Below the pieces are notes generated by a model that saw only the letters and a list, made by a program, of their open reading frames with translations, made no database searches and was not told where the DNA came from. Source: the human T2T-CHM13v2.0 reference genome, Homo sapiens. From it: a stretch of DNA of 64,000 nucleotides. This document shows positions 1 through 64,000 of the stretch, piece after piece. The translations under genes and the position numbers were made by a program. Numbering within the stretch: position 1 is the first letter of the stretch; every line of letters starts with the position of its first letter. Location of the stretch: NCBI RefSeq assembly GCF_009914755.1, contig NC_060927.1; one strand, written 5' to 3'.

Positions 1-1624
1 CAGCAATGATGTTGTTGGCTTCCTCTAAAGCAGGGCTGCTGTTTTGTCATGTTATAATTCCTAAGTAAATCCCCCTTGAAGAGATCTAAATTAGAAAACT
101 TGTAGTTTACCGTTTCCGGCTATACAGAATCTATTGAGCTGACAGGGTGACCTGTCAAAATTCATTCAAGACTAAAAAAACACTTTCATTTCAGTCAAAC
201 CTAGTGTTCTATTGCTCAGTTTTCCTTTTCTATCTAAGTATTTCTATTGCTTTCTAAATAAAAAATTAAATAAGCCATACGGGTTATAAATATTCATATT
301 ATTTGCATAGTACACAACAGTTTAGACAGTTTACTCTCTGGCATCTTATTTTGTCCTCACTATTATCTAGTGAACTTTGGCTTGGTGACATTTGGTAAAC
401 AGTGGCGCCAACACACAAAGTCAAATTTCCCAATACAAGACCAAAGCTGTATTCCACTATGCTGTGCAAGTGTTTCTGTCCTCCGAGGAGTGTAACATGC
501 CCACAGTACAGGCTTTTACTATTTTTCCTAGCATCGCAGGACAGAAGGAGCACACAAAGCTGCCCAGGTGAGACAGAGTCAGAAATAAAGTCACCTGAAA
601 TAGTGTGAGAATCACTCCTCAGCTCCATATCAAGTAAAGCTCTTCATGCCAAGATGGTGACTTTAAATGTAATTCACTTTCATTCAATTCAACCATCTTT
701 ATACATCCTTCACATGGGGCTCTCCCACATCTTTTCCACAACCAGTGCCTGTATATCCTAACCACACAGTGCCAGCTACATTCGGTTTCTTCTTTCTACT
801 GAAACATCACCCACTGTCTAGGTCCTTATCAACCCTCTCCTTGACTTTGCATCAAAGGAGGTCCCACATGGCACCCATATCAATCTGCACATTGTTGTTA
901 GATCAGCCTTCCTGTGGCCGGAATAGATGCTCACCAAAGGTTTGCTTGAGTGACCTGTGCTGGAGAAGGTGATTACAGAATATAATAAAAACAGCAAAGA
1001 AATATTACAGAAATACCATAAGTTGAGCCAGAAATAAATATTTTTGCAGAAGATCTAAGAAAGCATTCCAAAGTAATTTCACATGTAACAGATTACGTTA
1101 ATGCTATGCTCCCACTTCATACTCAATATTTAAGTTAAGATGTTTTGTTTTGGGGGAACAGGGTTATTAATTTGAAGCCTTATAGCATGAAAACTAACTG
1201 TTGATGAGATAGCCTCGCCATCATCAGTTCTTGCAAACTGTGCTTAAGGTGCCTCTCATCCCTTTGCACATTACTGCTTTCAGGAATGGGAGGAATATTT
1301 ATAAAGTCAATCTTTTGGGATCATCCCCCAAAGGATGGGGTGAAAAGCTCTTCCCCAAAGGATAATGAGAAACAGCAAGGCTCGAGGCTTTTCTCTGTTT
1401 CTGGTAGTTACTTTCTAGCCTTTGTTTATTTCACCAGTTCTGTCTCCAGTTTAACTGTTGTTCTTCATTAGCTAACATTCAAGGCCCTCACCTTGAAAAT
1501 GCAAACATCCCCTATTCCTGAGTAGGAAGATGAGCCTGTGTTATTCAATCTGGTCATTTCCTAAGAGAGCCCCAGGTCTGGTACAATTCAATGGAAAATT
1601 GGAACTAGAGTGAGGGGAATTTGA

Positions 1625-1810
1625 AACTAGGCTTTATTACTGCCTGTGTGGCACTAGGCAATATACTCCTGGAAAATAATTCTCCACTCTGAAATAAGGA
1701 CAATAATGTTTTCTTTGCCTACCTTTCTATAGGTTTTTGTAAGGATAAAATGAGGTAATGTACAATAAGGTGACATAAATTGAAAAGTGATGTATAAATG
1801 TTAGTTGTGA
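1625..1810. mobile_element. MIR fragment
   Basis: Degenerate MIR core (tgtgtggcactaggcaa...aaggataaaatgaggtaatgta). Confidence 0.6.
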
Positions 1811-2791
1811 CTATTGTTATGAATAAAGAAGAAGTAGGTATTTACTTCAAAATCATGTAGAGTCCCATGTCAGTGAGATGTAGAAAGTGAAACCAACAAA
1901 TGCCTTAGTCTCTAAGTAATCTTCAAACTGGAGTCTTGATCACCCCTTGAGGTACACAGAGCAGCATAAGGGACACAAAGGAATGATACAAAATTTTAAG
2001 CAAAATAATTTCTAGATCTTCAGTATATACATATCTTCTTTTTCCATAAGAAAAATCCAGGAGTTGAGGACTTCACACAGTTCTTACAATCTGACTCTCT
2101 CACTGTGACATCACTTTCACTAACAACTACAGGGAATCTGTCTCTTATCTTCCTTGGTCTCAAGACCTGAGGTATAAAATTTCTGAGGGATCCCAACAAA
2201 GTAGTCGTTAAGAATATTGATATCAGAAAGTCTACTTTAATCAGTTGCTTTAATTATTTTTAATAATAATCATTATAATAGCCTAATCCAGAAGTAATAT
2301 TTTAGCACTTGTGTCTTATGGTCACAGGTCATTAAAAATAGGCTTAAATTTATATGTGTGCTTTATTACAGACAAGTAGAGATAAGTAATCATATTAAAA
2401 TTTTTATAGATAAAAGTATACTACAAGAGAATAAAATAATACAAGGGCAATGGGATGAATGTATGATTGAAAGGAGAAAATAGAATGACATATTTCCAAA
2501 TGGTATTAAGAATGAGCTTTCTCATGTATTTTTTAAAAGATGAGTTTATGGATTAAATCACTGTGGTATTTATATTCTATTAGAATCATTTAGAAGTTTT
2601 ATTTAAAAACTAATAGTCTTTATTTAAAATGTCAATATTTATAGTACTTTGAAAATTATTAACTTTGCGGCTATTTCAATTTATGATGAAAAATTTAAAA
2701 TATCAACTTAAAAATGTAAAGAAAGGTACATACATTTTCAAAATTATATTGAGACATGCTAACAAATTCTTTGAAGGTCAATGCTTTAGAG

Positions 2792-2968
2792 CAGTGGTTT
2801 TCAAAAGTTTGGTCCCCAGAGTAGCAACATCAACCTGAAATGTGTTTGAAATACAAATTTTGGGTTCCTGTCCCAGACTCTGAATCAGAAACTCTGGAGG
2901 TGGGACCTAGCAACCTGCATTTCAGCAAGCCTGAAAAGTGATTCTGGAGCATGCTAAATTTTGAGAAA
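2792..2968. mobile_element. MER5A-like hAT DNA transposon
   Basis: cagtggttttcaaa...gaatcagaaactctggaggtgggacctagcaacctgcattt...tttgagaa. Confidence 0.8.
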
Positions 2969-3814
2969 TATTTTTAAAGTCTTACAGAACTCATTCTTAG
3001 GATATTTGTCATTTCTCTCCCTTTGTCTTTCTCAATTCCTGTTTCCCATAGAAAATGACAAAGTTAATAAGCAATGCAGAGTTTAGAAATCTGTATGATT
3101 TACAAAGTACTTGACTGGTAAGAACTGGTCATAGTTGTAGGCTGAGGTGATAAAGGGTCTAGACTCTAGACTAAAGAGCAAATGATTCATCACTCTTTTG
3201 ATTCTTGTCGTACGGTTGAAGCTGGTTTGAAAGACCTAGTGTTTACACCTTTGGTTACCTGGATAAGTTGACTGTCTGGAATTATTTCCTACTTGTCCCT
3301 GTGAATCATGACAATGCATTATCTGATTCCTCTAGCATCTGATCAGAGCCTAAAAAGACTCCTAGACACACACTAATGTAAATAGCTGTTAGGGTAAATG
3401 AGAGGTTACAATGAAGGGTGAGAAAGCTGGCTGGGGCCTGCCTGTTAAAGGGTACAGGGACATTTGAGGACAGTTTACTAAGCTTCTGATGAGGGAATAA
3501 TTTAATAACTTTGTGGACAAGATTACTAGTTATCTGATGGATTGGAGTTCTCACTGCTGTATCATAACTCCTCCACAGTCTAATTATTCAGCAAAATGAC
3601 CAAACCTTAATTGGAAGAAGGAGGAGATATTTATATAATTAAGAGTATTGAAGGGATCAGACAACAGCAGATTCCATCAGAAGGTATACTTACAGTGTCT
3701 AGTATTCATCATAAGAAGTGGATTAACAATAACTTTTGTACTATCTTCCCTACAATGTTCTAAACACTGTACTTTTTATAGTAACTCTGTGAGATGAACA
3801 CTATTATTCTAGTA

Positions 3815-4571
<757 letters not shown>

Positions 4572-4619
4572 AGTATAAAATTTACTTATACATTTTGTTT
4601 ACTGGAATAGTTGTTTGTC

Positions 4620-5300
4620 TATTGGCTTGCTGCTCCTTCTCTGCCTTCCGTGTTCCTCTAAATGACAGAAGGCTAGAAGCTTCTAAGCTACATTTCCCAG
4701 ATATCCTTACTACTTATCTTCTGGATAGATTCTGTCATTGAGAGGATCTGTGAGGAGACTGACAGGAGGAAAAAGAGAAGTCATTTTATTTTGTTTCTAT
4801 CCCTATCTTGGATCACACCAATAGCTCTGGCAATCACTGAGGGCTCCAGGGTACCATCCTAGTCTGTGGGATTCCAACAGAAGCAGCAGCAGGGGCTCCT
4901 GAAGTCTTGATGGCCTAACACTCTTGGAATTTAGCTTGGGGTAACAGTGGTAATAGACTTTGGACTTGGGGCACCTACAGTGCCAGTAGGAGTAGAGGCT
5001 TCTAGCTTCCTGTAAAGCAGCAGTGGTAAAGATTTCAATAGGAGCAGAAGCAGCAGCGTGTGCTCCTGCAGTCTCATAGACATGGCTAAGATGGATGGTA
5101 CCTTTATTCTGGTGACAAACATTTCCTTTTTTGCCCTTCTAGTTATTGGGATGGCAATTCCTACTTCTCGATAATTTCCTGTTTCTCTTTTCACCTTTCA
5201 GCTATTTCAACATTTTAAATAACTGAATCCTTACAATAAATGTTCTCTGTTGGAAATGTCTAAGTGGCTCCTATTTTTCCTAAATGGGTCTTTGTTGATA
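4620..5300 (+). mobile_element. Old ERVL LTR (LTR33-like)
   Basis: agctacatttcccaga motif and a 3' end aataaatgttctctgttggaaatgtctaagtggctcctattt. Confidence 0.55.
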
Positions 5301-7606
5301 TGGTACATTAGAGTCTGCTGCCTGGTGGTGAATCTGGAAACCCTTGTTGCCATTACTATTGTCACTGTCTGAGGCACCTCCAAAAACAGAGCAAAAAACC
5401 TTTTCCTGTCTTCTGCTTTTCAGTCTTCCACAAATGCCCTTTTTTTGTAGAACTTACAGAGATGCCAGCTGACCAGTGAGTTAGAGAAATGTAGGCTTCT
5501 AGTCCCCTATGTTACTGAGATGAGGGGTAGGGATGGAGCGGCGACAATAAATAGCACATTTATGACTTCCTTGACACAAAAGTAAATTCTACAAATGAAG
5601 TGATTTTGATAGTTTTGTTCACTGTTGTGTTCTTACCATGAAAACTGAGCCTAGTCGTTAGCATTCACTCAGTCAATACTAGATCTCACCATTTGTATAT
5701 GAGGAAATTAATTTACTAAAAGATTAAAGAAGTTCCTGAGTAACAAGCCAAAAACGGCAGAATTAAACTCAGGTCTCATTGATATCAAACTGTATACATT
5801 TTCATTTGTGCAGGAGAACTAACATACCAAAATTCTACTGTTGGTAAGGCCTGGAGGCAGAAGAGTGAGCAGGAAAAGAGTCCGTGGATAAGAGTCAAGA
5901 AACCTAAGTTCTAGATTGAGCTCTGGCTTTCTTGACCATGTGACCTTACTTCACCTTTTTGGGTCTTGATAATTGAATCAACAAACATTTACTTAATGCC
6001 TTCTTTCTATCATACCATATAGCTATGATAACATTTAGCAAAAGTTATCTTTTCCAATGATTCGTCAAGCCGTGATGATGCAAGAATGTCTCAAATATTT
6101 CCATGACTCTCCATCTCCTCTGCCACGACACTAGTCTCACCTAAGTTCTCACTTTGTTTGTATTTTGCCTGTTTCCAACAGACTCCACAAATTAGCCAGA
6201 GTAGGAGATCATATTTAGTGAAAATGAGAGTACTCTCATGCATTCCCGTCCTTAATATGATCTTCAGATCTTGCCTGATCTGTTCCCAGTCTAACTCACT
6301 AAACCCATTTTATGCTACTTTTCTCCTCACCCTGGCACAGTGTACTTGGTTACTAGAAAGCAATTAATTCTTTTTTTGTCTCACGACTTTCCCATATGTT
6401 ATTATGCCGTCTTCCTAGGGTACTCTTACTCCTCTCCTTTGTCTAGGATACCTCTATTAATCATTTAGACTGTAGCTTAAATGAAAGGTGCTCCCTGCCT
6501 GCCAATCTGAATCATGGCGCACCCTTTTATACAACCCTTCTGTTTTCCTTTGTAGCACTTTTCAAAGTTTATAACTATTTTAAAATAATTTTTAAATACT
6601 TTTATTCATGTCAGAATGAAAGCTCCACAAGAAAAGGAAAAGCATGCTTTATTCAGCACTAAATCTTCACTATACACCCCACATGCTATTTCTACAACCC
6701 AGATGCTAGATAAGCGTCTGTTGAGTGAATGAATGACTAAGAAACCATTGAAAGATTTTAAAGAGAGACGTGACTGGATCTTATGTATAATTTTTTAGGT
6801 CACTCTGCATTTTAATTTCCCCAGTGTGAAATGAGGATTAGAAGATATATATGGTACCTACCATTCTCACATTTCATAATTTTGTTTTCTTACACCTGTG
6901 GCAGAATTCTTAAAATTCCTCTGATGTTTGGCTTATTCCTCTCTTGTGACACACGTAAAAGACTGGTCTTAGAGCTCGCTTGCTACATAAGAGAGAAAGA
7001 CAGGTGAATTTGCTTAGTAGCTCATGGCAAACATGATAAAGTCTGTATCACCAAACAAGAATATGTGTGTAAAGTCAAAGATACATGAACACGATCTTGC
7101 TGATTTCCAAACTGGACTTTTTGTTTTCTCTTTTGAGATTCCTTTGAGTCAGAATAATTAACAAGCTTGGAGAGACATCTCAAACCCTTCAACAATGCCC
7201 TTGAATGTGGGCCTACACATGCTTGATTTAGATCACTAAAACTCTACATTTTTATTTAATCTCATCAGCATGGGAATATGCAGAATTCGTGATTTGTAGA
7301 GGTCTAGAGATAAATTTAACTCCCTGGATTAGCTGCCATTTTCAGAGAATATTTGATTTGGAAGAAAACTGGCAACCATTGAACCAAAAGCTATCATGCA
7401 GTTATGCATTTGCTGACTCAGCAAACCTTATAGTTTGCCATGCATCAGACCTGTGCTAGGTGCTGTGGACACAAGCATATTCTACATGTGGGAAAACTGA
7501 GGACAACATGGGAAAAATAACCTTCCCAGAGTAACAATAGGTTAATTAGAAGAGTTAAACACAGGAATCATGAGCCTCAATTCTTGGTTCCTTTCCACTA
7601 TAACAA

Positions 7607-7812
7607 GAGCAGACAAACTATGGCCCCTTGGGCTAAATATTGTCAGCCTCCTATTTTTTGGAACACACTCTTGTCTATTTACTTACATATTGTCTAGAGC
7701 TGCTTTCATTCTATACTGGGAGAGTTGAGTATTTGCAACAGAGACCATATGGACTGTAAAGCTGAAATTATTTACTATCTGACTCTTTATAGAAAAAGTA
7801 TTCTGAATCCTA
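7607..7812. mobile_element. MER58A-like DNA transposon
   Basis: caaactatggccc...gagttgagtatttgcaacagagaccatatgg...tttatagaaaaag. Confidence 0.8.
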
Positions 7813-8159
7813 TTCTGTAGCCCAGACCATTCATGGAAAGTTTCTAGAAATGATTTTCAGGTGACACATGTGAAAGTAGTGAAAAATACCACCCTGCCTT
7901 TTTCAATCAAAATTTCCATAAAGCATTTCCTTTACTTGTCTACAAATGATGCAACAGCTAATAGAATTGAGTAAGATGTAGAGATTGGTTGAAACAAGCC
8001 TAGGGGATTTGGCAGATCCCTCCACTAATATAGGAATAATTCCTGCTTGAGTGGGTACTTGCAGTCACAGGGTGCTAACGTGACTTGGTGTCCAATTCTA
8101 AACTCAATTTGAGCCAACAGAACAATAAGAGGCAGTTTTTATTTCTAATTTCTGACTGT

Positions 8160-8380
8160 AGTGAGCATAGTTTACCTGGGCTTTAGCTGTGTGCTCTGAT
8201 ACTCGTTACAGCATTTCCACTAGGGCTACACTTCCCACAAGTGCTCCCAGCCAAAGACTGAGCATTGCAGGGACGTTAAAGTAGGCCCATTTCCAGACAG
8301 TGAGGGCTCCTTGAGGAGTAACTTTTGTCCAAGGATTTCTGACACCCTTGTTGAACTTTCCTTACAATTCACACTTTCAA
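8160..8380 (+). mobile_element. LTR16-like ERVL LTR fragment
   Basis: gctcccagccaaagactgagca motif, located upstream of ERVL pol remnants. Confidence 0.55.
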
Positions 8381-8383
8381 TTT

Positions 8384-8798
8384 TCCCTCCTTCCCTCCCT
8401 TCCCTCCTTCCTTCCTTCTTTTCCTTCCTTCCTTCTTTTCCTTCCTTCCTTCACTCCTTCCTTTCTTCCTTCTTTCTTTTCCTTCCTTCCTTCTTTCTTT
8501 TCCTTCCTTCCTTCTTTTCCTTCCTTCCTTCCTTTTACTTCCTTCCTTCCCTCCTTCCTTCCTTCCCTCCTTCCTTCCTTCTTTTCCTTCCTTCCTTCCT
8601 TCCTTCTTTTCCTTCCTTCCTTCCGTCCTTCTTTTCCTTCCTTCCTTCCTTCCTTCTTTTCCTTCCTTCCTTCTTTTCCTTCCTTCCTTCCTTCCTTTCC
8701 TTCCTTCTTTCCTTCTTTCTTTTCCTTCCTTCCTTCCTTCTTTCTTTTCCTTCCTTCCTTCCTTCTTTCTTTTTCTTCCTTCCTCCTACTTTCCCTTC
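8384..8798. repeat. (TTCC)n-type polypyrimidine microsatellite
   Basis: About 415 bp almost entirely C/T, built from CTTC/CTTT units. Confidence 0.97.
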
Positions 8799-8849
8799 AG
8801 GTGTCCCTATCTTCTTCATTTCATGTTGGGTAAAATTATGCACAACATT

Positions 8850-10330
8850 CCCTCCAAAGTAAAAAAAAATTGTTTCATCTTACACCCCACAAAGAAGTAA
8901 GCGTAGCACTTGGTGAGCTTTTTTGGGTTGTGGAGACAAAACATTACATGCTTAGGTATACTACACGGGAATACTACTCTGTCCTATATCCTGAGTGACA
9001 TGAATGGCTTTCAGCCTTGAGTGGGGGCTGGAGCAGGAAAGGATTTTGTAGCATATCCAGTCCACAGAACAATTTGTTTTGTCACTTGAGCCAAATAATC
9101 TGGTAGACTCTATGATGTCACAGGTGTCACTGGTAGGAAAAACTACAGTATGGAGATTATGGAAAGCTCCAGGTAGAGAATTATAGCACAAGCCCATGTG
9201 ATCCTGGAGCGAGACTATCTATGCCTTCAGCAGTAGAGCATTATTTATCTTTTGAAAAATAGCTATTGGCAGGCTAGTGGTCCCCGGTAGAGTAAGATAT
9301 TTGACCATGGAATATCAGGTAATTATTAGTCTGGAGCTATCCATCATGAACTGGATTCTGAGACACCAATCAAATAATAAAGGCAGGTATGCTGAGCACT
9401 AGTTAATTTTAAGTTGGAAATAATATATCTAGGATTGAGCCTGAGAAGGACCAGTGGGCATAATAAACTGAAGGAATATATAATCCAAATCTCTATGTCA
9501 CCCACCATAGTTGTACCAGTGACCTTTCCCTGGCCTGCACCTATGAGCATACAAGGGACCTTGAAAGAGGAGGAAAAAACTCAAGCTTGGGTTACAATTG
9601 GTCAGCTTGATTTTTGAGCGCAAACCAAAAACAGAATGTGCTGCATTTAATGATATCCCGGAAAAAGAGTTGAGAAGAACAATGTTTCCAATGCATGGAA
9701 TTGAGCAACAAATCTGGTTACACCTTATATGTGGAAGGAGATGTGATTGAAAGAATATATATATATATATATATATATTTCTGGGTAGTGGCCAATGGTC
9801 TAGATGTCTGGTCAAGAAAACTGGGGAAAAAATATGGGATAATGGCATTTAGGTGGATATATAGGGGTAGGCACAATGTGAGAATATGTTTGTATCACAA
9901 ATTAATGCTCACCAGAAATCATCCACCAATAAAAAAGCACTGAATAACTATATACACAAAGTTGACTGGTTGAAGTTAGGCAGCCTTTGTCATTGACCAC
10001 TCCAGAACTGGCACAAAGGGAATATGAATGGAGTGGCCATGGTGGCAGAGATAAACTCTATGCCCAGGCTCAACAGCATGGATTATGACTTACTGGGACT
10101 GACTTAGCTATTGCTGCCTCTGAATATCCACAGTGTCAGCAAAAGGGACCTGCACTGATCCCTTGATATGGCACCATTTCTCCTGGAAACCAAATAGCCA
10201 CTTTTGGCAAGCTGACTACTTCAGACCCCTTCCACACCGTGGAAGGGCCAGCAGTTTGCCATACAGAGGAAGATACTTATTTAAAGCATGGATTTATTTT
10301 TCTGCACATTTAGACCCTCAGCTAGCTCCA
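8850..10330 (+). mobile_element. Degenerate ERVL-class internal region (pol: RT connection, RNase H, integrase start)
   Basis: Frameshifted remnants such as HLVSFFGLWRQNI, SFEK*LLA, WVVANGLDVWS, HGGRD..YAQAQQHGL and WQADYFRPLP resemble ERVL pol. Confidence 0.8.
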
Positions 10331-10959
10331 CTGTTCCTGAACCCCTTGTAAAATTTCATGCCTTAAGTGTGTCCCTCCTTGATGCTCCCACTGCTCCTTT
10401 TGTATACCCAAATTACATATAGTGTATGTTATGATTATTTACACAAATAATCATTTATAATTAATAATTGTTCCAAATCTTATTCCATTTAATTCTCTAA
10501 AGAAATCTCTCAGATAATTTCTTACTGTATCTTTATTTCAGAGCTGAGGAAATTGAAGTTGTAAGAAGCTAAAAACAATTTTCATCAGCTAAGGAATGCT
10601 GCAGCAGTAATTTCAGTCCTGGTAGTTTGACTTAGAGCCCATGTAGTTAACCATTTTGGCAACTATCTCTATTGTACTTACCCATATTTTTCACTTTTCT
10701 TCCATATGAGGCTGTAACCTCATTGGCACTACCTAGTGCAATGTGTGGCACATGGTACTCTCAGAAGGTTTATTGAACTTATAAAGGCAGAAAACAAACA
10801 GGCACAGACTTGGGCAATGGCAGTTGACTTGTGGACTTCTTAATAATAGGGAATAGATAAGAAGCCATGACTTGTAAATTTCAGGTTATAATTTCACTGA
10901 AGAAAAAATAGCATATTACAAAATATTATAGTTACTCCCTTTCTTGCTTCTTTATAATT

Positions 10960-11500
10960 TGGTGTCCCACTAATCTCTTGCTGAATAACAAATTACCCCA
11001 AAGCCAGGTGAGTTAAAACAAAAACTATTTTGTTATATCTCCTGATTTTGTGGGTCAAGACTTCTGGATGGGCTCAGTTGAGCAATATTTCTGCTCTACA
11101 TGGCATTGACTGAAGTTGCTCAATAGTATTTAACTGGAGATAGCCGGTCTAGAGTATCTTAGACAGTTTCATTCACATGTCTTTTGCTTTGGCAATGATG
11201 ACTGGAAGATTGAAATTAGTTGAGCCTGACAATAGTACTTATCTGTGTGGTCTTACAGGCATGTAAATCTCAGGTAGTTGATCTTACATGGCAACTGAGG
11301 GTTTCCAGAGAATCACGTTCCAGGAGTCCCACTTGCAAGGCCTCTTACGTTCTAACCTTGCAAGTCCCAGGATATCACTTCTGCCACATTCTGTTGAACA
11401 GACAAATCATGACGGCCAGTCCAGTTGCAAGGGAGAAAGAATTAGTCGCCATCTTTCAAGGGAGAAGTAGCAAATGTTTTGTAGTTATTGTTAGTTGGCC
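10960..11500 (-). mobile_element. MLT1-family MaLR LTR
   Basis: ataacaaattaccccaaa...tcacttctgccacattctgttg motifs. Confidence 0.75.
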
Positions 11501-11830
11501 ATATTTGACTTATTATTGGCTGTTTCAGATCTCACTATCAGACAATCATTGACTGCTTATGTGGAGAGACAAAAAAAAAGCGCTTCTATGTATAGCCTTA
11601 AAATTCCATGATCCTTAGGGGACTTCCCTCAGGAAGGAAGAACAGGATTTTCCATTTTTTCCTTTCAATAGTTGTCAAGTTACTACTAACTCCACAGCAG
11701 TGTCTAGAGGCAACCAGCTAGAGGAAGAACTAGATCTGTGGTGTCGGGCAATCCACTTGAACTCCTTGAGCTTCAGCTTTCTTATCTTTAAATAAAGGAC
11801 TTTCCAAAGTTCAAAAGTTCTCATGAGGCT

Positions 11831-12176
11831 TGTCTTTGTCTGTTCATGCTGCCATAACAAGACTTCACTTAATATACTTGTTTCTCACAATTCTGGGGTC
11901 TGAGAAGTCCAAGATTAAAGCATTGGCGTATTTGGTGCCCTGTGAGGACATGTTTCCTGTTCACAGATGGCACCCATTTGCTGTGTCTTCACATGGTGGG
12001 AAGGGTGAACAAGCCTATTTGGGACCTATTTTATAAGGGGACTAATTCCATTCCTGAGAGCTCTATCTTTATGACCTGATCACTTCCACAAAGACCCCAT
12101 CTCCCGATACCATCATGTTGGGAATTAGAATGTCAACATATAAATTTTTGAGAGACACAAACACCCAGACCATAGA
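11831..12176 (-). mobile_element. MLT1A/MST-type MaLR LTR
   Basis: gctgccataacaa...gagaagtccaagat...acacccagaccatag. Confidence 0.8.
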
Positions 12177-12252
12177 AGCCCCTGAAGTATTAATGCATGG
12201 GAAAATTACAAATTATAAATTTCATTTTTTAAAAAAGAAGCCTTTATGAATA

Positions 12253-12592
12253 CAGTCATGCCTCTTTTAACAACAAGGATTTGTTCTGAAAAATGTGTTT
12301 TTAGGTGATTTTGTCATTGTGTGAACTTCATAGAGTATACTTACACATACCTACACACTATATCCTGCTATACCACACACCTAGGCTATATGGTATAGCC
12401 TATTGCTCCTAGGCTACAAACCTATGCAATGTGTTAATGTACTGAGAAATGTAGGTAATTGAAACACAGTGATAAGCATTTGTGTATCCAAACAGAAATG
12501 GTACAGAAAAATATGGTATTATAATCTTATGGAACCACCATTGCATATGTGGTCCATTGTCGACCAAAATGCCATTATATGACACATGACTG
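12253..12592. mobile_element. Tigger3a/MER7-like non-autonomous DNA transposon
   Basis: Terminal inverted repeats CAGTCATG...CATGACTG flanked by TA on both sides. Confidence 0.88.
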
Positions 12593-14983
12593 TATAGCTA
12601 TTAAATCAAGAATATAAGACAGAATCAAAAAGGTATATAACACAATTAGACATGAAAATAAAATTTAACATGGGATATAGTGGCTGCCTTACACTAACAT
12701 AAATCAAATCCATATTGTTTCAAAGGAAAGATTGAATCTGGTTGCAACAGCAGGGAAATCTTTCTTATTATAATTTAATGACTCCACTATCTCAACTCTG
12801 CAGGAATCTAATGGGTGATATCGTACTAAGTTTAGAGAAGTCAAATAGCCTCTTCAGTCCAGCCATAACTCGAGTTTTCTGGAAGAACGCTGCACCAAGC
12901 AAATGTGGCTTGGCTTCTGAAAATGGGCCTGAAAAGCTAAATACTGTTATTAGATTTTTCTCAGTGTTTTTAATGCTAATAGTAAAACATGCAAATTAAT
13001 CTGATGAAGAAAGCTAAGGTATGCACGATTTCATCAGAGAAGGTTGCACCCATGGCCTCTGGGAATTTTTGTCCTGTATTCAGAGCCCTGAGTGCCTATC
13101 TGGAAATCAGTAAAGCCAACATCTCAGTCATCGACCCAGCTCCACAAGGCAAAGGAGCATGTTTCCTGCATTAACTACACCTTGCTGCAGCAAATTGACT
13201 CAGATGTGGTATTTTAATTGGCGTTAAACAGAATTATTATTTAATTAAAGCAGAGACTAGTTAATTTTCTGACTCATTGTTTGAGCAAAAGATGCTAAAT
13301 TCCAGTCAAAACCAACTTAATTGAATAACATCAAATAACCAATTTGGTGCCTTCAGGAGGTCTATTTTGTTTCTTTTATTTTCTTATCTAAAGGAATACT
13401 TCTATTAGAAATAATTTAGACAGAATATTTAAATTCATTAAATGTCACAGTAGAAAGGGGCATTAGATAAATCTTCCAGATTGTTCATTTTATAGATGGG
13501 AAAACTGAAACTCAGAAACTGAAAAACAATTATCCAAGATCACACACGTAGCATCGGGTCAGTCCTAGGATCACTGGCTCCTGACTCTCATTTTAGTGCT
13601 CATTCCACTATACCTAGAAACATGGGTTATCTGAGAGAGGACATATAGCGTGCCAGCATCAGAAGCAACCTCACAGATTATCCTTTGAAACCTCCCCTGC
13701 CTTAATTGTTGGGGAAACTGAAGACTAGTGAAGACAAAGAACTTGCCAGGGTCACACAGCTGGGCCAGAATGAAAGACCCAGCTTGCATTCTATAATCTG
13801 CCTACCTTAGTCTCTAAAGTATTAGAGAGTAGATGAGTCTGTTGTGTTGAGAAGTTAGGCTGTGTCCCGCACACCATCTCTGTGATTTCACACGTTCTAA
13901 AATAAAGACTTTGGAAAGAAATCTCTCTTTGCTGTGGAGAAAAGACAGTTGAATGATGCATAAGGCTGACCCTTAATCTTCTTCAGGCCCAGCTCTCTGC
14001 CCTGCACAGGCTCCGCTCTTTCAGAAACCAGTATTTCAGTGAAGACTTCGTGGGAGCCATAATCATCCCTCCCTCACTGAATGTCCCCCTGGTCCAGTCT
14101 GCTATCTCGCTGTACAATTCCAAACCTCCTTATGAATTTGCTGCATGTATTTCTCTGTAGTTAGTTTTGAAATTTTCCAAGGAGAGGATCTCAGCTGCTT
14201 TTTAATTTTATTATACCCTCTCAAGTACTGGATATGTGGATGGCACTAAATACATGCTCAGTATAAATTCACTACGAGGACTTTCAAAGGACCTGGAATG
14301 CAACAGATTAGCAAGGACTAGAAATCTAGATGCAATGGCTACTTATTCTACATGGAATAGATGATGAAGCTCTGTGGTCAGAGGGCGCAAGTTTTGAAGC
14401 CCAACTCCCACTTACCCACTTTTGGGTATTCGGAGGCTGAATTCCGTCATCTGAAAATTGTCATTACAATATCTACTTCACTATGCTATCATAACAATCA
14501 AACAAAGCAAATGTGTAAACCACTTGCATAAGGCCTGACAAATAGTAGAAACCCAGGAAATAAATCTGCATTTCCATATTGTCTGAAGCGTAGAGGTAAA
14601 AATACTTCACAACCTCCCCTTTTGTTAGAGGGCAATGGCCCCAACACTCCTGATAATCTTCTAGTTTTTGCAACTTAGCTGAGAATATTGGACAGGCAGG
14701 AAAAAATCATGCTTGATGCTAGTTCTGCCATGCTCTTTGCCTGAAATTTTCTTATTACTGTGCAGTTATCAGAGCTTTTCAACGAGGGGGTGACTCTGGA
14801 AAAATCTATGCTTTTGTCTCAATACTAATTTACAAGGGCGTTTTTTTTTTTTCCTGATAAAACAAAAACAAGGAAAAAGCTAATGGTGACCAGCTGTCTA
14901 AAGCTCCTAGGCATATTTCTATCTATCACACAGAGGAAGGAAGGTCAGTGAGCTCCTGGTAAGGCCAGCATGAAGCCAGCAGT

Positions 14984-15043
14984 CTTGAACCCTGGATCCT
15001 CATGCTAAAAGCCTAATAGCTCTACTGACTGAGCTACTCAGGC
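14984..15043 (-). pseudogene. 3'-truncated tRNA-Lys(TTT)-derived sequence
   Basis: Minus strand reads GCCTGAGTAGCTCAGTCAGTAGAGCTATTAGGCTTTTAGCATGAGGATCCAGGGTTCAAG, aligning to tRNA-Lys(UUU) positions about 1-59. The 3' side of the T-arm and acceptor stem is missing. Confidence 0.85.
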
Positions 15044-15046
15044 TCA

Positions 15047-15375
15047 TTCATGTCCTTTGTAGGGACATGGATGAAGCTGGAAACCATCATTCTGAGCAAA
15101 CTATCGCAAGGACAGAAAACCAAACACCGCATGTTCTCACTCATAGGTGGGAATTAAACAATGAGAACACTTGGACACAGGATGGGGAACATCACACACC
15201 GAGGCCTGTCGTGGGGTGGGGGGAGAGGGGAGGGATAGCATTAGGAGATATACCTAATGTAAATGATGAGTTAATGGGTGCAGCAAACAAACATGGCACA
15301 TGTATACATATGTAACAAACCTGCACGTTGTGCACATGTACCCTAGAACTTAAAGTATAATTAAAAAAAAAAAAA
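15047..15375 (+). mobile_element. 5'-truncated L1PA 3' end with poly(A)
   Basis: Primate L1 3' UTR ending ccctagaacttaaagtataat plus poly(A). TSD AAGCCAGCAGTCT at 14973-14985 and 15376-15388. Confidence 0.95.
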
Positions 15376-16289
15376 AAGCCAGCAGTCTGTTCTTATGTCA
15401 TGAATTCAGCCTGAGTGAAGAAACCAGCCCTACCTGAAATGGTTGTCTTCATACAATGCACCCTTAGTGGTGAGTTATCTGTTGAACATAATCCCCAGCC
15501 ATGCCCTAGGGAATGGAGAGCTGGTGCCAAATTCTCCCTTCAGAAGCACGTGTGTGACTCTGAACTGCATATTAGGGTGAGTTGTGGATAGTTGGGTGTG
15601 TAGAGAAGGAAGGTAGGTGAAATCTGTCAGCAACCATTGCATCAGAAGTTTTATGGGTTTTCCTATACTCAGACTTCCCATATTTGGGATTGCTGAATTG
15701 CTTCAGCTTATTTCAATGATCAGGCTAGATCTGTGGGTCTCAGCCAAAAGCATAGGGGACATCATCACTGCAGTGCCAGGAGAAACAGACTTTAATGAAC
15801 TTCAGGGACAACCCCACGAGGAAGCATGACTCTTCCTCAAAAGGCCTTAGGGTGTTTGCAAAATCCAAAAATAAGGGGGCGGACAATGAGCTGTGGATCA
15901 TTCTAAAGGCAAGCAAGGGCAAAGTTGAAAAAAATGTTAAAATTCCCTTGCAAGAGAGTTTAACACCCCAGACACAGGCTGCGACAATGAGCAAGGAAGA
16001 TGGTTATTCCTGTGGGATAAGGCTATACATTTTAGTGTTCCAGAGCAGCTCTAGAAGGAAGAGTTCCCACAGGTGAGGGAAGACCAGGTGAAACTGTTCC
16101 TGTAAGGACAAGGCAGACCTAGCTGCTCTTTGCCCTCTCTGATCTAGAGTGAAATCTCACCTCCTCTTCCCCAGACTCACACTGAAAGGAAGCGTTAAGA
16201 CTTTCCCAAGGGCAGAAACCAAGAAGGATCCACTTAAACAACAACATAGAACACAAAAATCTTGAGTTTCAAAATAAAGACAGAGCAAT

Positions 16290-16850
16290 TTTGAGTCTTA
16301 GTTTCTCTCCAGCTAGTGAAGTGACTTTGGGCAAGTCACTGAATCCTTAGTCTCCATTTTCTCAGCTGTAAGAGAGAGTAATATCTTCCACAAGATGTTG
16401 TTGTGAGGATCAAATTAGATCAGATATGTAAACACACACTCTTTAAAGTGTTCCTAATGAAAAAAAAATGCTCTTTCCTTCTTACTTAGCCAATCTTTTT
16501 TCCTATTTTAGTGTTTATAAATACTGAATGAGGACTGGATCAAGGGAAGAAAGGCAGTAGCGACAAGCAAGTCACAAAAATCGAGAGCTTCCCCTAAGAA
16601 GTGTTTGAATTGCCTTTCCTTTGGGGCAAAGGAAAGAATGGATAAAATTAGTAACTCATGAAACTCCCTCTGTACCAGGCATTTAGCATACATTATCTCA
16701 TTTGATCTTCCCTCAAACCCCTTTTAATTGGCATACATACCCATTATTATTTTACAAATGAGGAAACTGAGGCTCAAAGAAGGTAAGTCATTTTCTCAGG
16801 ATCACACAGTTAGCAAGTGGAGAAGTTATGATTCCTAACCAACCCCAAGC
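16290..16850. mobile_element. Two MIR fragments in opposite orientation
   Basis: gtgactttgggcaagtcact near 16320 and ttttacaaatgaggaaactgaggctca near 16750. Confidence 0.7.
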
Positions 16851-19800
16851 ATGTTTCAATATGCTGTCACAAGCAACTTAGAGTTCCTTTGAGATGACAA
16901 GGCAAACTTATAATGCGATGTTCCAAGATATTGCCAAGGAGTGGAAAGTGGGGTCCAATTTGGGATCATATGGTAGTTTTATTTTTAATGTTTTTGAGGA
17001 ACCTCCATACTGCTTTCCATAGTGGCTGTACTAATTTATATTCCCACCAACAGTGTATTCCTTAATTAATTTATTTTAATTATTTATGCTTCCGGGTAAT
17101 ATTTTAAGTTTGAAAATCAATGATCTAAGTACATATCCCTGCCTTTTGTAGAAGAAAAGCCAAGCCCAGGGAGGAAAAGAAATTGCTTAAAGTTACAAAA
17201 CTGTTTAGCCTAGAGCACAAACTAAAAGTTGTGTCTCTAGTCTAGGGTCATTCTCCTAGTTAGATGAGACTTGTCTTAAGACTACAGCAAATCCAAGTCT
17301 CAAGGTGTTATCTTGTTCTGAAGTAAAGTTTTATATTTTAAGGACCTACTGAGCTGGAATGTTAATCAGATGCCTAAATTTCCCCTAAAGCAGGATCCGT
17401 AGCAATGGACCCAGCCTCAATTTCTCTGCTATTTGAGCTGACCTATCGTATTGTTAGATAGTTCTGTTTAGAAAGCGCTTCCTTATATTGAACCTTATTT
17501 TGCCTTCCTGAAATTTTCTCCCCCTTTATTACCTCTAATTCATCCTTTCCAGAAGAATCATTCAAGTTTTTCCATGAGCTCTTTCTGATCCAAGATGAAT
17601 ATTTACAAAAGCCTTCATTCCTCTTTGTAAAGGTATAGTTTTGTTACTTCTCCAACCTAGTCAAATTACTCCAAAAATGTTCCAGGATGTTTGCTTTTCT
17701 TGAAAGCCATGGCAGCTAGAACTGTACCCTTGGTATGGTTTCTTGGTTTGGAACACGATACTCCTCTGTTTGGAAACACCCTGTCATGAACGTAGCCTAC
17801 ATTTGTACTATTCATTTCAAATAGCCACACTACTTGACGACGACAACAACAACAACAAAAGTCCTATGTCTTTAACTTGTGCCTCTGCTAATCACATCAC
17901 CCTTACTTTGTGCTTTTTCACTTCTATGTATGGTCCTAATGCAGAGCAGTTTAGTTTTCCCTTTTCAGTTTTGCAATATTTGATGTGGTTCGCTTTCCAA
18001 TCTAGAAAATGATCCTTTGCACCCTCAGTGTGTCATCCTCTGTGTCAACCTCTGTGTATCTCTGAGATTATTTTTAGTAACTTTACCAATTTATCTCTCT
18101 CTTCTCTTTCTAGTCATTAGTAAGCAGCAAAACTTTCATTTTAGATAATTAGCACCACAGGGAGAGGAGATAGGCATAAAATAGTGGATGTGAAATTGAG
18201 CTTTCCTCCTGCCAAAATAGAGCTCTCACCAACTGCTTTTTTGTTCTTGCTGCTTTGATGAATCGACTGATTCATTAACTTATTTAAGATATGAGGAATT
18301 GAACCTTTCACTTTTTTCCTGCTACCTAATTTTCACTTCATCTGCATTAATAATAATAACTGCGTTGTGACCACCTGGAAATCATTGTACATCCAAATAA
18401 TTGTCATCTCCTCTCTAGCCAATTTTGTAATTCAAGTTCCTTCTCTGGGAGAATTCAAGGAACTTCATTTCAGAGACTGTGCTGTCTTTAAATATTTTAA
18501 GGAATATCAAGGGTAAGAGGAATTAACATGAGGCCCCAAGAGGGAGAATTAAACATTTCATTGGGTAGAAATTGTAGTGAGTCATATTTTACTTTAATGT
18601 AGAGAGAAGAACTCTGTTAGAATCAATGCCATTTGGAAATAGAACTGGCCATCTTGTGAGGAAATGAGTTCCCTATCAAAGACAATGTTCAGGCAAAAGT
18701 TAGATATTACTTCAAGGGGCTGTGGAAGACTGCATCAGACAGAACATTTGATAACCTTTCTTATAAGATCCTCATCAGTCTGAGATTTCAGTACTCTGTA
18801 AAGACAGAACAACTGGAGAGGGTAAGAGAGAATACCTTTAAATATTTTAGCACCAGGGAAACATGCCTTTCTACCTTTTTAAGTTTCTTATATTTGTGGT
18901 AGTAAAATTCTAAGCTCAGAGTCTGTGCCTGATAAATTCTCTCTGAAGAGTTACAGGCAAAATGCCCAGTTTTGCCTTACAAGCCATGTAAATCCAGTAA
19001 TAGGAAATTATGTACATTGAATTCCCCTTCCACCTTCCAAATGCCTAGGGCTGGTAAAAGGGCAGTAGAAACTAAGTGGGAGGAAGCTGGGTTTTACAAC
19101 TTAAGATACGTTAGGTTGGTTGGTTGGATTTTTAGTAGTTTGAAGCTACTAATTTTTTTTCACACTCAGTATGTGTCCAGAGTTAACAAGAGAGATATTA
19201 TTATCACTGAAACTCAAGAAAAAAGGCTGATGAAGGCTGCATTTGGATACATGATTCCATGATTGCAGAAGAAAAAAGAACACTGTGAATCACGTCCTGA
19301 CTCTTGAAACTTCTATCCAGATTCTGGGAAGATAGTAGTGGTGTCATGCCACTTGGTTTTGTAATTCTCTGCCTTTTTCCCTAAGGGATTATTACTAAGC
19401 ACCCTAGTGATAATTCCTTTTATATTTCAAGAGAAATATTTTCAAAAAAATTTCTTCTGTGACTCAGCATGATAAAACAACATCAGCCGGCACTATGCAT
19501 TTTCAGTTCTCCCGAATCTTGGAATTGAGAGAGAAACAGCTAATTCTCTCCATAGGTTTTCGGTTATGAATTCTGTATCCAAGAAAGCTAGATCTGGAAA
19601 GATCCTTAGAGATCATCGATCCTCTCATTTTGTAAATGTGGAAACAAGGTCAGCAAAAAGGACTGGCAGTTCAATAGCATGTGGTGATTCAGCAATACAG
19701 CCTTCAATGACATAGATCATACAATGCTCTTTTTCAGTGATCTTTCTAAACCATGTGTTATCCCTTCCCAGAACTATTGGCAGGTGTGGTTTTATAATGT

Positions 19801-20779
19801 GCACTGCCTGGTATATAAATATGTATTACCTCAGAATTAGCTGAAATCAATCAGGCAAGTCACCAGTATGAAAAGCTATCCACAAGACCTCTTTTTATTT
19901 TGATAGGGTGGGGATTAGAAGCTAAAGAACAGAAGGACATCAGACACTTGAGTGGAAGGAGATATAGCCATTAATGTTGAAAAGAGATCAGAAAAAAGAA
20001 AGCCAAGAGGAGAGAACAAGTTGAACAGGAATATAGTATCAGTTCTATTGATTGTGGGTGCCAGTGGCAGCTATGCACAATGGTATCTGCCAAGTGCAGA
20101 CATGCGGCTTCACTGGAATACTGACACAGAGCAGAGTGACACATGGTAGCATGCTTTGCAAGTTTATGAGTTATTGTCAATGCTTCCAACTTGATTATAA
20201 GGGACCTTTGTTCCAAAGGTTGTGTTAATTGAGGTATCACTGTAATGTTACACATGGCTTATATAAGATGTTGATAAAATTAGAAAGTAGGGTACTGAGA
20301 TGTCTGGTTCCTCACCCACCTAGCCCTCCAAATCCCGCAGGTGGGCTCATTGAACTCTCTCTGGAGGTGAACACTATCGTAAAGTCTGCATCCAAAATCC
20401 ATTCACTTTTTCATTTATTCATACATTCGTTTTCATTCAACAAACACAAGGATACCTGTGTTAGCAAGCCAGTTGCATCCACTAACACATAAAAGTCTTA
20501 CAACAGCATGCAATAAGTTTGACCAGACCTCTTATATATGATCTTTTTATTAGCAATATTGAGGCCAGTCTATCAACAAACATGTTTCTAGATTTATCAG
20601 GTTAGTGTTTTTATATATATATATGTATCTAAAACACATTTCCATGATGCCTAAATGCCTTCATATATTGTTGTTAAAATTAAATGCATAACAAAATAAA
20701 TATGCATTTCAAATGATTATATTTTATTGATTTTGCAAAGCTATAAGAATGAAAATACGACTCAAGGAAAACATAGCAG

Positions 20780-23700
20780 AGAGGAAAGTAACATCAGCAA
20801 TATGGTGGTATAAGAGTCTCCAGCATATATCCTTTCAAAGAAAAATGAATTTAAAAACCATCCAGTCATAAAAATAACTTCACAACAGATAAGGACTCCA
20901 GATGAGAGATTGCGGTGCCTAGGTGGAGCACAGAAATGATAAAAGATACATTGAAGAGGTTATAAAGGACAGTTTCACACTACCCATGTCAGCCTCCTGC
21001 AAGCTCCTGGAGTGCACTGTGGAGAGAGATACCTTCAAGGTAGAGGAAGGAGAGTAAAGTCAACATTTGGTTTTGCCATGGACATACTCCATTAACTCTA
21101 GTGCCAGACTGGCTCCTGCAAACCGCAGCTCCAGGCCCGCCCTAGTGCCAGGCCATCCTCACTGGAACAAAGCACCAGCCAAGCCCTTGTGAACCCAGAA
21201 ACCAGGTTTGCCTGCCAACTGACCCAGGATTCAGGTCAGCCCACCTGAGGACTGAAACAGCATGTCTACCCACAGACCCAACGAGCTGCTCACACAAAAT
21301 TAAGCCAGCTGACTGGTAAAGGGCTTTCCTTACCAAAATCAGTCTGTAAAGATTAGAAGAGGTGCTTACTTCTTAAAATACACAGACACCAATGAAAGAT
21401 ATCCAAAAAAATCTAGAGAAAGGAATCAAAGCAAACCACTACAAAAAAAAAAAAGATCATCAACACACACCAAAAAAAGAAAAAAGAGAACTACTGAGTA
21501 TATAGAAAATGATTAACCAAATGACAATAGTAATTCCTTCCTGTCAATAATACTTTAAACATAAATGGGTTTAATTCTCCAATCAAAGACATGGAATGGC
21601 AAACGTGACTAAAAAAAGAGAGAGAGAGATATCAAAATGTATGCTTCCTACAAGAGACTCACTTTAGCTTTAAAGACACACATAGGTTGAAAGTGAAGAG
21701 ATGGGAAAAGATATGCCACATAAATGGTAACTACAAGAGAGCAGGGGTGACTATACTTACACAGACTTTAAGTCAAAAACTGTCACAAGAGGCAAAGAAG
21801 GTCATTATATAATGATAAAAGAATCAGTTCATCATGAGGATATAACAATTGTAAATATGCATGAACCCAATATTGGGGTACCTAAATATACTGAGCAAAT
21901 ATTACAGAAATGAAGAGAAAAGTAAACAGCAACAGAGTAATAGTAGAGGACTTATATAACCCCACTTTAAACAACGGATATGTCATCCAGACCGAAAACC
22001 AAAAATGATACAGCAGAATTAAACAACACTGTGACCAAATGAACCTGATAGACATATGCATAACACTTCAGCTAACAGCAGCAAAACATACATTTTTTCA
22101 AGAACATATGAAGCATTCTTCAGAATTCTTTATATATTAGCCCACAAAATAAGTCTTGACAAATTTGAGAAGATTAAAATCATCTCAAATACCTTTTCCC
22201 TACCACAATGGTATGAAACCCAAAGAAATACTAGGAAAAAAACAGAAAAAAGTCACAAATATGTAGAAATTGGGCATCCTATTCTTGAACAACCAATGGG
22301 GAAAAGGGAAATCAAAATATATCTTGAGACAAATGAAAGAAAAAAATATACCAAAATTCACTGGCTACAGCAAAAATATTTCTAAGTAAGAAGTTTATAG
22401 CAATAAATGCCTACTTGAAGAAAGAAGAAAAATCTCAAATCAACAACCCAATTTTACACTTCAAGGATCTAGGAAAAGGAGAACAAAGAAAGCCCAAACA
22501 TAGTAGAAGGAAAGAAATAACACAAATAAGAGCAGAAATAACAGCAGAGACTAAGAAAACCCTATAGAAGAGATCAATGAAAGTAAGAGTTAGTTTTGCA
22601 AAGATAAACAAAATTGACAAACATTTACCCAGACTAAGAAAAAATGAGAGGGCTCAAATAAAATTATAAATGAAAAAGAGGACATTACAATTGATATGAC
22701 AGAAATACAAAGGATCACTAAAGACTTTTATGAACCATCATTTGCCAACAAATTGGGCAACCTAGAAAAAAATGGATAAATTTCTAAAAATACACAACTT
22801 AACAATACTAAGTTATGAAGAAATAGGAAATCTGAATAGGCCAACAATGAGTAAAGAGATTTAATCAGTAAACTAAAACCTCCTAGCAAAGAAAATCCTA
22901 TGACCTAATGCCTTCACTGGTGAATTCTAACAAACATTTATAAAGAATTAACACCATTTCTTGTCAAACTCTTCTAAAAAAATTAAAGAGGAGGGAACAC
23001 TTCCAAAGGTATTTTATGAGGCCAGCATTACCTTGATAGCAAAGTCAGACAAGCATAATAAAAGAAAGGAAATTAGCCAATATTCCTAATTTACATATAT
23101 ACAAAAACCCTTCACAAACTACTAGCAGACAAAATTCAATAGAACATTAAAAGGTCCATACAGCACAATCAAGATTTTTTCCAGGAATGCAAAGATGGCT
23201 CAAAACATGCAAATCAATAAATGTGATATATCACATTAACAGAATGAAGGATAAAATTACGTGATCATCTCCATAGATCCAGAAAAAGCATTTGACAATA
23301 TACAACATCATTTAATGGTAAACATTTCAACAAATCAGATATAGAAAGAATGTAGCTCACACAATGAAGGCCATATACAATAAGCCATAGCTAACATCAT
23401 ACTCAGTGGTGAAAAGCTGAAAGCTTTTCTTCCCAGATTAGCAAAGAAGAATGCTGACTCTCACCATTTATATTTAATATAATTCTGGAACTCCTAGCCA
23501 CAGCAATTAGCCAAGAAAAATAAATTGGCATCCGAATCAGAAAGGAAGAGATGCAATGTTGTCTGTTTGCAGATACATTATGTATATTAAAAAAAAAACA
23601 CTAAAGACACTACCAAAAAAAAACCCGTTAGAATTAATAAATTCAGTAAAGTTGTAAGATACAAAATCCATCTACATTAATTAGTTAAGTTTCTATATAC

Positions 23701-25620
23701 TAACAACGAACTATCAAAAAGCAAATTAAGAAAACAATTCTACTTAGCCTAAAAAAATACTGAAGAATGAATTTAGTCAATATGGTAGAAGACCTGAAAA
23801 CTGAAAACAAAAAATTGATTTTAAAATGAAAGAAGACACAAATACATGAAAAGACTTACTGTATGCATGGATTCAAAGAACTAATATTGTTTAAATGCCC
23901 ACACTACTCAAAGCAACATACAGAGTCAATGCAATCTCTAACAAAATTCCAATGCCATCTTTTACAGAAATAAGAAAAAAAAATTTAAAATCATATGGAA
24001 CCACAAAGCACCAAATAACCAGCAACCTTGAGCAGAATAAACAAAGCTAGAGGTGTCATAATACCTGATCTCAAAATATATCAGAAAGCTACTTTAATAA
24101 AAACAGCATGGTACTGGCATAAACACTGACATTATAGACCAATGGAACAAAATAGAAAGCTTTGAAATAAATCCAGGTATTTATGGTTTATTGGCCTTCC
24201 ATAAAGGTACTAAGAAATACAATGAGTAACAGATAGTCCTTTTAATAAATGCTACAAGGAAAAATAAATATCCACACGCAGAAAAATAAAATTGGACCCT
24301 TGTCTACCACAATACACAAAAATCAACTCAAAATGGATTAGAGACTTAAACATAAGGCCTGAAGCTGTAAAACTATTGGAGGAAAACATAGAGAAAAAGC
24401 TTCTTGACATTGGTGTGGGAAATTATATTTTGGATATAACTCCTAAAGTTCAGCCAACAAAAGCAAAATAGACAAGTGGGATTGCATCACACTAGAAAAC
24501 TATTGCACAGTAAAGGAAACAATCAACACAGTGAAAAGATAATTTACATAATAGGAGGAAATACTTTCAAACCATTTATCTGATAAGGGGTTTTATGCAA
24601 AATATATAAAGAACTGAAACAAGTCAATAGCAACAAAACAAATAACCTGATTTAAAAATGGGCAAAGGACCTGAATAGAAGACATACAAATGATCAGTAG
24701 TTATAAGAAAAAATGCTCAACATCACTAATCCTCAGGGAAATGCAAAGCGAAACCACAATAAGATTATCTCACAGCTGATAAAATAGTTATTATCAAAAA
24801 TACAATAGATAATAAGTGTCAGGGAGGATGTCAAGAAAAGGTAACCCTTGTACACTGTTGGTGGAAATGTCAATTTGGATAGCCATTATGGAAAACAGTA
24901 TAAAGGTTCATACAAAAATAAAAAATATAACTACTGTATGTCCAGCAACTCCACTACTGTATATATATCCAAAAAAAAAAATTAGTAACTTGAAGAGGTA
25001 TTTGCACTCCTATGTTCATTGTAGCATTATTCACAATAGCCAAGGTATGGAATAAAGTGTCCATCAACAAATGAATGGATAAAGATTATGTGGTATACAC
25101 ACACAGTGGACTTTAAAAAGGAAAAAAAATGCTATCATTTGTGGCAACATGGATGATCCTAGAGGAAATTATGCTAAGTGAAATAAGCCAGGCACAGAAA
25201 GACAAATACTGCACAATCTCACTTAAATGTGGAATTTTTAAAAGTTGAATTCATAGAAGCAGAGAGTACAATGGTGATTGCCAGGGTCTGGTGGTGGGGA
25301 GCAGGGGTGGAGAATGAGAGATGTGGCTCAAAGGGTACAAAATTTCAGTTATGCAGGATGAATAAATCCTGGAGATCTATATAGCACGGTGACTATAGTT
25401 AACAATAATACTTGAAGTGTGCTAAAAGAGTAGATCTTAAATGTTCTCAACACACAAACATATACAATGTTGTGTTGTTGGATTTGAGTTGATGGATATA
25501 TTAATTAGCTTGATTGTGGTAATCATTTCACAGTATATATGCATATTAAAACATCATGTTGTATGCCTTAAATACACACAACTTGTATTTGCCAGTTACA
25601 TCTTAATAAAGAGAAAAAAA
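20780..25620 (+). mobile_element. Old L1 (L1MA8/9-like): 5' UTR piece, decayed ORF2, 3' UTR
   Basis: Endonuclease start (tttaaacataaatgggtttaattctccaatcaaa), RT motif region (atctccatagatccagaaaaagcatttgac) and an L1MA-type 3' UTR with A-rich tail; many stops and frameshifts. Confidence 0.9.
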
Positions 25621-26666
25621 GAGAAAAGCAGAAGCTTATATTATACTTTATGTTTCATTAAATGTTTGACTATCGTCAGCTGGTGTTAATGCAAACTAAT
25701 ATTATGTGTATATTACCGTTATTATGTAATGATATCACTCTAACTTTTAATATATAAGAAATTACTTCAGCATTTTAGATAAAACCTCTAGAGAAAGTCT
25801 CATGTAAAATATTTTCATTTAAAATCTCATTGTATGAAAAGGTATCTTTCTGTGTAACTGGCATATACTCTTTCCTTTTTGATAACAAAGTTTATCTATT
25901 GGATCGTATTTCCTATTGTGCCTAGACTGCCTAGAAACTCAGATTTAAACTGAAGTTCAGTCACAGAACCATATGGTTTGTATGGTTTGCTTAGTTCTCT
26001 TTTGCTTAATATCGAATGTTTAATTTCTTTTTGGTAAACAAATCTCACAAACAGCCCTTTTTATTAGCTGCCTCAATCTACTTTATTAAAATGGAAAATA
26101 TGTTAAGTCATATATAGATTATAAATAAATTATATGTAGATTATTAAATCAACATTTATTTACATATTTAAACTTACCTAATCAACTTTGAATTTCAGCC
26201 ATGAGAGAATAGTTTTTATTGTAGTAACCTTCCTGCTGAAGACAATTATAACTATTAAAACTATGTCTATAAAGCAAGTATTTAAAGGCCTATAAGAGCA
26301 AATAATGTAGGCCTGATTTGAGAACTATGAACTTGGAAATAATAAAAGTACAAATACTGAGCTCCAAATTTACCCTGGCATTTTACCTGGAAGAATTTTC
26401 CAGTTTTCATAGTACAGTATCTGAAAGTGGATGGTAAAGTACCCAAGTAGAAAGCACATTACTAGGTAGAGAAGACAGAGGTTGGAGGTTGTGGTTGCCC
26501 AAGTGGCTAGGGCACAAGGTACGAGATCCCAGAGAAGTCAAAACTTCCCAAATAAACTCCAACATCTTTGTAAATATTTCTTAGAGTCACTGTCCAGTGC
26601 CAGTTTGGGCATATCCAGGACTAGAAATCCATAAGAAAACAGTAGATTGGAAACTGAAAACACTAT

Positions 26667-27885
26667 TGAGAGGTGACAGCGTGCTGGCAGTCCTCACAGC
26701 CCTCGCTCGCTCTGGGCGCCTCCTCTGCCTGGGCTCCCACTTTGGTGGCACTTGAGGAGCCCTTCAGCCCACTGCTGCACTGTGGGAGCCTCTTCTGGGC
26801 TGGCCAAGGCCGGAGCCCGCTCCCTCAGCTTGCAGGGAGGTGTGGAAAGAGAGGTGGGAGCGGGAACTGGGGCTGCGCGCGGCGCTTCCGGGCCAGCTGG
26901 AGTTCCGGGTGGGCGTGGGCTTGGCGGGCTCTGCACTCGGAACAGCCGGCCGGCCCCGCCGGCCCCAGGCAATGAGGGGCTTAGCACCCGGGCCAGCAGC
27001 TGTGGAGGGTGTACTGGGTCCCCCAGCAGTGCCAGCCCACCAGCGCTGCGCTCGATTTCTCACCGGGCCTTAGCTGCCTTCCCGTGGGGCAGGGCTCGGG
27101 ACCTGCAGCCCGCCATGCCTGAGCCTCCCACCCGCTCTGTGGGCTCCTGTGTGGCCGGAGCCTCCTCGACAAGCGCCACCCCCTGCTCCACGGCGCCCAG
27201 TCCCATCGACCACCCAAGGGCTGAAGAGTGCAGGCGCATGGCGCGGGACTGGCAGGCAGCTCCATCTGCAGCCCCGGTGGGAGATCCACTGGGCGAAGCC
27301 AGCTGGCCTCCTGAGTCTGGTGGGGACGTGGAGAATCTTTATGTCTAGCTCAGGGATTGTAAATACACCAATCAGTGCCCTGTCAAAACAGACCACTCGG
27401 CTCTACCAATCAGCAGGAAGTGGGTGGGGCCAGATAAGAGAATAAAAGCAGGCTGCCCCAGCCAGCAGTGGCAACCCGCTGGGGTCACCTTCCACACTGT
27501 GGAAGCTTTGTTCTTTTGCTCTTTGCAGTAAATCTTGCTACTGCTCACTCTTTGGGTGCACACTGCTTTTATGAGCTGTAACACTCACCGTGAAGGTCTG
27601 CAGCTTCACTCCTGAAGCCAGCGAGACCAGGAGTCCACTGGGAGGAACGAACAACTCCAGACGCACCGCCTTAAGAACTGTAACACTCACTGCGAAGGTC
27701 TGCAGCTTCACTCCTGAGCCAGCGAGACCACGAACCCACCGTAAGGAAGAAACTCCGAACACATCCGAACATCAGAAGGAACAAACTCCAGACGCGCCAC
27801 CTTAAGAGCTGTAACACTCACCGCCAGGGTCCGCGGCTTCATTCTTGAAGTCAGAGAGACCAAGAACCCACCAATTCCGGACACC
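26667..27885 (+). mobile_element. ERV9 solo LTR (LTR12C)
   Basis: Starts TGAGAGGTGACAGCGTGCTGGCAGTCC and ends CCAATTCCGGACAC(C). CpG-rich U3, three ~100-bp repeats at 27573-27885, TSD CTAT at 26663-26666 and 27886-27889. Confidence 0.96.
27340..27475 (+). promoter_or_regulatory. LTR12C core promoter (GTAp63 promoter)
   Basis: CCAAT at 27368 and 27406, GGGTGGGG at 27422, AGATAA at 27432, TATA-equivalent AATAAA at 27441-27446. The TSS is inferred near 27470. Confidence 0.82.
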
Positions 27886-27906
27886 CTATCAGAGATTTTG
27901 AAAACT

Positions 27907-27962
27907 ATGAAGTGCTGGGAACAGAGAGACTGGACAGCCTTCACAAAGGTGGGGAAACCTTG
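27907..27962 (+). CDS. TP63: Alternative upstream first coding exon of TP63 (GTAp63 N-terminus MKCWEQRDWTAFTKVGKP-C, phase 2)
   Basis: aaaactATG (A at -3) lies 21 nt after the LTR end, followed by 18 codons plus TG and a perfect donor GTAAGT at 27963. The phase equals that of TA exon 1, so it can join exon 2 in frame. Matches the described ERV9-LTR-driven testis isoform. Confidence 0.88.
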
Positions 27963-28364
27963 GTAAGTACTCAGTTTTCAGTTGAAACCCAAGAAGATAA
28001 AAATCTAAAGGACCATGCATTAAGAGTAAGGACTATGCCTCCAAAATATGGGTAAAGCTGAAATAAATATGACTTAATATTAATAGGACTTACACATAGT
28101 CCAAAACCAGTACCTGACAGGTTTAAAGAGATATGCTCAAACTCTCTACCAGAGGAAATTTTAATCCTTTTAGGAGGAAGATAATATTATGTAGAATCTC
28201 AAAGATGTTTTGTCCAAAACTTCTAAAATCAAATTTAAAATGACAAAATGTGGTAAAAATAGAATCAAATGATCAAAACCTTAGAGAAATAGGTAGATAA
28301 TTGAAACAGATTCATAGGTGGTTTAGATAATGTAGTTATGAGAAACTTAAAAATAGCTAGAATT

Positions 28365-28665
28365 GGCCTGGTGCGGTGGCTCATGCTTGTAATTCCAGAA
28401 CTTTGCGAGGCCAGGCTGGGTGAATTGCTTGAGTTCAGGAGTTCAACACCAGCCTAGGCAACATGGTGAAACCCCGTCTATACTAAAGAAAAGCAAGAAG
28501 TTAGCTGGATGGGGTGGCTCACACTTGTAGTCCCAGCTACTCTGCAGGCTGAGTTAGGAGGATCACCTAAACCCAGGAGGTCAAGGGCTGCAGTGAGCCA
28601 TGATTGTACCACTATACTTCAGCTTAGGCAATAGAGTGAGACCCTGCCTCAAAAAAAAAAAAAAA
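28365..28665 (+). mobile_element. AluJ
   Basis: Full dimer with poly(A); imperfect TSD agctagaatt/agttagaatt. Confidence 0.93.
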
Positions 28666-28961
28666 GTTAGAATTAATATTTTGAAAAATAGAAGGAGATG
28701 TAAATAATTTTACCAGAGACTTAAAATTTACAAAAAGTCAGATGGAAGTTATAGAACTGTAAAATACTGAAATGAACTTATAAATTCAATACACTGTTGA
28801 GAAGAAGCAAAATAACAGACTAGTGAACTGAATGACAGGTCAGCATAAAATATCTACACTGAAGCAGTAAAAAGAAAAAATGAAAAATAAGAAAAGATTT
28901 TAAGAAACATACGAAACACAATAAATAAAACAAATCTAGCATGCATATAATTGGAGTAGAG

Positions 28962-29125
28962 ATGGAGAGGAGAGGAGGGGAGAGGAAGGGAGAGTAGAGG
29001 AGGGGAGGAAAGGGACAGCAGGAGAGGGGAGGGAACGGAATGGGAGAGGAGAGAAGGGGAGGGGAGAGGAAAATAGGGAAGGAAAGGCGAGGCAAGAGAA
29101 GAAGTAGGGGAGAGAAAGAGAGTGA
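28962..29125. repeat. GA-rich (GGAGA)n low-complexity tract
   Basis: Purine-rich degenerate pentamer repeat. Confidence 0.85.
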
Positions 29126-32100
29126 AAGATAAAGCAATATAGAAAGAAATTGTGGCCATTTTTGAAAACACGTAATAAAACATGAAACCACAGATTCAAT
29201 AAGCTCCCTGAACTTCAAGCAGGCTAAAGTCAAAGAAAAATATTTAATCAAAGAAAAATATTTAATCACCAAAAAAGGCACAAACAAATATACATACAAG
29301 CTTATTTCAACATTATGAAACCATACATAGCACCTTTGAGATCCGGATATCAGCCCGATAACAGAAGTAAACCACTATCTCCAGCTGAATACTGTGCAGT
29401 GAGAACCAGAGGGCTGGGACTAAACTAGAATTCCAGAGCCAGCAGAGTGTTGGCGCAGCCTGGCCTGCAGTCCAGGATATGCAAGGTCAAAGGAAATCTG
29501 AATGACCATAGTCACAGGTAAGGCATTCATCTGAATAGTCTGTGTAGAGACAGAAATCAGAATCATAGAGTTTCTTGGATCTATGGGCAGAATCTAGAGG
29601 CCCCAGAGAGTCAGCTTTTGGAGAATAGCAAGTGGAAGGCATATCTTAGAGGGATTTCCCAAGGATTGGAGGCGTAACTGCGAAGGCTTTTTGCAGGGTA
29701 CCCTAACCTTGCCCACAGCAAAGCAGAGGCTGAAGGAGGAAGCAGGTTTGGATAATGTCCAAGCTCACTTCAGAGTCCTTCCTCTTCTCAGACCTTTTTT
29801 TCATGTTTTCACTCTTAAAGTTTGTAACTTGCTTCAACATTATATTTACCTCCTTAGATATCAGTTTCCCTTCATCCACCTTTAATTCAAACTTTACGTT
29901 TATAATTACCTCATTGTTCTGTTTCTGTTTTCCTACTCTTTGTTCTTAGAATCTGCTTGCAAATTTCTTTAGCTTTTGGCCAATTTCTTGTTACAACCAG
30001 CCACTTCGCTTTCTCAACCTCATCCTTGTATTCAACTGGGCCTGGAAGGGTCATCAATAGTCTTGGGTGTCAGCTTCTTTGAAATCTGTGGACCCATCAA
30101 TTCCCATAATGTATCATGGCTTTGGACTTGTAACCACAGCCTGATTTCTCAGAGACTCTTTCTGTTTTTGCCAGCCATCATCCTCATTTTGAAACTGGAG
30201 TGCTTCAATAAAATAATGAATTAATAATATTCTTTCTTACAAGAGTGGGAGAATACCCAAAGTGAATAGTGATGGGAAGCCCAATCAGCAACAGGATAGT
30301 AGCAGTGACGGCGATCATGGCAGTCATGATTAATGAGGTCTACCAGTTTCTTCTATGAGCAGTTGTCAGATTTGAAGATTAGGGAGTTTACCAAAGAAAA
30401 ACCATTAGTAGATTCTGTATTAGTAACCCATATTTTTTTCAAGAGAGTTTCCTATCTCTAGGGATACAGAGAACACCCTCATATCAGTTTCTTTGACAAC
30501 TTACTTTGACATTGCTTGGATAAAACACTAGATTTGAAAATTGTTTGTTCACCAAACTTTGCACTCCATTTGATCTTTCCTCAGCTTTATATTTTAAATG
30601 TACTATATTTATTTTCCTCAACGAGTCAAACACTTTTATATCATTTGTATGCATATGCTCTGTGGGATCTTTTCAGTTATTATTGTTGCTGTTACAAGAA
30701 TAAATTTTTGTATTTCAAAAATGGATACTATACCATTTCAAAATCACGTAATTGAGAAATAATATGTCGAAGAGGCAAAAACATTTATTTTACTGAGAGT
30801 CAAAGATCTTGTCTGATAATTAAACCAATAATTTACTTTTATATTAGACAAGTCCTTTTGAGCATCACCAACCCCCAGAAGAGTTTGACAAAACTTGTTG
30901 AATTTAATAAATGCAAATAACCTACTCATCACTGTTGGGAGAGGGGGTGGATCAATAGAAATGGATCATGGATTCTAATCCTAATTCTGTCTCTAGTTTG
31001 CCATGTGAATTTGTATAATGTGTTTAACCTCTCTGGGCTTTAGGTTTTTTTATCTTATAAAATGAGGATATTGATTGTACTGTAGGTTAAACATGAATTG
31101 TACACATGCTATATGTCAGAAACAATTCTAAGTGCTTTACATGTATAATTCTTTAATTATTGCAATGGCCTTAAGAGAAGTGCAGTACTGTTTTGTACCT
31201 ATGTAGCAGATAGAAAAACCAAAGCACTAAGGTTTAGGTAATTTCTCTAAGGTGTGACAACTAGTAAGTATCAGAGGTGAAAGTCACATCAGGTAGCCAA
31301 GCTTCCAAATTCATTCTCTTTGTTATTAAACTCTACTGCCTCTTTATACTGTTTCTCCCTGCTTTAGATGCTCTCTGAAGCCCTTATTCTAATTAATGTT
31401 CGATCTAGGTCTACTAAAACTCCTTACTACCAGGCCAGTACTCTATTAATTGAATAAACTTTTAGGGATTTTACAAAAGTAGGTTCAATAAGAGTTGCAA
31501 AAAGGCATCTAAAGAACCTTGTGATTATATATTTATACTCAATTTTCCTATTAGCCTTGACTACATACTTTGGAGGTCACCACAAATAAATTTCTTGAGA
31601 TCAGCACATATATAAATTCAGATGTCCATTAAAGAGCATACATACCATCTGATACAGCTGTCTTTGCTATATAGAGAAACTAATTGAATCTCTAATCAGT
31701 ACAACATGTGTTGAATTTTAGTGTTGTGCTTCTATTACCTTGTGATTTGGTATTTGCACAACATGTTTGGTAAAAAGCTTACACTTCATTTTCTTTCTAG
31801 AAAGTCATTGCTTATTTTTAATCCCATAGTTGATGTTTTAAAGCCTTCTTCAGTTCAGGTTGGATGTGTTCTTTTGTATGACTGTTCTTGGACTTGAGCT
31901 GCAATCTTGTGCATAGCTAGAATTTATGTTTTTGGAAAGTCTGAGAATTTCGCGGGGAGAGGGAACTTTAAAGCTTCTAAATTGTTTCCCTTTTAACACC
32001 CATGAAAAATGAGCACATGTGCTCATTTACTGTCCTTCAGAAATGTCCACATCTAGCGTTCAGAGAGGCATTTCCTCATATGCCAGTGTCTGGTTGAAGT

Positions 32101-33568
32101 AAACTTGGATGCGGAAGACCAGGTGTCATTTTGGAGCCTCCTGCTTTGGGACTACTGTACATCATCCTGAACCTCCCTGGAACCCTAAATTTCTAACTTG
32201 CAGATTGCTTTGGAAACCAGAGAGACTTTCACAGCCAAAGGGTTCATTAGAAAATTCTGAATTTACCATCTGCAGAAAGAATCCTCATTTTCTTGGATTA
32301 CTATTTTATCCTTAGAACATTGAAGTGATACTTGTTTGGTTAAATTGCTTAGCTTTTCCTCATTCATGAGTAGTACTCATATTCACATTATTCAACTTCA
32401 GAGGTGAAGAGGGTATTATGCTCTAAATATGTGACTTTCCTGAGAGCATATAGATCCATTTCCCACATTCAGTAGCATCCTACTGAATGTTAAATTATTA
32501 ACAGCTCTCTCCTGAGGAAGCAATGTGAGCTTTTATAGTATGTGTCCATCTCACACTACCAACGTAGCCAACTTCCAGCTTCCAATAAGAAGTCACTGAA
32601 GATGGGATTGGAAAGAGATGCCCACGGTATGCTCTTCTGAGGCAGTGTGAGCTGGCTCCAGCACACTTCTGCTATCTCGATGGAAATTTAAACAACACTC
32701 TCAAATGATGCCTGATAGTAGTGAGTGTGAAAGAGTGGGAATAAATATCTCTAGGTGTGTGTGGCTTCTAGCTTACTTCTGCCACTGATCAACTGTGTGG
32801 CCTTAAATAATACCTTTAAACTCTCTACATCTCTCCTCTCTTCTCCACTGAAAAATGAGGACAATAACAGCTTTCTCAGACGCTTCACAGAAAAAGCTAG
32901 GAGATACTTGAAGTGATAGTGCTGGAAATAAAATAAAAGGCTAATTCAAAAATAATAGGAGGGAGAGCGTGTAGAAAATTACATGTGAACAGGAAGTCAT
33001 GTGTGACCATGGCTTAGAAAGGGCTGGCCACAGTGTGTATAATAACATGTAGAAGAGAGATATTAATGGATGGAACAGTGTCAGAAAGCCCAGACTTTCT
33101 GGGGTGATCAGTGCATCACAAACATTTTCTTGGTCTTCTCATATGTGTTGAAGAAAGAGTGCAGAGGCTAAGAAAGGAGGGAGGAGGGAGGAGCAAGCCT
33201 GCTATGAAATCCCTTAGATCTTTTTTACAGGTGGGATTTGTGAAATGCATTTTACATCTATAATTAGGGAATGAAGTGGAGCAGATGGCTACAGTGCAGT
33301 TATAATTAAAGTATAATACACAGTAAAATCACCTTGTGCAGCCAGTCGTGCATCCGAGCCAGCAAGTATTAATTCTCTTTGCACTCTGAAGCCTCTTCTT
33401 TGGGCTGCAGGGAATGGTTGTTGCATCATGACACTGATTTCATACACTCTTTTTGTACCAGAAGTTCCGTTCACAAATTCTGGATTGTGCTGTATTAAAT
33501 TATATCGTTCGTAGAGTCTGCTGTTTAATAATGAACACTCTATTTTAAAATAGAGGCACAGGCATCAC

Positions 33569-33644
33569 TTTAATGGCATAGAGCTAGTGTTCTATGTTTA
33601 ATGGCATAGAGCTAGTGTTCTATGTTTAATGGCATAGAGCTAGT
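33569..33644. repeat. 28-bp tandem repeat, 2.7 perfect copies
   Basis: TTTAATGGCATAGAGCTAGTGTTCTATG starting at 33569, 33597 and (partial) 33625. Confidence 0.95.
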
Positions 33645-36600
33645 AGTAGGTAACTTCCCAGGTTAAGAATTCATTTATAAACTTTTAGACTTATAAATTC
33701 ATTTATAAACTTTTAAATTCATTTTGAAACTTTATAAACTTCTCAGCTGCACTGCTATATAAACTCTGAATGAGAGAACGTCTAATGCAAAAGAATGGAG
33801 GCTCTTTTACCCAGGACTCAGTTATTAGGATTATAAGAAGGTTGAAAACCAGTTATATAGTGGGACAGGCAAACGTGCTGATTCTCAAAATGCTACATGT
33901 CCATTTATCTTATCCTCTATATAAATACTAATGCAGCAGTGGAACCAGCAATGGGCTCAAAGTGGATAGCTGTATCCTAGTCCCAACTCCTTATATGTGC
34001 CCAGGCCAGTCCCTGCCACTTTCTGGGCCTCTCTCTTCTCATCTATAAGGTGAAGAAATTGGACTACCTCATTCCTGTGGTTTTTTGGGTTCTGTTTTCT
34101 TCTTCTCCTTATCCTTCTGAGTTTATCAGAAGACCTATTTCCTTCATAGTAGTTATACTATTACTAATTCTACTTAGTGTTAATAAGAGCATGGGAAGCA
34201 GAAAGATTTCTTCCTCTGAGAGGGTATTTTGTTTTATCACAGGAGTTGAGAGAACAGTGGCTCAAACTAAGTTCTGCTTTTCCCTTGCCAGGAACTACCG
34301 GGCACCCCATGTAAACATCAAGCAGTCACTTTTTGGAGTTTTATTCTATCTCAGTGGTTTTTGCCTTCATTAAAAAAAAAAAAAAAAAAAAAAAGCACAG
34401 TCCTGGAGTTACAGATTTTTTTTCCTACCCTCTGACTTATTTCAGCATTTCACCTATATAGTTTTACCTTTAAGTATTAAACTACTTTACTGTAAGAAAA
34501 GTATATACACCCCTCAAGTCCCAAGCTTTTAGCCCTCACTGGAAAATAAAATGTTTGCCTTTTCATGTTTCCATTATAGAAACAAAACCAACAAAAAGAA
34601 AAGAAGAGAAAAGGTAAATCGAAAAAATTTTCTTTTCCTAAGATTAGCCCCCAAAAGTTAACACTCCAGCCAAGTTTCTATTGATAATTTTAATGAGACA
34701 ATCTGCTAATGAATAAATGGGTAAATAGAACACTTGAAAAATATATATATATTCACAAAAAAAGAATTAGTAGAAAAGACAAAATTATTTTACCATCAGG
34801 GAAGTAGTGTGCAAAGAACATGGTCGTTGAAGTCAGACAATTCTGAGCCTGAATCTTAGATCTGCTACCTCCTTGCGTGTCCATTCCATACTCCCACCTC
34901 GGAACCTTTAAGAAATTGTTTCACTTCTCTTGGTTTTAACGTCCTCATCAGTGAAATAAATAATTAAACCTAGATTGCAGGGTATGTGGAAGAATTAGAA
35001 CAAATAAATGTAGTATGTCTGGCAGAGAGGTGCTCATTAAATTCTACCTACTATTTAGCTCTCATTCATTAAATGGGTAGATTTGTAAAATATGACCTTA
35101 CTCTTCTTCACCACCATCTCCCACCCAAATCTCTACCATCTAGCTAAATTCAGACACTTCTCAGTAAAAAATAGAGATAGATGTGAGGCCTGGAAATTTT
35201 CCACACAAATTCAGATGAGTAAAGGATAAATCTAGGCCTCTGTAGATTTTCTTTCTTGGATATTTACCTGGAGATAATCTCTAGGAAGATATAAACAAGG
35301 TCTTGGTTAAAAGTATTGTGGAACCCGACCCCTAGACAACCAGATATCTAAAATTTAACCATGAGTTTGCAAGGTTTAGGTTGCCGGGAGAGGGGAAAGA
35401 AGTTGAGATTGAGTTTAGAAAATGAGCCATTTAATGCAACTATATCTTATTTTGTTACTTCTTAGGCAAAAATATTAACAAAATTGGAAAACCACCTTTA
35501 CAGTTTGTAAAGCTGTTTGTAAAACTTTCATATAAATTATTTGATTCTTTAAAAGTCTTGGGAAATAAACAGATTGACTTTCACTTTACATGGTTTATTT
35601 ACCTAAGGACCAAAGAGAATTTTCCTAAGCCACCCAGGAAAGAAGTGGCAGGGCTTTCTTCAAACTGACATCTCAACATCCTATTTCCCTTTCTCCTGAA
35701 TTGTGCCAATGACAAGGTTCTGGTGTTGTATTCTTTACCCAGTGACTCCCACTGAGGGTCTCAGAGCTCTCTTGTGGCTTGGTTTTCTTCTAGTGGTATC
35801 TCTTCTCGCTGAGACCACACACTGAGGAGAAGGAAAAAAGGCCTGTGTCCTTCTTGGGGCATAATTTCCTACAAATACAATAAAAAACAAAATGCCTGCC
35901 TTGTCTACTGAAAATATTAGTCAAGAAGGAAACTCAGGCTTATAATTTCAGGCCACTGATTATGCCAACTCAATAGACTGTTTTATTTATCTTTAACAAG
36001 AAGTTTCACATTATTAGTAAAAATTTTATCAGAAGTATGCTTTTGTCAAGGATCTCTGTATAAGTCATTGCTATTTGGAGAAGAGGCAAGAATATCTCAG
36101 TTATTCCCCAAAATGTGAAAGTCAGATATATACCATGGTGTCTTTTGGCTGATTTCTTTGTGCCTTTCTTTGTGCCTCCAGAGTCATATGTTTGCTTAAC
36201 TGTGGAATTTACATTGCATTATATTACAATTTCCAGAATTGTTAAAAGGTGAGCTGCTTGATGATACAAGAGTATCTGATTTTCTAAGCCGCAATATAGA
36301 TTCTGGTACCTGCTATGTGATCACTAAATATTTGTTAAATAAAATGAACCATTAGAGACCCTCGATGTTTCTATTTCTGGTAAAATGATGGGACAGGAAA
36401 CCAGATCGAATCTCATTGCAAACAACTAAATTCTTAGTAAAATAATGTGTTTAAAATTTTTTTTAGTTTAGATCCATTAATGGCTAGAAAAAAAAATAAG
36501 AAGTCTTTCAGACAAAGCAGTAAGCGAAGATAAGCACTAAGAGATATGATGGAATATCAAAGGCAAATTTTACACTGAGTGTGTTTATTTACTTGGGTAA

Positions 36601-37211
36601 ATTTGAGCTTGGGTGTTCATAGTTTCAAAGGGCAGAAAGAATAGGAGACAAAATACTGACCCAATGTAAGACAACTACCGGGATATCTTCCTGCCATAAC
36701 ACTGTGGTTCCAAAGACCATACACAATAGAAAATTTAAAACAAAAATAAACTTCTTCCCTGTCATCCAAGAGACATTAAAGGAAATTAAATATCACAAAC
36801 CTAACCACATGGTAGAGGAAAGAAACATTGCTATTCATAATTTACAATCTCAAGCTAACTCTGATGCAGTTTCCAGTCTAAATTCACTCTACTTTATTGA
36901 TCCAAACACCTCAAGATGAAAATTTAATTGCATACTAATTGATAATTTTCATAGGCACCTGGTAGAAGGAAACAAAACCTTCCCAAGAGAAATTCACTTC
37001 CATTCCAGGCCTCAGGAAAAAAAAATCCACAAATACAACATTAAAATCAACAGTTCATGGCTGGAAATAACAAAACACACAAGGAAACAAGGTACCATGA
37101 GTGTGAAGCAATAAAAACACCAGAGCAGAGCTAGGCCTACATAAATTTCAAATATTGGAATTACAATGCATGGCCCATAAAATAGCTATGTAATTGATAG
37201 ACAGCCTTCTA

Positions 37212-37220
<9 letters not shown>

Positions 37221-37245
<25 letters not shown>

Positions 37246-37524
37246 GAGACAGAGTCTTGCTCTGTCACCTAGGCTGGAGGGCAGTGGCGCACTCTTGGTT
37301 CACTGCAACCTCTGCCTCCCAGGTTGAAGCAATTATCGTGCCTCAGCCTCCGTTGCACCACCACAGCTGGCTAATTTTTGTAATTTTAGTACAAAATGAG
37401 TAGGCACAGGGCTTTGTCATGTTGCCCAGGCTGGTCTCCAACTCCTACTCCTGGCCTCAAGTGATCTGCCTGACTCGGCCTCCCAAAGTGCTAGGATTAC
37501 AGTTGTGCACCACCGCGACGGGCC
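37221..37524 (-). mobile_element. Diverged Alu inserted into an MLT1-type LTR (about 37190-37790)
   Basis: Poly-T plus reverse Alu with an internal deletion and small insertions; flanks carry MLT1 motifs (ctaagatggcc, gttggagaggcccatgtgg). Confidence 0.88.
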
Positions 37525-37794
37525 AACCCCGCAATGATCTCTTAATATACTTGTGTAATTATATCTCCTTCATTGGGAGGGCTGGGTGTGGTGATTCACT
37601 CTAATAAATGGCACCCATATAAATGTGATGGAATGTCACCACCATGATTATGACTATGACTTCTGTCATGCCAGTACTTACTCTTTCATGCTTCCCTGAC
37701 TTGCTTGCTTTGATGAAGTGAGCTGTTATGTTGGAGAGGCCCATGTGGTGAAGAAATGACTGTGACCTAGAACCAGGTGCCAGTGAGAAATGGT

Positions 37795-38110
37795 ATTTCT
37801 ACAAAATACCTGAGAAGGGTTCTTCAAGGAAAGTCTGAGGCTCTGTCATTGGGGAATTGACAGAGCAGAGCCAACTGAGAAGGCGTGAAGACTTAATGCA
37901 ATGTGATATCCTCAATTAGATCCTAGAGCAGGAAAAAGAACATTAGTAGCAAAACTGATGAATCTGTTTAGAGTCTATAGTTTAGTTACTGTTAATTTTT
38001 AAAATATTGACAAGCGTGTCATAGAAGCTGAATGAAGAAAATGCAGGAACTTTTGTGCTATCTTTGCAACTTTTCTGTAAATCAATATTCATTTCAAAAT
38101 AAAAAGTTTA
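37795..38110 (+). mobile_element. L1MC-type 3' UTR fragment
   Basis: taatgcaatgtgatatcctc...tctttgcaacttttctgtaaatc...aaaataaaaag. Confidence 0.65.
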
Positions 38111-40080
38111 TTTTTAAAAACTTAATAGAAAAAGGTTATTTGTGAGAAGGTATTCATTGCAGTTATTTATTATTACAAATAATTTTTCCTGGTTGTGAAA
38201 TTTTTTAAAAAATAATTTTTATTAGAGTAAAATGGATAAGTAAGATGAAGCATTTTGTCAATAAAAATGAAACAGTTTAAAATGGTAATTATGACTATAG
38301 TGAGTATATAAATTTGTTTCTATTATAAGATTAAATGAAAAATTAGAATATATAATAATAGTGTATGTCATTATGAATATTACATATATATTTAAAATTA
38401 TCGTACATATAAAAATGTATACTTTTAAGCCAAACCCAGGAGGAAATGCCAAAACATAGAACAGTGGATAGGTATTCTAGGATTATAATGTTTATCACTT
38501 TAATGTATTTATATAGTTTTAAGATGAGCACAAAATATTTTTGAATATCACATACATTCTTTCAAAACTCATGACTCTAATATTCTAATATTCATTGGTA
38601 AAGTTAATGAAAGGCAAACATAACTCAACAGTATATCTAACTCAAAGAAAGTGTACTAGACTTGAGAGGTTCAGCCCTTACAAACAGAGCAAAGGGTTCT
38701 TAACTTGTTTAAGATATGAAGATCTCTGATAACAACTAATTCATAGGTTATAAGTTCATTAATTACAATAACCTGGCTTTAAAAAATAAAGTAATTTATG
38801 GAGGTAATCAAATTTCAGTTCCTAATTAAAACAGATAAAAAAAGTTGTGTGTACTGTGTGTGCATGTATGTGTTGGGGTAGATGGTGTGAGCACTCTTGA
38901 AAACTCCTTGGAAATCTTGGGGAGGGGTATTTATTTAGTATAACATCGGACTGAGTAAAGAGGACTTTTGTAAGGAATTAGAGCATTGGATAATGTCTGT
39001 GTAAAAACTTCAGTTCATTAACTCCCATCCTCCTAGCTCATCTGTCATCAGAGTTCTAGAATTGAGTTTTCTTGTGATTAATTCTTCAGCTCATGCACCA
39101 GAATTATTGGACACATGATAAACTGGGATTTCTGAGGCTACGATATCTCTCAGAGTCATAAACACAGAGAGATAAGGCAATGGTAAGGGCATTAGATAAC
39201 AACAGATCAAAATTTCAGAGGACAGGTGATGCAAAAATTTGTGTAAGTTTTATTTTCTTTGGCTGTTTTGTGAACTTGACTTTTATACTTTGTATCTCAT
39301 TTCCAAACAAATTTAAGGCAGAATATGACTTAAATATATTATCAGCTATTTACATAAATTGTTTCTGAAGTTATTTTACCCTAGGTTTCATTTTCAACTT
39401 GTAGCTAGAGCTCTATTCAGCAATATCATAATTTATTACCCAAACACTAAGCCCCCATTTATTTTCTCAGGATTACAATTAATAATATTTTAATATCTTT
39501 CCAAAGAAACCCACATTCACAGCACTTCAATATTAAAATCAAGAGTACATTTTAAAAGCTTCACAAACCCCCTGCCTCTCGGTAACATGTAAGAGTATTC
39601 CTTCCAAGATTTGGAGCACCACGTACAAATTTAATGCATGGGTTACAAGTAGTTTCAATCTTAGGATTCAGGAGGAAAACACTGTAGTTTCATACAATGA
39701 ATTTTTTTCTTGACCTTCTCTTGCTGTCTAATTGAGATACCTCCAGACTGATTGTACCATTGTGTTCTTATATTCTCTGAATTCACAACCGCTGTGGGCA
39801 AGTTTCTGATGAAAAATACACACCATAAATAAGAAATCACTTGAGTATAATTTTTTATTATCTCTTTGAATCTCCTTTTAGACATCTTTCCATGTATGGG
39901 TGATGGATGAGTTTCATGTAACATAGACAAATTGTCAGCCAAGTTTATCTGATTGAATGCTTTCCCTTTTTCTCCTGAAAAACGGTAATATTCAATGTGT
40001 TGATACAATTAATAGTGCATAAATAAGAATCAAACCATGATGCTATCAATGAAATGGGTATGTTACTATCACCCATTGAC

Positions 40081-42826
40081 TTTTTTTTAACTTTTATTTT
40101 TTGGTTTGAGGGTACATGTGAAGGTTTGCTACGTATATAAACACATGTCATGGGGGGTTGTTGTACATATTATTTCATAAGCCCAGTACCCAATAGTTAT
40201 CTTTTCTTATCCTCTCCTTCCTCCGACCCTCCCCCTTGAAGTATCCCCCAGTGTCTGTTGTTTCCTTCTTTGTGTATATAAGTTCTTATCATTTAGCTCC
40301 CCTTATAAGTGAGAACATGCAGTATTTGTTTTTCTGTTCCTGCATTAGTTTACTAAGGATAATACCTCCACCTCCATTCATGTTCATGCAAAAGACTTGA
40401 TCATGTTCTTCTTTATGGCTGCGTAATATTCCATGGTGTATATGTACCACATTTTCTTTATCCAACCTCTCATTGATGGGCATTTAGGTTGATTCCATGT
40501 CTTTGCTATTGTGAATAGTGCTGCAATGAATGTTTGCATGCATATGTCTTTATAGTACAATGATTTATATTCCTCTTTGTATATACCCAGTAATGGGATT
40601 CCTGGGTAGAATGGTAGTTCTGCTTTTAGCTCTTTGAGGAATCCCCATACTGCTTTCCATGACAGTTGAACTAATTTACACTCCCACCAACGGAGTATGT
40701 GTTCCCTTTTCTCAGCAATCTCACTAGCATTTGTTATTTTCTGACTTTAGTAATAGCCATTCTGACTGGTGTGAGATGGTACCTAATTGTGAATGATTTG
40801 CATTTCTCTAATGATCAGTGATATTGAGCTTTTTTTCAAATGCTTGTTGACTGCATGTATGTCTACTTTTGAGAAGTGTCTGTTCATGCAATTTACCCAC
40901 TTTTTAATGGGGTTGTTTGTTTTTCTCTTGTAAATTTTTTTAAGTTTCTTATAGATGTTGGATATTAGACCTTTGTCAGATGCATAGTTTGCAAAAATGT
41001 TCTCTGCTTTCCTTATAAAACTGAATGCCTTTAAGAGAACACAAGTCACCTCTTGAATGCTTTGCTGCTTAGAAATTTCTTCTGCCAAATACCCTAAATC
41101 ATCTCTCTCAAGTTCAAAGTTCCACAAATCTCTAGGGCAGGGGCAAAATTCTGCCAGTCTCCTTACTAAAACGTAGCAAGAGTCACCTTTGCTTCAGTTC
41201 CCAACAAGTTCCTCATTTCCATCTGAGACCACCTCAGCATGGACCTTATTGTCCATGTCGTTATCAGCATGTTGTGCAAAGCCATTCATCAAGTCTCTAG
41301 GAAGTTCCAAACTTTCCCACATTTTCCTATCTTCTTCTGAGCCCTCCAAACTGTTCCAACTTCTGCCTGTTGCCCGGTTCCAAAGTTACTTCCACATTTT
41401 CAGATATCTTTTCAGCAGTGCCCCACTCTACTGGTACCAATTTACTGTTTTAATCCATTTTCATGCTGCTGATAAAGACATACCCTAGGCTGTGAAGAAA
41501 AAGATGTTTCATGGACTTACTGTTCCACATGGCTGGGGAGGCCTCACCATCATGGCAGAAGGCAAGGAGGAGCAATTAACATCTTACATGAATGGCAGCA
41601 GGCAAAAAGAGAGCGCTTGTGCAGGAAAACTCCCCCTTATAGCACTGTCAGATCTCCTGAGACTTATTTGCTGTCATAATAACAGCATGGGAAGGACCTG
41701 CCCCCATCATTCAATTACCTCCAATTGGATCCCTCCCATAACATGTGGGAATATAAGATGAGATTTGGATGGGGACACAGCCAAGCCATATCAACTCTAT
41801 TGATAGTTTCTTTTGCTGTGCCAAAGCTCTTAAGTTTAATTAGATCTCATTTGTCAATTTTTGCTTTTGTTGGAATTGCTTTTGGTGTCTTTGTCATGAA
41901 ACCTTTGCTCATTCCTATGTCCAGGATGGTATTGCCTAGGTTGTCTTCCAGGGTTTTTATAGTTTTGGGTTTTACATTGAAGCCTTTAATCCATCTTGAG
42001 TTGGTTTTCGTATATGGTTTAAGGAAGGAGTTCAGTTGCAATATTCTCCATATGGCTAGCCAGTTATCCTAGCACCATTTTTTGAGTAGGTTGTCTTTTC
42101 CCCATTGTTTGTTTTTGTCAGCTTTGTGAAAGATCAGATGGTCATAGATGTGAGGCCTTATTGCTGAGCCCTGTATTTTGTTCCATTGGTCTATGTGTCT
42201 GTTTATGTACCATGCTGTTTTGGTTACTGTAGCCTTGTAGTATAGTTTGAAGTCAGGTAACATGATGCCTCCAGCTTTGTTCTTTTTCTTAGAGTTGGCT
42301 TAGCTATTTGGGCTCTTGTTTGAATTTTAAAATAGTTTTTTCTACTTTGATGAAGAATGTCATTGGTTGTTTGATAGGAATAGCATTGTATCTTTAAGTT
42401 GCTTTAGGCAGTATAGCTATTTTAATGATATTGATTCTTTCTATTTATCACCATGGGATGTTTTTCCATTTGTTTCTGTCATCTCTGATTTCTTTGAGCA
42501 TTGTTTTGTAATTCTCATTGTAGAGATCTTTCACCTCCCTGGTTAGCTGTATTCTTAGGTATTTTATTCTTTTTATGGCAGTTGTGAATGGGATTGCCTT
42601 TCTGATCTGGCTCTTGGTTTGGTTGTTGGTGGTGTATAGGAATACTAGTGATTTTTGTACATTGATTTTGTATCCTGAGACTTTGCTGAAGTTGTTTATT
42701 AGCTGGAGGAGCTTTTGGGCTGAGCATATAGGATTTTCTAGATATAGAATCGTGTCATCTGCAATCAAAGATCGTTTGCCTTCTTCTCTTTCTATATGGA
42801 TGTGCTTTATTTCTTTTTCGTGCCTA
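40081..42826 (-). mobile_element. 5'-truncated older primate L1 (L1PA13-16/L1PB-like), interrupted by THE1
   Basis: L1 3' UTR at 40081; ORF2 C-terminal remnants in the ORF track ([32 protein letters not shown]). Confidence 0.92.
41005..41793 (-). mobile_element. Truncated THE1 (LTR 41446-41793 plus about 440 bp internal)
   Basis: LTR ends ggggacacagccaagccatatca; the internal part is the reverse complement of THE1-int. Confidence 0.9.
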
Positions 42827-42887
42827 ACGGACTGTATCCAGGGTTCAGAAATTCTCTTGAGGACTGTGTTCCTTTGGGAAGTGCTGC

Positions 42888-45174
42888 TGATATAGTTTGG
42901 CTGTGACACCATTCAAATTTCAGCTTGAGTTGTATCTCTCAGAATTCCCACATGTTGTGGGAAGCACCGAGAAGAAGGTTACTGAATCATGGAGACCAGT
43001 CTTTCCTGTGCTATTCTCATGATAGTGAATAAGTTTCATAAAATCTGATGGCTTTATCAGGGGTTTCCACTTTTCTTCTTTCTCATTTTTCTCTTGCTGC
43101 TGCCATGTAAGAAGTGCTTTTCACCTCCCACCATGATTCTGAGGCCTTCCCAGCCATGTGGAACTGTAGGTTCAATTAAACCTCCTTTCTTTGTAAATTG
43201 CCCAGTCTTGAGTATGTCTATCAGCAGCGTGAAAATGAACTAATACAATAAATTGGTACTCTAGAGTGGGCCACTACTGAAAAGATATTCGAAAATGTGG
43301 AAGTGACTTTGGAACTGGGTAAGAGGCAGAGGTTGGAAGAGTTTGGAGGGCTCAGAAGAAGACAGGAAAATGTGGGAAAGTTTGGAACTTCCTAGAGACT
43401 TGTTGAATGGTTTTGCCCAAAATCCTGATAGCAATATAGACAATAAAGTCCACACTGAGGTGGTTTCAAATGGAAATGAGGAACTTGTTGGGAACTGGAG
43501 TAAAGGTGACTCCTGTTACGTTTTAGCAAAGAGACTGGTGGCATTTTGCCCTTGCCCTAGACATCTGGGGAACTTTGAACTTGAGAAAAACAATTTAGGG
43601 TATTTGGCAGAAGAAATTTCTAAGCAGCAAAGCATTCAAGAGGTGACTTGGGTTCTGTTAAAGGCATTCAGTTTTATAAGGCAAGTGGAGCATACAACTT
43701 TGGAAAATTTGCTTCCTGACTATGTGATAGAAAATAAACTCATTTTCTGGGGAGAAATTCAAGCCGGCTGTAGAAATTTGCTTAAGTAGCAAGGAACCTA
43801 ATGTTAATCCCCAAGAGCAAGGGGATAATGTCTCCAGGCCATGTCAGAGGCCTTTATGGCAGCTCCCCCAATCACAGGCCCAGAGACCCAGGAGGAAAAA
43901 GTGGTTTCCTGGCCTGGGCCCAGGGTCCCTGCACTGTGTGCAGCCTAGGGACTTGGTGCCTTCTGTCCCAGCTGCTCCAGCCATGGCTGAAAGGGGCCAA
44001 CACACACCTTGGGCTGTGGCTTCAGAGGATGGAAGCCCCAAGCCTTGGCAGCTTCCATGTGGTGTTGAGCCTGCCAGTGCAGAGAAGTAAAGAATTGAGA
44101 TTTGGGAACCTCCACCTAGAGTTCAGAAGATATATGAAAATGCCTGGATGCCCAGGAAGAAGTTTGCTGCATGAGCAGGGCCCTCATGGAGAACCTCGGC
44201 TTGGGCAGTGCAGAAGGGAAATTTGGGGTCAGATCCCCCACACAGAGTCCCTACTAGGGCACTGCCTAGTGGACCTGTGAGAAGAGGGCCACAGTCCTCC
44301 AGACCCCAGAATGGTAGATTCACTGACAGCTTGCATAGTGCACCTGGAAAAGTGGCAGACACTCATGAAAGCAGCTGGGAGGGAGAGTGTACCCTGCAAA
44401 ACCACAGGGGTGGAGCTGCCCAAGACCATGGGAACCTACCTCTTGTATCAGTGTGGCCTGGATGTAAGACCTGGAGTCAAAGGAGATCATTTTGGACCTT
44501 TAAAATTTGACTGCCCTGCTGGATTTTGGACTTGCATGGGCCCTGTAACCCCTTTGTTTTGGCAAACTGTCTCTTATTTGGAACAGCTGTATTTTCTCAA
44601 TATCTTACTCCCATTGCATCTAGGAAGTAACTAGCTTGTTTTTGATTCTACAGGCTCATAGGCAGAAGGGGCTTGCCTTGTCTCAAATGAGACTTTGGAC
44701 TGTGGATTTTTTGGTTAGGGCTGAAATGAGTTAAGACTTTGTAGGACTCTTGGGAAGGCATGATTGGTTTTAAAATATGAGGACAGGAGATTTGGAGGGT
44801 CTGGGGCAGTATGATATGGTTTGGCTGTGTCCCCATTCAAATCTCAACTTGAATTGCATCTCCCAGAATTCCCACCTGTTGTGGGAGGGACCTAGAGGGA
44901 GGTTATTGAATCATGGGGACCAGTCTTTCCTGTGCTATTCTCTTGATAGTGAGTAAGTCTCACGAGATCTGATGGATTTGTCAAGGGTTTTTGCTTTTGC
45001 TTCTTCCTCATTTTTCTCTTGCTGCCACCATGTAAGAAGTGCTTTTTGCCTCCTGCCATGATTCTGAGACCCTCTCAGCCACGTGGAATTCTAAGTCCAA
45101 TTAAACCTCCTCCTTTTGTAAATTGCCTAGTCTTGGGTATGTCTTTATCAGCAGCATGAAAATGGACTAATATA
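42888..45174 (+). mobile_element. Full-length THE1A MaLR element (LTR 42888-43247, internal, LTR 44812-45174)
   Basis: Two similar LTRs (TGATAT...ACTAATAC/TA) and a 5-bp TSD GCTGC at 42883-42887 and 45175-45179. Confidence 0.95.
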
Positions 45175-45679
45175 GCTGCCCTGTATTGACAGCACCCCAG
45201 GCAACTTTGCTAGCTTAATAGGACTAAGTGGGAACTTCTTTATTTCTTTTCTTCTGGCATTCATTCCCTTGTAAGACGTCCTATGTATACAGTAATATGT
45301 GTACACACACATTTAATTTCCTTCATTATTTTGTATCTCTTGCTTTACTTCAATACTGGATTCGGGACAGAGGCTCATGTGGAGTACATTTAATCTGAAA
45401 TTGACTGTACAAATTTACTTTCAAAATATAAGATGTGGGGGCAGATATTTGAAAGCATGTGGCATGGGGGTAATCTCCTAATATTAACGTGGTACTTATC
45501 CTGCTGAACTATATGTATATCATACCACATGTACTTTGGGAACCGAACTGGACACTGGAAAGTCAGCTATAAAAGAAAGGCTGTGCCATCCACCTACACA
45601 GCTACTTCCCACTCAAGGACAGACAATGGAATGCATTCACAAAGTAGGGTGAGGTCCTGGCTCAATTTGGACTGTTATT

Positions 45680-46200
45680 AATCCACAGGATGATTGTAGT
45701 AGCTTCCTAACAAATCTCTGTGTTCCACTCTTGTCCCACAGTCAGACCAGAGTAATATTTTTAAAACATGAATTTGGGTTATACCACATCCTGGGTAATT
45801 TCAAAAGTTTTCCATTACTCTTAGAATAAAACCTAAACTCCCTTTCTGGCCTCGTATAACCTGGCTTCTGAATATGTAAGACTCGTGTGCCATCTCCCTC
45901 TCACTCACTCTAGCCCATGTGCACCGTCTTCTTCAGTCTCTTGAATATTCCTGGCCTTCCCCTACCTGACTGCAGGAATGTGCTGCTCCATCCACCTGGC
46001 ATGTTCCTCCCTCACCTTTCACATCAGCCTTCAGATCACCTCTTCAGAAAGGTCTTTCTCAACTATTTAATGTCACGTAGGCTTACCACTATCACTGTCG
46101 CCTCTCCCTCTCATTATTTATAATTGCTGCTTCTTTTCAGGTTTCTTTAATGGCACGCATCACATTAACATAATTTTGTGTGTTTGGTCTCTTTTCCTGC
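45680..46200. mobile_element. L2 fragment
   Basis: tagcttcctaacaaatctc...ttagaataaaacctaaactcc...atcacctcttcagaaaggtc. Confidence 0.6.
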
Positions 46201-46596
46201 TTTGGCACATACCACATTAACATAATTTTATGTGTTTTGTCTTTTTTCCTGAGTTCTAATGAAAGTTAATGTGTGATACAAAATGTTCATACTCAGTTTC
46301 CACTCCCATATGTCCATATATTTGCTCCAGGCCTCCTTGTCTCCAATCTCCCCATTCCTTTTATTCTAGGCCCTTGACAAGATAGCCAGGCCATTGGTCT
46401 TGACTCAAGCATCTATTTATGTCGTTACCTCAGGCCATTTCTCCTTCCTCATGAAGTAGATGCCCACGCTCCTAAGTCACAACTCCACACTTTAGGAAGA
46501 TTTCTTCTCTATTGACTTCCAATGCTGTCCTCAGATGTTCTTGAAGGCTGCCACTGTCATTTTTGGCCTTCAACCACTTACCAAGTTAACCTATCT

Positions 46597-47200
46597 GTAA
46601 AGTAAGCCTGGCCTTGGGAAGGAGAAAAGCAGGGCTTGACTGTTAAGACCCGATCTGGCACTATTAGCTGAGCCTGGCGTTGCTGAAGCTGGCCTAGAAC
46701 TCACAGTTAGATTTTGGTGTCTTCTTACTGAACATACAACTACTTAATGAAATCAGCATCAGACAAGGTCTCTTCATGAGTGTCATGGATCAAGACAAAA
46801 ATAAGAGCATTCTGTAATCAGTTATAAACACATTTAAAAAAACTGTTCAAACCACAAAAATATCCACATATCCTCTCATCCTAGCTAATTTGCATTACTG
46901 CTGCTTCTTTACCTAATTATAACTAGCTTCATTTCCTGCATCCTGCCTTATAAGATTTATTATGATATCCAGTCATGGAATTGTCCCACTTTCTGACAGC
47001 ATTGAGTAGACAGCAAAGCCCTAATTCCTTGAACCCTCTCCACAACAAGCTAACACTAACCTAAATCCTATATTAAGTTCTTTCTAACACCCTCTTATTG
47101 AGATGTTCCATGGATCCTCATGGTATATATTCTTCCTTGCTACAACAAATAATGAGTCCAACAGATACAGCTGGTTGTCTTTGGCTGGAGAGCACTTTCA
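46597..47200 (+). mobile_element. MER67-like ERV1 LTR
   Basis: atcagcatcagacaaggtc...catggatcaagacaaaaataagag motif. Confidence 0.7.
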
Positions 47201-47209
47201 GACCTTTTC

Positions 47210-50200
47210 TACCTCCTTCATCCAGTCTTAGAAGTGAAGTAGGGAAACATTGCTCATATAACTGCAGTGGGTAATAGGGATATTCGGGTTACTGCTCATG
47301 CAGCTAAGTTCTGGTCCTGCTTGGGCTCAATCTGGGCACATCATTTTCGTCTTTTGGTTGACTTATGCTTGGTTGATTTTATGACTTAGAAGAACTGAAA
47401 TAATCCAGCTCATGATGTGCAGTTCCAGACATATGGTCATGTAGAGCCTCACGGTCAAGTTTTCATTGCTTCCATGAGCTGTTTAACCAAAAAATGTATT
47501 ATTTTCTCTGCTGTAGATGGCATTGTCCTACTCCTGAATATCAGAGCTTGCATTGTGAGTCTCCACTGGGGCTTAGCATAAGTTTCATGCTACATCTTTT
47601 TCCACCAGATACCTGAAACCTTCCCTGTCACTCAGATTATGGACCAGAGCATTAGGCATAGAATATGTTGCCTCCAGAACCCAAAAATAACTATCAGGCT
47701 TTCTGCTTCCTTCTTTGTGGTATGGGACTGCAAAATATATATTCTGGCAAACTCCTGACCATTGGATCTGTAAAGGCTTCACTGAAGTGTCAGGAATCTA
47801 AATCTTCATGGGGATTATCCCCCACCCTCTGGAATGCATGTATTAAATGTCTTATCAAGGCCTCCTGTGTACTAGCCATCTATTGTTTGCCCTGCCTGAT
47901 CAGCATGATCTTATTGATGTAACGCATACAGTGCAACGTTCTGTGGGTTGACCAAGCAGCCCAGTTATCTTCAGTCTACAATATGACAAAGAGCAGAAGA
48001 GTTAACATGGCCCTGAGGAAAAACTATAAATGGGTATTTTTGTATATCCCACATGAATGTGAACTGTTTCTGATCCTCTTTTATCATGAGAATAAACAAA
48101 AATATATTCATCCAAATCTATGGCTACCTGTCCTGTACCTGAGGACTTTTTATCTGCTCTAGCAAAGATGTCACCCTCCCATAATAGTTACAATCAGGCT
48201 ATTACATTATTGAGGTTGCAAAAGTCTACACTCCAGGATTTTTCTGAGTTTTTTAGGGGTCATATTGAGTCAATAAAGAGAGATATAATAAGGATACTCT
48301 ACTTACCCCGTTCAACATTCTTTGGCTGTTTAATGATGGCATTAACATCTACCATCTTCCTAGAATGTAATATTACCCTTTATTTACTCCCTTGGCATAG
48401 TGAGTAGAGGGCAGATACAGAGGTTTCCACTTGACCTTTCTGACTCTGATAGTTCTTACTCCAAAGGCCAGGACACAATGTGGGCATCACTCTGGCTGCC
48501 AAGTATGTAATTTCCAACAAAATTCTTGTGGACTGAAAAAGTGACAACTAAGTGGGTCTTCAAACACAGTAAGCTTCCTATGAGTTGGATTGTAATAATA
48601 AATTTATTTATTATTTAGCCATGTGAGCTTCCACAGGTCCATGATTACTCTTAAGGTCCCTGGATAGCAACATTAACTCAAACTGTCTGTACCCAATATA
48701 CAGTTACTCAAGTCAACAGCAGTAGGCTGCATAATGTGCAGCATCCGGTACAAATAAAAATGTGGGATCCTTTGTTTAAAGAATTTCAAGATGGTAACAG
48801 TAAAACACTAAACCAAGTGAGGGGCCCTTCTAAGAGCAGAGTTCAGTATATGTTTCTGACGTGCCTGGCTATAGGTCTGTTTAGAGAAGCCTAATGGAAT
48901 TGCCACACTATATATACTTACAGGTTTCTTTCACTGAGAAACCCAGCTACCTCTTCAGTCAACAAATTCTGTATCTCAAAATGGGCTCAGGTCAAAGAAT
49001 CTAATGAGAAAGTCTTTCTTTGTATTGGGATGAACATCCTCAGCCTCCTACTGACCCATTCTTTCCTTTTCTTAGCTGTTAAGCAGCACTCTTGTTGGCT
49101 GCCACCTTATTCTTCCTCTAGGAATGCCATATTCTATCAACCATTCCCAGAACTCACTGCAGGTCAAGCCCCCTGGCTGTGACTCTGACCTTGCTGGTCA
49201 TAATGGTAAATATGGCCTCCTAGCATGTGGTAGGTAAGTGCCACCCTTGGCCTCTGTTCTTGAGGGTAGAGGGGCATCATTTACATGGATATTAACAGTC
49301 CCAGGTCTATGACCACCTCTCCTACCCCCAGCTCTGAGACACAGAGGAGAGCCAGGATTGAACTTAGTGATCCTGCTACCCTTCCAACTAGCAAATTCCT
49401 GATGTCCTTAGTGAATCTTGATGACCTTCGAGTGTCCACTTGGCTCCCTCATCTAACATAGTCTTCTGGTGAATTTTCTGGCTTCATATTATATATCCAT
49501 TCTAGCCATGTCCTCTTCCCTCAGCCTCTTTATTTCTTATCTACCGTCTTGTAGGGAAACCCATGAAATTTCTCTTCATTTAGCATTGATCATCACTTTT
49601 TCCAGACTTTTTCAAGCCACCCTAGCTGTGAGCTTGCCCTATGCACGGTGGTTCTTAACAGGGTGTTAAAGCCCACGTCATAAGAAAATGCCCCCAAGTC
49701 AATAAACTGTTTCCTATGTGGACTTATTTTTTAGTCCCCTCAATCAAGTACCTGCAAAAATCAATTTCTAGGGATGTCCATGGCTTCTGCTGATACATGC
49801 TAGCTAATTCTGGCAACTCTTTGGTATATTATTCATGCTTTACTTTATCATGACCAGTACGTCTTCAGCTGAGCTCTGCTGGAAATTAGCACTGTCTGGG
49901 ACCTGGCAGCCCAAAAAGGAAGTAAAAGCATTTGAGAGGGGGGATATATGTTGCTTTATGAAGTAATGCCTCTGCGATGTCTTTCAGTGTGAGGGAAGCA
50001 CTAGCTCTTACTAGGAAAGGGTGGTCCATCTCCATAATCTCTGAGGATTTAGGAGAGTCTGCAAAACCAACTTATCAGGGGTATCCACTTAATGCCCCTA
50101 TCTATATTTCCAGGTCTCAGGTGTTTCCAACCAGCCTTAGCTAAACATTCAAATGTCTCTAGAGCTCTCTGACTCTAACTACCACATTTTCAGTGGGCTG

Positions 50201-50640
50201 CTTAGCTTTGTTTTTGCAAAGAGGGCCTTGTCTTTTTGTAAGACACCAAAGATGTCCTCTGACTCTCACACTTAGCCTTTAACTGCTTGTTAAGAGCCCT
50301 AAGTTTTTCAATATCCCTCTTCAAGGTATCAGTACAACTTAGCAGTAACCATAAAGCTCTGCTATCCTTGTAGGTGCTGTTAAGAACCATATCTGTAGGC
50401 ACTGTTCCCACCATAACTGCCAAAAGCCCGAATCTGAGGACCTACAAGCATCTCTCCCTCCAATAGATGTTTTTCCAGATCAACCTCAGTAAATTGTATA
50501 GCAATCATGCCTTCTCCTTCAGCCCCAAACTGTCCAAAGTCCACGTACTTCAGGAAGCCATCCTATTTGCTTGATAAGGGAGTGGGCCAGTCCCAAAACC
50601 CCCATTTCGTTCTCCACTCTTGGACCTCTCTCAGGACCAC
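47210..50640 (-). mobile_element. Degenerate ERVL-class internal region (gag/pro/pol remnants)
   Basis: Minus-strand RT-like EDQKQFTFMWD near 48040-48080 and gag-like LWLLLSCTDTLKRDIEKLRALNKQLK at 50202-50423. Confidence 0.7.
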
Positions 50641-51537
<897 letters not shown>

Positions 51538-52119
51538 TCTTTCATGATGGCCATTTTTTTTCTTGAACCAGAGGTTGTCCACAAGACAGTTCATCAGGAA
51601 ATTGAGACACATTCTCTTAGCTTTCATTCATCTTGGCATAATATTTTTCACTCATCTATTACGCACACCTTTGAAAGAAAATGGCTTTCACCTGTATAGT
51701 TTTTATAGGGTAGAACCATCTAAGACACTTTCTTTCATGTACATTTATCCCATGACTAAAGCTTCTCCAGGAAAGTATTTGTAATGGTTATTTCTTGTAG
51801 GTTAATACAAAAATGATGCCCATTGACTGTGCAAAATTTGAAAACTACAGAAAAGTATAAAGAAGAAAATATTCTTTTCACTCCATAATTCAGAAATAAT
51901 TACAATTAGGAGCTTATGAATTTTCTTTCTTTTCCTTTGCCTTTGTGATATGGAAAATCTACATTTTCCATACCATGGAAATACACTGCATAGATTGCTT
52001 TGCTTCTTCTATTAGATGATTTATTTTTGGTTTTAAAAATAATTTTTTACCTTGATTATGTAGAAGACATTAGTAAGAAAAGAAGAAAATTAGAGAATAA
52101 ACTTGACCAATAAATATTC

Positions 52120-52325
52120 TCTGTATATACATACATATATATACACACATACACACATGCATACTTATATACATATTTATTATACATGTTACACTATAGT
52201 ATATTTTATATATAGAGAGAAATATACACATATGAATATAAGTAAATATGTACATTATGTGCAATATATACATATACACATATATACACATAAATGTGCA
52301 TATATGCATACATATCTATATAAAT
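52120..52325. repeat. (TA/CA)n degenerate microsatellite
   Basis: Alternating purine-pyrimidine tract. Confidence 0.85.
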
Positions 52326-55300
52326 ATTATCACTCTATATTTATTCTCTCTCTTCTCATATTTCCCTCTCTATGTATACTCAGGGTCTTGATCTGGAAAA
52401 GAAGGATTTTTTTTTACTTTGAAAATATTTGTTGCAATTATTATAACAATACTAATGGTAATTCAGTTCCATGGGGAAAATTATTTATACTATTCAGAAG
52501 TAGAATATAAGAGATAACTGAAGAAGAATTCAGATGGATTAAATAAATCAGTGGCAGAGCAACAGAATAATGTACTAACTAACCAAAGACAGTGAAGGTT
52601 AGTTGTGTTTTCAGACTGAGGCTATTCCTGCAAGGTAGCACTTTAAATTTACCTCGTAGAAACTTGACACAGAGATGTTGCTGTAAACAAGACCTACTCA
52701 GGGGTCACCCCGTGGGGATTCCCCTGTAAAGATGCCCTGAGAATCATGTCCATCCCACAGAAGCATTTGATCAGTGCATCCACCCCCACATGCTTAAACG
52801 GTGCGCACGCCCCAGATTTCAAAATAAGCAGAGTTAACATTCTTGACTCCTGGCCCAAATGTGGATGCCCGCCATGAGCTCATGCCTTCCTTTGTGGGCT
52901 GGCATTCGCAGGGCTTATGTTATCCTGCTAACTGGACCAGGAAAGAGACACTGAGGGACATGTGCTGGAAACCATGCATACGTAGGACTCTGAGATTTTT
53001 GACTGCGCACAAATGTATTATGAATCTTTTTGAGAGTCAAAAGCAAAAATGTGGTCATAAATGTCAGGGAAATGGGTTAATTTGAGATCAGATCCTGGCT
53101 CTACCACTATCTGGCTGAATGATTAATGCAGAGTCACCAACTATCTCTTCCTGTGTGAAATGCAGTTAACCTAACTTGGCTATTTCCTAGGGTTTTTAGT
53201 AGTTATCTAAATAGGTAATGGACATAAAATATTTAGTAAGTGGCAAGCTGTATAAAAATTCTGGTTTTGAAGATGCAATATAAAGAGGAGAGATCTTTGT
53301 TTTATTTATCTTTATTTTCCTAAATCCCGTCTCAACACCAGGCATACCATAGGCATTTAATTAATGTTATTTCATTGAGTGGATGAATTGGGTTTGGGAG
53401 TTAGAGCTGGGTCCATTACAGGCCACAGCGGCTGATGGTTATTTCATCGTGTGATTGTAAGTTTGTTTCTTAAGCCGTCTGAGTCTTAGCTTCCTCACAC
53501 ATGAAATGGAGGTAATGACACCACTTGTTCTAGCCATCTACTTCGCATGACAGTTGAGATGTTGCAATGAGATACTGTCTGTGAAAGTGTTCTGTACGAT
53601 AAACCACGATACAAAGCCTTGTTATTTTTAAGTCATTCTGATTTCTAAGATTTTTTTTCTAAGTAAATGATCTCTAAATTTCTTTTTAACTTTCAGTATG
53701 GCTAATTTTCAAAAAGAGAAATTGATAAATGTCTCTCTAGCCCCTCTTTTGTGAGCTGTGTTCCCTAGGTAAACACTATATTTCAAGAAGCTACACCCCC
53801 AAAAGAAATCATTTTGCCATAGGCTTTGAAATATACACATTGGGCTTTTGTTTCCTTGTCTCAATTGCATCTCCTTGCCTTCCAGAAATTGTGGCTTTTA
53901 TGACTTCCTGATGATCAGTACCAAATCAACAAGGCACAAATTTGTGAATCTATGTCTGAAAGAGAGGTTCAGCAACAGCTGTCTTATGGGCTCAAACTAA
54001 CCAAGGGAAGGTAAATAAGAATGCTTCATTTTATTATCTCCCACCTACACACATGCTTCATGAATACTGTAAACATATTCTTATTGCATCAGTCTTCATC
54101 AGGTTACCAGATATTTCAAACCAAAAGCCCAGTAGGCAAACTGATCATTACTAACTTGGGGTCACAGCCATGCCATAGTTATCCTTTTGTCTATGAAGTT
54201 GAAGATGATAAAAGGAAAAGAAGATCATTCTTGATTCTACTGGGATCTATTTGAGCATAGGAAATGGATTTTGTTGATCAACTTGTTACCAATGGCCCCT
54301 AGCACACTGATGGGGACACAGAGGAGGTCCTAAAAGAATATTCATGTTGAATCCATTAATCAGCTATCAAATCAATGAGTGCTATGTAGTCTTGTGAGAG
54401 AATCACACTGAAACCCCACTAGGAATTTAGGTCCCATCACAACATCATTCACTGTAATGTATTTGCAATAAGCAATCAACCAAATGCATTATAATCAGAG
54501 ACCAGACACACTAAAGGTCAATTTATTTGGAAGACTCAGTATGTATTATGTTTCCCTTTTATTCGTTCAAAACCTAGAGTGTGCTATGTATAACAACAGT
54601 CAAAGCTATTATTGTGGGTAAAAAATAAATAAATAAATATAAGTCCTCTTACACTGGCTGTTTAGAAGTTCACAGATAAATTCATGGCGCTTTAACACAA
54701 GTATGGAACTTCACATTATACAGTTTGTGAATAAACACTATCTTTGATTTTTGTCTTATTTTACTTACCATTGATGTTTATGCTGAGTATTAATTTCCTC
54801 ATATACCTACATATGTTTTTGAAATTATTTAGAAATCCATAGTTATGGTAAAAAGCATATATTAATGCCATGTACCATATTAACTGCTTTTAAGTGTACA
54901 GTTTCATAGTGGTAAATATATTTACATTCTTTTGCAGCAGATCACGTAAATTTTTCATCTTGCAAAACTGAAACTCTATACTCATTAAGCTACCTCATTA
55001 CCCTGTCACCCCCACCCCCATAACTTTACATATGTGTGGTTTTTAATGTTATAAGTATTTCACAAGCTAACTCAAATCATTTTAGAACAAAGTGATTTTA
55101 TGTAGATAGAATAATAGATGAATCATATGTCAATATAGCCTTTAAGAAGTTTATACTCATAAAATCATAGACTCTTGGGGTTGAACAGAATCTTTAATAT
55201 AATATATAACAGCCTTTCCTCCTGCAGCCCCAATCTAAGGCTTGATAGACATACTTGCTGTTTGCAGCACTACCCCATTTATTTTCCTACAGACACAAGA

Positions 55301-55959
55301 ATAGTGATAAATTCTATTTCATGCATTCTCATCATAAATAAGCATATAATATGTGGTGCATTTATAATTGCATATGCTGAATAGAGAGGGGGTTTTGATT
55401 AAATATTGATGATATTAATTTCTCCACTCACATTTTTCATGGTTGGTAAAAAGGGAAAAGCATTCACATACTTCCCATGCCAATTACTGTAGGACATATT
55501 CATATTTTGATGTAGTCTCCAGCCATTGTTGAACCAACACACACGGGCAGGAGGTGTGCTCTTGGAAGCCATTCTACACCAGGATGAGTAGCAATAATTT
55601 AGCTATACATAAATGTAACTGCAAAACACATTAGTGTATCCTCTCAAACCCAAACTAAAAGTATTCCCTATTCAACTTCCTCTTAGTTGGACCCTAAAAA
55701 ATCCCACAGCCACTCCATCACAACTCTCTTGAGGTAAAAGGTGATGAAAGGAGTATTGGAGTAGAGATGGATAATAATATTAAAATATTGCAGATACAGT
55801 ATTTCACATTTGTCTATGTTACAATTTATGACAATGTAAACATATTGCTAAGGTACTTCCCTGGACCTTGGAAGGAACTCTGCAAATCTTGACATTTAAA
55901 TGTTTTAGGTTCACAGTAAATCTGAAAGAAGGCCTGGGGAAAACCTGTTGGTAGGCGTT

Positions 55960-56400
55960 AAAAAGAGAGCAATTCCTGATATGATGCACTGAGATGGACA
56001 CGGCATCACTTTTGTGATATTTCTGCCAAAAGTGCATTCAAACTAAACTAAGGTATTATCTACAAACAACTGGCCTGTGCTTTACAAAAATATCTGTGTT
56101 ACGAAACACAAAGAAGACTGGGAAACTGTTCCTAATTAAAAGATACTAAAAAAAAAAAGGACAACTGAATGCAACATATCATCCAAGATTTTTCCTTGGT
56201 GTAAAGGACATTATTAAGACAATTGTCAAATCTGAATAAGCAGCGTAGAATAGATGATATTTTATGGATATAATTTTTTAATTTCAATAATTGAACTGAG
56301 ATCATGTAAGGTATTTCCTCACTTTAGGAGATACACACTGAGACATTTAGAGTAAAGGTGCATCATATCTGCAACTGACAAATGGTTCAGGGAAAAAAAA
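55960..56400 (+). mobile_element. L1MC-type 3' UTR fragment
   Basis: catcacttttgtgatatttctgccaaaa...acaactgaatgcaac...aaatggttcagg. Confidence 0.65.
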
Positions 56401-58169
56401 ATCTGGGGAATGCCAAATAAGGACTTCCTGTGTTTCTTTCTTTATCTCTCACTCACGTGAGCTTTGAGCAAAGGAGGGGTGGGAGTGAGGAGCAGCCCCC
56501 ACACAGCTGTTCAGGGATGTCTGGAAAAGAAGCCCACCCACATTGCTTCTGGACACTGGGTGTGACTTTGGAGGGTATCAGGTTTGTCTGTTAAAGAAAC
56601 TGCCAACCTCTTCCTGCCCCAATTGGCCTCTGTTCCCTTGCATGCCCTCTTTCCTTGGGACACTCCCTTAAGGCATCTTCTTGACATTAACTTAACTATA
56701 AATGTTTATTTGATGAATTTCAGTGACCTGAAGAGAGATGGAGGTCAAATCAGAAGAAGCACATGGCTAAGGTTGCAATGCACTTGCTTTTTCATTGAAT
56801 TAAAGTCATTCGAATACCATTCAGTTTACTTAAGTTCTAGGCCCAGCTTTACTCCTAATCGATGTCAGACTGTAGCAAATATTAGGTCCAAAGTTGGAAG
56901 AGTTAGCAGGATCCTCTCCATGACAGAACTTTGGCTTCCACTTTACTAAAATAGAGATTGTGTGGTTGAGCTGCAGCTATGTACAGAAAAGTGTCATACA
57001 ATTAAAAATCACCAAACTCAGTCTCTTCAATATGAGCAATAGTTGGTGAATTTACTCCACCACCTCCTCTCCTTGAAGGTTCTTTCCTGCTCTCCTCACT
57101 ATAAATGCAGGATGACCTGGAAAGGCTAGGACCTGAGGTTCAGTTACCCTGACACAAAGGAATTCAGTTTCTCTGATCTCATAGTCACAGGCTGCCAGAG
57201 CTCTACGGAACATGCAAGATCATCTGCTTTAAGCCTCTTGTGGTGGCATCTGTTGTTTTCCACTGCCCTGTACCTATTGCTCTTTCCTTGGTTAACAGAA
57301 CCTTTATTTTCTTCTGAAAACTCTCTGCTCAGTCATGGTAGGGCCATCAGTCCACATGATCAGGCCTCTCCTGGCCAAACATGGCATCTTTCTTTTGGGA
57401 ATTTGAATCTTAAGCTGAATAGCTGAAGTTCAAAAAAAGCTGTTGAATCTGACTTACGCCTACAGTGGCTTTGCAAAGTGACTGTCCATTCCTATTTCTT
57501 AAGTCCCTGAATTTATAATTTATCCTGGTTACAGCCCTTTCTGAGATGTGTGGTTTTTTTTCCAACTGTCTCTTATAGTCTGTGAATTTTCATATTTCTT
57601 TTCATACATTTTCATGTTTTGTTTGTTTGTTTGTGTGTTTTTTGGCTTTAGGTAGGCAGAATCAGTTTCTGTTGTTTATACCCAAGGAATCCTGATTGAT
57701 ACATCCTTCCCCTTTAAAAATAAAGTATCTAAGGCTCAAAGAGAGTAGGCTACCTGCCTGAGGTCTGGGAGTAAGTTAGTACCAGAGCTCGTACTAACCC
57801 CAGGTTAGCCAACTGCTTTACACAACATTTGCTCTCTCCTTCAGAGTTATAGCAGTCTTGGAAGAAAGAAGCTACTATTTTGCCAAAGACCTCAGGAGGA
57901 CCAAGAACAAGTTCTGGGATATGTGATGATTGAACTCTTAAAAAGTTTGTTGGACTTCTGGCCATAATTGTGTATCTAAGACCAGATTTCATTCTTAATA
58001 GCTAAACAAACAAACAAGAGATCCACAGGTTCAGCAGCTATAATAAGAGTGAATTACTGATACAGTTGACAACATGAATATATCTCAGAAACCATGGCAT
58101 CAATGAGCAAAAAAAATCCAGACACAGAAGAATACGTACCATATGCCTGCATTTATGTGATATTCTAGC

Positions 58170-58357
58170 ATTGTATTGTCCAACATAGTAGCCAGTAGCC
58201 TCACATGGCTATTCAAATTTAAGTTGATTAAAATTAAGTAAGAATAAAAATTTAGCTCTTCAGTAGCGTTAGCCACATGTAACTAGTGGCTACCACATCA
58301 GACGGTGCAAATATAGAATATTTCCTTTATAACAGAAAGTTCTATTGGAAAACAATG
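58170..58357. mobile_element. MER3-like DNA transposon within an old L1 3' fragment (about 58060-58600)
   Basis: tgtccaacatagtagccag...gtggctaccac...agaaagttctattgga. Confidence 0.75.
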
Positions 58358-59786
58358 TTCTAGAAAATATACACATAATCTATAAAAACAAAAAGCAAGT
58401 CAGTGATTGTCTAAGGCCAGGGGTGAGGGGAGATCGATTGCAAAGTGGTATGAGGAAAGTTTTGGGGTAATAGGGTTGTTGGAATCTTGATTGCGATGAA
58501 GGCTACTCGGTGTCTAATGTGTCACCTCCTCAGACTGAACACTTGGAATTGGCGAATTTCATTGTATGTAAATTATACCTCATAAAGTAACTCTAAGAGG
58601 TCAAGTGTTTTGTGGAAATTATTTTTAATCAGTTGCAATACTTATTATGAGATGATTTTTGCAAATACATAAACATGTTATTCATCCATTAGGTGCAATA
58701 TTTTTGCTAGCTCCTGAAAACACAGAGATGAATTAGAATAGCAAGCCTGCCCTCAAGCTGTTCACAATCCAGTACAGGAGATGAGTCTATTCAAAAATAG
58801 CTAGACTCCAGGAAGAAAGTTATAGGTGACCTTACACAAAAAAGTGCAGATATAATTATGTAGGACAGTAGAAGTGGGGAAGGTTTCTTTTATGTGGAAA
58901 AAAGAGGGAGAATTTTTGGTCTTTGAAGGATGAGCAAGATGTGAATATGCGCAGATGGAGTTTTAAAACATTCCTGGTGGAGGGCAGAATATGATCCAAG
59001 GCACAAGAGCAACCAGAAAAATATGCAACCTAGAGGAAAGTGCATGAAGGGGAGCAGTTGTAAAATAATTTTCATGAATGTAAGTGAGAAGAATTTGTAT
59101 CATAGACACCTGAGTTTGGCAGAGTGCATGTTCTTGGCTCCTAGGAGTCAAGAAGAACAAAGTGTCCCTTTCTCCTACGTTATGCTCAGTGGTCCAAGTC
59201 CAAAACACCTTTCCTTCCTTAAGTACTTTCTTCTCCCCTCCATACAAATCTAAAGTCTTCACAAACATCATTTAAACAGGCAGGTCATGGTCAGAAAGGC
59301 AATTGCTTTTCCTAGACTTCTATGTACGTTATTATATTACAATTTCTGCCTAAAAGACTCTAAAGTCTTGGAAAAGTTTCCACCTTGCACATCAAAGATA
59401 TAATTCATGCATTTGTATAGTAACCTTAGTCCCCTAAGAGAATAAGGATGAACTATAAATATAAGAAGTAATTATGGTAATTATAATATGATTGCCACTT
59501 ATTTTTCACTTGATCGTGTATGGTTGCATGCTACTGGTGTTCTGTTGAATTCTAGAGAGTTTGCCTCTTTTTCCTGGGTCAACTCTCGCCATTTATTTCC
59601 ATAATGCAATAGGAGCCAATCTTTTTCATAATTACTTATTTAAAATTTGTTGCCATTTAATTTCTGTTCCTCTTAGCTTAGTAACTTTAGGATTTTTAAA
59701 TAACAACTATTGAAATCATGACATACGTTTAAATGATATTATTTAAATACGTTAGGCTATAAACCTTTTAAATTTTTTAAAAAAAT

Positions 59787-60097
59787 AGATGAGTGTGGTG
59801 GCTCATGCCTGTAATCCCAACACTTTGGGAAGCCGGGTCGGGAGGATAGCTTGAGTCCAGCAGTTTGAGACCAGTCAGGGCAACACAGCAAGACCCCATA
59901 TCTAAAAAAACAAAACAAAACAAAATTACCTGGGTATGGTTGTGCTCACCTGTAGTCCAAGCTACACAGGAAGCTGAGGCAGAAGGATCACTTGAGCCCA
60001 GGAGGTTGAGGCTGCAGTGATCCATGAACGCGCTGCTACACTCAGTCTGGGTGACAGTGCAAGAAGCTGTCTCAAAAATAATAAATAAATAAAAATA
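59787..60097 (+). mobile_element. AluJ
   Basis: Diverged dimer with an (AAAT)n tail. Confidence 0.92.
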
Positions 60098-60269
60098 ACT
60101 TTTAAAAAACAAAAATTAATTAAATTTTAAAAACACAACACACTAGAGATGTTTGCAAATTGATTATTTGGGAGTCTATATCCCTGGAAGTTAATTTAAA
60201 ATATTTAGAAGAGTTCTTCCTCATTTCCTAGAGACGTCGAATTGTAAATATCAGAGCTAGAAGGAACAC

Positions 60270-60440
60270 TAGGGCTCGCCACTCCAAAGTGTGGTCCAAG
60301 GACCAGCAGCATCAAGTAACCTGGGAACGTGTTAGAAATGCAGAGTCTTAGGCCTCACCCCAGACCTACTGAACCAGAATCTGCATTAACAAGATTTCTA
60401 GGTGCCTCACGGGCACATTAAAACTTGAGAAGCTCTGCAC
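60270..60440. mobile_element. MER5A-like DNA transposon
   Basis: caaagtgtggtcc...gttagaaatgcagagtc...ccagacctactgaaccagaatctgcatt. Confidence 0.8.
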
Positions 60441-61499
60441 TAGAAATCTTCACTCCACCTTTCATTATAAATGGAATCACTTGGCTGTGGTCACAGGAAA
60501 TTGATTATTTTTAATTTCAGAACCTTCTATTTAGGTCATCTATATTTGCTAATAGCAGGGAAGAAAGCCAAACTCTTTAACTGCAATTAACAAATCTATA
60601 ATTAATTAGTTAAGCAATCTTCCCTTTAAGTTTTACATTTTGTGGAGCAAGCTGTTTGATTTGGCTGGGGCTCAGGCCGGCCTGTTTGTGAATTTCACAA
60701 TTCACAGATGTTAGCCGCTCTCGGGCTAAGTAAAGGAAGAGAATGTCAAGTTTTAAATAGCTTCTCCCTTCCATCCTGGCTGAAGCAACAAATAAAATAT
60801 TTTTATGAAACACATTTTGAGTTAGATTTACTTACAGGGAAATGTCAAATTTCTCTGAAAGGGCTTTAGATTGTCTCACAACTTTGACATCTACTGATGT
60901 CACCTATTTACAGGTGTGTCCTGTGACTAGGGGGTGAAGGGAAGATGTGAACTCACCATGTTAGTGACCGTTAGATACACAGAGTGGTTTTTTTTCCCCC
61001 TGTTGGAGTCTATCCTAACTGAGCTTCTGAATCATATTTCATTCAATTTCCAAATCCACAAAACCAGGATAAGTTTACAGCCCATATTCAGAAAGGAAAT
61101 AAATTATTTTGTGTGTAGACTTTCCTGATATTACACTGATTTGGGAATATATGAACAATTTTATGGTTTCCTTTCGAAGTAGGTCAAGTCAAAGCAAAAC
61201 CAAAAACAGCAAAAACTGTAAGACATAAAGAATAGAGTGGAGCCGACTGAGAGATTAAAATAAACTAGAATATTTTTATTAACAGGCAATTTGAAATAAT
61301 TTGTGCACTTCAGAATATTCTACAATAATATATTATTTCCAATTTTAATATCTTTAAGAAAATTACTATATTATATGTAAGTACATGTGCATGTGTTTGA
61401 GGTAGGATATTTAACTCAATAAAGGTTATTTTCTTTTATTCGGGTCAGGCAAAGCTTCTAAGGGGATGTGAAAGGGATATCTCTTTCTCTTAGCTGAGA

Positions 61500-62206
61500 G
61501 GAAGAGTGAGTTCTAAGTTAAATATAATCAAGGAATTTCCCTGTCTTTGCTATTTGAGATTGTGACCACAACAGGCGGTTGGCTGAAAGGGAAACTGAAG
61601 GGCGGGGAGGGAGGGAAATAGATGAAAAAACAAAACAAAACAAAACTTCCCTAAGCAGCTCTACAAAACATTTTAGCCCCAGAAATAGTCACAGAAATCC
61701 TCAAATCAAACCAGTATCCAGATACAAGGAAGTGTTATGTAGCTGGAGCAGGGTGGACACTCATCAGCTCAGTTCAGTTACAAAAGTCCAGGCTGCTGAA
61801 ATTAAACTCTGATGCCATTCATGCCAGCATCCAATCACGACAGAGATCAGAAGTTCAGAGATGCCTCCAGCTCCAAATTGCCAACAACAAGTGTGGCTAC
61901 TATACGTCAAGGACTCTGAAGCCGTGAGAGAGGGGGAAGAACAACAGTAGAGAGGATGCCCAGCTGGTAAGAATCGAGTGTTTATGAAGTTTTAGTCAAT
62001 TGATGAATCTCATTGGCTAAAATCAAGAAACGCTCCGCCTCTTTGCAAATATGTATGAAGGAGAGAAGTGCCTAAACTTCTATGTCTGATAGCATTTGAC
62101 CCTATTGCTTTTAGCCTCCCGGCTTTATATCTATATATACACAGGTATTTGTGTATATTTTATATAATTGTTCTCCGTTCGTTGATATCAAAGACAGTTG
62201 AAGGAA
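61500..62206 (+). promoter_or_regulatory. TP63: TAp63 (P1) promoter and 5' UTR
   Basis: Directly upstream of exon 1. kB-like GGAATTTCCC 61532-61541, ISRE-like GAAAGGGAAACT 61585-61596, GC-box GGGCGGGG from 61600, inverted CCAAT 62012-62016, TA-rich tract about 62125-62140. The TSS cannot be fixed from sequence. Confidence 0.8.
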
Positions 62207-62268
62207 ATGAATTTTGAAACTTCACGGTGTGCCACCCTACAGTACTGCCCTGACCCTTACATCCAGCG
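62207..62268 (+). CDS. TP63: TP63 exon 1 coding part (TA*/TAp63 N-terminus MNFETSRCATLQYCPDPYIQ-R, phase-2 end); the gene continues beyond the window
   Basis: ATG at 62207 translates to the known p63 TA* N-terminus. 62 coding nt end at CAGCG|gtgagt, a canonical donor at 62269. Confidence 0.97.
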
Positions 62269-63914
62269 GTGAGTTTGAATGTGACATAACTTCTCTCAAA
62301 ACTTAATTGAAGTGCCTTGTGTATTATGAATGTGTCAGCTGTGTACAAAGAACAATTCCTCCTTGTTTAGTCAGCACAGTGATATTATTTTGGACTTTCT
62401 GTGGACTTAAAGTGGTCTGTGGACATATTTTCTGAATGTCTTTTTTGGTTGATATTTGGATCTACAAAGTGAAAAAATTTGAAGCGAATCTTCCCATTTA
62501 AAAAAAATTATCACGCCATTTAAGAATGTTTAAAATATATTATTTGCCTTGTTCAGCACCTACTCACTCAATAAGAAATTTCACTGGGCAGGGATATAAT
62601 AATGTATGGATAATCTTCAAGTCAAAATAAACACCAAATAATTTTGATTTATACATTAAGAAATAGATAACTAGCCATTGTTGTACCAAACAGATTGTGG
62701 CTTGTCATTGCATTTTATAAGGAATATTTTTTGGTATGTTTGATAATGAAAATCTTTTGACAAATCTGACTTTTAAAGCTTGTGATTGTAGTAAATTTTA
62801 TTTAGAAACATTTGCCTAGTACTAAGAGAGAATATTAGTGAGGGTGCACAATTGTGTATGTGCTTCAAATTAGACTTTGCTATTTTTAAACTGGTAAATG
62901 AAATCTGAACAGTGTTTTTCCAGTCATAAAGTTATGGGAGATATTCAAGTCATATGTAGCAATGTGATGTTAGTTTAACAGCATGAGATTTCGTACTTTA
63001 TTTTATAAGACTAATGAGAGAGGTCCTTTGCGTGTTGAAAATGGTGAGGTTACAAAGGGTTAACTTGCCATTTACCACCTGTGTCTGTTGGAGCTTGATA
63101 CTAGAAGCAGATTCTGCTCTCTCTGGGCAGGACTCACTTACTGTAGACTAGTAGAGTGTGAAAGATTTGTGATCTTCCTTTAACGTGATTTGCTACAACG
63201 TAGAACACTAATGTGAGCTATGTAGATTGTTTCTCTTCCTGTGAGGTTTCTGGTGGGTTGTGCGAAAAGGCAGAAGAGAAAGAGCAAGGCAGAAAGATAA
63301 ATAGAATAAAGGAGATAAAAAGAAAAGGGTGAAAAAAGAGAGAGGGGAAGCAAGTTTGGGGTCTCCAAGGTTTCAGTGGAATTTGTTGGTGGTGGCTTGA
63401 TTCGTGTCTTGCTGTTTACCACAAACAACAATATTAGCACAAATAAATGGCTCTAGGATTTATGTTCTTGTATAATGTGAAAATTAGATCTAGCTGCAGT
63501 TGAGGATTGGGTTGATTAAAAAGAAAAACACCAAAGATTTTCTGGTTCTCAAAATTGTTTCTAATCTCAAAATTATCTATTCCATTAAACATCTTTGGAA
63601 ATAATAGTTCTAAGAAGATAATTGTGATGAAATAGTAACTGTGTAATGCTACTCTTGAGGGCATCTCTCCTAAACTAGGTACTTGGAACCAGGGAAGCTT
63701 TAGAAGAAACTTCCTTCTATTGACTAATAACCCACACTTCAATCCTGCATACATACCTCTCTAGAAGCATTTCTAATGATAAGAGAGGCCTATAAATATA
63801 AAGAAATAGAGAAACTACTTTTTATATTACCTTGACGATCTATTAGTTCATGAAGCAAATGTCATCTCAGTTTTTGACATACTGTAATATTCTAAGCAAT
63901 CATAGTATTTTTGG

Positions 63915-64000
63915 TTTTTTTTTAACCTTTATTTTAAGTTCAGGGGTACAAGTGCAAGTTTGTTATACAGGTAAACTTGTGTCATGGGGGTTTGTTGTAC
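63915..64000 (-). mobile_element. L1PA 3' end (runs off the window) in TP63 intron 1
   Basis: tttattttaagttcaggggtacaagtgcaagtttgttatacaggtaaacttgtgtcatggggg. Confidence 0.85.

What the first reader, a model, noticed from the sequence alone, without database searches (positions are those of the whole stretch)
14973..15388. Chimeric retroposon: inverted tRNA-Lys fragment fused to an L1 3' end within one 13-bp TSD
Seen: the TSD AAGCCAGCAGTCT brackets both an antisense tRNA-Lys(TTT) piece (14984-15043) and a sense L1PA 3' end with poly(A), implying one insertion event. The tRNA copy stops in the T-loop (GGTTCA|AG), and the last two TSD bases (CT) are complementary to tRNA A58-G59. Inference: this is twin-priming geometry in trans. 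One target strand primed L1 poly(A); the other primed internally on a tRNA and copied it to its 5' end. Known U6-L1 chimeras are co-oriented, whereas this one is inverted. The tRNA part looks more diverged (about 9 mismatches plus 1 indel in 60 nt against the sequence I recall) than the L1 part, so the donor could be a variant tRNA or a pseudogene.
Basis: partly seen in the sequence, partly recalled or inferred. Interest (0 to 1): 0.75.

Follow-up and report, generated by a model that had tools for sequence, protein, structure and literature searches.

The report
Published inverted tRNA-Lys / L1 chimeric insertion
A backwards copy of most of a lysine tRNA and the tail end of an L1 jumping gene were pasted into the genome together in one event; the structure is real, but this kind of insertion, and this very site, are already in a published catalogue.

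Summary
An exact 13-bp direct repeat (AAGCCAGCAGTCT, 14973-14985 and 15376-15388) brackets a 58-nt antisense copy of the 5' part of a tRNA-Lys(TTT) (14986-15043), 3 junction bases (TCA), a 5'-truncated L1 3' end (15047-15362) and a poly(A). The reading also holds: one insertion event, with a second reverse transcription primed from the other nick on a bystander tRNA (twin priming in trans). It is not new. Law & Burns 2026 (PMC13174262) describe 21 tRNA/LINE-1 chimeras, mostly antisense, and propose twin priming. Their Table S3 has a chr3 row with exactly this structure (L1PA5 plus antisense tRNA-Lys-AAA 1-59, same-age arrival in the multi-species alignment). Inverted snRNA/L1 chimeras by twin priming were described in 2015 (PMC4476161). 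Added here: the TSD, which the table does not give for this row. The likely donor is a weak 74-nt variant tRNA-Lys(TTT) gene on chr6, which shares 6 derived states with the copy and explains most of its apparent divergence. Target/tRNA microhomology is 1 nt with this donor, not 2. The 3 junction bases match the donor's 5' leader, hinting at a precursor tRNA template. Interest is low.

The parts
14973..14985 (.). Upstream copy of the 13-bp target site duplication AAGCCAGCAGTCT. Its last base (14985, T) could equally be the first copied tRNA base (complement of A58).
14986..15043 (-). 58-nt antisense cDNA copy of a variant tRNA-Lys(TTT), from the T-loop (standard position 57) to position 1. It carries the donor-type extra T after GAGC.
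   Evidence: 53 of 59 identical to L036; not a callable tRNA
15044..15046 (.). 3 junction bases, TCA. They are not L1: 0 of 3 match the GAG seen at this place in 26 of 29 L1 copies (AAG in one; the T before CATG is A in one and misaligned in another). Their reverse complement TGA equals the last 3 bases of the donor gene's 5' leader. TCA also recurs at 15048-15050.
15047..15362 (+). 5'-truncated L1 3' end (end of ORF2 plus 3' UTR), labelled L1PA5 in the published table. 6 of 316 columns differ from the majority of its 29 nearest genomic copies.
15363..15375 (+). Poly(A) tail. The A-run continues to 15377, and its last two A's belong to the TSD.
15376..15388 (.). Downstream copy of the TSD, AAGCCAGCAGTCT.

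Best explanation
This is one L1-mediated insertion, about the age of the L1PA5 subfamily, built from two cDNAs made at two staggered nicks 13 bp apart.

Shown: a single exact TSD encloses an antisense tRNA piece, 3 junction bases, a sense 5'-truncated L1 3' end and a poly(A).

Inferred steps:
1. The bottom strand was nicked at the left edge of the TSD (top-strand notation TG/AAGC). Its 3' end primed reverse transcription of an L1 RNA from the poly(A). That cDNA stopped about 316 nt in.
2. The top strand was nicked 13 bp downstream. Its 3' end (...AGTCT) primed reverse transcription in the T-loop of a bystander tRNA-Lys(UUU) transcript, with 1 nt of pairing (T with A58). Copying ran to, or 3 nt beyond, the tRNA 5' end.
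3. The two cDNA ends were joined and the gaps filled.

The template came from a weak variant tRNA-Lys(TTT) gene of the chr6 tRNA cluster (T2T chr6:28564524-28564597, minus strand), not from the canonical tRNA-Lys3 genes. The product is an inert fragment with no sign of function.
For: The TSD is exact and encloses both parts. The L1 starts at 15047 in 39 of 39 genomic L1 matches, and the 3 bases before it are not L1. The tRNA piece is attached directly to the 3' end of the upstream TSD and is antisense, which is the orientation that top-strand priming produces (geometry).

The copy's limits fall on tRNA landmarks, the T-loop and position 1 or leader -3. This argues for a tRNA transcript as template rather than random DNA.

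Donor: 53 of 59 identical to L036 against at most 50 of 59 to any other of the 36 other loci compared. There are 6 shared derived states, including the 1-nt insertion. A 22-nt signature pattern with 2 N matches exactly at only two places in 3.1 Gb, this locus and L036. L036 is called tRNA-Lys(ttt) by ARAGORN and scores 41.9 bits on Rfam tRNA (gathering score 29; canonical gene 74.1). It has a TTTT run about 35 nt downstream.

Published support: Table S3 of PMC13174262 has a row with this structure, flagged as found by proximity and by contemporaneous arrival in the multi-species alignment. By my reading, 16 of its 21 tRNA/LINE-1 chimeras are antisense. The authors propose twin priming (passages).
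Against: Neither nick site resembles the L1 endonuclease consensus well. In the paper's notation the first-strand site is TG/AAGC, against TT/AAAA (consensus from passages).

Pairing between target and tRNA is only 1 nt with the identified donor. Priming by annealing is therefore weakly supported. A jump onto the end of a T-loop-cleaved fragment fits equally well.

The tRNA piece carries 5 changes of its own in 58 nt, against 6 in 316 for the L1 part (Fisher p = 0.017). That is more than equal-age neutral decay predicts. The L1 figure is biased low, because the 29 comparison copies were those most similar to the window.

I could not check orthologous empty sites myself. The same-age claim rests on the published table. 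No experiment shows the order of events.
Confidence: 0.8

Rival explanations
1. Capture of a free tRNA cDNA (or a T-loop-cleaved tRNA fragment copied end to end) as filler during end joining at the L1 5' junction. In this reading the target's top strand did not prime by annealing.
For: There is only 1 nt of target/tRNA microhomology with the identified donor. The published tRNA pieces mostly end near position 37, which the authors relate to tRNA halves cut before reverse transcription (passages). This copy ends at 58/59, as does one other row of 21 (tRNA-Met 3-58).
Against: Random capture should be neutral in orientation, yet 16 of 21 catalogued cases are antisense (my count). The tRNA cDNA abuts the TSD with no extra bases, as expected if the TSD 3' end was the primer.
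Confidence: 0.12
2. Retrotransposition of a pre-formed fused RNA, transcribed from a donor locus where an antisense tRNA-Lys copy already lay just upstream of an L1 3' end.
For: None found.
Against: The 60-mer matches only itself in the genome. The variant signature occurs only here and at the chr6 gene. The chr6 gene's 5' flank is not L1 sequence. The piece's limits coincide with tRNA landmarks.
Confidence: 0.03
3. Two separate events: an older tailless tRNA retropseudogene, with an L1 landing by chance exactly at its 5' end.
For: Tailless, loop-truncated tRNA retropseudogenes are common in the human genome (PMC5322556, passages).
Against: An L1 inserting next to an older fragment would duplicate target bases around the L1 alone. 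Here the upstream repeat copy lies beyond the tRNA piece. The published table marks both parts as arriving together.
Confidence: 0.03

Closest known systems
tRNA/LINE-1 chimeric insertions (Law & Burns, Cell Genomics 2026, PMC13174262; preprint 10.1101/2025.02.02.635956)
   Same: It matches a listed member: hg38 chr3:189584317-189584644 (+) L1PA5, with tRNA-Lys-AAA 1-59 antisense at chr3:189584254-189584313. The row has the same 60-nt piece, 3-nt gap and 328-nt L1 as the window, at one constant coordinate offset. Like most members it is antisense, and the authors explain the class by twin priming.
   Different: Most members end near tRNA position 37 (12 of 21 rows end at 35-39). This one starts in the T-loop (59), as does one other row (58). 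The table gives no TSD, donor gene or junction analysis for this row. Those are added here.
Inverted snRNA/L1 chimeras by twin priming (Doucet et al. 2015, PMC4476161)
   Same: A 3'-truncated small RNA sits in the opposite orientation at the 5' end of an L1, inside one TSD. The truncation lies in a single-stranded loop, with some complementarity to the target. It is explained by top-strand priming (passages).
   Different: [quoted passage not shown]
Classical twin priming / L1 5' inversion (Ostertag & Kazazian 2001, as cited in the papers read; not read by me)
   Same: Two cDNAs are primed from the two strands of one staggered break and joined, which gives an inverted 5' segment within one TSD.
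   Different: In the classical case both cDNAs copy the same L1 RNA. Here the second template is a different RNA, so the priming is in trans.
U6/L1 chimeras (template switching or RtcB ligation; PMC6789731, search listing and abstract only)
   Same: A small Pol III RNA is fused to the 5' end of a truncated L1 within one TSD.
   Different: U6 is usually full-length and co-oriented with the L1. This piece is inverted and 3'-truncated, so that mechanism does not fit.
Tailless tRNA retropseudogenes (Schmitz et al. 2004, as cited; Noll et al. 2015, PMC5322556)
   Same: A 3'-truncated tRNA copy, processed or unprocessed, with no A-tail. The truncation lies in a loop and priming is internal, on target DNA (passages).
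   Different: Those are stand-alone insertions with 2-18 nt of target complementarity. This one shares its TSD with an L1 and has only 1 nt of complementarity.

Membership tests
tRNA/LINE-1 chimeric insertion (Law & Burns 2026) | A tRNA-derived segment within 50 bp upstream of the 5' end of a LINE-1 | tested here: met
   The tRNA piece ends at 15043 and the L1 starts at 15047.
tRNA/LINE-1 chimeric insertion (Law & Burns 2026) | One TSD of 7-20 bp enclosing both parts | tested here: met
   An exact 13-bp repeat lies at 14973-14985 and 15376-15388.
tRNA/LINE-1 chimeric insertion (Law & Burns 2026) | Both parts arrive in the same interval of the mammalian phylogeny | not testable with these tools
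   No primate genomes are held here. Table S3 flags this row found_by_msa_prediction = 1.
tRNA/LINE-1 chimeric insertion (Law & Burns 2026) | L1 endonuclease motif (TT/AAAA-like) at the first-strand nick | tested here: not met
   The site reads TG/AAGC. The paper also accepts members without the motif (6 of 8 examined had it), so the motif is supportive, not defining.
Twin priming (strict sense) | An inverted 5' segment attached to the upstream TSD, with a sense 3' segment and poly(A), inside one TSD | tested here: met
Twin priming (strict sense) | Both segments derive from the same L1 RNA | tested here: not met
   The inverted segment is tRNA-Lys, not L1. Hence 'in trans'.
Twin priming (strict sense) | Complementarity between the top-strand 3' end and the internal priming site | tested here: inconclusive
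   1 nt with donor L036, 2 nt with the canonical gene. Too short to tell from chance.
U6/L1-type template-switch chimera | The small RNA is co-oriented with the L1 | tested here: not met
   The tRNA piece is on the opposite strand.
Functional tRNA gene | A complete cloverleaf recognised by tRNA finders | tested here: not met
   ARAGORN gives 0 genes. Rfam gives no tRNA match at E up to 10 and nothing at gathering score in the whole window.

The most novel reading that the evidence does not exclude
The template was not a mature tRNA or a cytoplasmic tRNA half. It was a nascent nuclear precursor, still carrying its 5' leader, from a weak variant tRNA-Lys gene. The 3 junction bases equal that gene's leader, and none of the four other tRNA-Lys gene variants aligned has that leader. 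If this holds in general, antisense tRNA/L1 chimeras sample Pol III transcripts present at the integration site. The 3-6-nt gaps seen between tRNA position 1 or 2 and the L1 in 6 of the 16 antisense rows of the published table would then be leaders that name each donor gene. That would argue against the published 'tRNA halves' origin.
Probability: 0.3. Interest if true: 0.4.

Novelty: already known. Interest (0 to 1): 0.15.

Why it matters
As a class, such chimeras show that the L1 machinery can start a second reverse transcription on a bystander RNA at the other side of the break. This is one route by which new composite retroelements can arise. This locus adds nothing categorical: the class, the mechanism and the site itself are published.

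Its one small use is that its donor gene can be identified, because the donor is a rare variant. That allows a look at which form of the tRNA was copied (leader present, start in the T-loop). It also shows that the apparent excess divergence of the tRNA part is mostly inherited from the donor. There is no sign of any effect on TP63. The insertion lies about 12 kb upstream of the first annotated exon and 2.3 kb from the nearest annotated enhancer (hub table).

Tried and rejected
1. ARAGORN and Rfam on the fragment gave no tRNA call. That is expected for a truncated, diverged piece. Identity was established by alignment to real genes instead.

2. A BLAST-type search of the genome with the 60-mer found only itself. 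The searches with a canonical tRNA-Lys gene (37 matches) and with L036 (11 matches) did not return the window locus. So that tool misses matches of 85-90% identity over 60 nt. The donor was found by aligning the piece to the 37 fetched loci other than the window's own.

3. Seven further pattern matches with 2 mismatches (L046-L052) share only about 20-35 nt with the donor and were dropped as chance.

4. I considered whether the TCA junction bases belong to the L1. In 26 of 29 L1 copies the preceding bases are GAG-TT-CATG, so 0 of 3 match. Rejected.

5. I tried to test leader retention on a second published chimera (hg38 chr3:191732580). Two 10-kb stretches at the extrapolated position hold no L1 3' end.

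7. I considered explaining the window-specific changes as reverse-transcriptase errors at modified tRNA bases. The five positions (standard 6, 18, 28, 31, 40) do not stand out, from my recall, as the strongly blocking modified sites. With n = 5 nothing can be concluded.

Full report
**What is in the sequence**

The 13-mer AAGCCAGCAGTCT occurs at 14973-14985 and again at 15376-15388. It is the only direct repeat of 10 nt or more in 14800-15600. It cannot be extended on either side.

Between the two copies lie four parts:
- 14986-15043, 58 nt: its reverse complement is the 5' part of a tRNA-Lys(TTT).
- 15044-15046: three bases, TCA.
- 15047-15362: an L1 3' end in sense orientation.
- An A-run at 15363-15377. 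Its last two A's belong to the repeat.

**The tRNA piece**

ARAGORN and Rfam do not call a tRNA here, and Rfam finds nothing at gathering score anywhere in the window. So I took real tRNA-Lys(ttt) genes from the same genome and aligned the piece to them.
- It aligns end to end: 50 of 59 identical to three gene variants, and 45 of 52 in a local alignment to the commonest gene sequence.
- Against the commonest gene there are 10 mismatches and one inserted base in 60.
- The copy runs from tRNA position 1 to the T-loop (GGTTCA), then meets the repeat.

**The donor**

One locus fits far better than the rest: L036, T2T chr6:28564524-28564597, minus strand, at 53 of 59.
- It is a 74-nt gene that ARAGORN calls tRNA-Lys(ttt).
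- Rfam's tRNA model scores it at 41.9 bits (gathering score 29). A canonical gene scores 74.1.
- A TTTT run lies about 35 nt downstream.

With the canonical gene as outgroup, the window copy and L036 share six derived states: piece positions 4, 7, 39, 40, 47 and the extra T at 26. Five changes are private to the window copy (6, 18, 29, 32, 41) and one is private to L036 (49).

A 22-nt signature pattern with two free positions matches exactly at only two places in the 3.1-Gb genome, this locus and L036. The seven 2-mismatch matches are chance.

Most of the apparent divergence of the tRNA part was inherited from the donor gene.

**Remaining excess divergence**

The L1 part differs from the column majority of its 29 nearest genomic copies at 6 of 316 columns. 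The tRNA part has 5 private changes in 58 nt (Fisher p = 0.017), or 6 of 58 against present-day L036 (p = 0.005). One of the five is a CpG transition. The L1 figure is biased low, because the comparison copies were the most similar ones. I leave this mild excess unexplained. A lost or since-changed donor allele, reverse-transcription errors on a structured template, and chance all remain open.

**The junctions**

*Upstream junction.* Homology to the donor runs through window 14986 and can include 14985, the last T of the repeat (complement of A58). The next base matches the canonical gene but not L036. Target/tRNA microhomology is therefore 1 nt with the identified donor, not 2.

*Inner junction.* All 39 genomic L1 matches begin at window 15047-15049. 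In 26 of 29 aligned L1 copies the bases before TTCATG are GAG, so TCA matches the L1 at 0 of 3. The reverse complement of TCA, TGA, equals the last three bases of L036's 5' leader. The four other tRNA-Lys gene variants aligned have other leaders. A chance match is 1 in 64, so this is a hint that the template still had its leader. There is a caveat: TCA also recurs at 15048-15050, so a local slip cannot be excluded.

*Nick sites.* In the notation of the paper the first-strand site is TG/AAGC, a poor match to TT/AAAA.

**How it most likely arose**

A single repeat enclosing both parts means a single staggered break. The L1 with its poly(A) next to the downstream repeat copy is ordinary target-primed reverse transcription from the bottom-strand nick. 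The tRNA cDNA is joined directly to the 3' end of the upstream repeat copy and is antisense. That is what results if the top-strand 3' end, 13 bp away, primed reverse transcription on the tRNA from the T-loop to its 5' end. The two cDNAs were then joined. This is twin priming with a second template in trans. These steps are inferred from geometry, not shown.

**Rivals**
- A fused donor transcript is disfavoured. The fragment is unique and the donor gene's 5' flank is not L1.
- Two separate insertions are disfavoured, because the repeat lies outside the tRNA piece.
- Capture of a free tRNA cDNA, or copying of a T-loop-cleaved fragment, cannot be excluded from this one locus. Only the antisense bias of the class speaks against it.

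**What is already known**

Law & Burns (Cell Genomics 2026, PMC13174262; I read the outline, passages, the Methods section and Table S3) report 21 tRNA/LINE-1 chimeras in hg38. They describe them as mostly half-length and antisense, and they propose twin priming.

Sheet 'tRNA' of their Table S3 has this row: chr3:189584317-189584644 (+) L1PA5, tRNA-Lys-AAA 1-59 at chr3:189584254-189584313 (-), found by proximity = 1 and by alignment-based timing = 1.
- The row's structure equals the window's: a 60-nt antisense piece, a 3-nt gap and a 328-nt L1, at one constant offset from the T2T coordinates.
- The sequence is unique in the genome, so I take it to be the same locus. I had no liftover tool.
- No TSD is given for this row. 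Only 8 rows were examined for TSDs.

By my count of the 21 rows, 16 are antisense. 12 end at tRNA positions 35-39, and two end at 58-59 (this one and a tRNA-Met).

Doucet et al. 2015 (PMC4476161, passages) had already described inverted, loop-truncated U5 and U1 snRNA/L1 chimeras and explained them by twin priming. Noll et al. 2015 (PMC5322556, passages) describe stand-alone tRNA copies primed internally in loops, from processed or unprocessed tRNAs.

**Verdict**

The finding is already known, down to the locus.

New details here:
- the exact TSD;
- the donor gene;
- the corrected microhomology (1 nt);
- the leader-like junction bases.

I tried to test the leader idea on a second published chimera.

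Noticed in passing
L036:1501-1574 (-) = T2T chr6:28564524-28564597: A 74-nt variant tRNA-Lys(ttt) gene in the chr6 tRNA cluster. It has an extra base after GAGC, an A-C mismatch at anticodon-stem pair 31-39 and a weak acceptor stem. Rfam scores it 41.9 bits, against 74.1 for canonical genes. The retrocopy in the window implies it was transcribed when L1PA5 was active.
   Followed up: partly
PMC13174262 Table S3, sheet 'tRNA': In several rows the TSD columns seem shifted by one row. For example, the chr5:86372886 row carries TSD coordinates on chr6:81316914, and the chrX:107695404 row carries coordinates at chrX:65017944. Users of the table should re-pair them. No TSD entry for the chr3 locus appears anywhere in the sheet.
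   Followed up: no
PMC13174262 Table S3, sheet 'tRNA': 6 of the 16 antisense rows have a gap of 3-6 nt between the tRNA coordinates (alignment starting at position 1 or 2) and the L1 start. The other 10 abut directly. These gaps could be pre-tRNA leader bases or untemplated additions.
   Followed up: no
window:14841-14852: A T12 run about 120 bp upstream of the insertion gives spurious inverted-repeat pairs with the L1 poly(A). There is no sign that it belongs to the insertion.
   Followed up: no

What the first reader, a model, noticed from the sequence alone, without database searches (positions are those of the whole stretch)
26667..27968. Retroviral LTR12C as alternative promoter and first exon of TP63 (GTAp63), ~35 kb upstream of the TA promoter
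Seen: an intact LTR promoter, then an ATG in good context 21 nt past the LTR, 18 codons plus TG, and a perfect GTAAGT donor in the same phase 2 as TA exon 1 (CG|gt). Splicing to exon 2 would swap [21 protein letters not shown] for MKCWEQRDWTAFTKVGKPC. Established: ERV9-LTR-driven GTAp63 isoforms are described in the male germ line of humans and great apes. This is the main biological system here, but it is known rather than new. The ORF track misses it.
Basis: partly seen in the sequence, partly recalled or inferred. Interest (0 to 1): 0.85.

Follow-up and report, generated by a model that had tools for sequence, protein, structure and literature searches.

The report
Known retroviral promoter of TP63 (GTAp63)
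This is the already published solitary ERV9 (LTR12C) retroviral repeat that serves as a germ-line promoter and first exon of the human p63 gene, so the reading is correct but not new.

Summary
Window 26667-27885 is a 1219-nt solo LTR of the ERV9/LTR12 family. It has a 4-bp target-site duplication (CTAT) and keeps the family's core promoter motifs. The RefSeq start at 27470 lies inside the family's usual start-site motif. Exon U1 (27470-27962) is R-U5 of the LTR plus 77 nt of flank. The ATG at 27907 opens 18 codons plus TG and ends at TTG|GTAAGT, in the same phase as TA exon 1.

I located TP63 exon 2 at window coordinate 168383. Its first base is T, so the junction reads Cys. The frame then continues [21 protein letters not shown]..., which gives the published 19-residue GTAp63 N-terminus.

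Published GTAp63 primers map exactly onto the LTR/flank junction, exon 1 and exon 2. The papers read describe the isoform, its testis expression, NF-Y binding and HDAC/DNMT-inhibitor induction. Hence: already known.

Corrections and additions:
- The 19 residues are not retroviral, because the ATG lies outside the LTR.
- The start context is A at -3 but A at +4.
- The leader carries one short uORF.
- The LTR's own poly(A) hexamer is the minority AGTAAA form.
- A candidate exon U2 lies at 53886-54010.

The parts
26663..26666 (+). 5' copy of the 4-bp target-site duplication (CTAT)
   Evidence: The same tetramer follows the LTR at 27886-27889. All 7 other copies examined also carry their own 4-bp duplications.
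26667..27885 (+). Solo ERV9 LTR (LTR12C by the published RepeatMasker label), 1219 nt, with TG at the 5' end and CC (family: CA) at the 3' end
   Evidence: The own-genome search gave 4407 first-look candidates, of which 40 were scored; the best non-self match was 93% identical over 1-1218. Homology limits in 7 of 7 copies. The review table lists an LTR12C of 1218 nt as a TP63 promoter. GC is 0.62, with 60 CpG and o/e 0.51, against window values of 0.38 and 0.18.
26667..27469 (+). U3. The 5' part (26667-27300) is GC- and CpG-rich. The core promoter holds GTGGGGA (27320), CCAATCAG boxes (27368, 27406), GGGTGGGG (27422), AGATAA (27432) and the TATA-like AATAAAA (27441)
   Evidence: Motif coordinates. 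CCAAT lies 35 nt before AATAAAA and AATAAAA 29 nt before the annotated start. This matches the family description (NF-Y site about 37 nt from the TATA box; AATAAAA about 30 nt upstream of the TSS).
27461..27472 (+). Start-site motif GCCAGCAGTGGC, containing the RefSeq transcript start at 27470
   Evidence: position; the review says the TSS of active LTR12C copies is frequently found in this motif, at about 70% of LTR length; here it is at 0.659.
27470..27962 (+). TP63 exon U1 (493 nt): R-U5 of the LTR (27470-27885) plus 77 nt of flanking host DNA
   Evidence: RefSeq exon in the table given with the finding.. The U1 forward primer spans the LTR/flank junction at 27874-27894.
27527..27532 (+). 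The LTR's own poly(A) hexamer in R, here AGTAAA, 57 nt after the start. A CA at 27545-27546 and a T/G-rich stretch follow
   Evidence: 5 of 7 relatives have AATAAA at the homologous place, 1 has AGTAAA and 1 has neither. Genome-wide, the exact 19-mer with AGTAAA has 82 places and with AATAAA 1140. Its role as a poly(A) signal is inferred from LTR layout and was not tested.
27569..27871 (+). Three U5 repeats of about 70 nt (starts 27569, 27671, 27802)
   Evidence: identity 100/70/81% to the first copy. The review describes 72-bp U5 repeats. TRF did not report them.
27571..27615 (+). Upstream ORF in the leader (ATG plus 13 codons plus stop), weak context (T at -3)
   Evidence: The same ATG-bearing repeat start is present in 4 of 7 relatives, so it is a family trait.
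27886..27889 (+). 3' copy of the target-site duplication (CTAT)
27907..27962 (+). GTAp63-specific coding segment: ATG, 18 codons (MKCWEQRDWTAFTKVGKP) plus TG. It is encoded by non-LTR flank
   Evidence: It lies outside the homology of 7 of 7 LTR copies. It completes to Cys with the first base (T) of exon 2.
27963..27968 (+). 5' splice site GTAAGT (exon/intron TTG|GTAAGT)
   Evidence: Published MaxEntScan score is 10.47, against 8.56 for exon 1. The intron to exon 2 is 140,420 nt.
62207..62268 (+). Coding part of TA exon 1 ([20 protein letters not shown] plus CG), the segment that U1 replaces
   Evidence: The tryptic peptides MNFETSR and [14 protein letters not shown] are reported by mass spectrometry. 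The exon 1 primer maps at 62228-62248.

Best explanation
A solitary ERV9 LTR (LTR12C) inserted about 34.6 kb upstream of the TA promoter of TP63 acts as an alternative promoter. Its U3 supplies NF-Y (CCAAT), GATA and G-rich sites and a TATA-like AATAAAA. Transcription starts in the family's GCCAGCAGTGGC motif at 27470. The RNA runs through R and U5, past the LTR's own weak, cap-proximal poly(A) hexamer, into 77 nt of host flank. There, an ATG (27907) and a strong GTAAGT donor (27963) already lie in the right phase. Splicing over 140 kb to exon 2 skips exon 1. It replaces the 21 residues of the TA* N-terminus by 19 others (MKCWEQRDWTAFTKVGKPC), followed by the shared [18 protein letters not shown] and the TAp63 body. 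[quoted passage not shown] The CpG-rich LTR is normally silenced and is switched on by HDAC and DNMT inhibitors. Shown here: the element's limits, its motifs, the frame and the in-frame junction. Taken from print: transcription, tissue, inducibility and protein function. Inferred: bypass of the LTR's poly(A) site, and use of ATG 27907 in vivo.
For: Anatomy: LTR limits and the 4-bp duplication; promoter motifs and their spacing against the family description. Exon 2 was found as the single match in 200 kb, on either strand, to a pattern built from the published residue numbers F22/W31/Y35/M40. Its first base is T and it has a pyrimidine-rich acceptor. Identity with the published system: review Table 1 lists an LTR12C (hg38, 1218 nt) as a TP63 promoter. 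The GTAp63 mutant numbering W9' F12' V15' W29' Y33' fits the translation. Three published primers each map exactly once. The passages read state that U1 spliced to exon 2 is the predominant product with a 19-residue N-terminus, that there is more than 1000-fold induction by HDAC inhibitors and NF-Y ChIP signal on this LTR, and that GTA-p63 is induced more than 1270- to 5000-fold by decitabine plus SB939.
Against: No expression data can be examined with these tools, so promoter use, the splice junction and tissue specificity rest on RefSeq and on papers. The primary paper (Beyer et al. 2011, PNAS) and its follow-up (Cell Cycle 2011) are not held and were seen only through citing papers. In the passages I read, no GTA-specific peptide or antibody evidence was given; one paper says no GTA-specific antibody exists. 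Use of ATG 27907 in vivo is therefore inferred. The leader has a uORF, and +4 is A, so the start context is not optimal. The label LTR12C comes from print; no repeat library was on hand to test the subfamily.
Confidence: 0.96

Rival explanations
1. The LTR drives transcripts, but the U1 ATG is not the functional start. Translation would begin at the exon 2 Met (plain TAp63), or the RNAs would be mostly non-productive (uORF, U1-U2 forms with a TGA at the junction). The LTR would then change only expression, not the protein.
For: There is one uORF in the leader, and the main ATG has A rather than G at +4. A U1-U2-exon 2 form as abundant as U1-exon 2 is reported in glioblastoma cells, with a stop after 18 residues in the U1 frame. 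No GTA-specific antibody exists. No GTA peptide was reported in the mass-spectrometry passages I read.
Against: ATG 27907 is the first in-frame ATG, has a purine at -3 and is open to the donor in the correct phase. The uATG has a weak context and its ORF ends 291 nt before the main ATG, which allows leaky scanning or reinitiation. Expressed GTAp63 behaves differently from TAp63 in dimer stability and transactivation, which shows that the extension matters if it is made.
Confidence: 0.1
2. The element is only one of thousands of LTR12C copies that fire as cryptic start sites under epigenetic drugs or in tumours, and its TP63 transcript has no physiological role.
For: LTR12C copies are broadly activated by DNMT and HDAC inhibitors. 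At least 4407 related places exist in this genome. The LTR is CpG-rich and described as normally methylated.
Against: Citing papers report high expression in normal human testis and spermatogenic precursors and loss in testicular cancer. The frame and phase match to exon 2 gives a complete protein rather than a truncated product.
Confidence: 0.05
3. The 19 GTA-specific residues are encoded by the U5 region of the retroviral LTR, so that the protein is a virus-host chimera, as a 2011 commentary states.
For: This is stated in the commentary (main text read up to the reference list). [quoted passage not shown]
Against: Homology to 7 of 7 other LTR copies ends at 27884-27892, and the target-site duplication follows at 27886-27889; the ATG is at 27907. 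The 2025 paper places the ATG between the LTR12C and a LINE, and the donor inside the LINE. Only the 5' untranslated part is retroviral.
Confidence: 0.01

Closest known systems
GTAp63 / TP63 exon U1 driven by an ERV9 LTR (Beyer et al. 2011, PNAS; seen only through citing papers)
   Same: It is the same locus, not a relative. This is shown by the LTR12C entry for TP63 in the review table, by exact primer matches, by the 19-residue N-terminus and the mutant numbering, and by U1-to-exon 2 splicing that skips exon 1.
   Different: Nothing differs in kind. This assembly's copy is 1219 nt between the duplications, against 1218 nt in the hg38 RepeatMasker interval.
Other LTR12C alternative promoters (GBP2, GBP5, CGREF1, SchLAP1, CADM2, IRGM, TNFRSF10B and others; review Table 1)
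   Same: These are solo LTRs that supply NF-Y/GATA sites, the AATAAAA box and the GCCAGCAGTGGC start site, and they respond to HDAC/DNMT inhibitors. The 7 copies compared here share the architecture and 4-bp duplications.
   Different: At TP63 the flank happens to provide an in-frame ATG and donor, so the protein N-terminus changes as well as the expression. The R hexamer here is the minority AGTAAA form.
TA*p63 (exon 1 start, 39-residue extension)
   Same: It has the same splice phase and the same shared 18 residues from exon 2. Both extensions stabilise the closed dimer and add transactivation capacity.
   Different: It uses a different promoter and a different first 21 versus 19 residues. 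The TA* peptides were seen by mass spectrometry; I found no such report for GTA in what I read.

Membership tests
ERV9 LTR (LTR12 group, subfamily LTR12C) | Full-length nucleotide homology to other genomic copies of the family | tested here: met
   4407 first-look candidates, 40 scored, colinear matches over 1-1218 of 1219 at 85-93% identity; 7 of 7 loaded copies align at 91-92.5% over the whole element.
ERV9 LTR (LTR12 group, subfamily LTR12C) | LTR termini TG...CA flanked by a 4-bp target-site duplication | tested here: met
   5' TG is present and CTAT is duplicated on both sides. The last base is C instead of A (7 of 7 relatives end in CA), read as a point change.
ERV9 LTR (LTR12 group, subfamily LTR12C) | U3 with CCAAT, GATA and GTGGGGA-type motifs; AATAAAA about 30 nt before a start site within GCCAGCAGTGGC | tested here: met
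   Searches give the positions; searches give the family description. Only 3 of 7 relatives keep exact matches to all five motifs scanned, and this copy keeps all of them.
ERV9 LTR (LTR12 group, subfamily LTR12C) | U5 with repeats of about 72 nt | tested here: met
   three copies of about 70 nt, with starts at 27569, 27671 and 27802.
ERV9 LTR (LTR12 group, subfamily LTR12C) | Assignment to subfamily C rather than LTR12, B, D, E or F by a repeat library | not testable with these tools
   No Dfam or Repbase library is on hand. The label is taken from review Table 1 and.
GTAp63 first exon (U1) | Exon begins in R of the LTR and ends at a donor spliced to TP63 exon 2 in frame | tested here: met
   The RefSeq exon is 27470-27962 (table given with the finding). 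Phase and frame. The exon 2 first base T gives Cys and then the shared peptide. The splicing itself is from print.
GTAp63 first exon (U1) | 19-residue N-terminus with W9, F12, V15, then W29 and Y33 in the shared part | tested here: met
   The translations place W, F, V, W and Y at exactly these numbers, which are cited.
GTAp63 first exon (U1) | Expression in the male germ line; presence only in humans and great apes | not testable with these tools
   No transcript data or primate genomes are available here. These points are stated.

The most novel reading that the evidence does not exclude
The TP63 copy carries the minority AGTAAA form of the LTR's own poly(A) hexamer, 57 nt after the start site. 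In an identical 19-nt context there are 82 such places against 1140 with AATAAA. A weakened internal poly(A) signal may have helped this solo LTR become a productive gene promoter, by letting transcripts reach the donor 436 nt further on. If so, exapted LTR12C promoters as a class might be enriched for such variants. I could not test enrichment. Among Table 1 promoters whose state I could read, matching loci only by approximate coordinates and length, GBP2, GBP5, CGREF1 and SchLAP1 appear to be AATAAA and CADM2 (L005) AGTAAA. That is far too few to decide.
Probability: 0.12. Interest if true: 0.3.

Novelty: already known. Interest (0 to 1): 0.1.

Why it matters
The locus is a textbook case of a retroviral LTR co-opted as a tissue-specific promoter that also changes a protein's N-terminus. 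It concerns a p53-family guardian of the male germ line and a target of epigenetic cancer drugs. The report adds only precision. It gives exact limits of the LTR and shows directly that the 19 isoform-specific residues and the donor are host flank, not virus. That contradicts one commentary and agrees with a 2025 paper. It also places exon 2 and a candidate exon U2 on this assembly.

Tried and rejected
(1) Tandem Repeats Finder on 26000-28500 reported only three short arrays and missed the U5 repeats; the repeat finder found them.

(2) The primary papers could not be read: the PNAS 2011 paper by DOI and by PMC id, and the Cell Cycle 2011 paper by DOI, are not held.

(4) I tried to confirm the published statement that the flank after the LTR is LINE-derived. 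Own-genome DNA searches with 27886-28340 and with 25867-26666 found only the query itself. The search with 27886-28685 was dominated by a roughly 300-nt high-copy repeat at about 28345-28675. The tool skips very common words and scores only 40 candidates, so this neither supports nor refutes a LINE origin. The stop-to-stop ORFs of the flank were listed but not taken further.

(5) Rfam at gathering thresholds on 26000-28700 gave 0 matches.

(6) A full-text search for the GTA peptide and the candidate U2 peptide as strings found 0 papers.

(7) The Genome Biology 2025 paper that holds both 'LTR12C' and 'TP63' mentions TP63 only as a transcription factor and is not relevant.

(8) Scans for exon U2 gave 10 rows under strict rules and 13 rows under loose rules, one of which was part of exon 1 itself. 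Two serious candidates remain and could not be separated without the paper's Figure S3.

(9) An enrichment test of AGTAAA among known LTR12C promoters was abandoned. The AATAAA list is cut after 100 of 1140 places, and there is no coordinate lift-over between assemblies.

Full report
**Observation**

The stretch 26400-28200 was read directly and parsed by script. A GC-rich element begins with TGAGAGGTGACAG at 26667. The RefSeq exon given with the finding, 27470-27962, is 493 nt and holds two ATGs.
- The ATG at 27571 (context GCTTTTATGA) opens a 14-codon uORF.
- The ATG at 27907 (context AAAACTATGA) is open for 18 codons (MKCWEQRDWTAFTKVGKP) plus TG, up to the exon end.
- The donor is TTG|GTAAGT.

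TA exon 1 codes from 62207 to 62268, that is [20 protein letters not shown] plus CG, with donor GCG|GTGAGT. Both first exons therefore end after two bases of a codon. The two transcript starts lie 34,610 nt apart. The only softening is that the start context has A at -3 but A, not G, at +4.

**Limits and nature of the element**

A DNA search of the window's own assembly with 26667-27885 gave 4407 first-look candidates, of which 40 were scored. Many matches were colinear over positions 1-1218 of 1219, at 85-93% identity.

I aligned the element with 60 nt of flank on each side against the 7 other copies that were loaded (L002-L008). In 7 of 7, homology (91-92.5%) began at query 55-61 and ended at 1278-1286. 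That corresponds to window 26661-26667 and 27884-27892.

Printing the junctions showed the following.
- All 7 relatives begin with TG, end with CA, and are each flanked by their own 4-bp duplication.
- The TP63 copy is flanked by CTAT (26663-26666 and 27886-27889) and ends in CC instead of CA.

It is therefore a solo LTR of 1219 nt.

A 2025 review lists 'LTR12C chr3:189595943-189597160, (alternative) promoter of TP63', an interval of 1218 nt (passages read). The subfamily label comes from that table; I had no repeat library to test it.

**Internal anatomy**

| Feature | Position | Source |
|---|---|---|
| GTGGGGA | 27320 | |
| CCAATCAG boxes | 27368, 27406 | |
| GGGTGGGG | 27422 | |
| AGATAA | 27432 | |
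| AATAAAA | 27441 | |
| GCCAGCAGTGGC (contains annotated start 27470) | 27461-27472 | |
| U5 repeats of about 70 nt | starts 27569, 27671, 27802 | |

The proximal CCAAT lies 35 nt before AATAAAA. AATAAAA lies 29 nt before the annotated start, which sits at 0.659 of the LTR length.

This matches the family description in print.
- The TSS of active LTR12C copies is frequently found within GCCAGCAGTGGC, at about 70% of the LTR.
- An AATAAAA lies about 30 nt upstream of the TSS.
- The LTRs carry NF-Y/GATA-2/MZF1 sites and 72-bp U5 repeats.
- A conserved NF-Y site lies 37 nt from the TATA box.

Of the 7 relatives, only 3 keep exact matches to all five scanned promoter motifs. 'Intact promoter' is therefore a fair description of this copy.

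The LTR has GC 0.62, with 60 CpG (o/e 0.51). Its flanks have o/e 0.14-0.20 and the window as a whole has 0.18. This fits the described silencing by methylation. Rfam gave no match in 26000-28700.

**The junction to exon 2**

Exon 2 lies outside the window, so I fetched the next 200 kb. I scanned both strands for an AG acceptor followed by codons for F, W, Y and M at the spacing implied by the published TA* numbering (F22, W31, Y35, Met 40).

There was exactly one match, at window coordinate 168383, which is position 4383 of L019.
- It has a pyrimidine-rich acceptor, tttcatttttgtccttttaag|T.
- The exon is 129 nt long and ends at ACA|GTAAGT.
- Its first base is T, so TG|T reads Cys and CG|T reads Arg.
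- The frame continues [18 protein letters not shown] and then [25 protein letters not shown].

The U1-exon 2 intron is 140,420 nt.

**Identity with the published system**

'GTAp63' occurs in 31 held papers, and 'LTR12C' together with 'TP63' in 10. The points below come from passages read.
- Exon U1 arises from the LTR insertion and is spliced directly to exon 2, skipping exon 1. The residues mutated in GTAp63 are W9', F12', V15', W29' and Y33'. These numbers fall exactly on my translation.
- The 5' part of U1 overlaps the ERV9 LTR. U1-exon 2 is the most abundant form, with a 19-residue N-terminus, and the isoform is confined to humans and great apes.
- HDAC inhibitors induce LTR12-driven TP63 more than 1000-fold, and NF-Y ChIP-seq signal covers the LTR12 upstream of TP63.
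- Decitabine plus SB939 induce GTA-p63 more than 1270-fold in T98-G cells and more than 5000-fold in U87-MG cells.
- The ATG lies between the LTR12C and a LINE, the donor lies in the LINE, and the MaxEntScan score is 10.47 against 8.56 for exon 1.

The primer table in that paper's supplement gives a U1 forward primer, an exon 1 forward primer and an exon 2 reverse primer.
- The U1 forward primer matches the window once, at 27874-27894, across the LTR/flank junction.
- The exon 1 forward primer matches once, at 62228-62248.
- The exon 2 reverse primer matches once, inside the exon 2 I located.

The TA* tryptic peptides reported by mass spectrometry ([21 protein letters not shown]) equal the exon 1 translation.

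The primary paper (Beyer et al. 2011) and the Cell Cycle follow-up are not held. What I say of them is second-hand.

**One correction to print**

A 2011 commentary states that the 19 residues derive from the U5 region, making the protein a virus-host chimera (main text read up to the reference list). The limits above place the ATG 21 nt beyond the LTR and its duplication. Only the 5' untranslated 416 nt are retroviral. This is not new, because the 2025 paper says the same from the genome browser.

I could not confirm that the flank is LINE-derived. Searches of the own genome with 27886-28340 and with 25867-26666 returned only the query itself, and the tool's sensitivity limits make that inconclusive.

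**Mechanism**

Shown here: the promoter architecture, the start-site motif, the leader with one family-inherited uORF (present in 4 of 7 relatives), the ATG, the donor and the in-frame junction.

From print: transcription in spermatogenic precursors, inducibility, NF-Y dependence of LTR12 promoters, and the effect of the extension on p63 dimer stability and transactivation.

Inferred: that the RNA bypasses the LTR's own poly(A) site, and that ATG 27907 is the start used in vivo. No GTA-specific antibody exists, and I saw no GTA peptide evidence in the passages read.

**Side observations**

*Poly(A) hexamer.* The hexamer at the expected poly(A)-signal place in R (27527) is AGTAAA.
- Among the 7 relatives, 5 have AATAAA, 1 has AGTAAA and 1 has neither.
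- Genome-wide, the exact 19-mer with AGTAAA has 82 places (33 forward, 49 reverse). One of them is at C3:192413521-192413539, the window's own site at 27521-27539.
- The 19-mer with AATAAA has 1140 places (566 forward, 574 reverse).
- The reversed control patterns had 0 places.

A weak internal signal might ease read-through, but I have no test of this and no evidence of enrichment among exapted copies.

*Candidate exon U2.* A scan for an exon that begins with A (so that U1's TG completes a stop) and holds its own ATG in the right phase gave 13 rows. The row that best fits the paper's wording is 53886-54010.
- It lies upstream of exon 1, encodes 20 residues, and matches TA-p63 from the 21st residue on.
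- It is 125 nt long, with acceptor ccttccag|A and donor AAG|GTAAAT.
- Its ORF reads MSEREVQQQLSYGLKLTKG plus S.

A 105-nt rival lies at 120782-120886, outside the window. This remains tentative.

**Verdict**

Interest for discovery is low; its value is as a validated positive control.

Noticed in passing
window 27527-27532: The LTR's own R-region poly(A) hexamer is AGTAAA, a minority state. The exact 19-mer context with AGTAAA occurs 82 times in this genome, against 1140 times with AATAAA. Of 7 close copies, 5 have AATAAA, 1 has AGTAAA and 1 has neither. It may ease read-through to the U1 donor; this was not tested.
   Followed up: partly
window 53886-54010: Candidate TP63 exon U2 (125 nt), which is not in the RefSeq table given with the finding. 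It has acceptor ttgccttccag|A, its first base A turns U1's TG into a stop, its own ATG at 53952 reads MSEREVQQQLSYGLKLTKG plus S in phase with exon 2, and its donor is AAG|GTAAAT. It fits the text description in PMC12154421. A rival candidate lies at window coordinate 120782-120886, outside the window.
   Followed up: partly
window about 28345-28675: A roughly 300-nt high-copy repeat on the + strand with an A-rich tail, about 380 nt downstream of the U1 donor. It gave 10,540 first-look candidates and matches of 77-82% identity. It looks Alu-like; that name is recalled, not tested.
   Followed up: no
window 27571-27615: A 14-codon uORF in the first U5 repeat of the GTAp63 leader. The ATG-bearing repeat start is shared by 4 of 7 related LTR copies, so LTR12C-driven mRNAs may commonly carry it.
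   Followed up: partly
window 27316-27383 versus other genomic copies: Many other family copies match in two pieces (query 1-717 and 650-1218) with extra copies of the 650-717 segment. They therefore carry more U3 repeats containing the CCAAT box than the TP63 copy, which is at the short end of the family.
   Followed up: no
L005 (C3:85569075-85570288) and L006 (C2:181174729-181175948): By approximate coordinates and length, these two close relatives appear to be the LTR12C promoters listed in the review for a short CADM2 variant and for SchLAP1. This identity was not verified.
   Followed up: no
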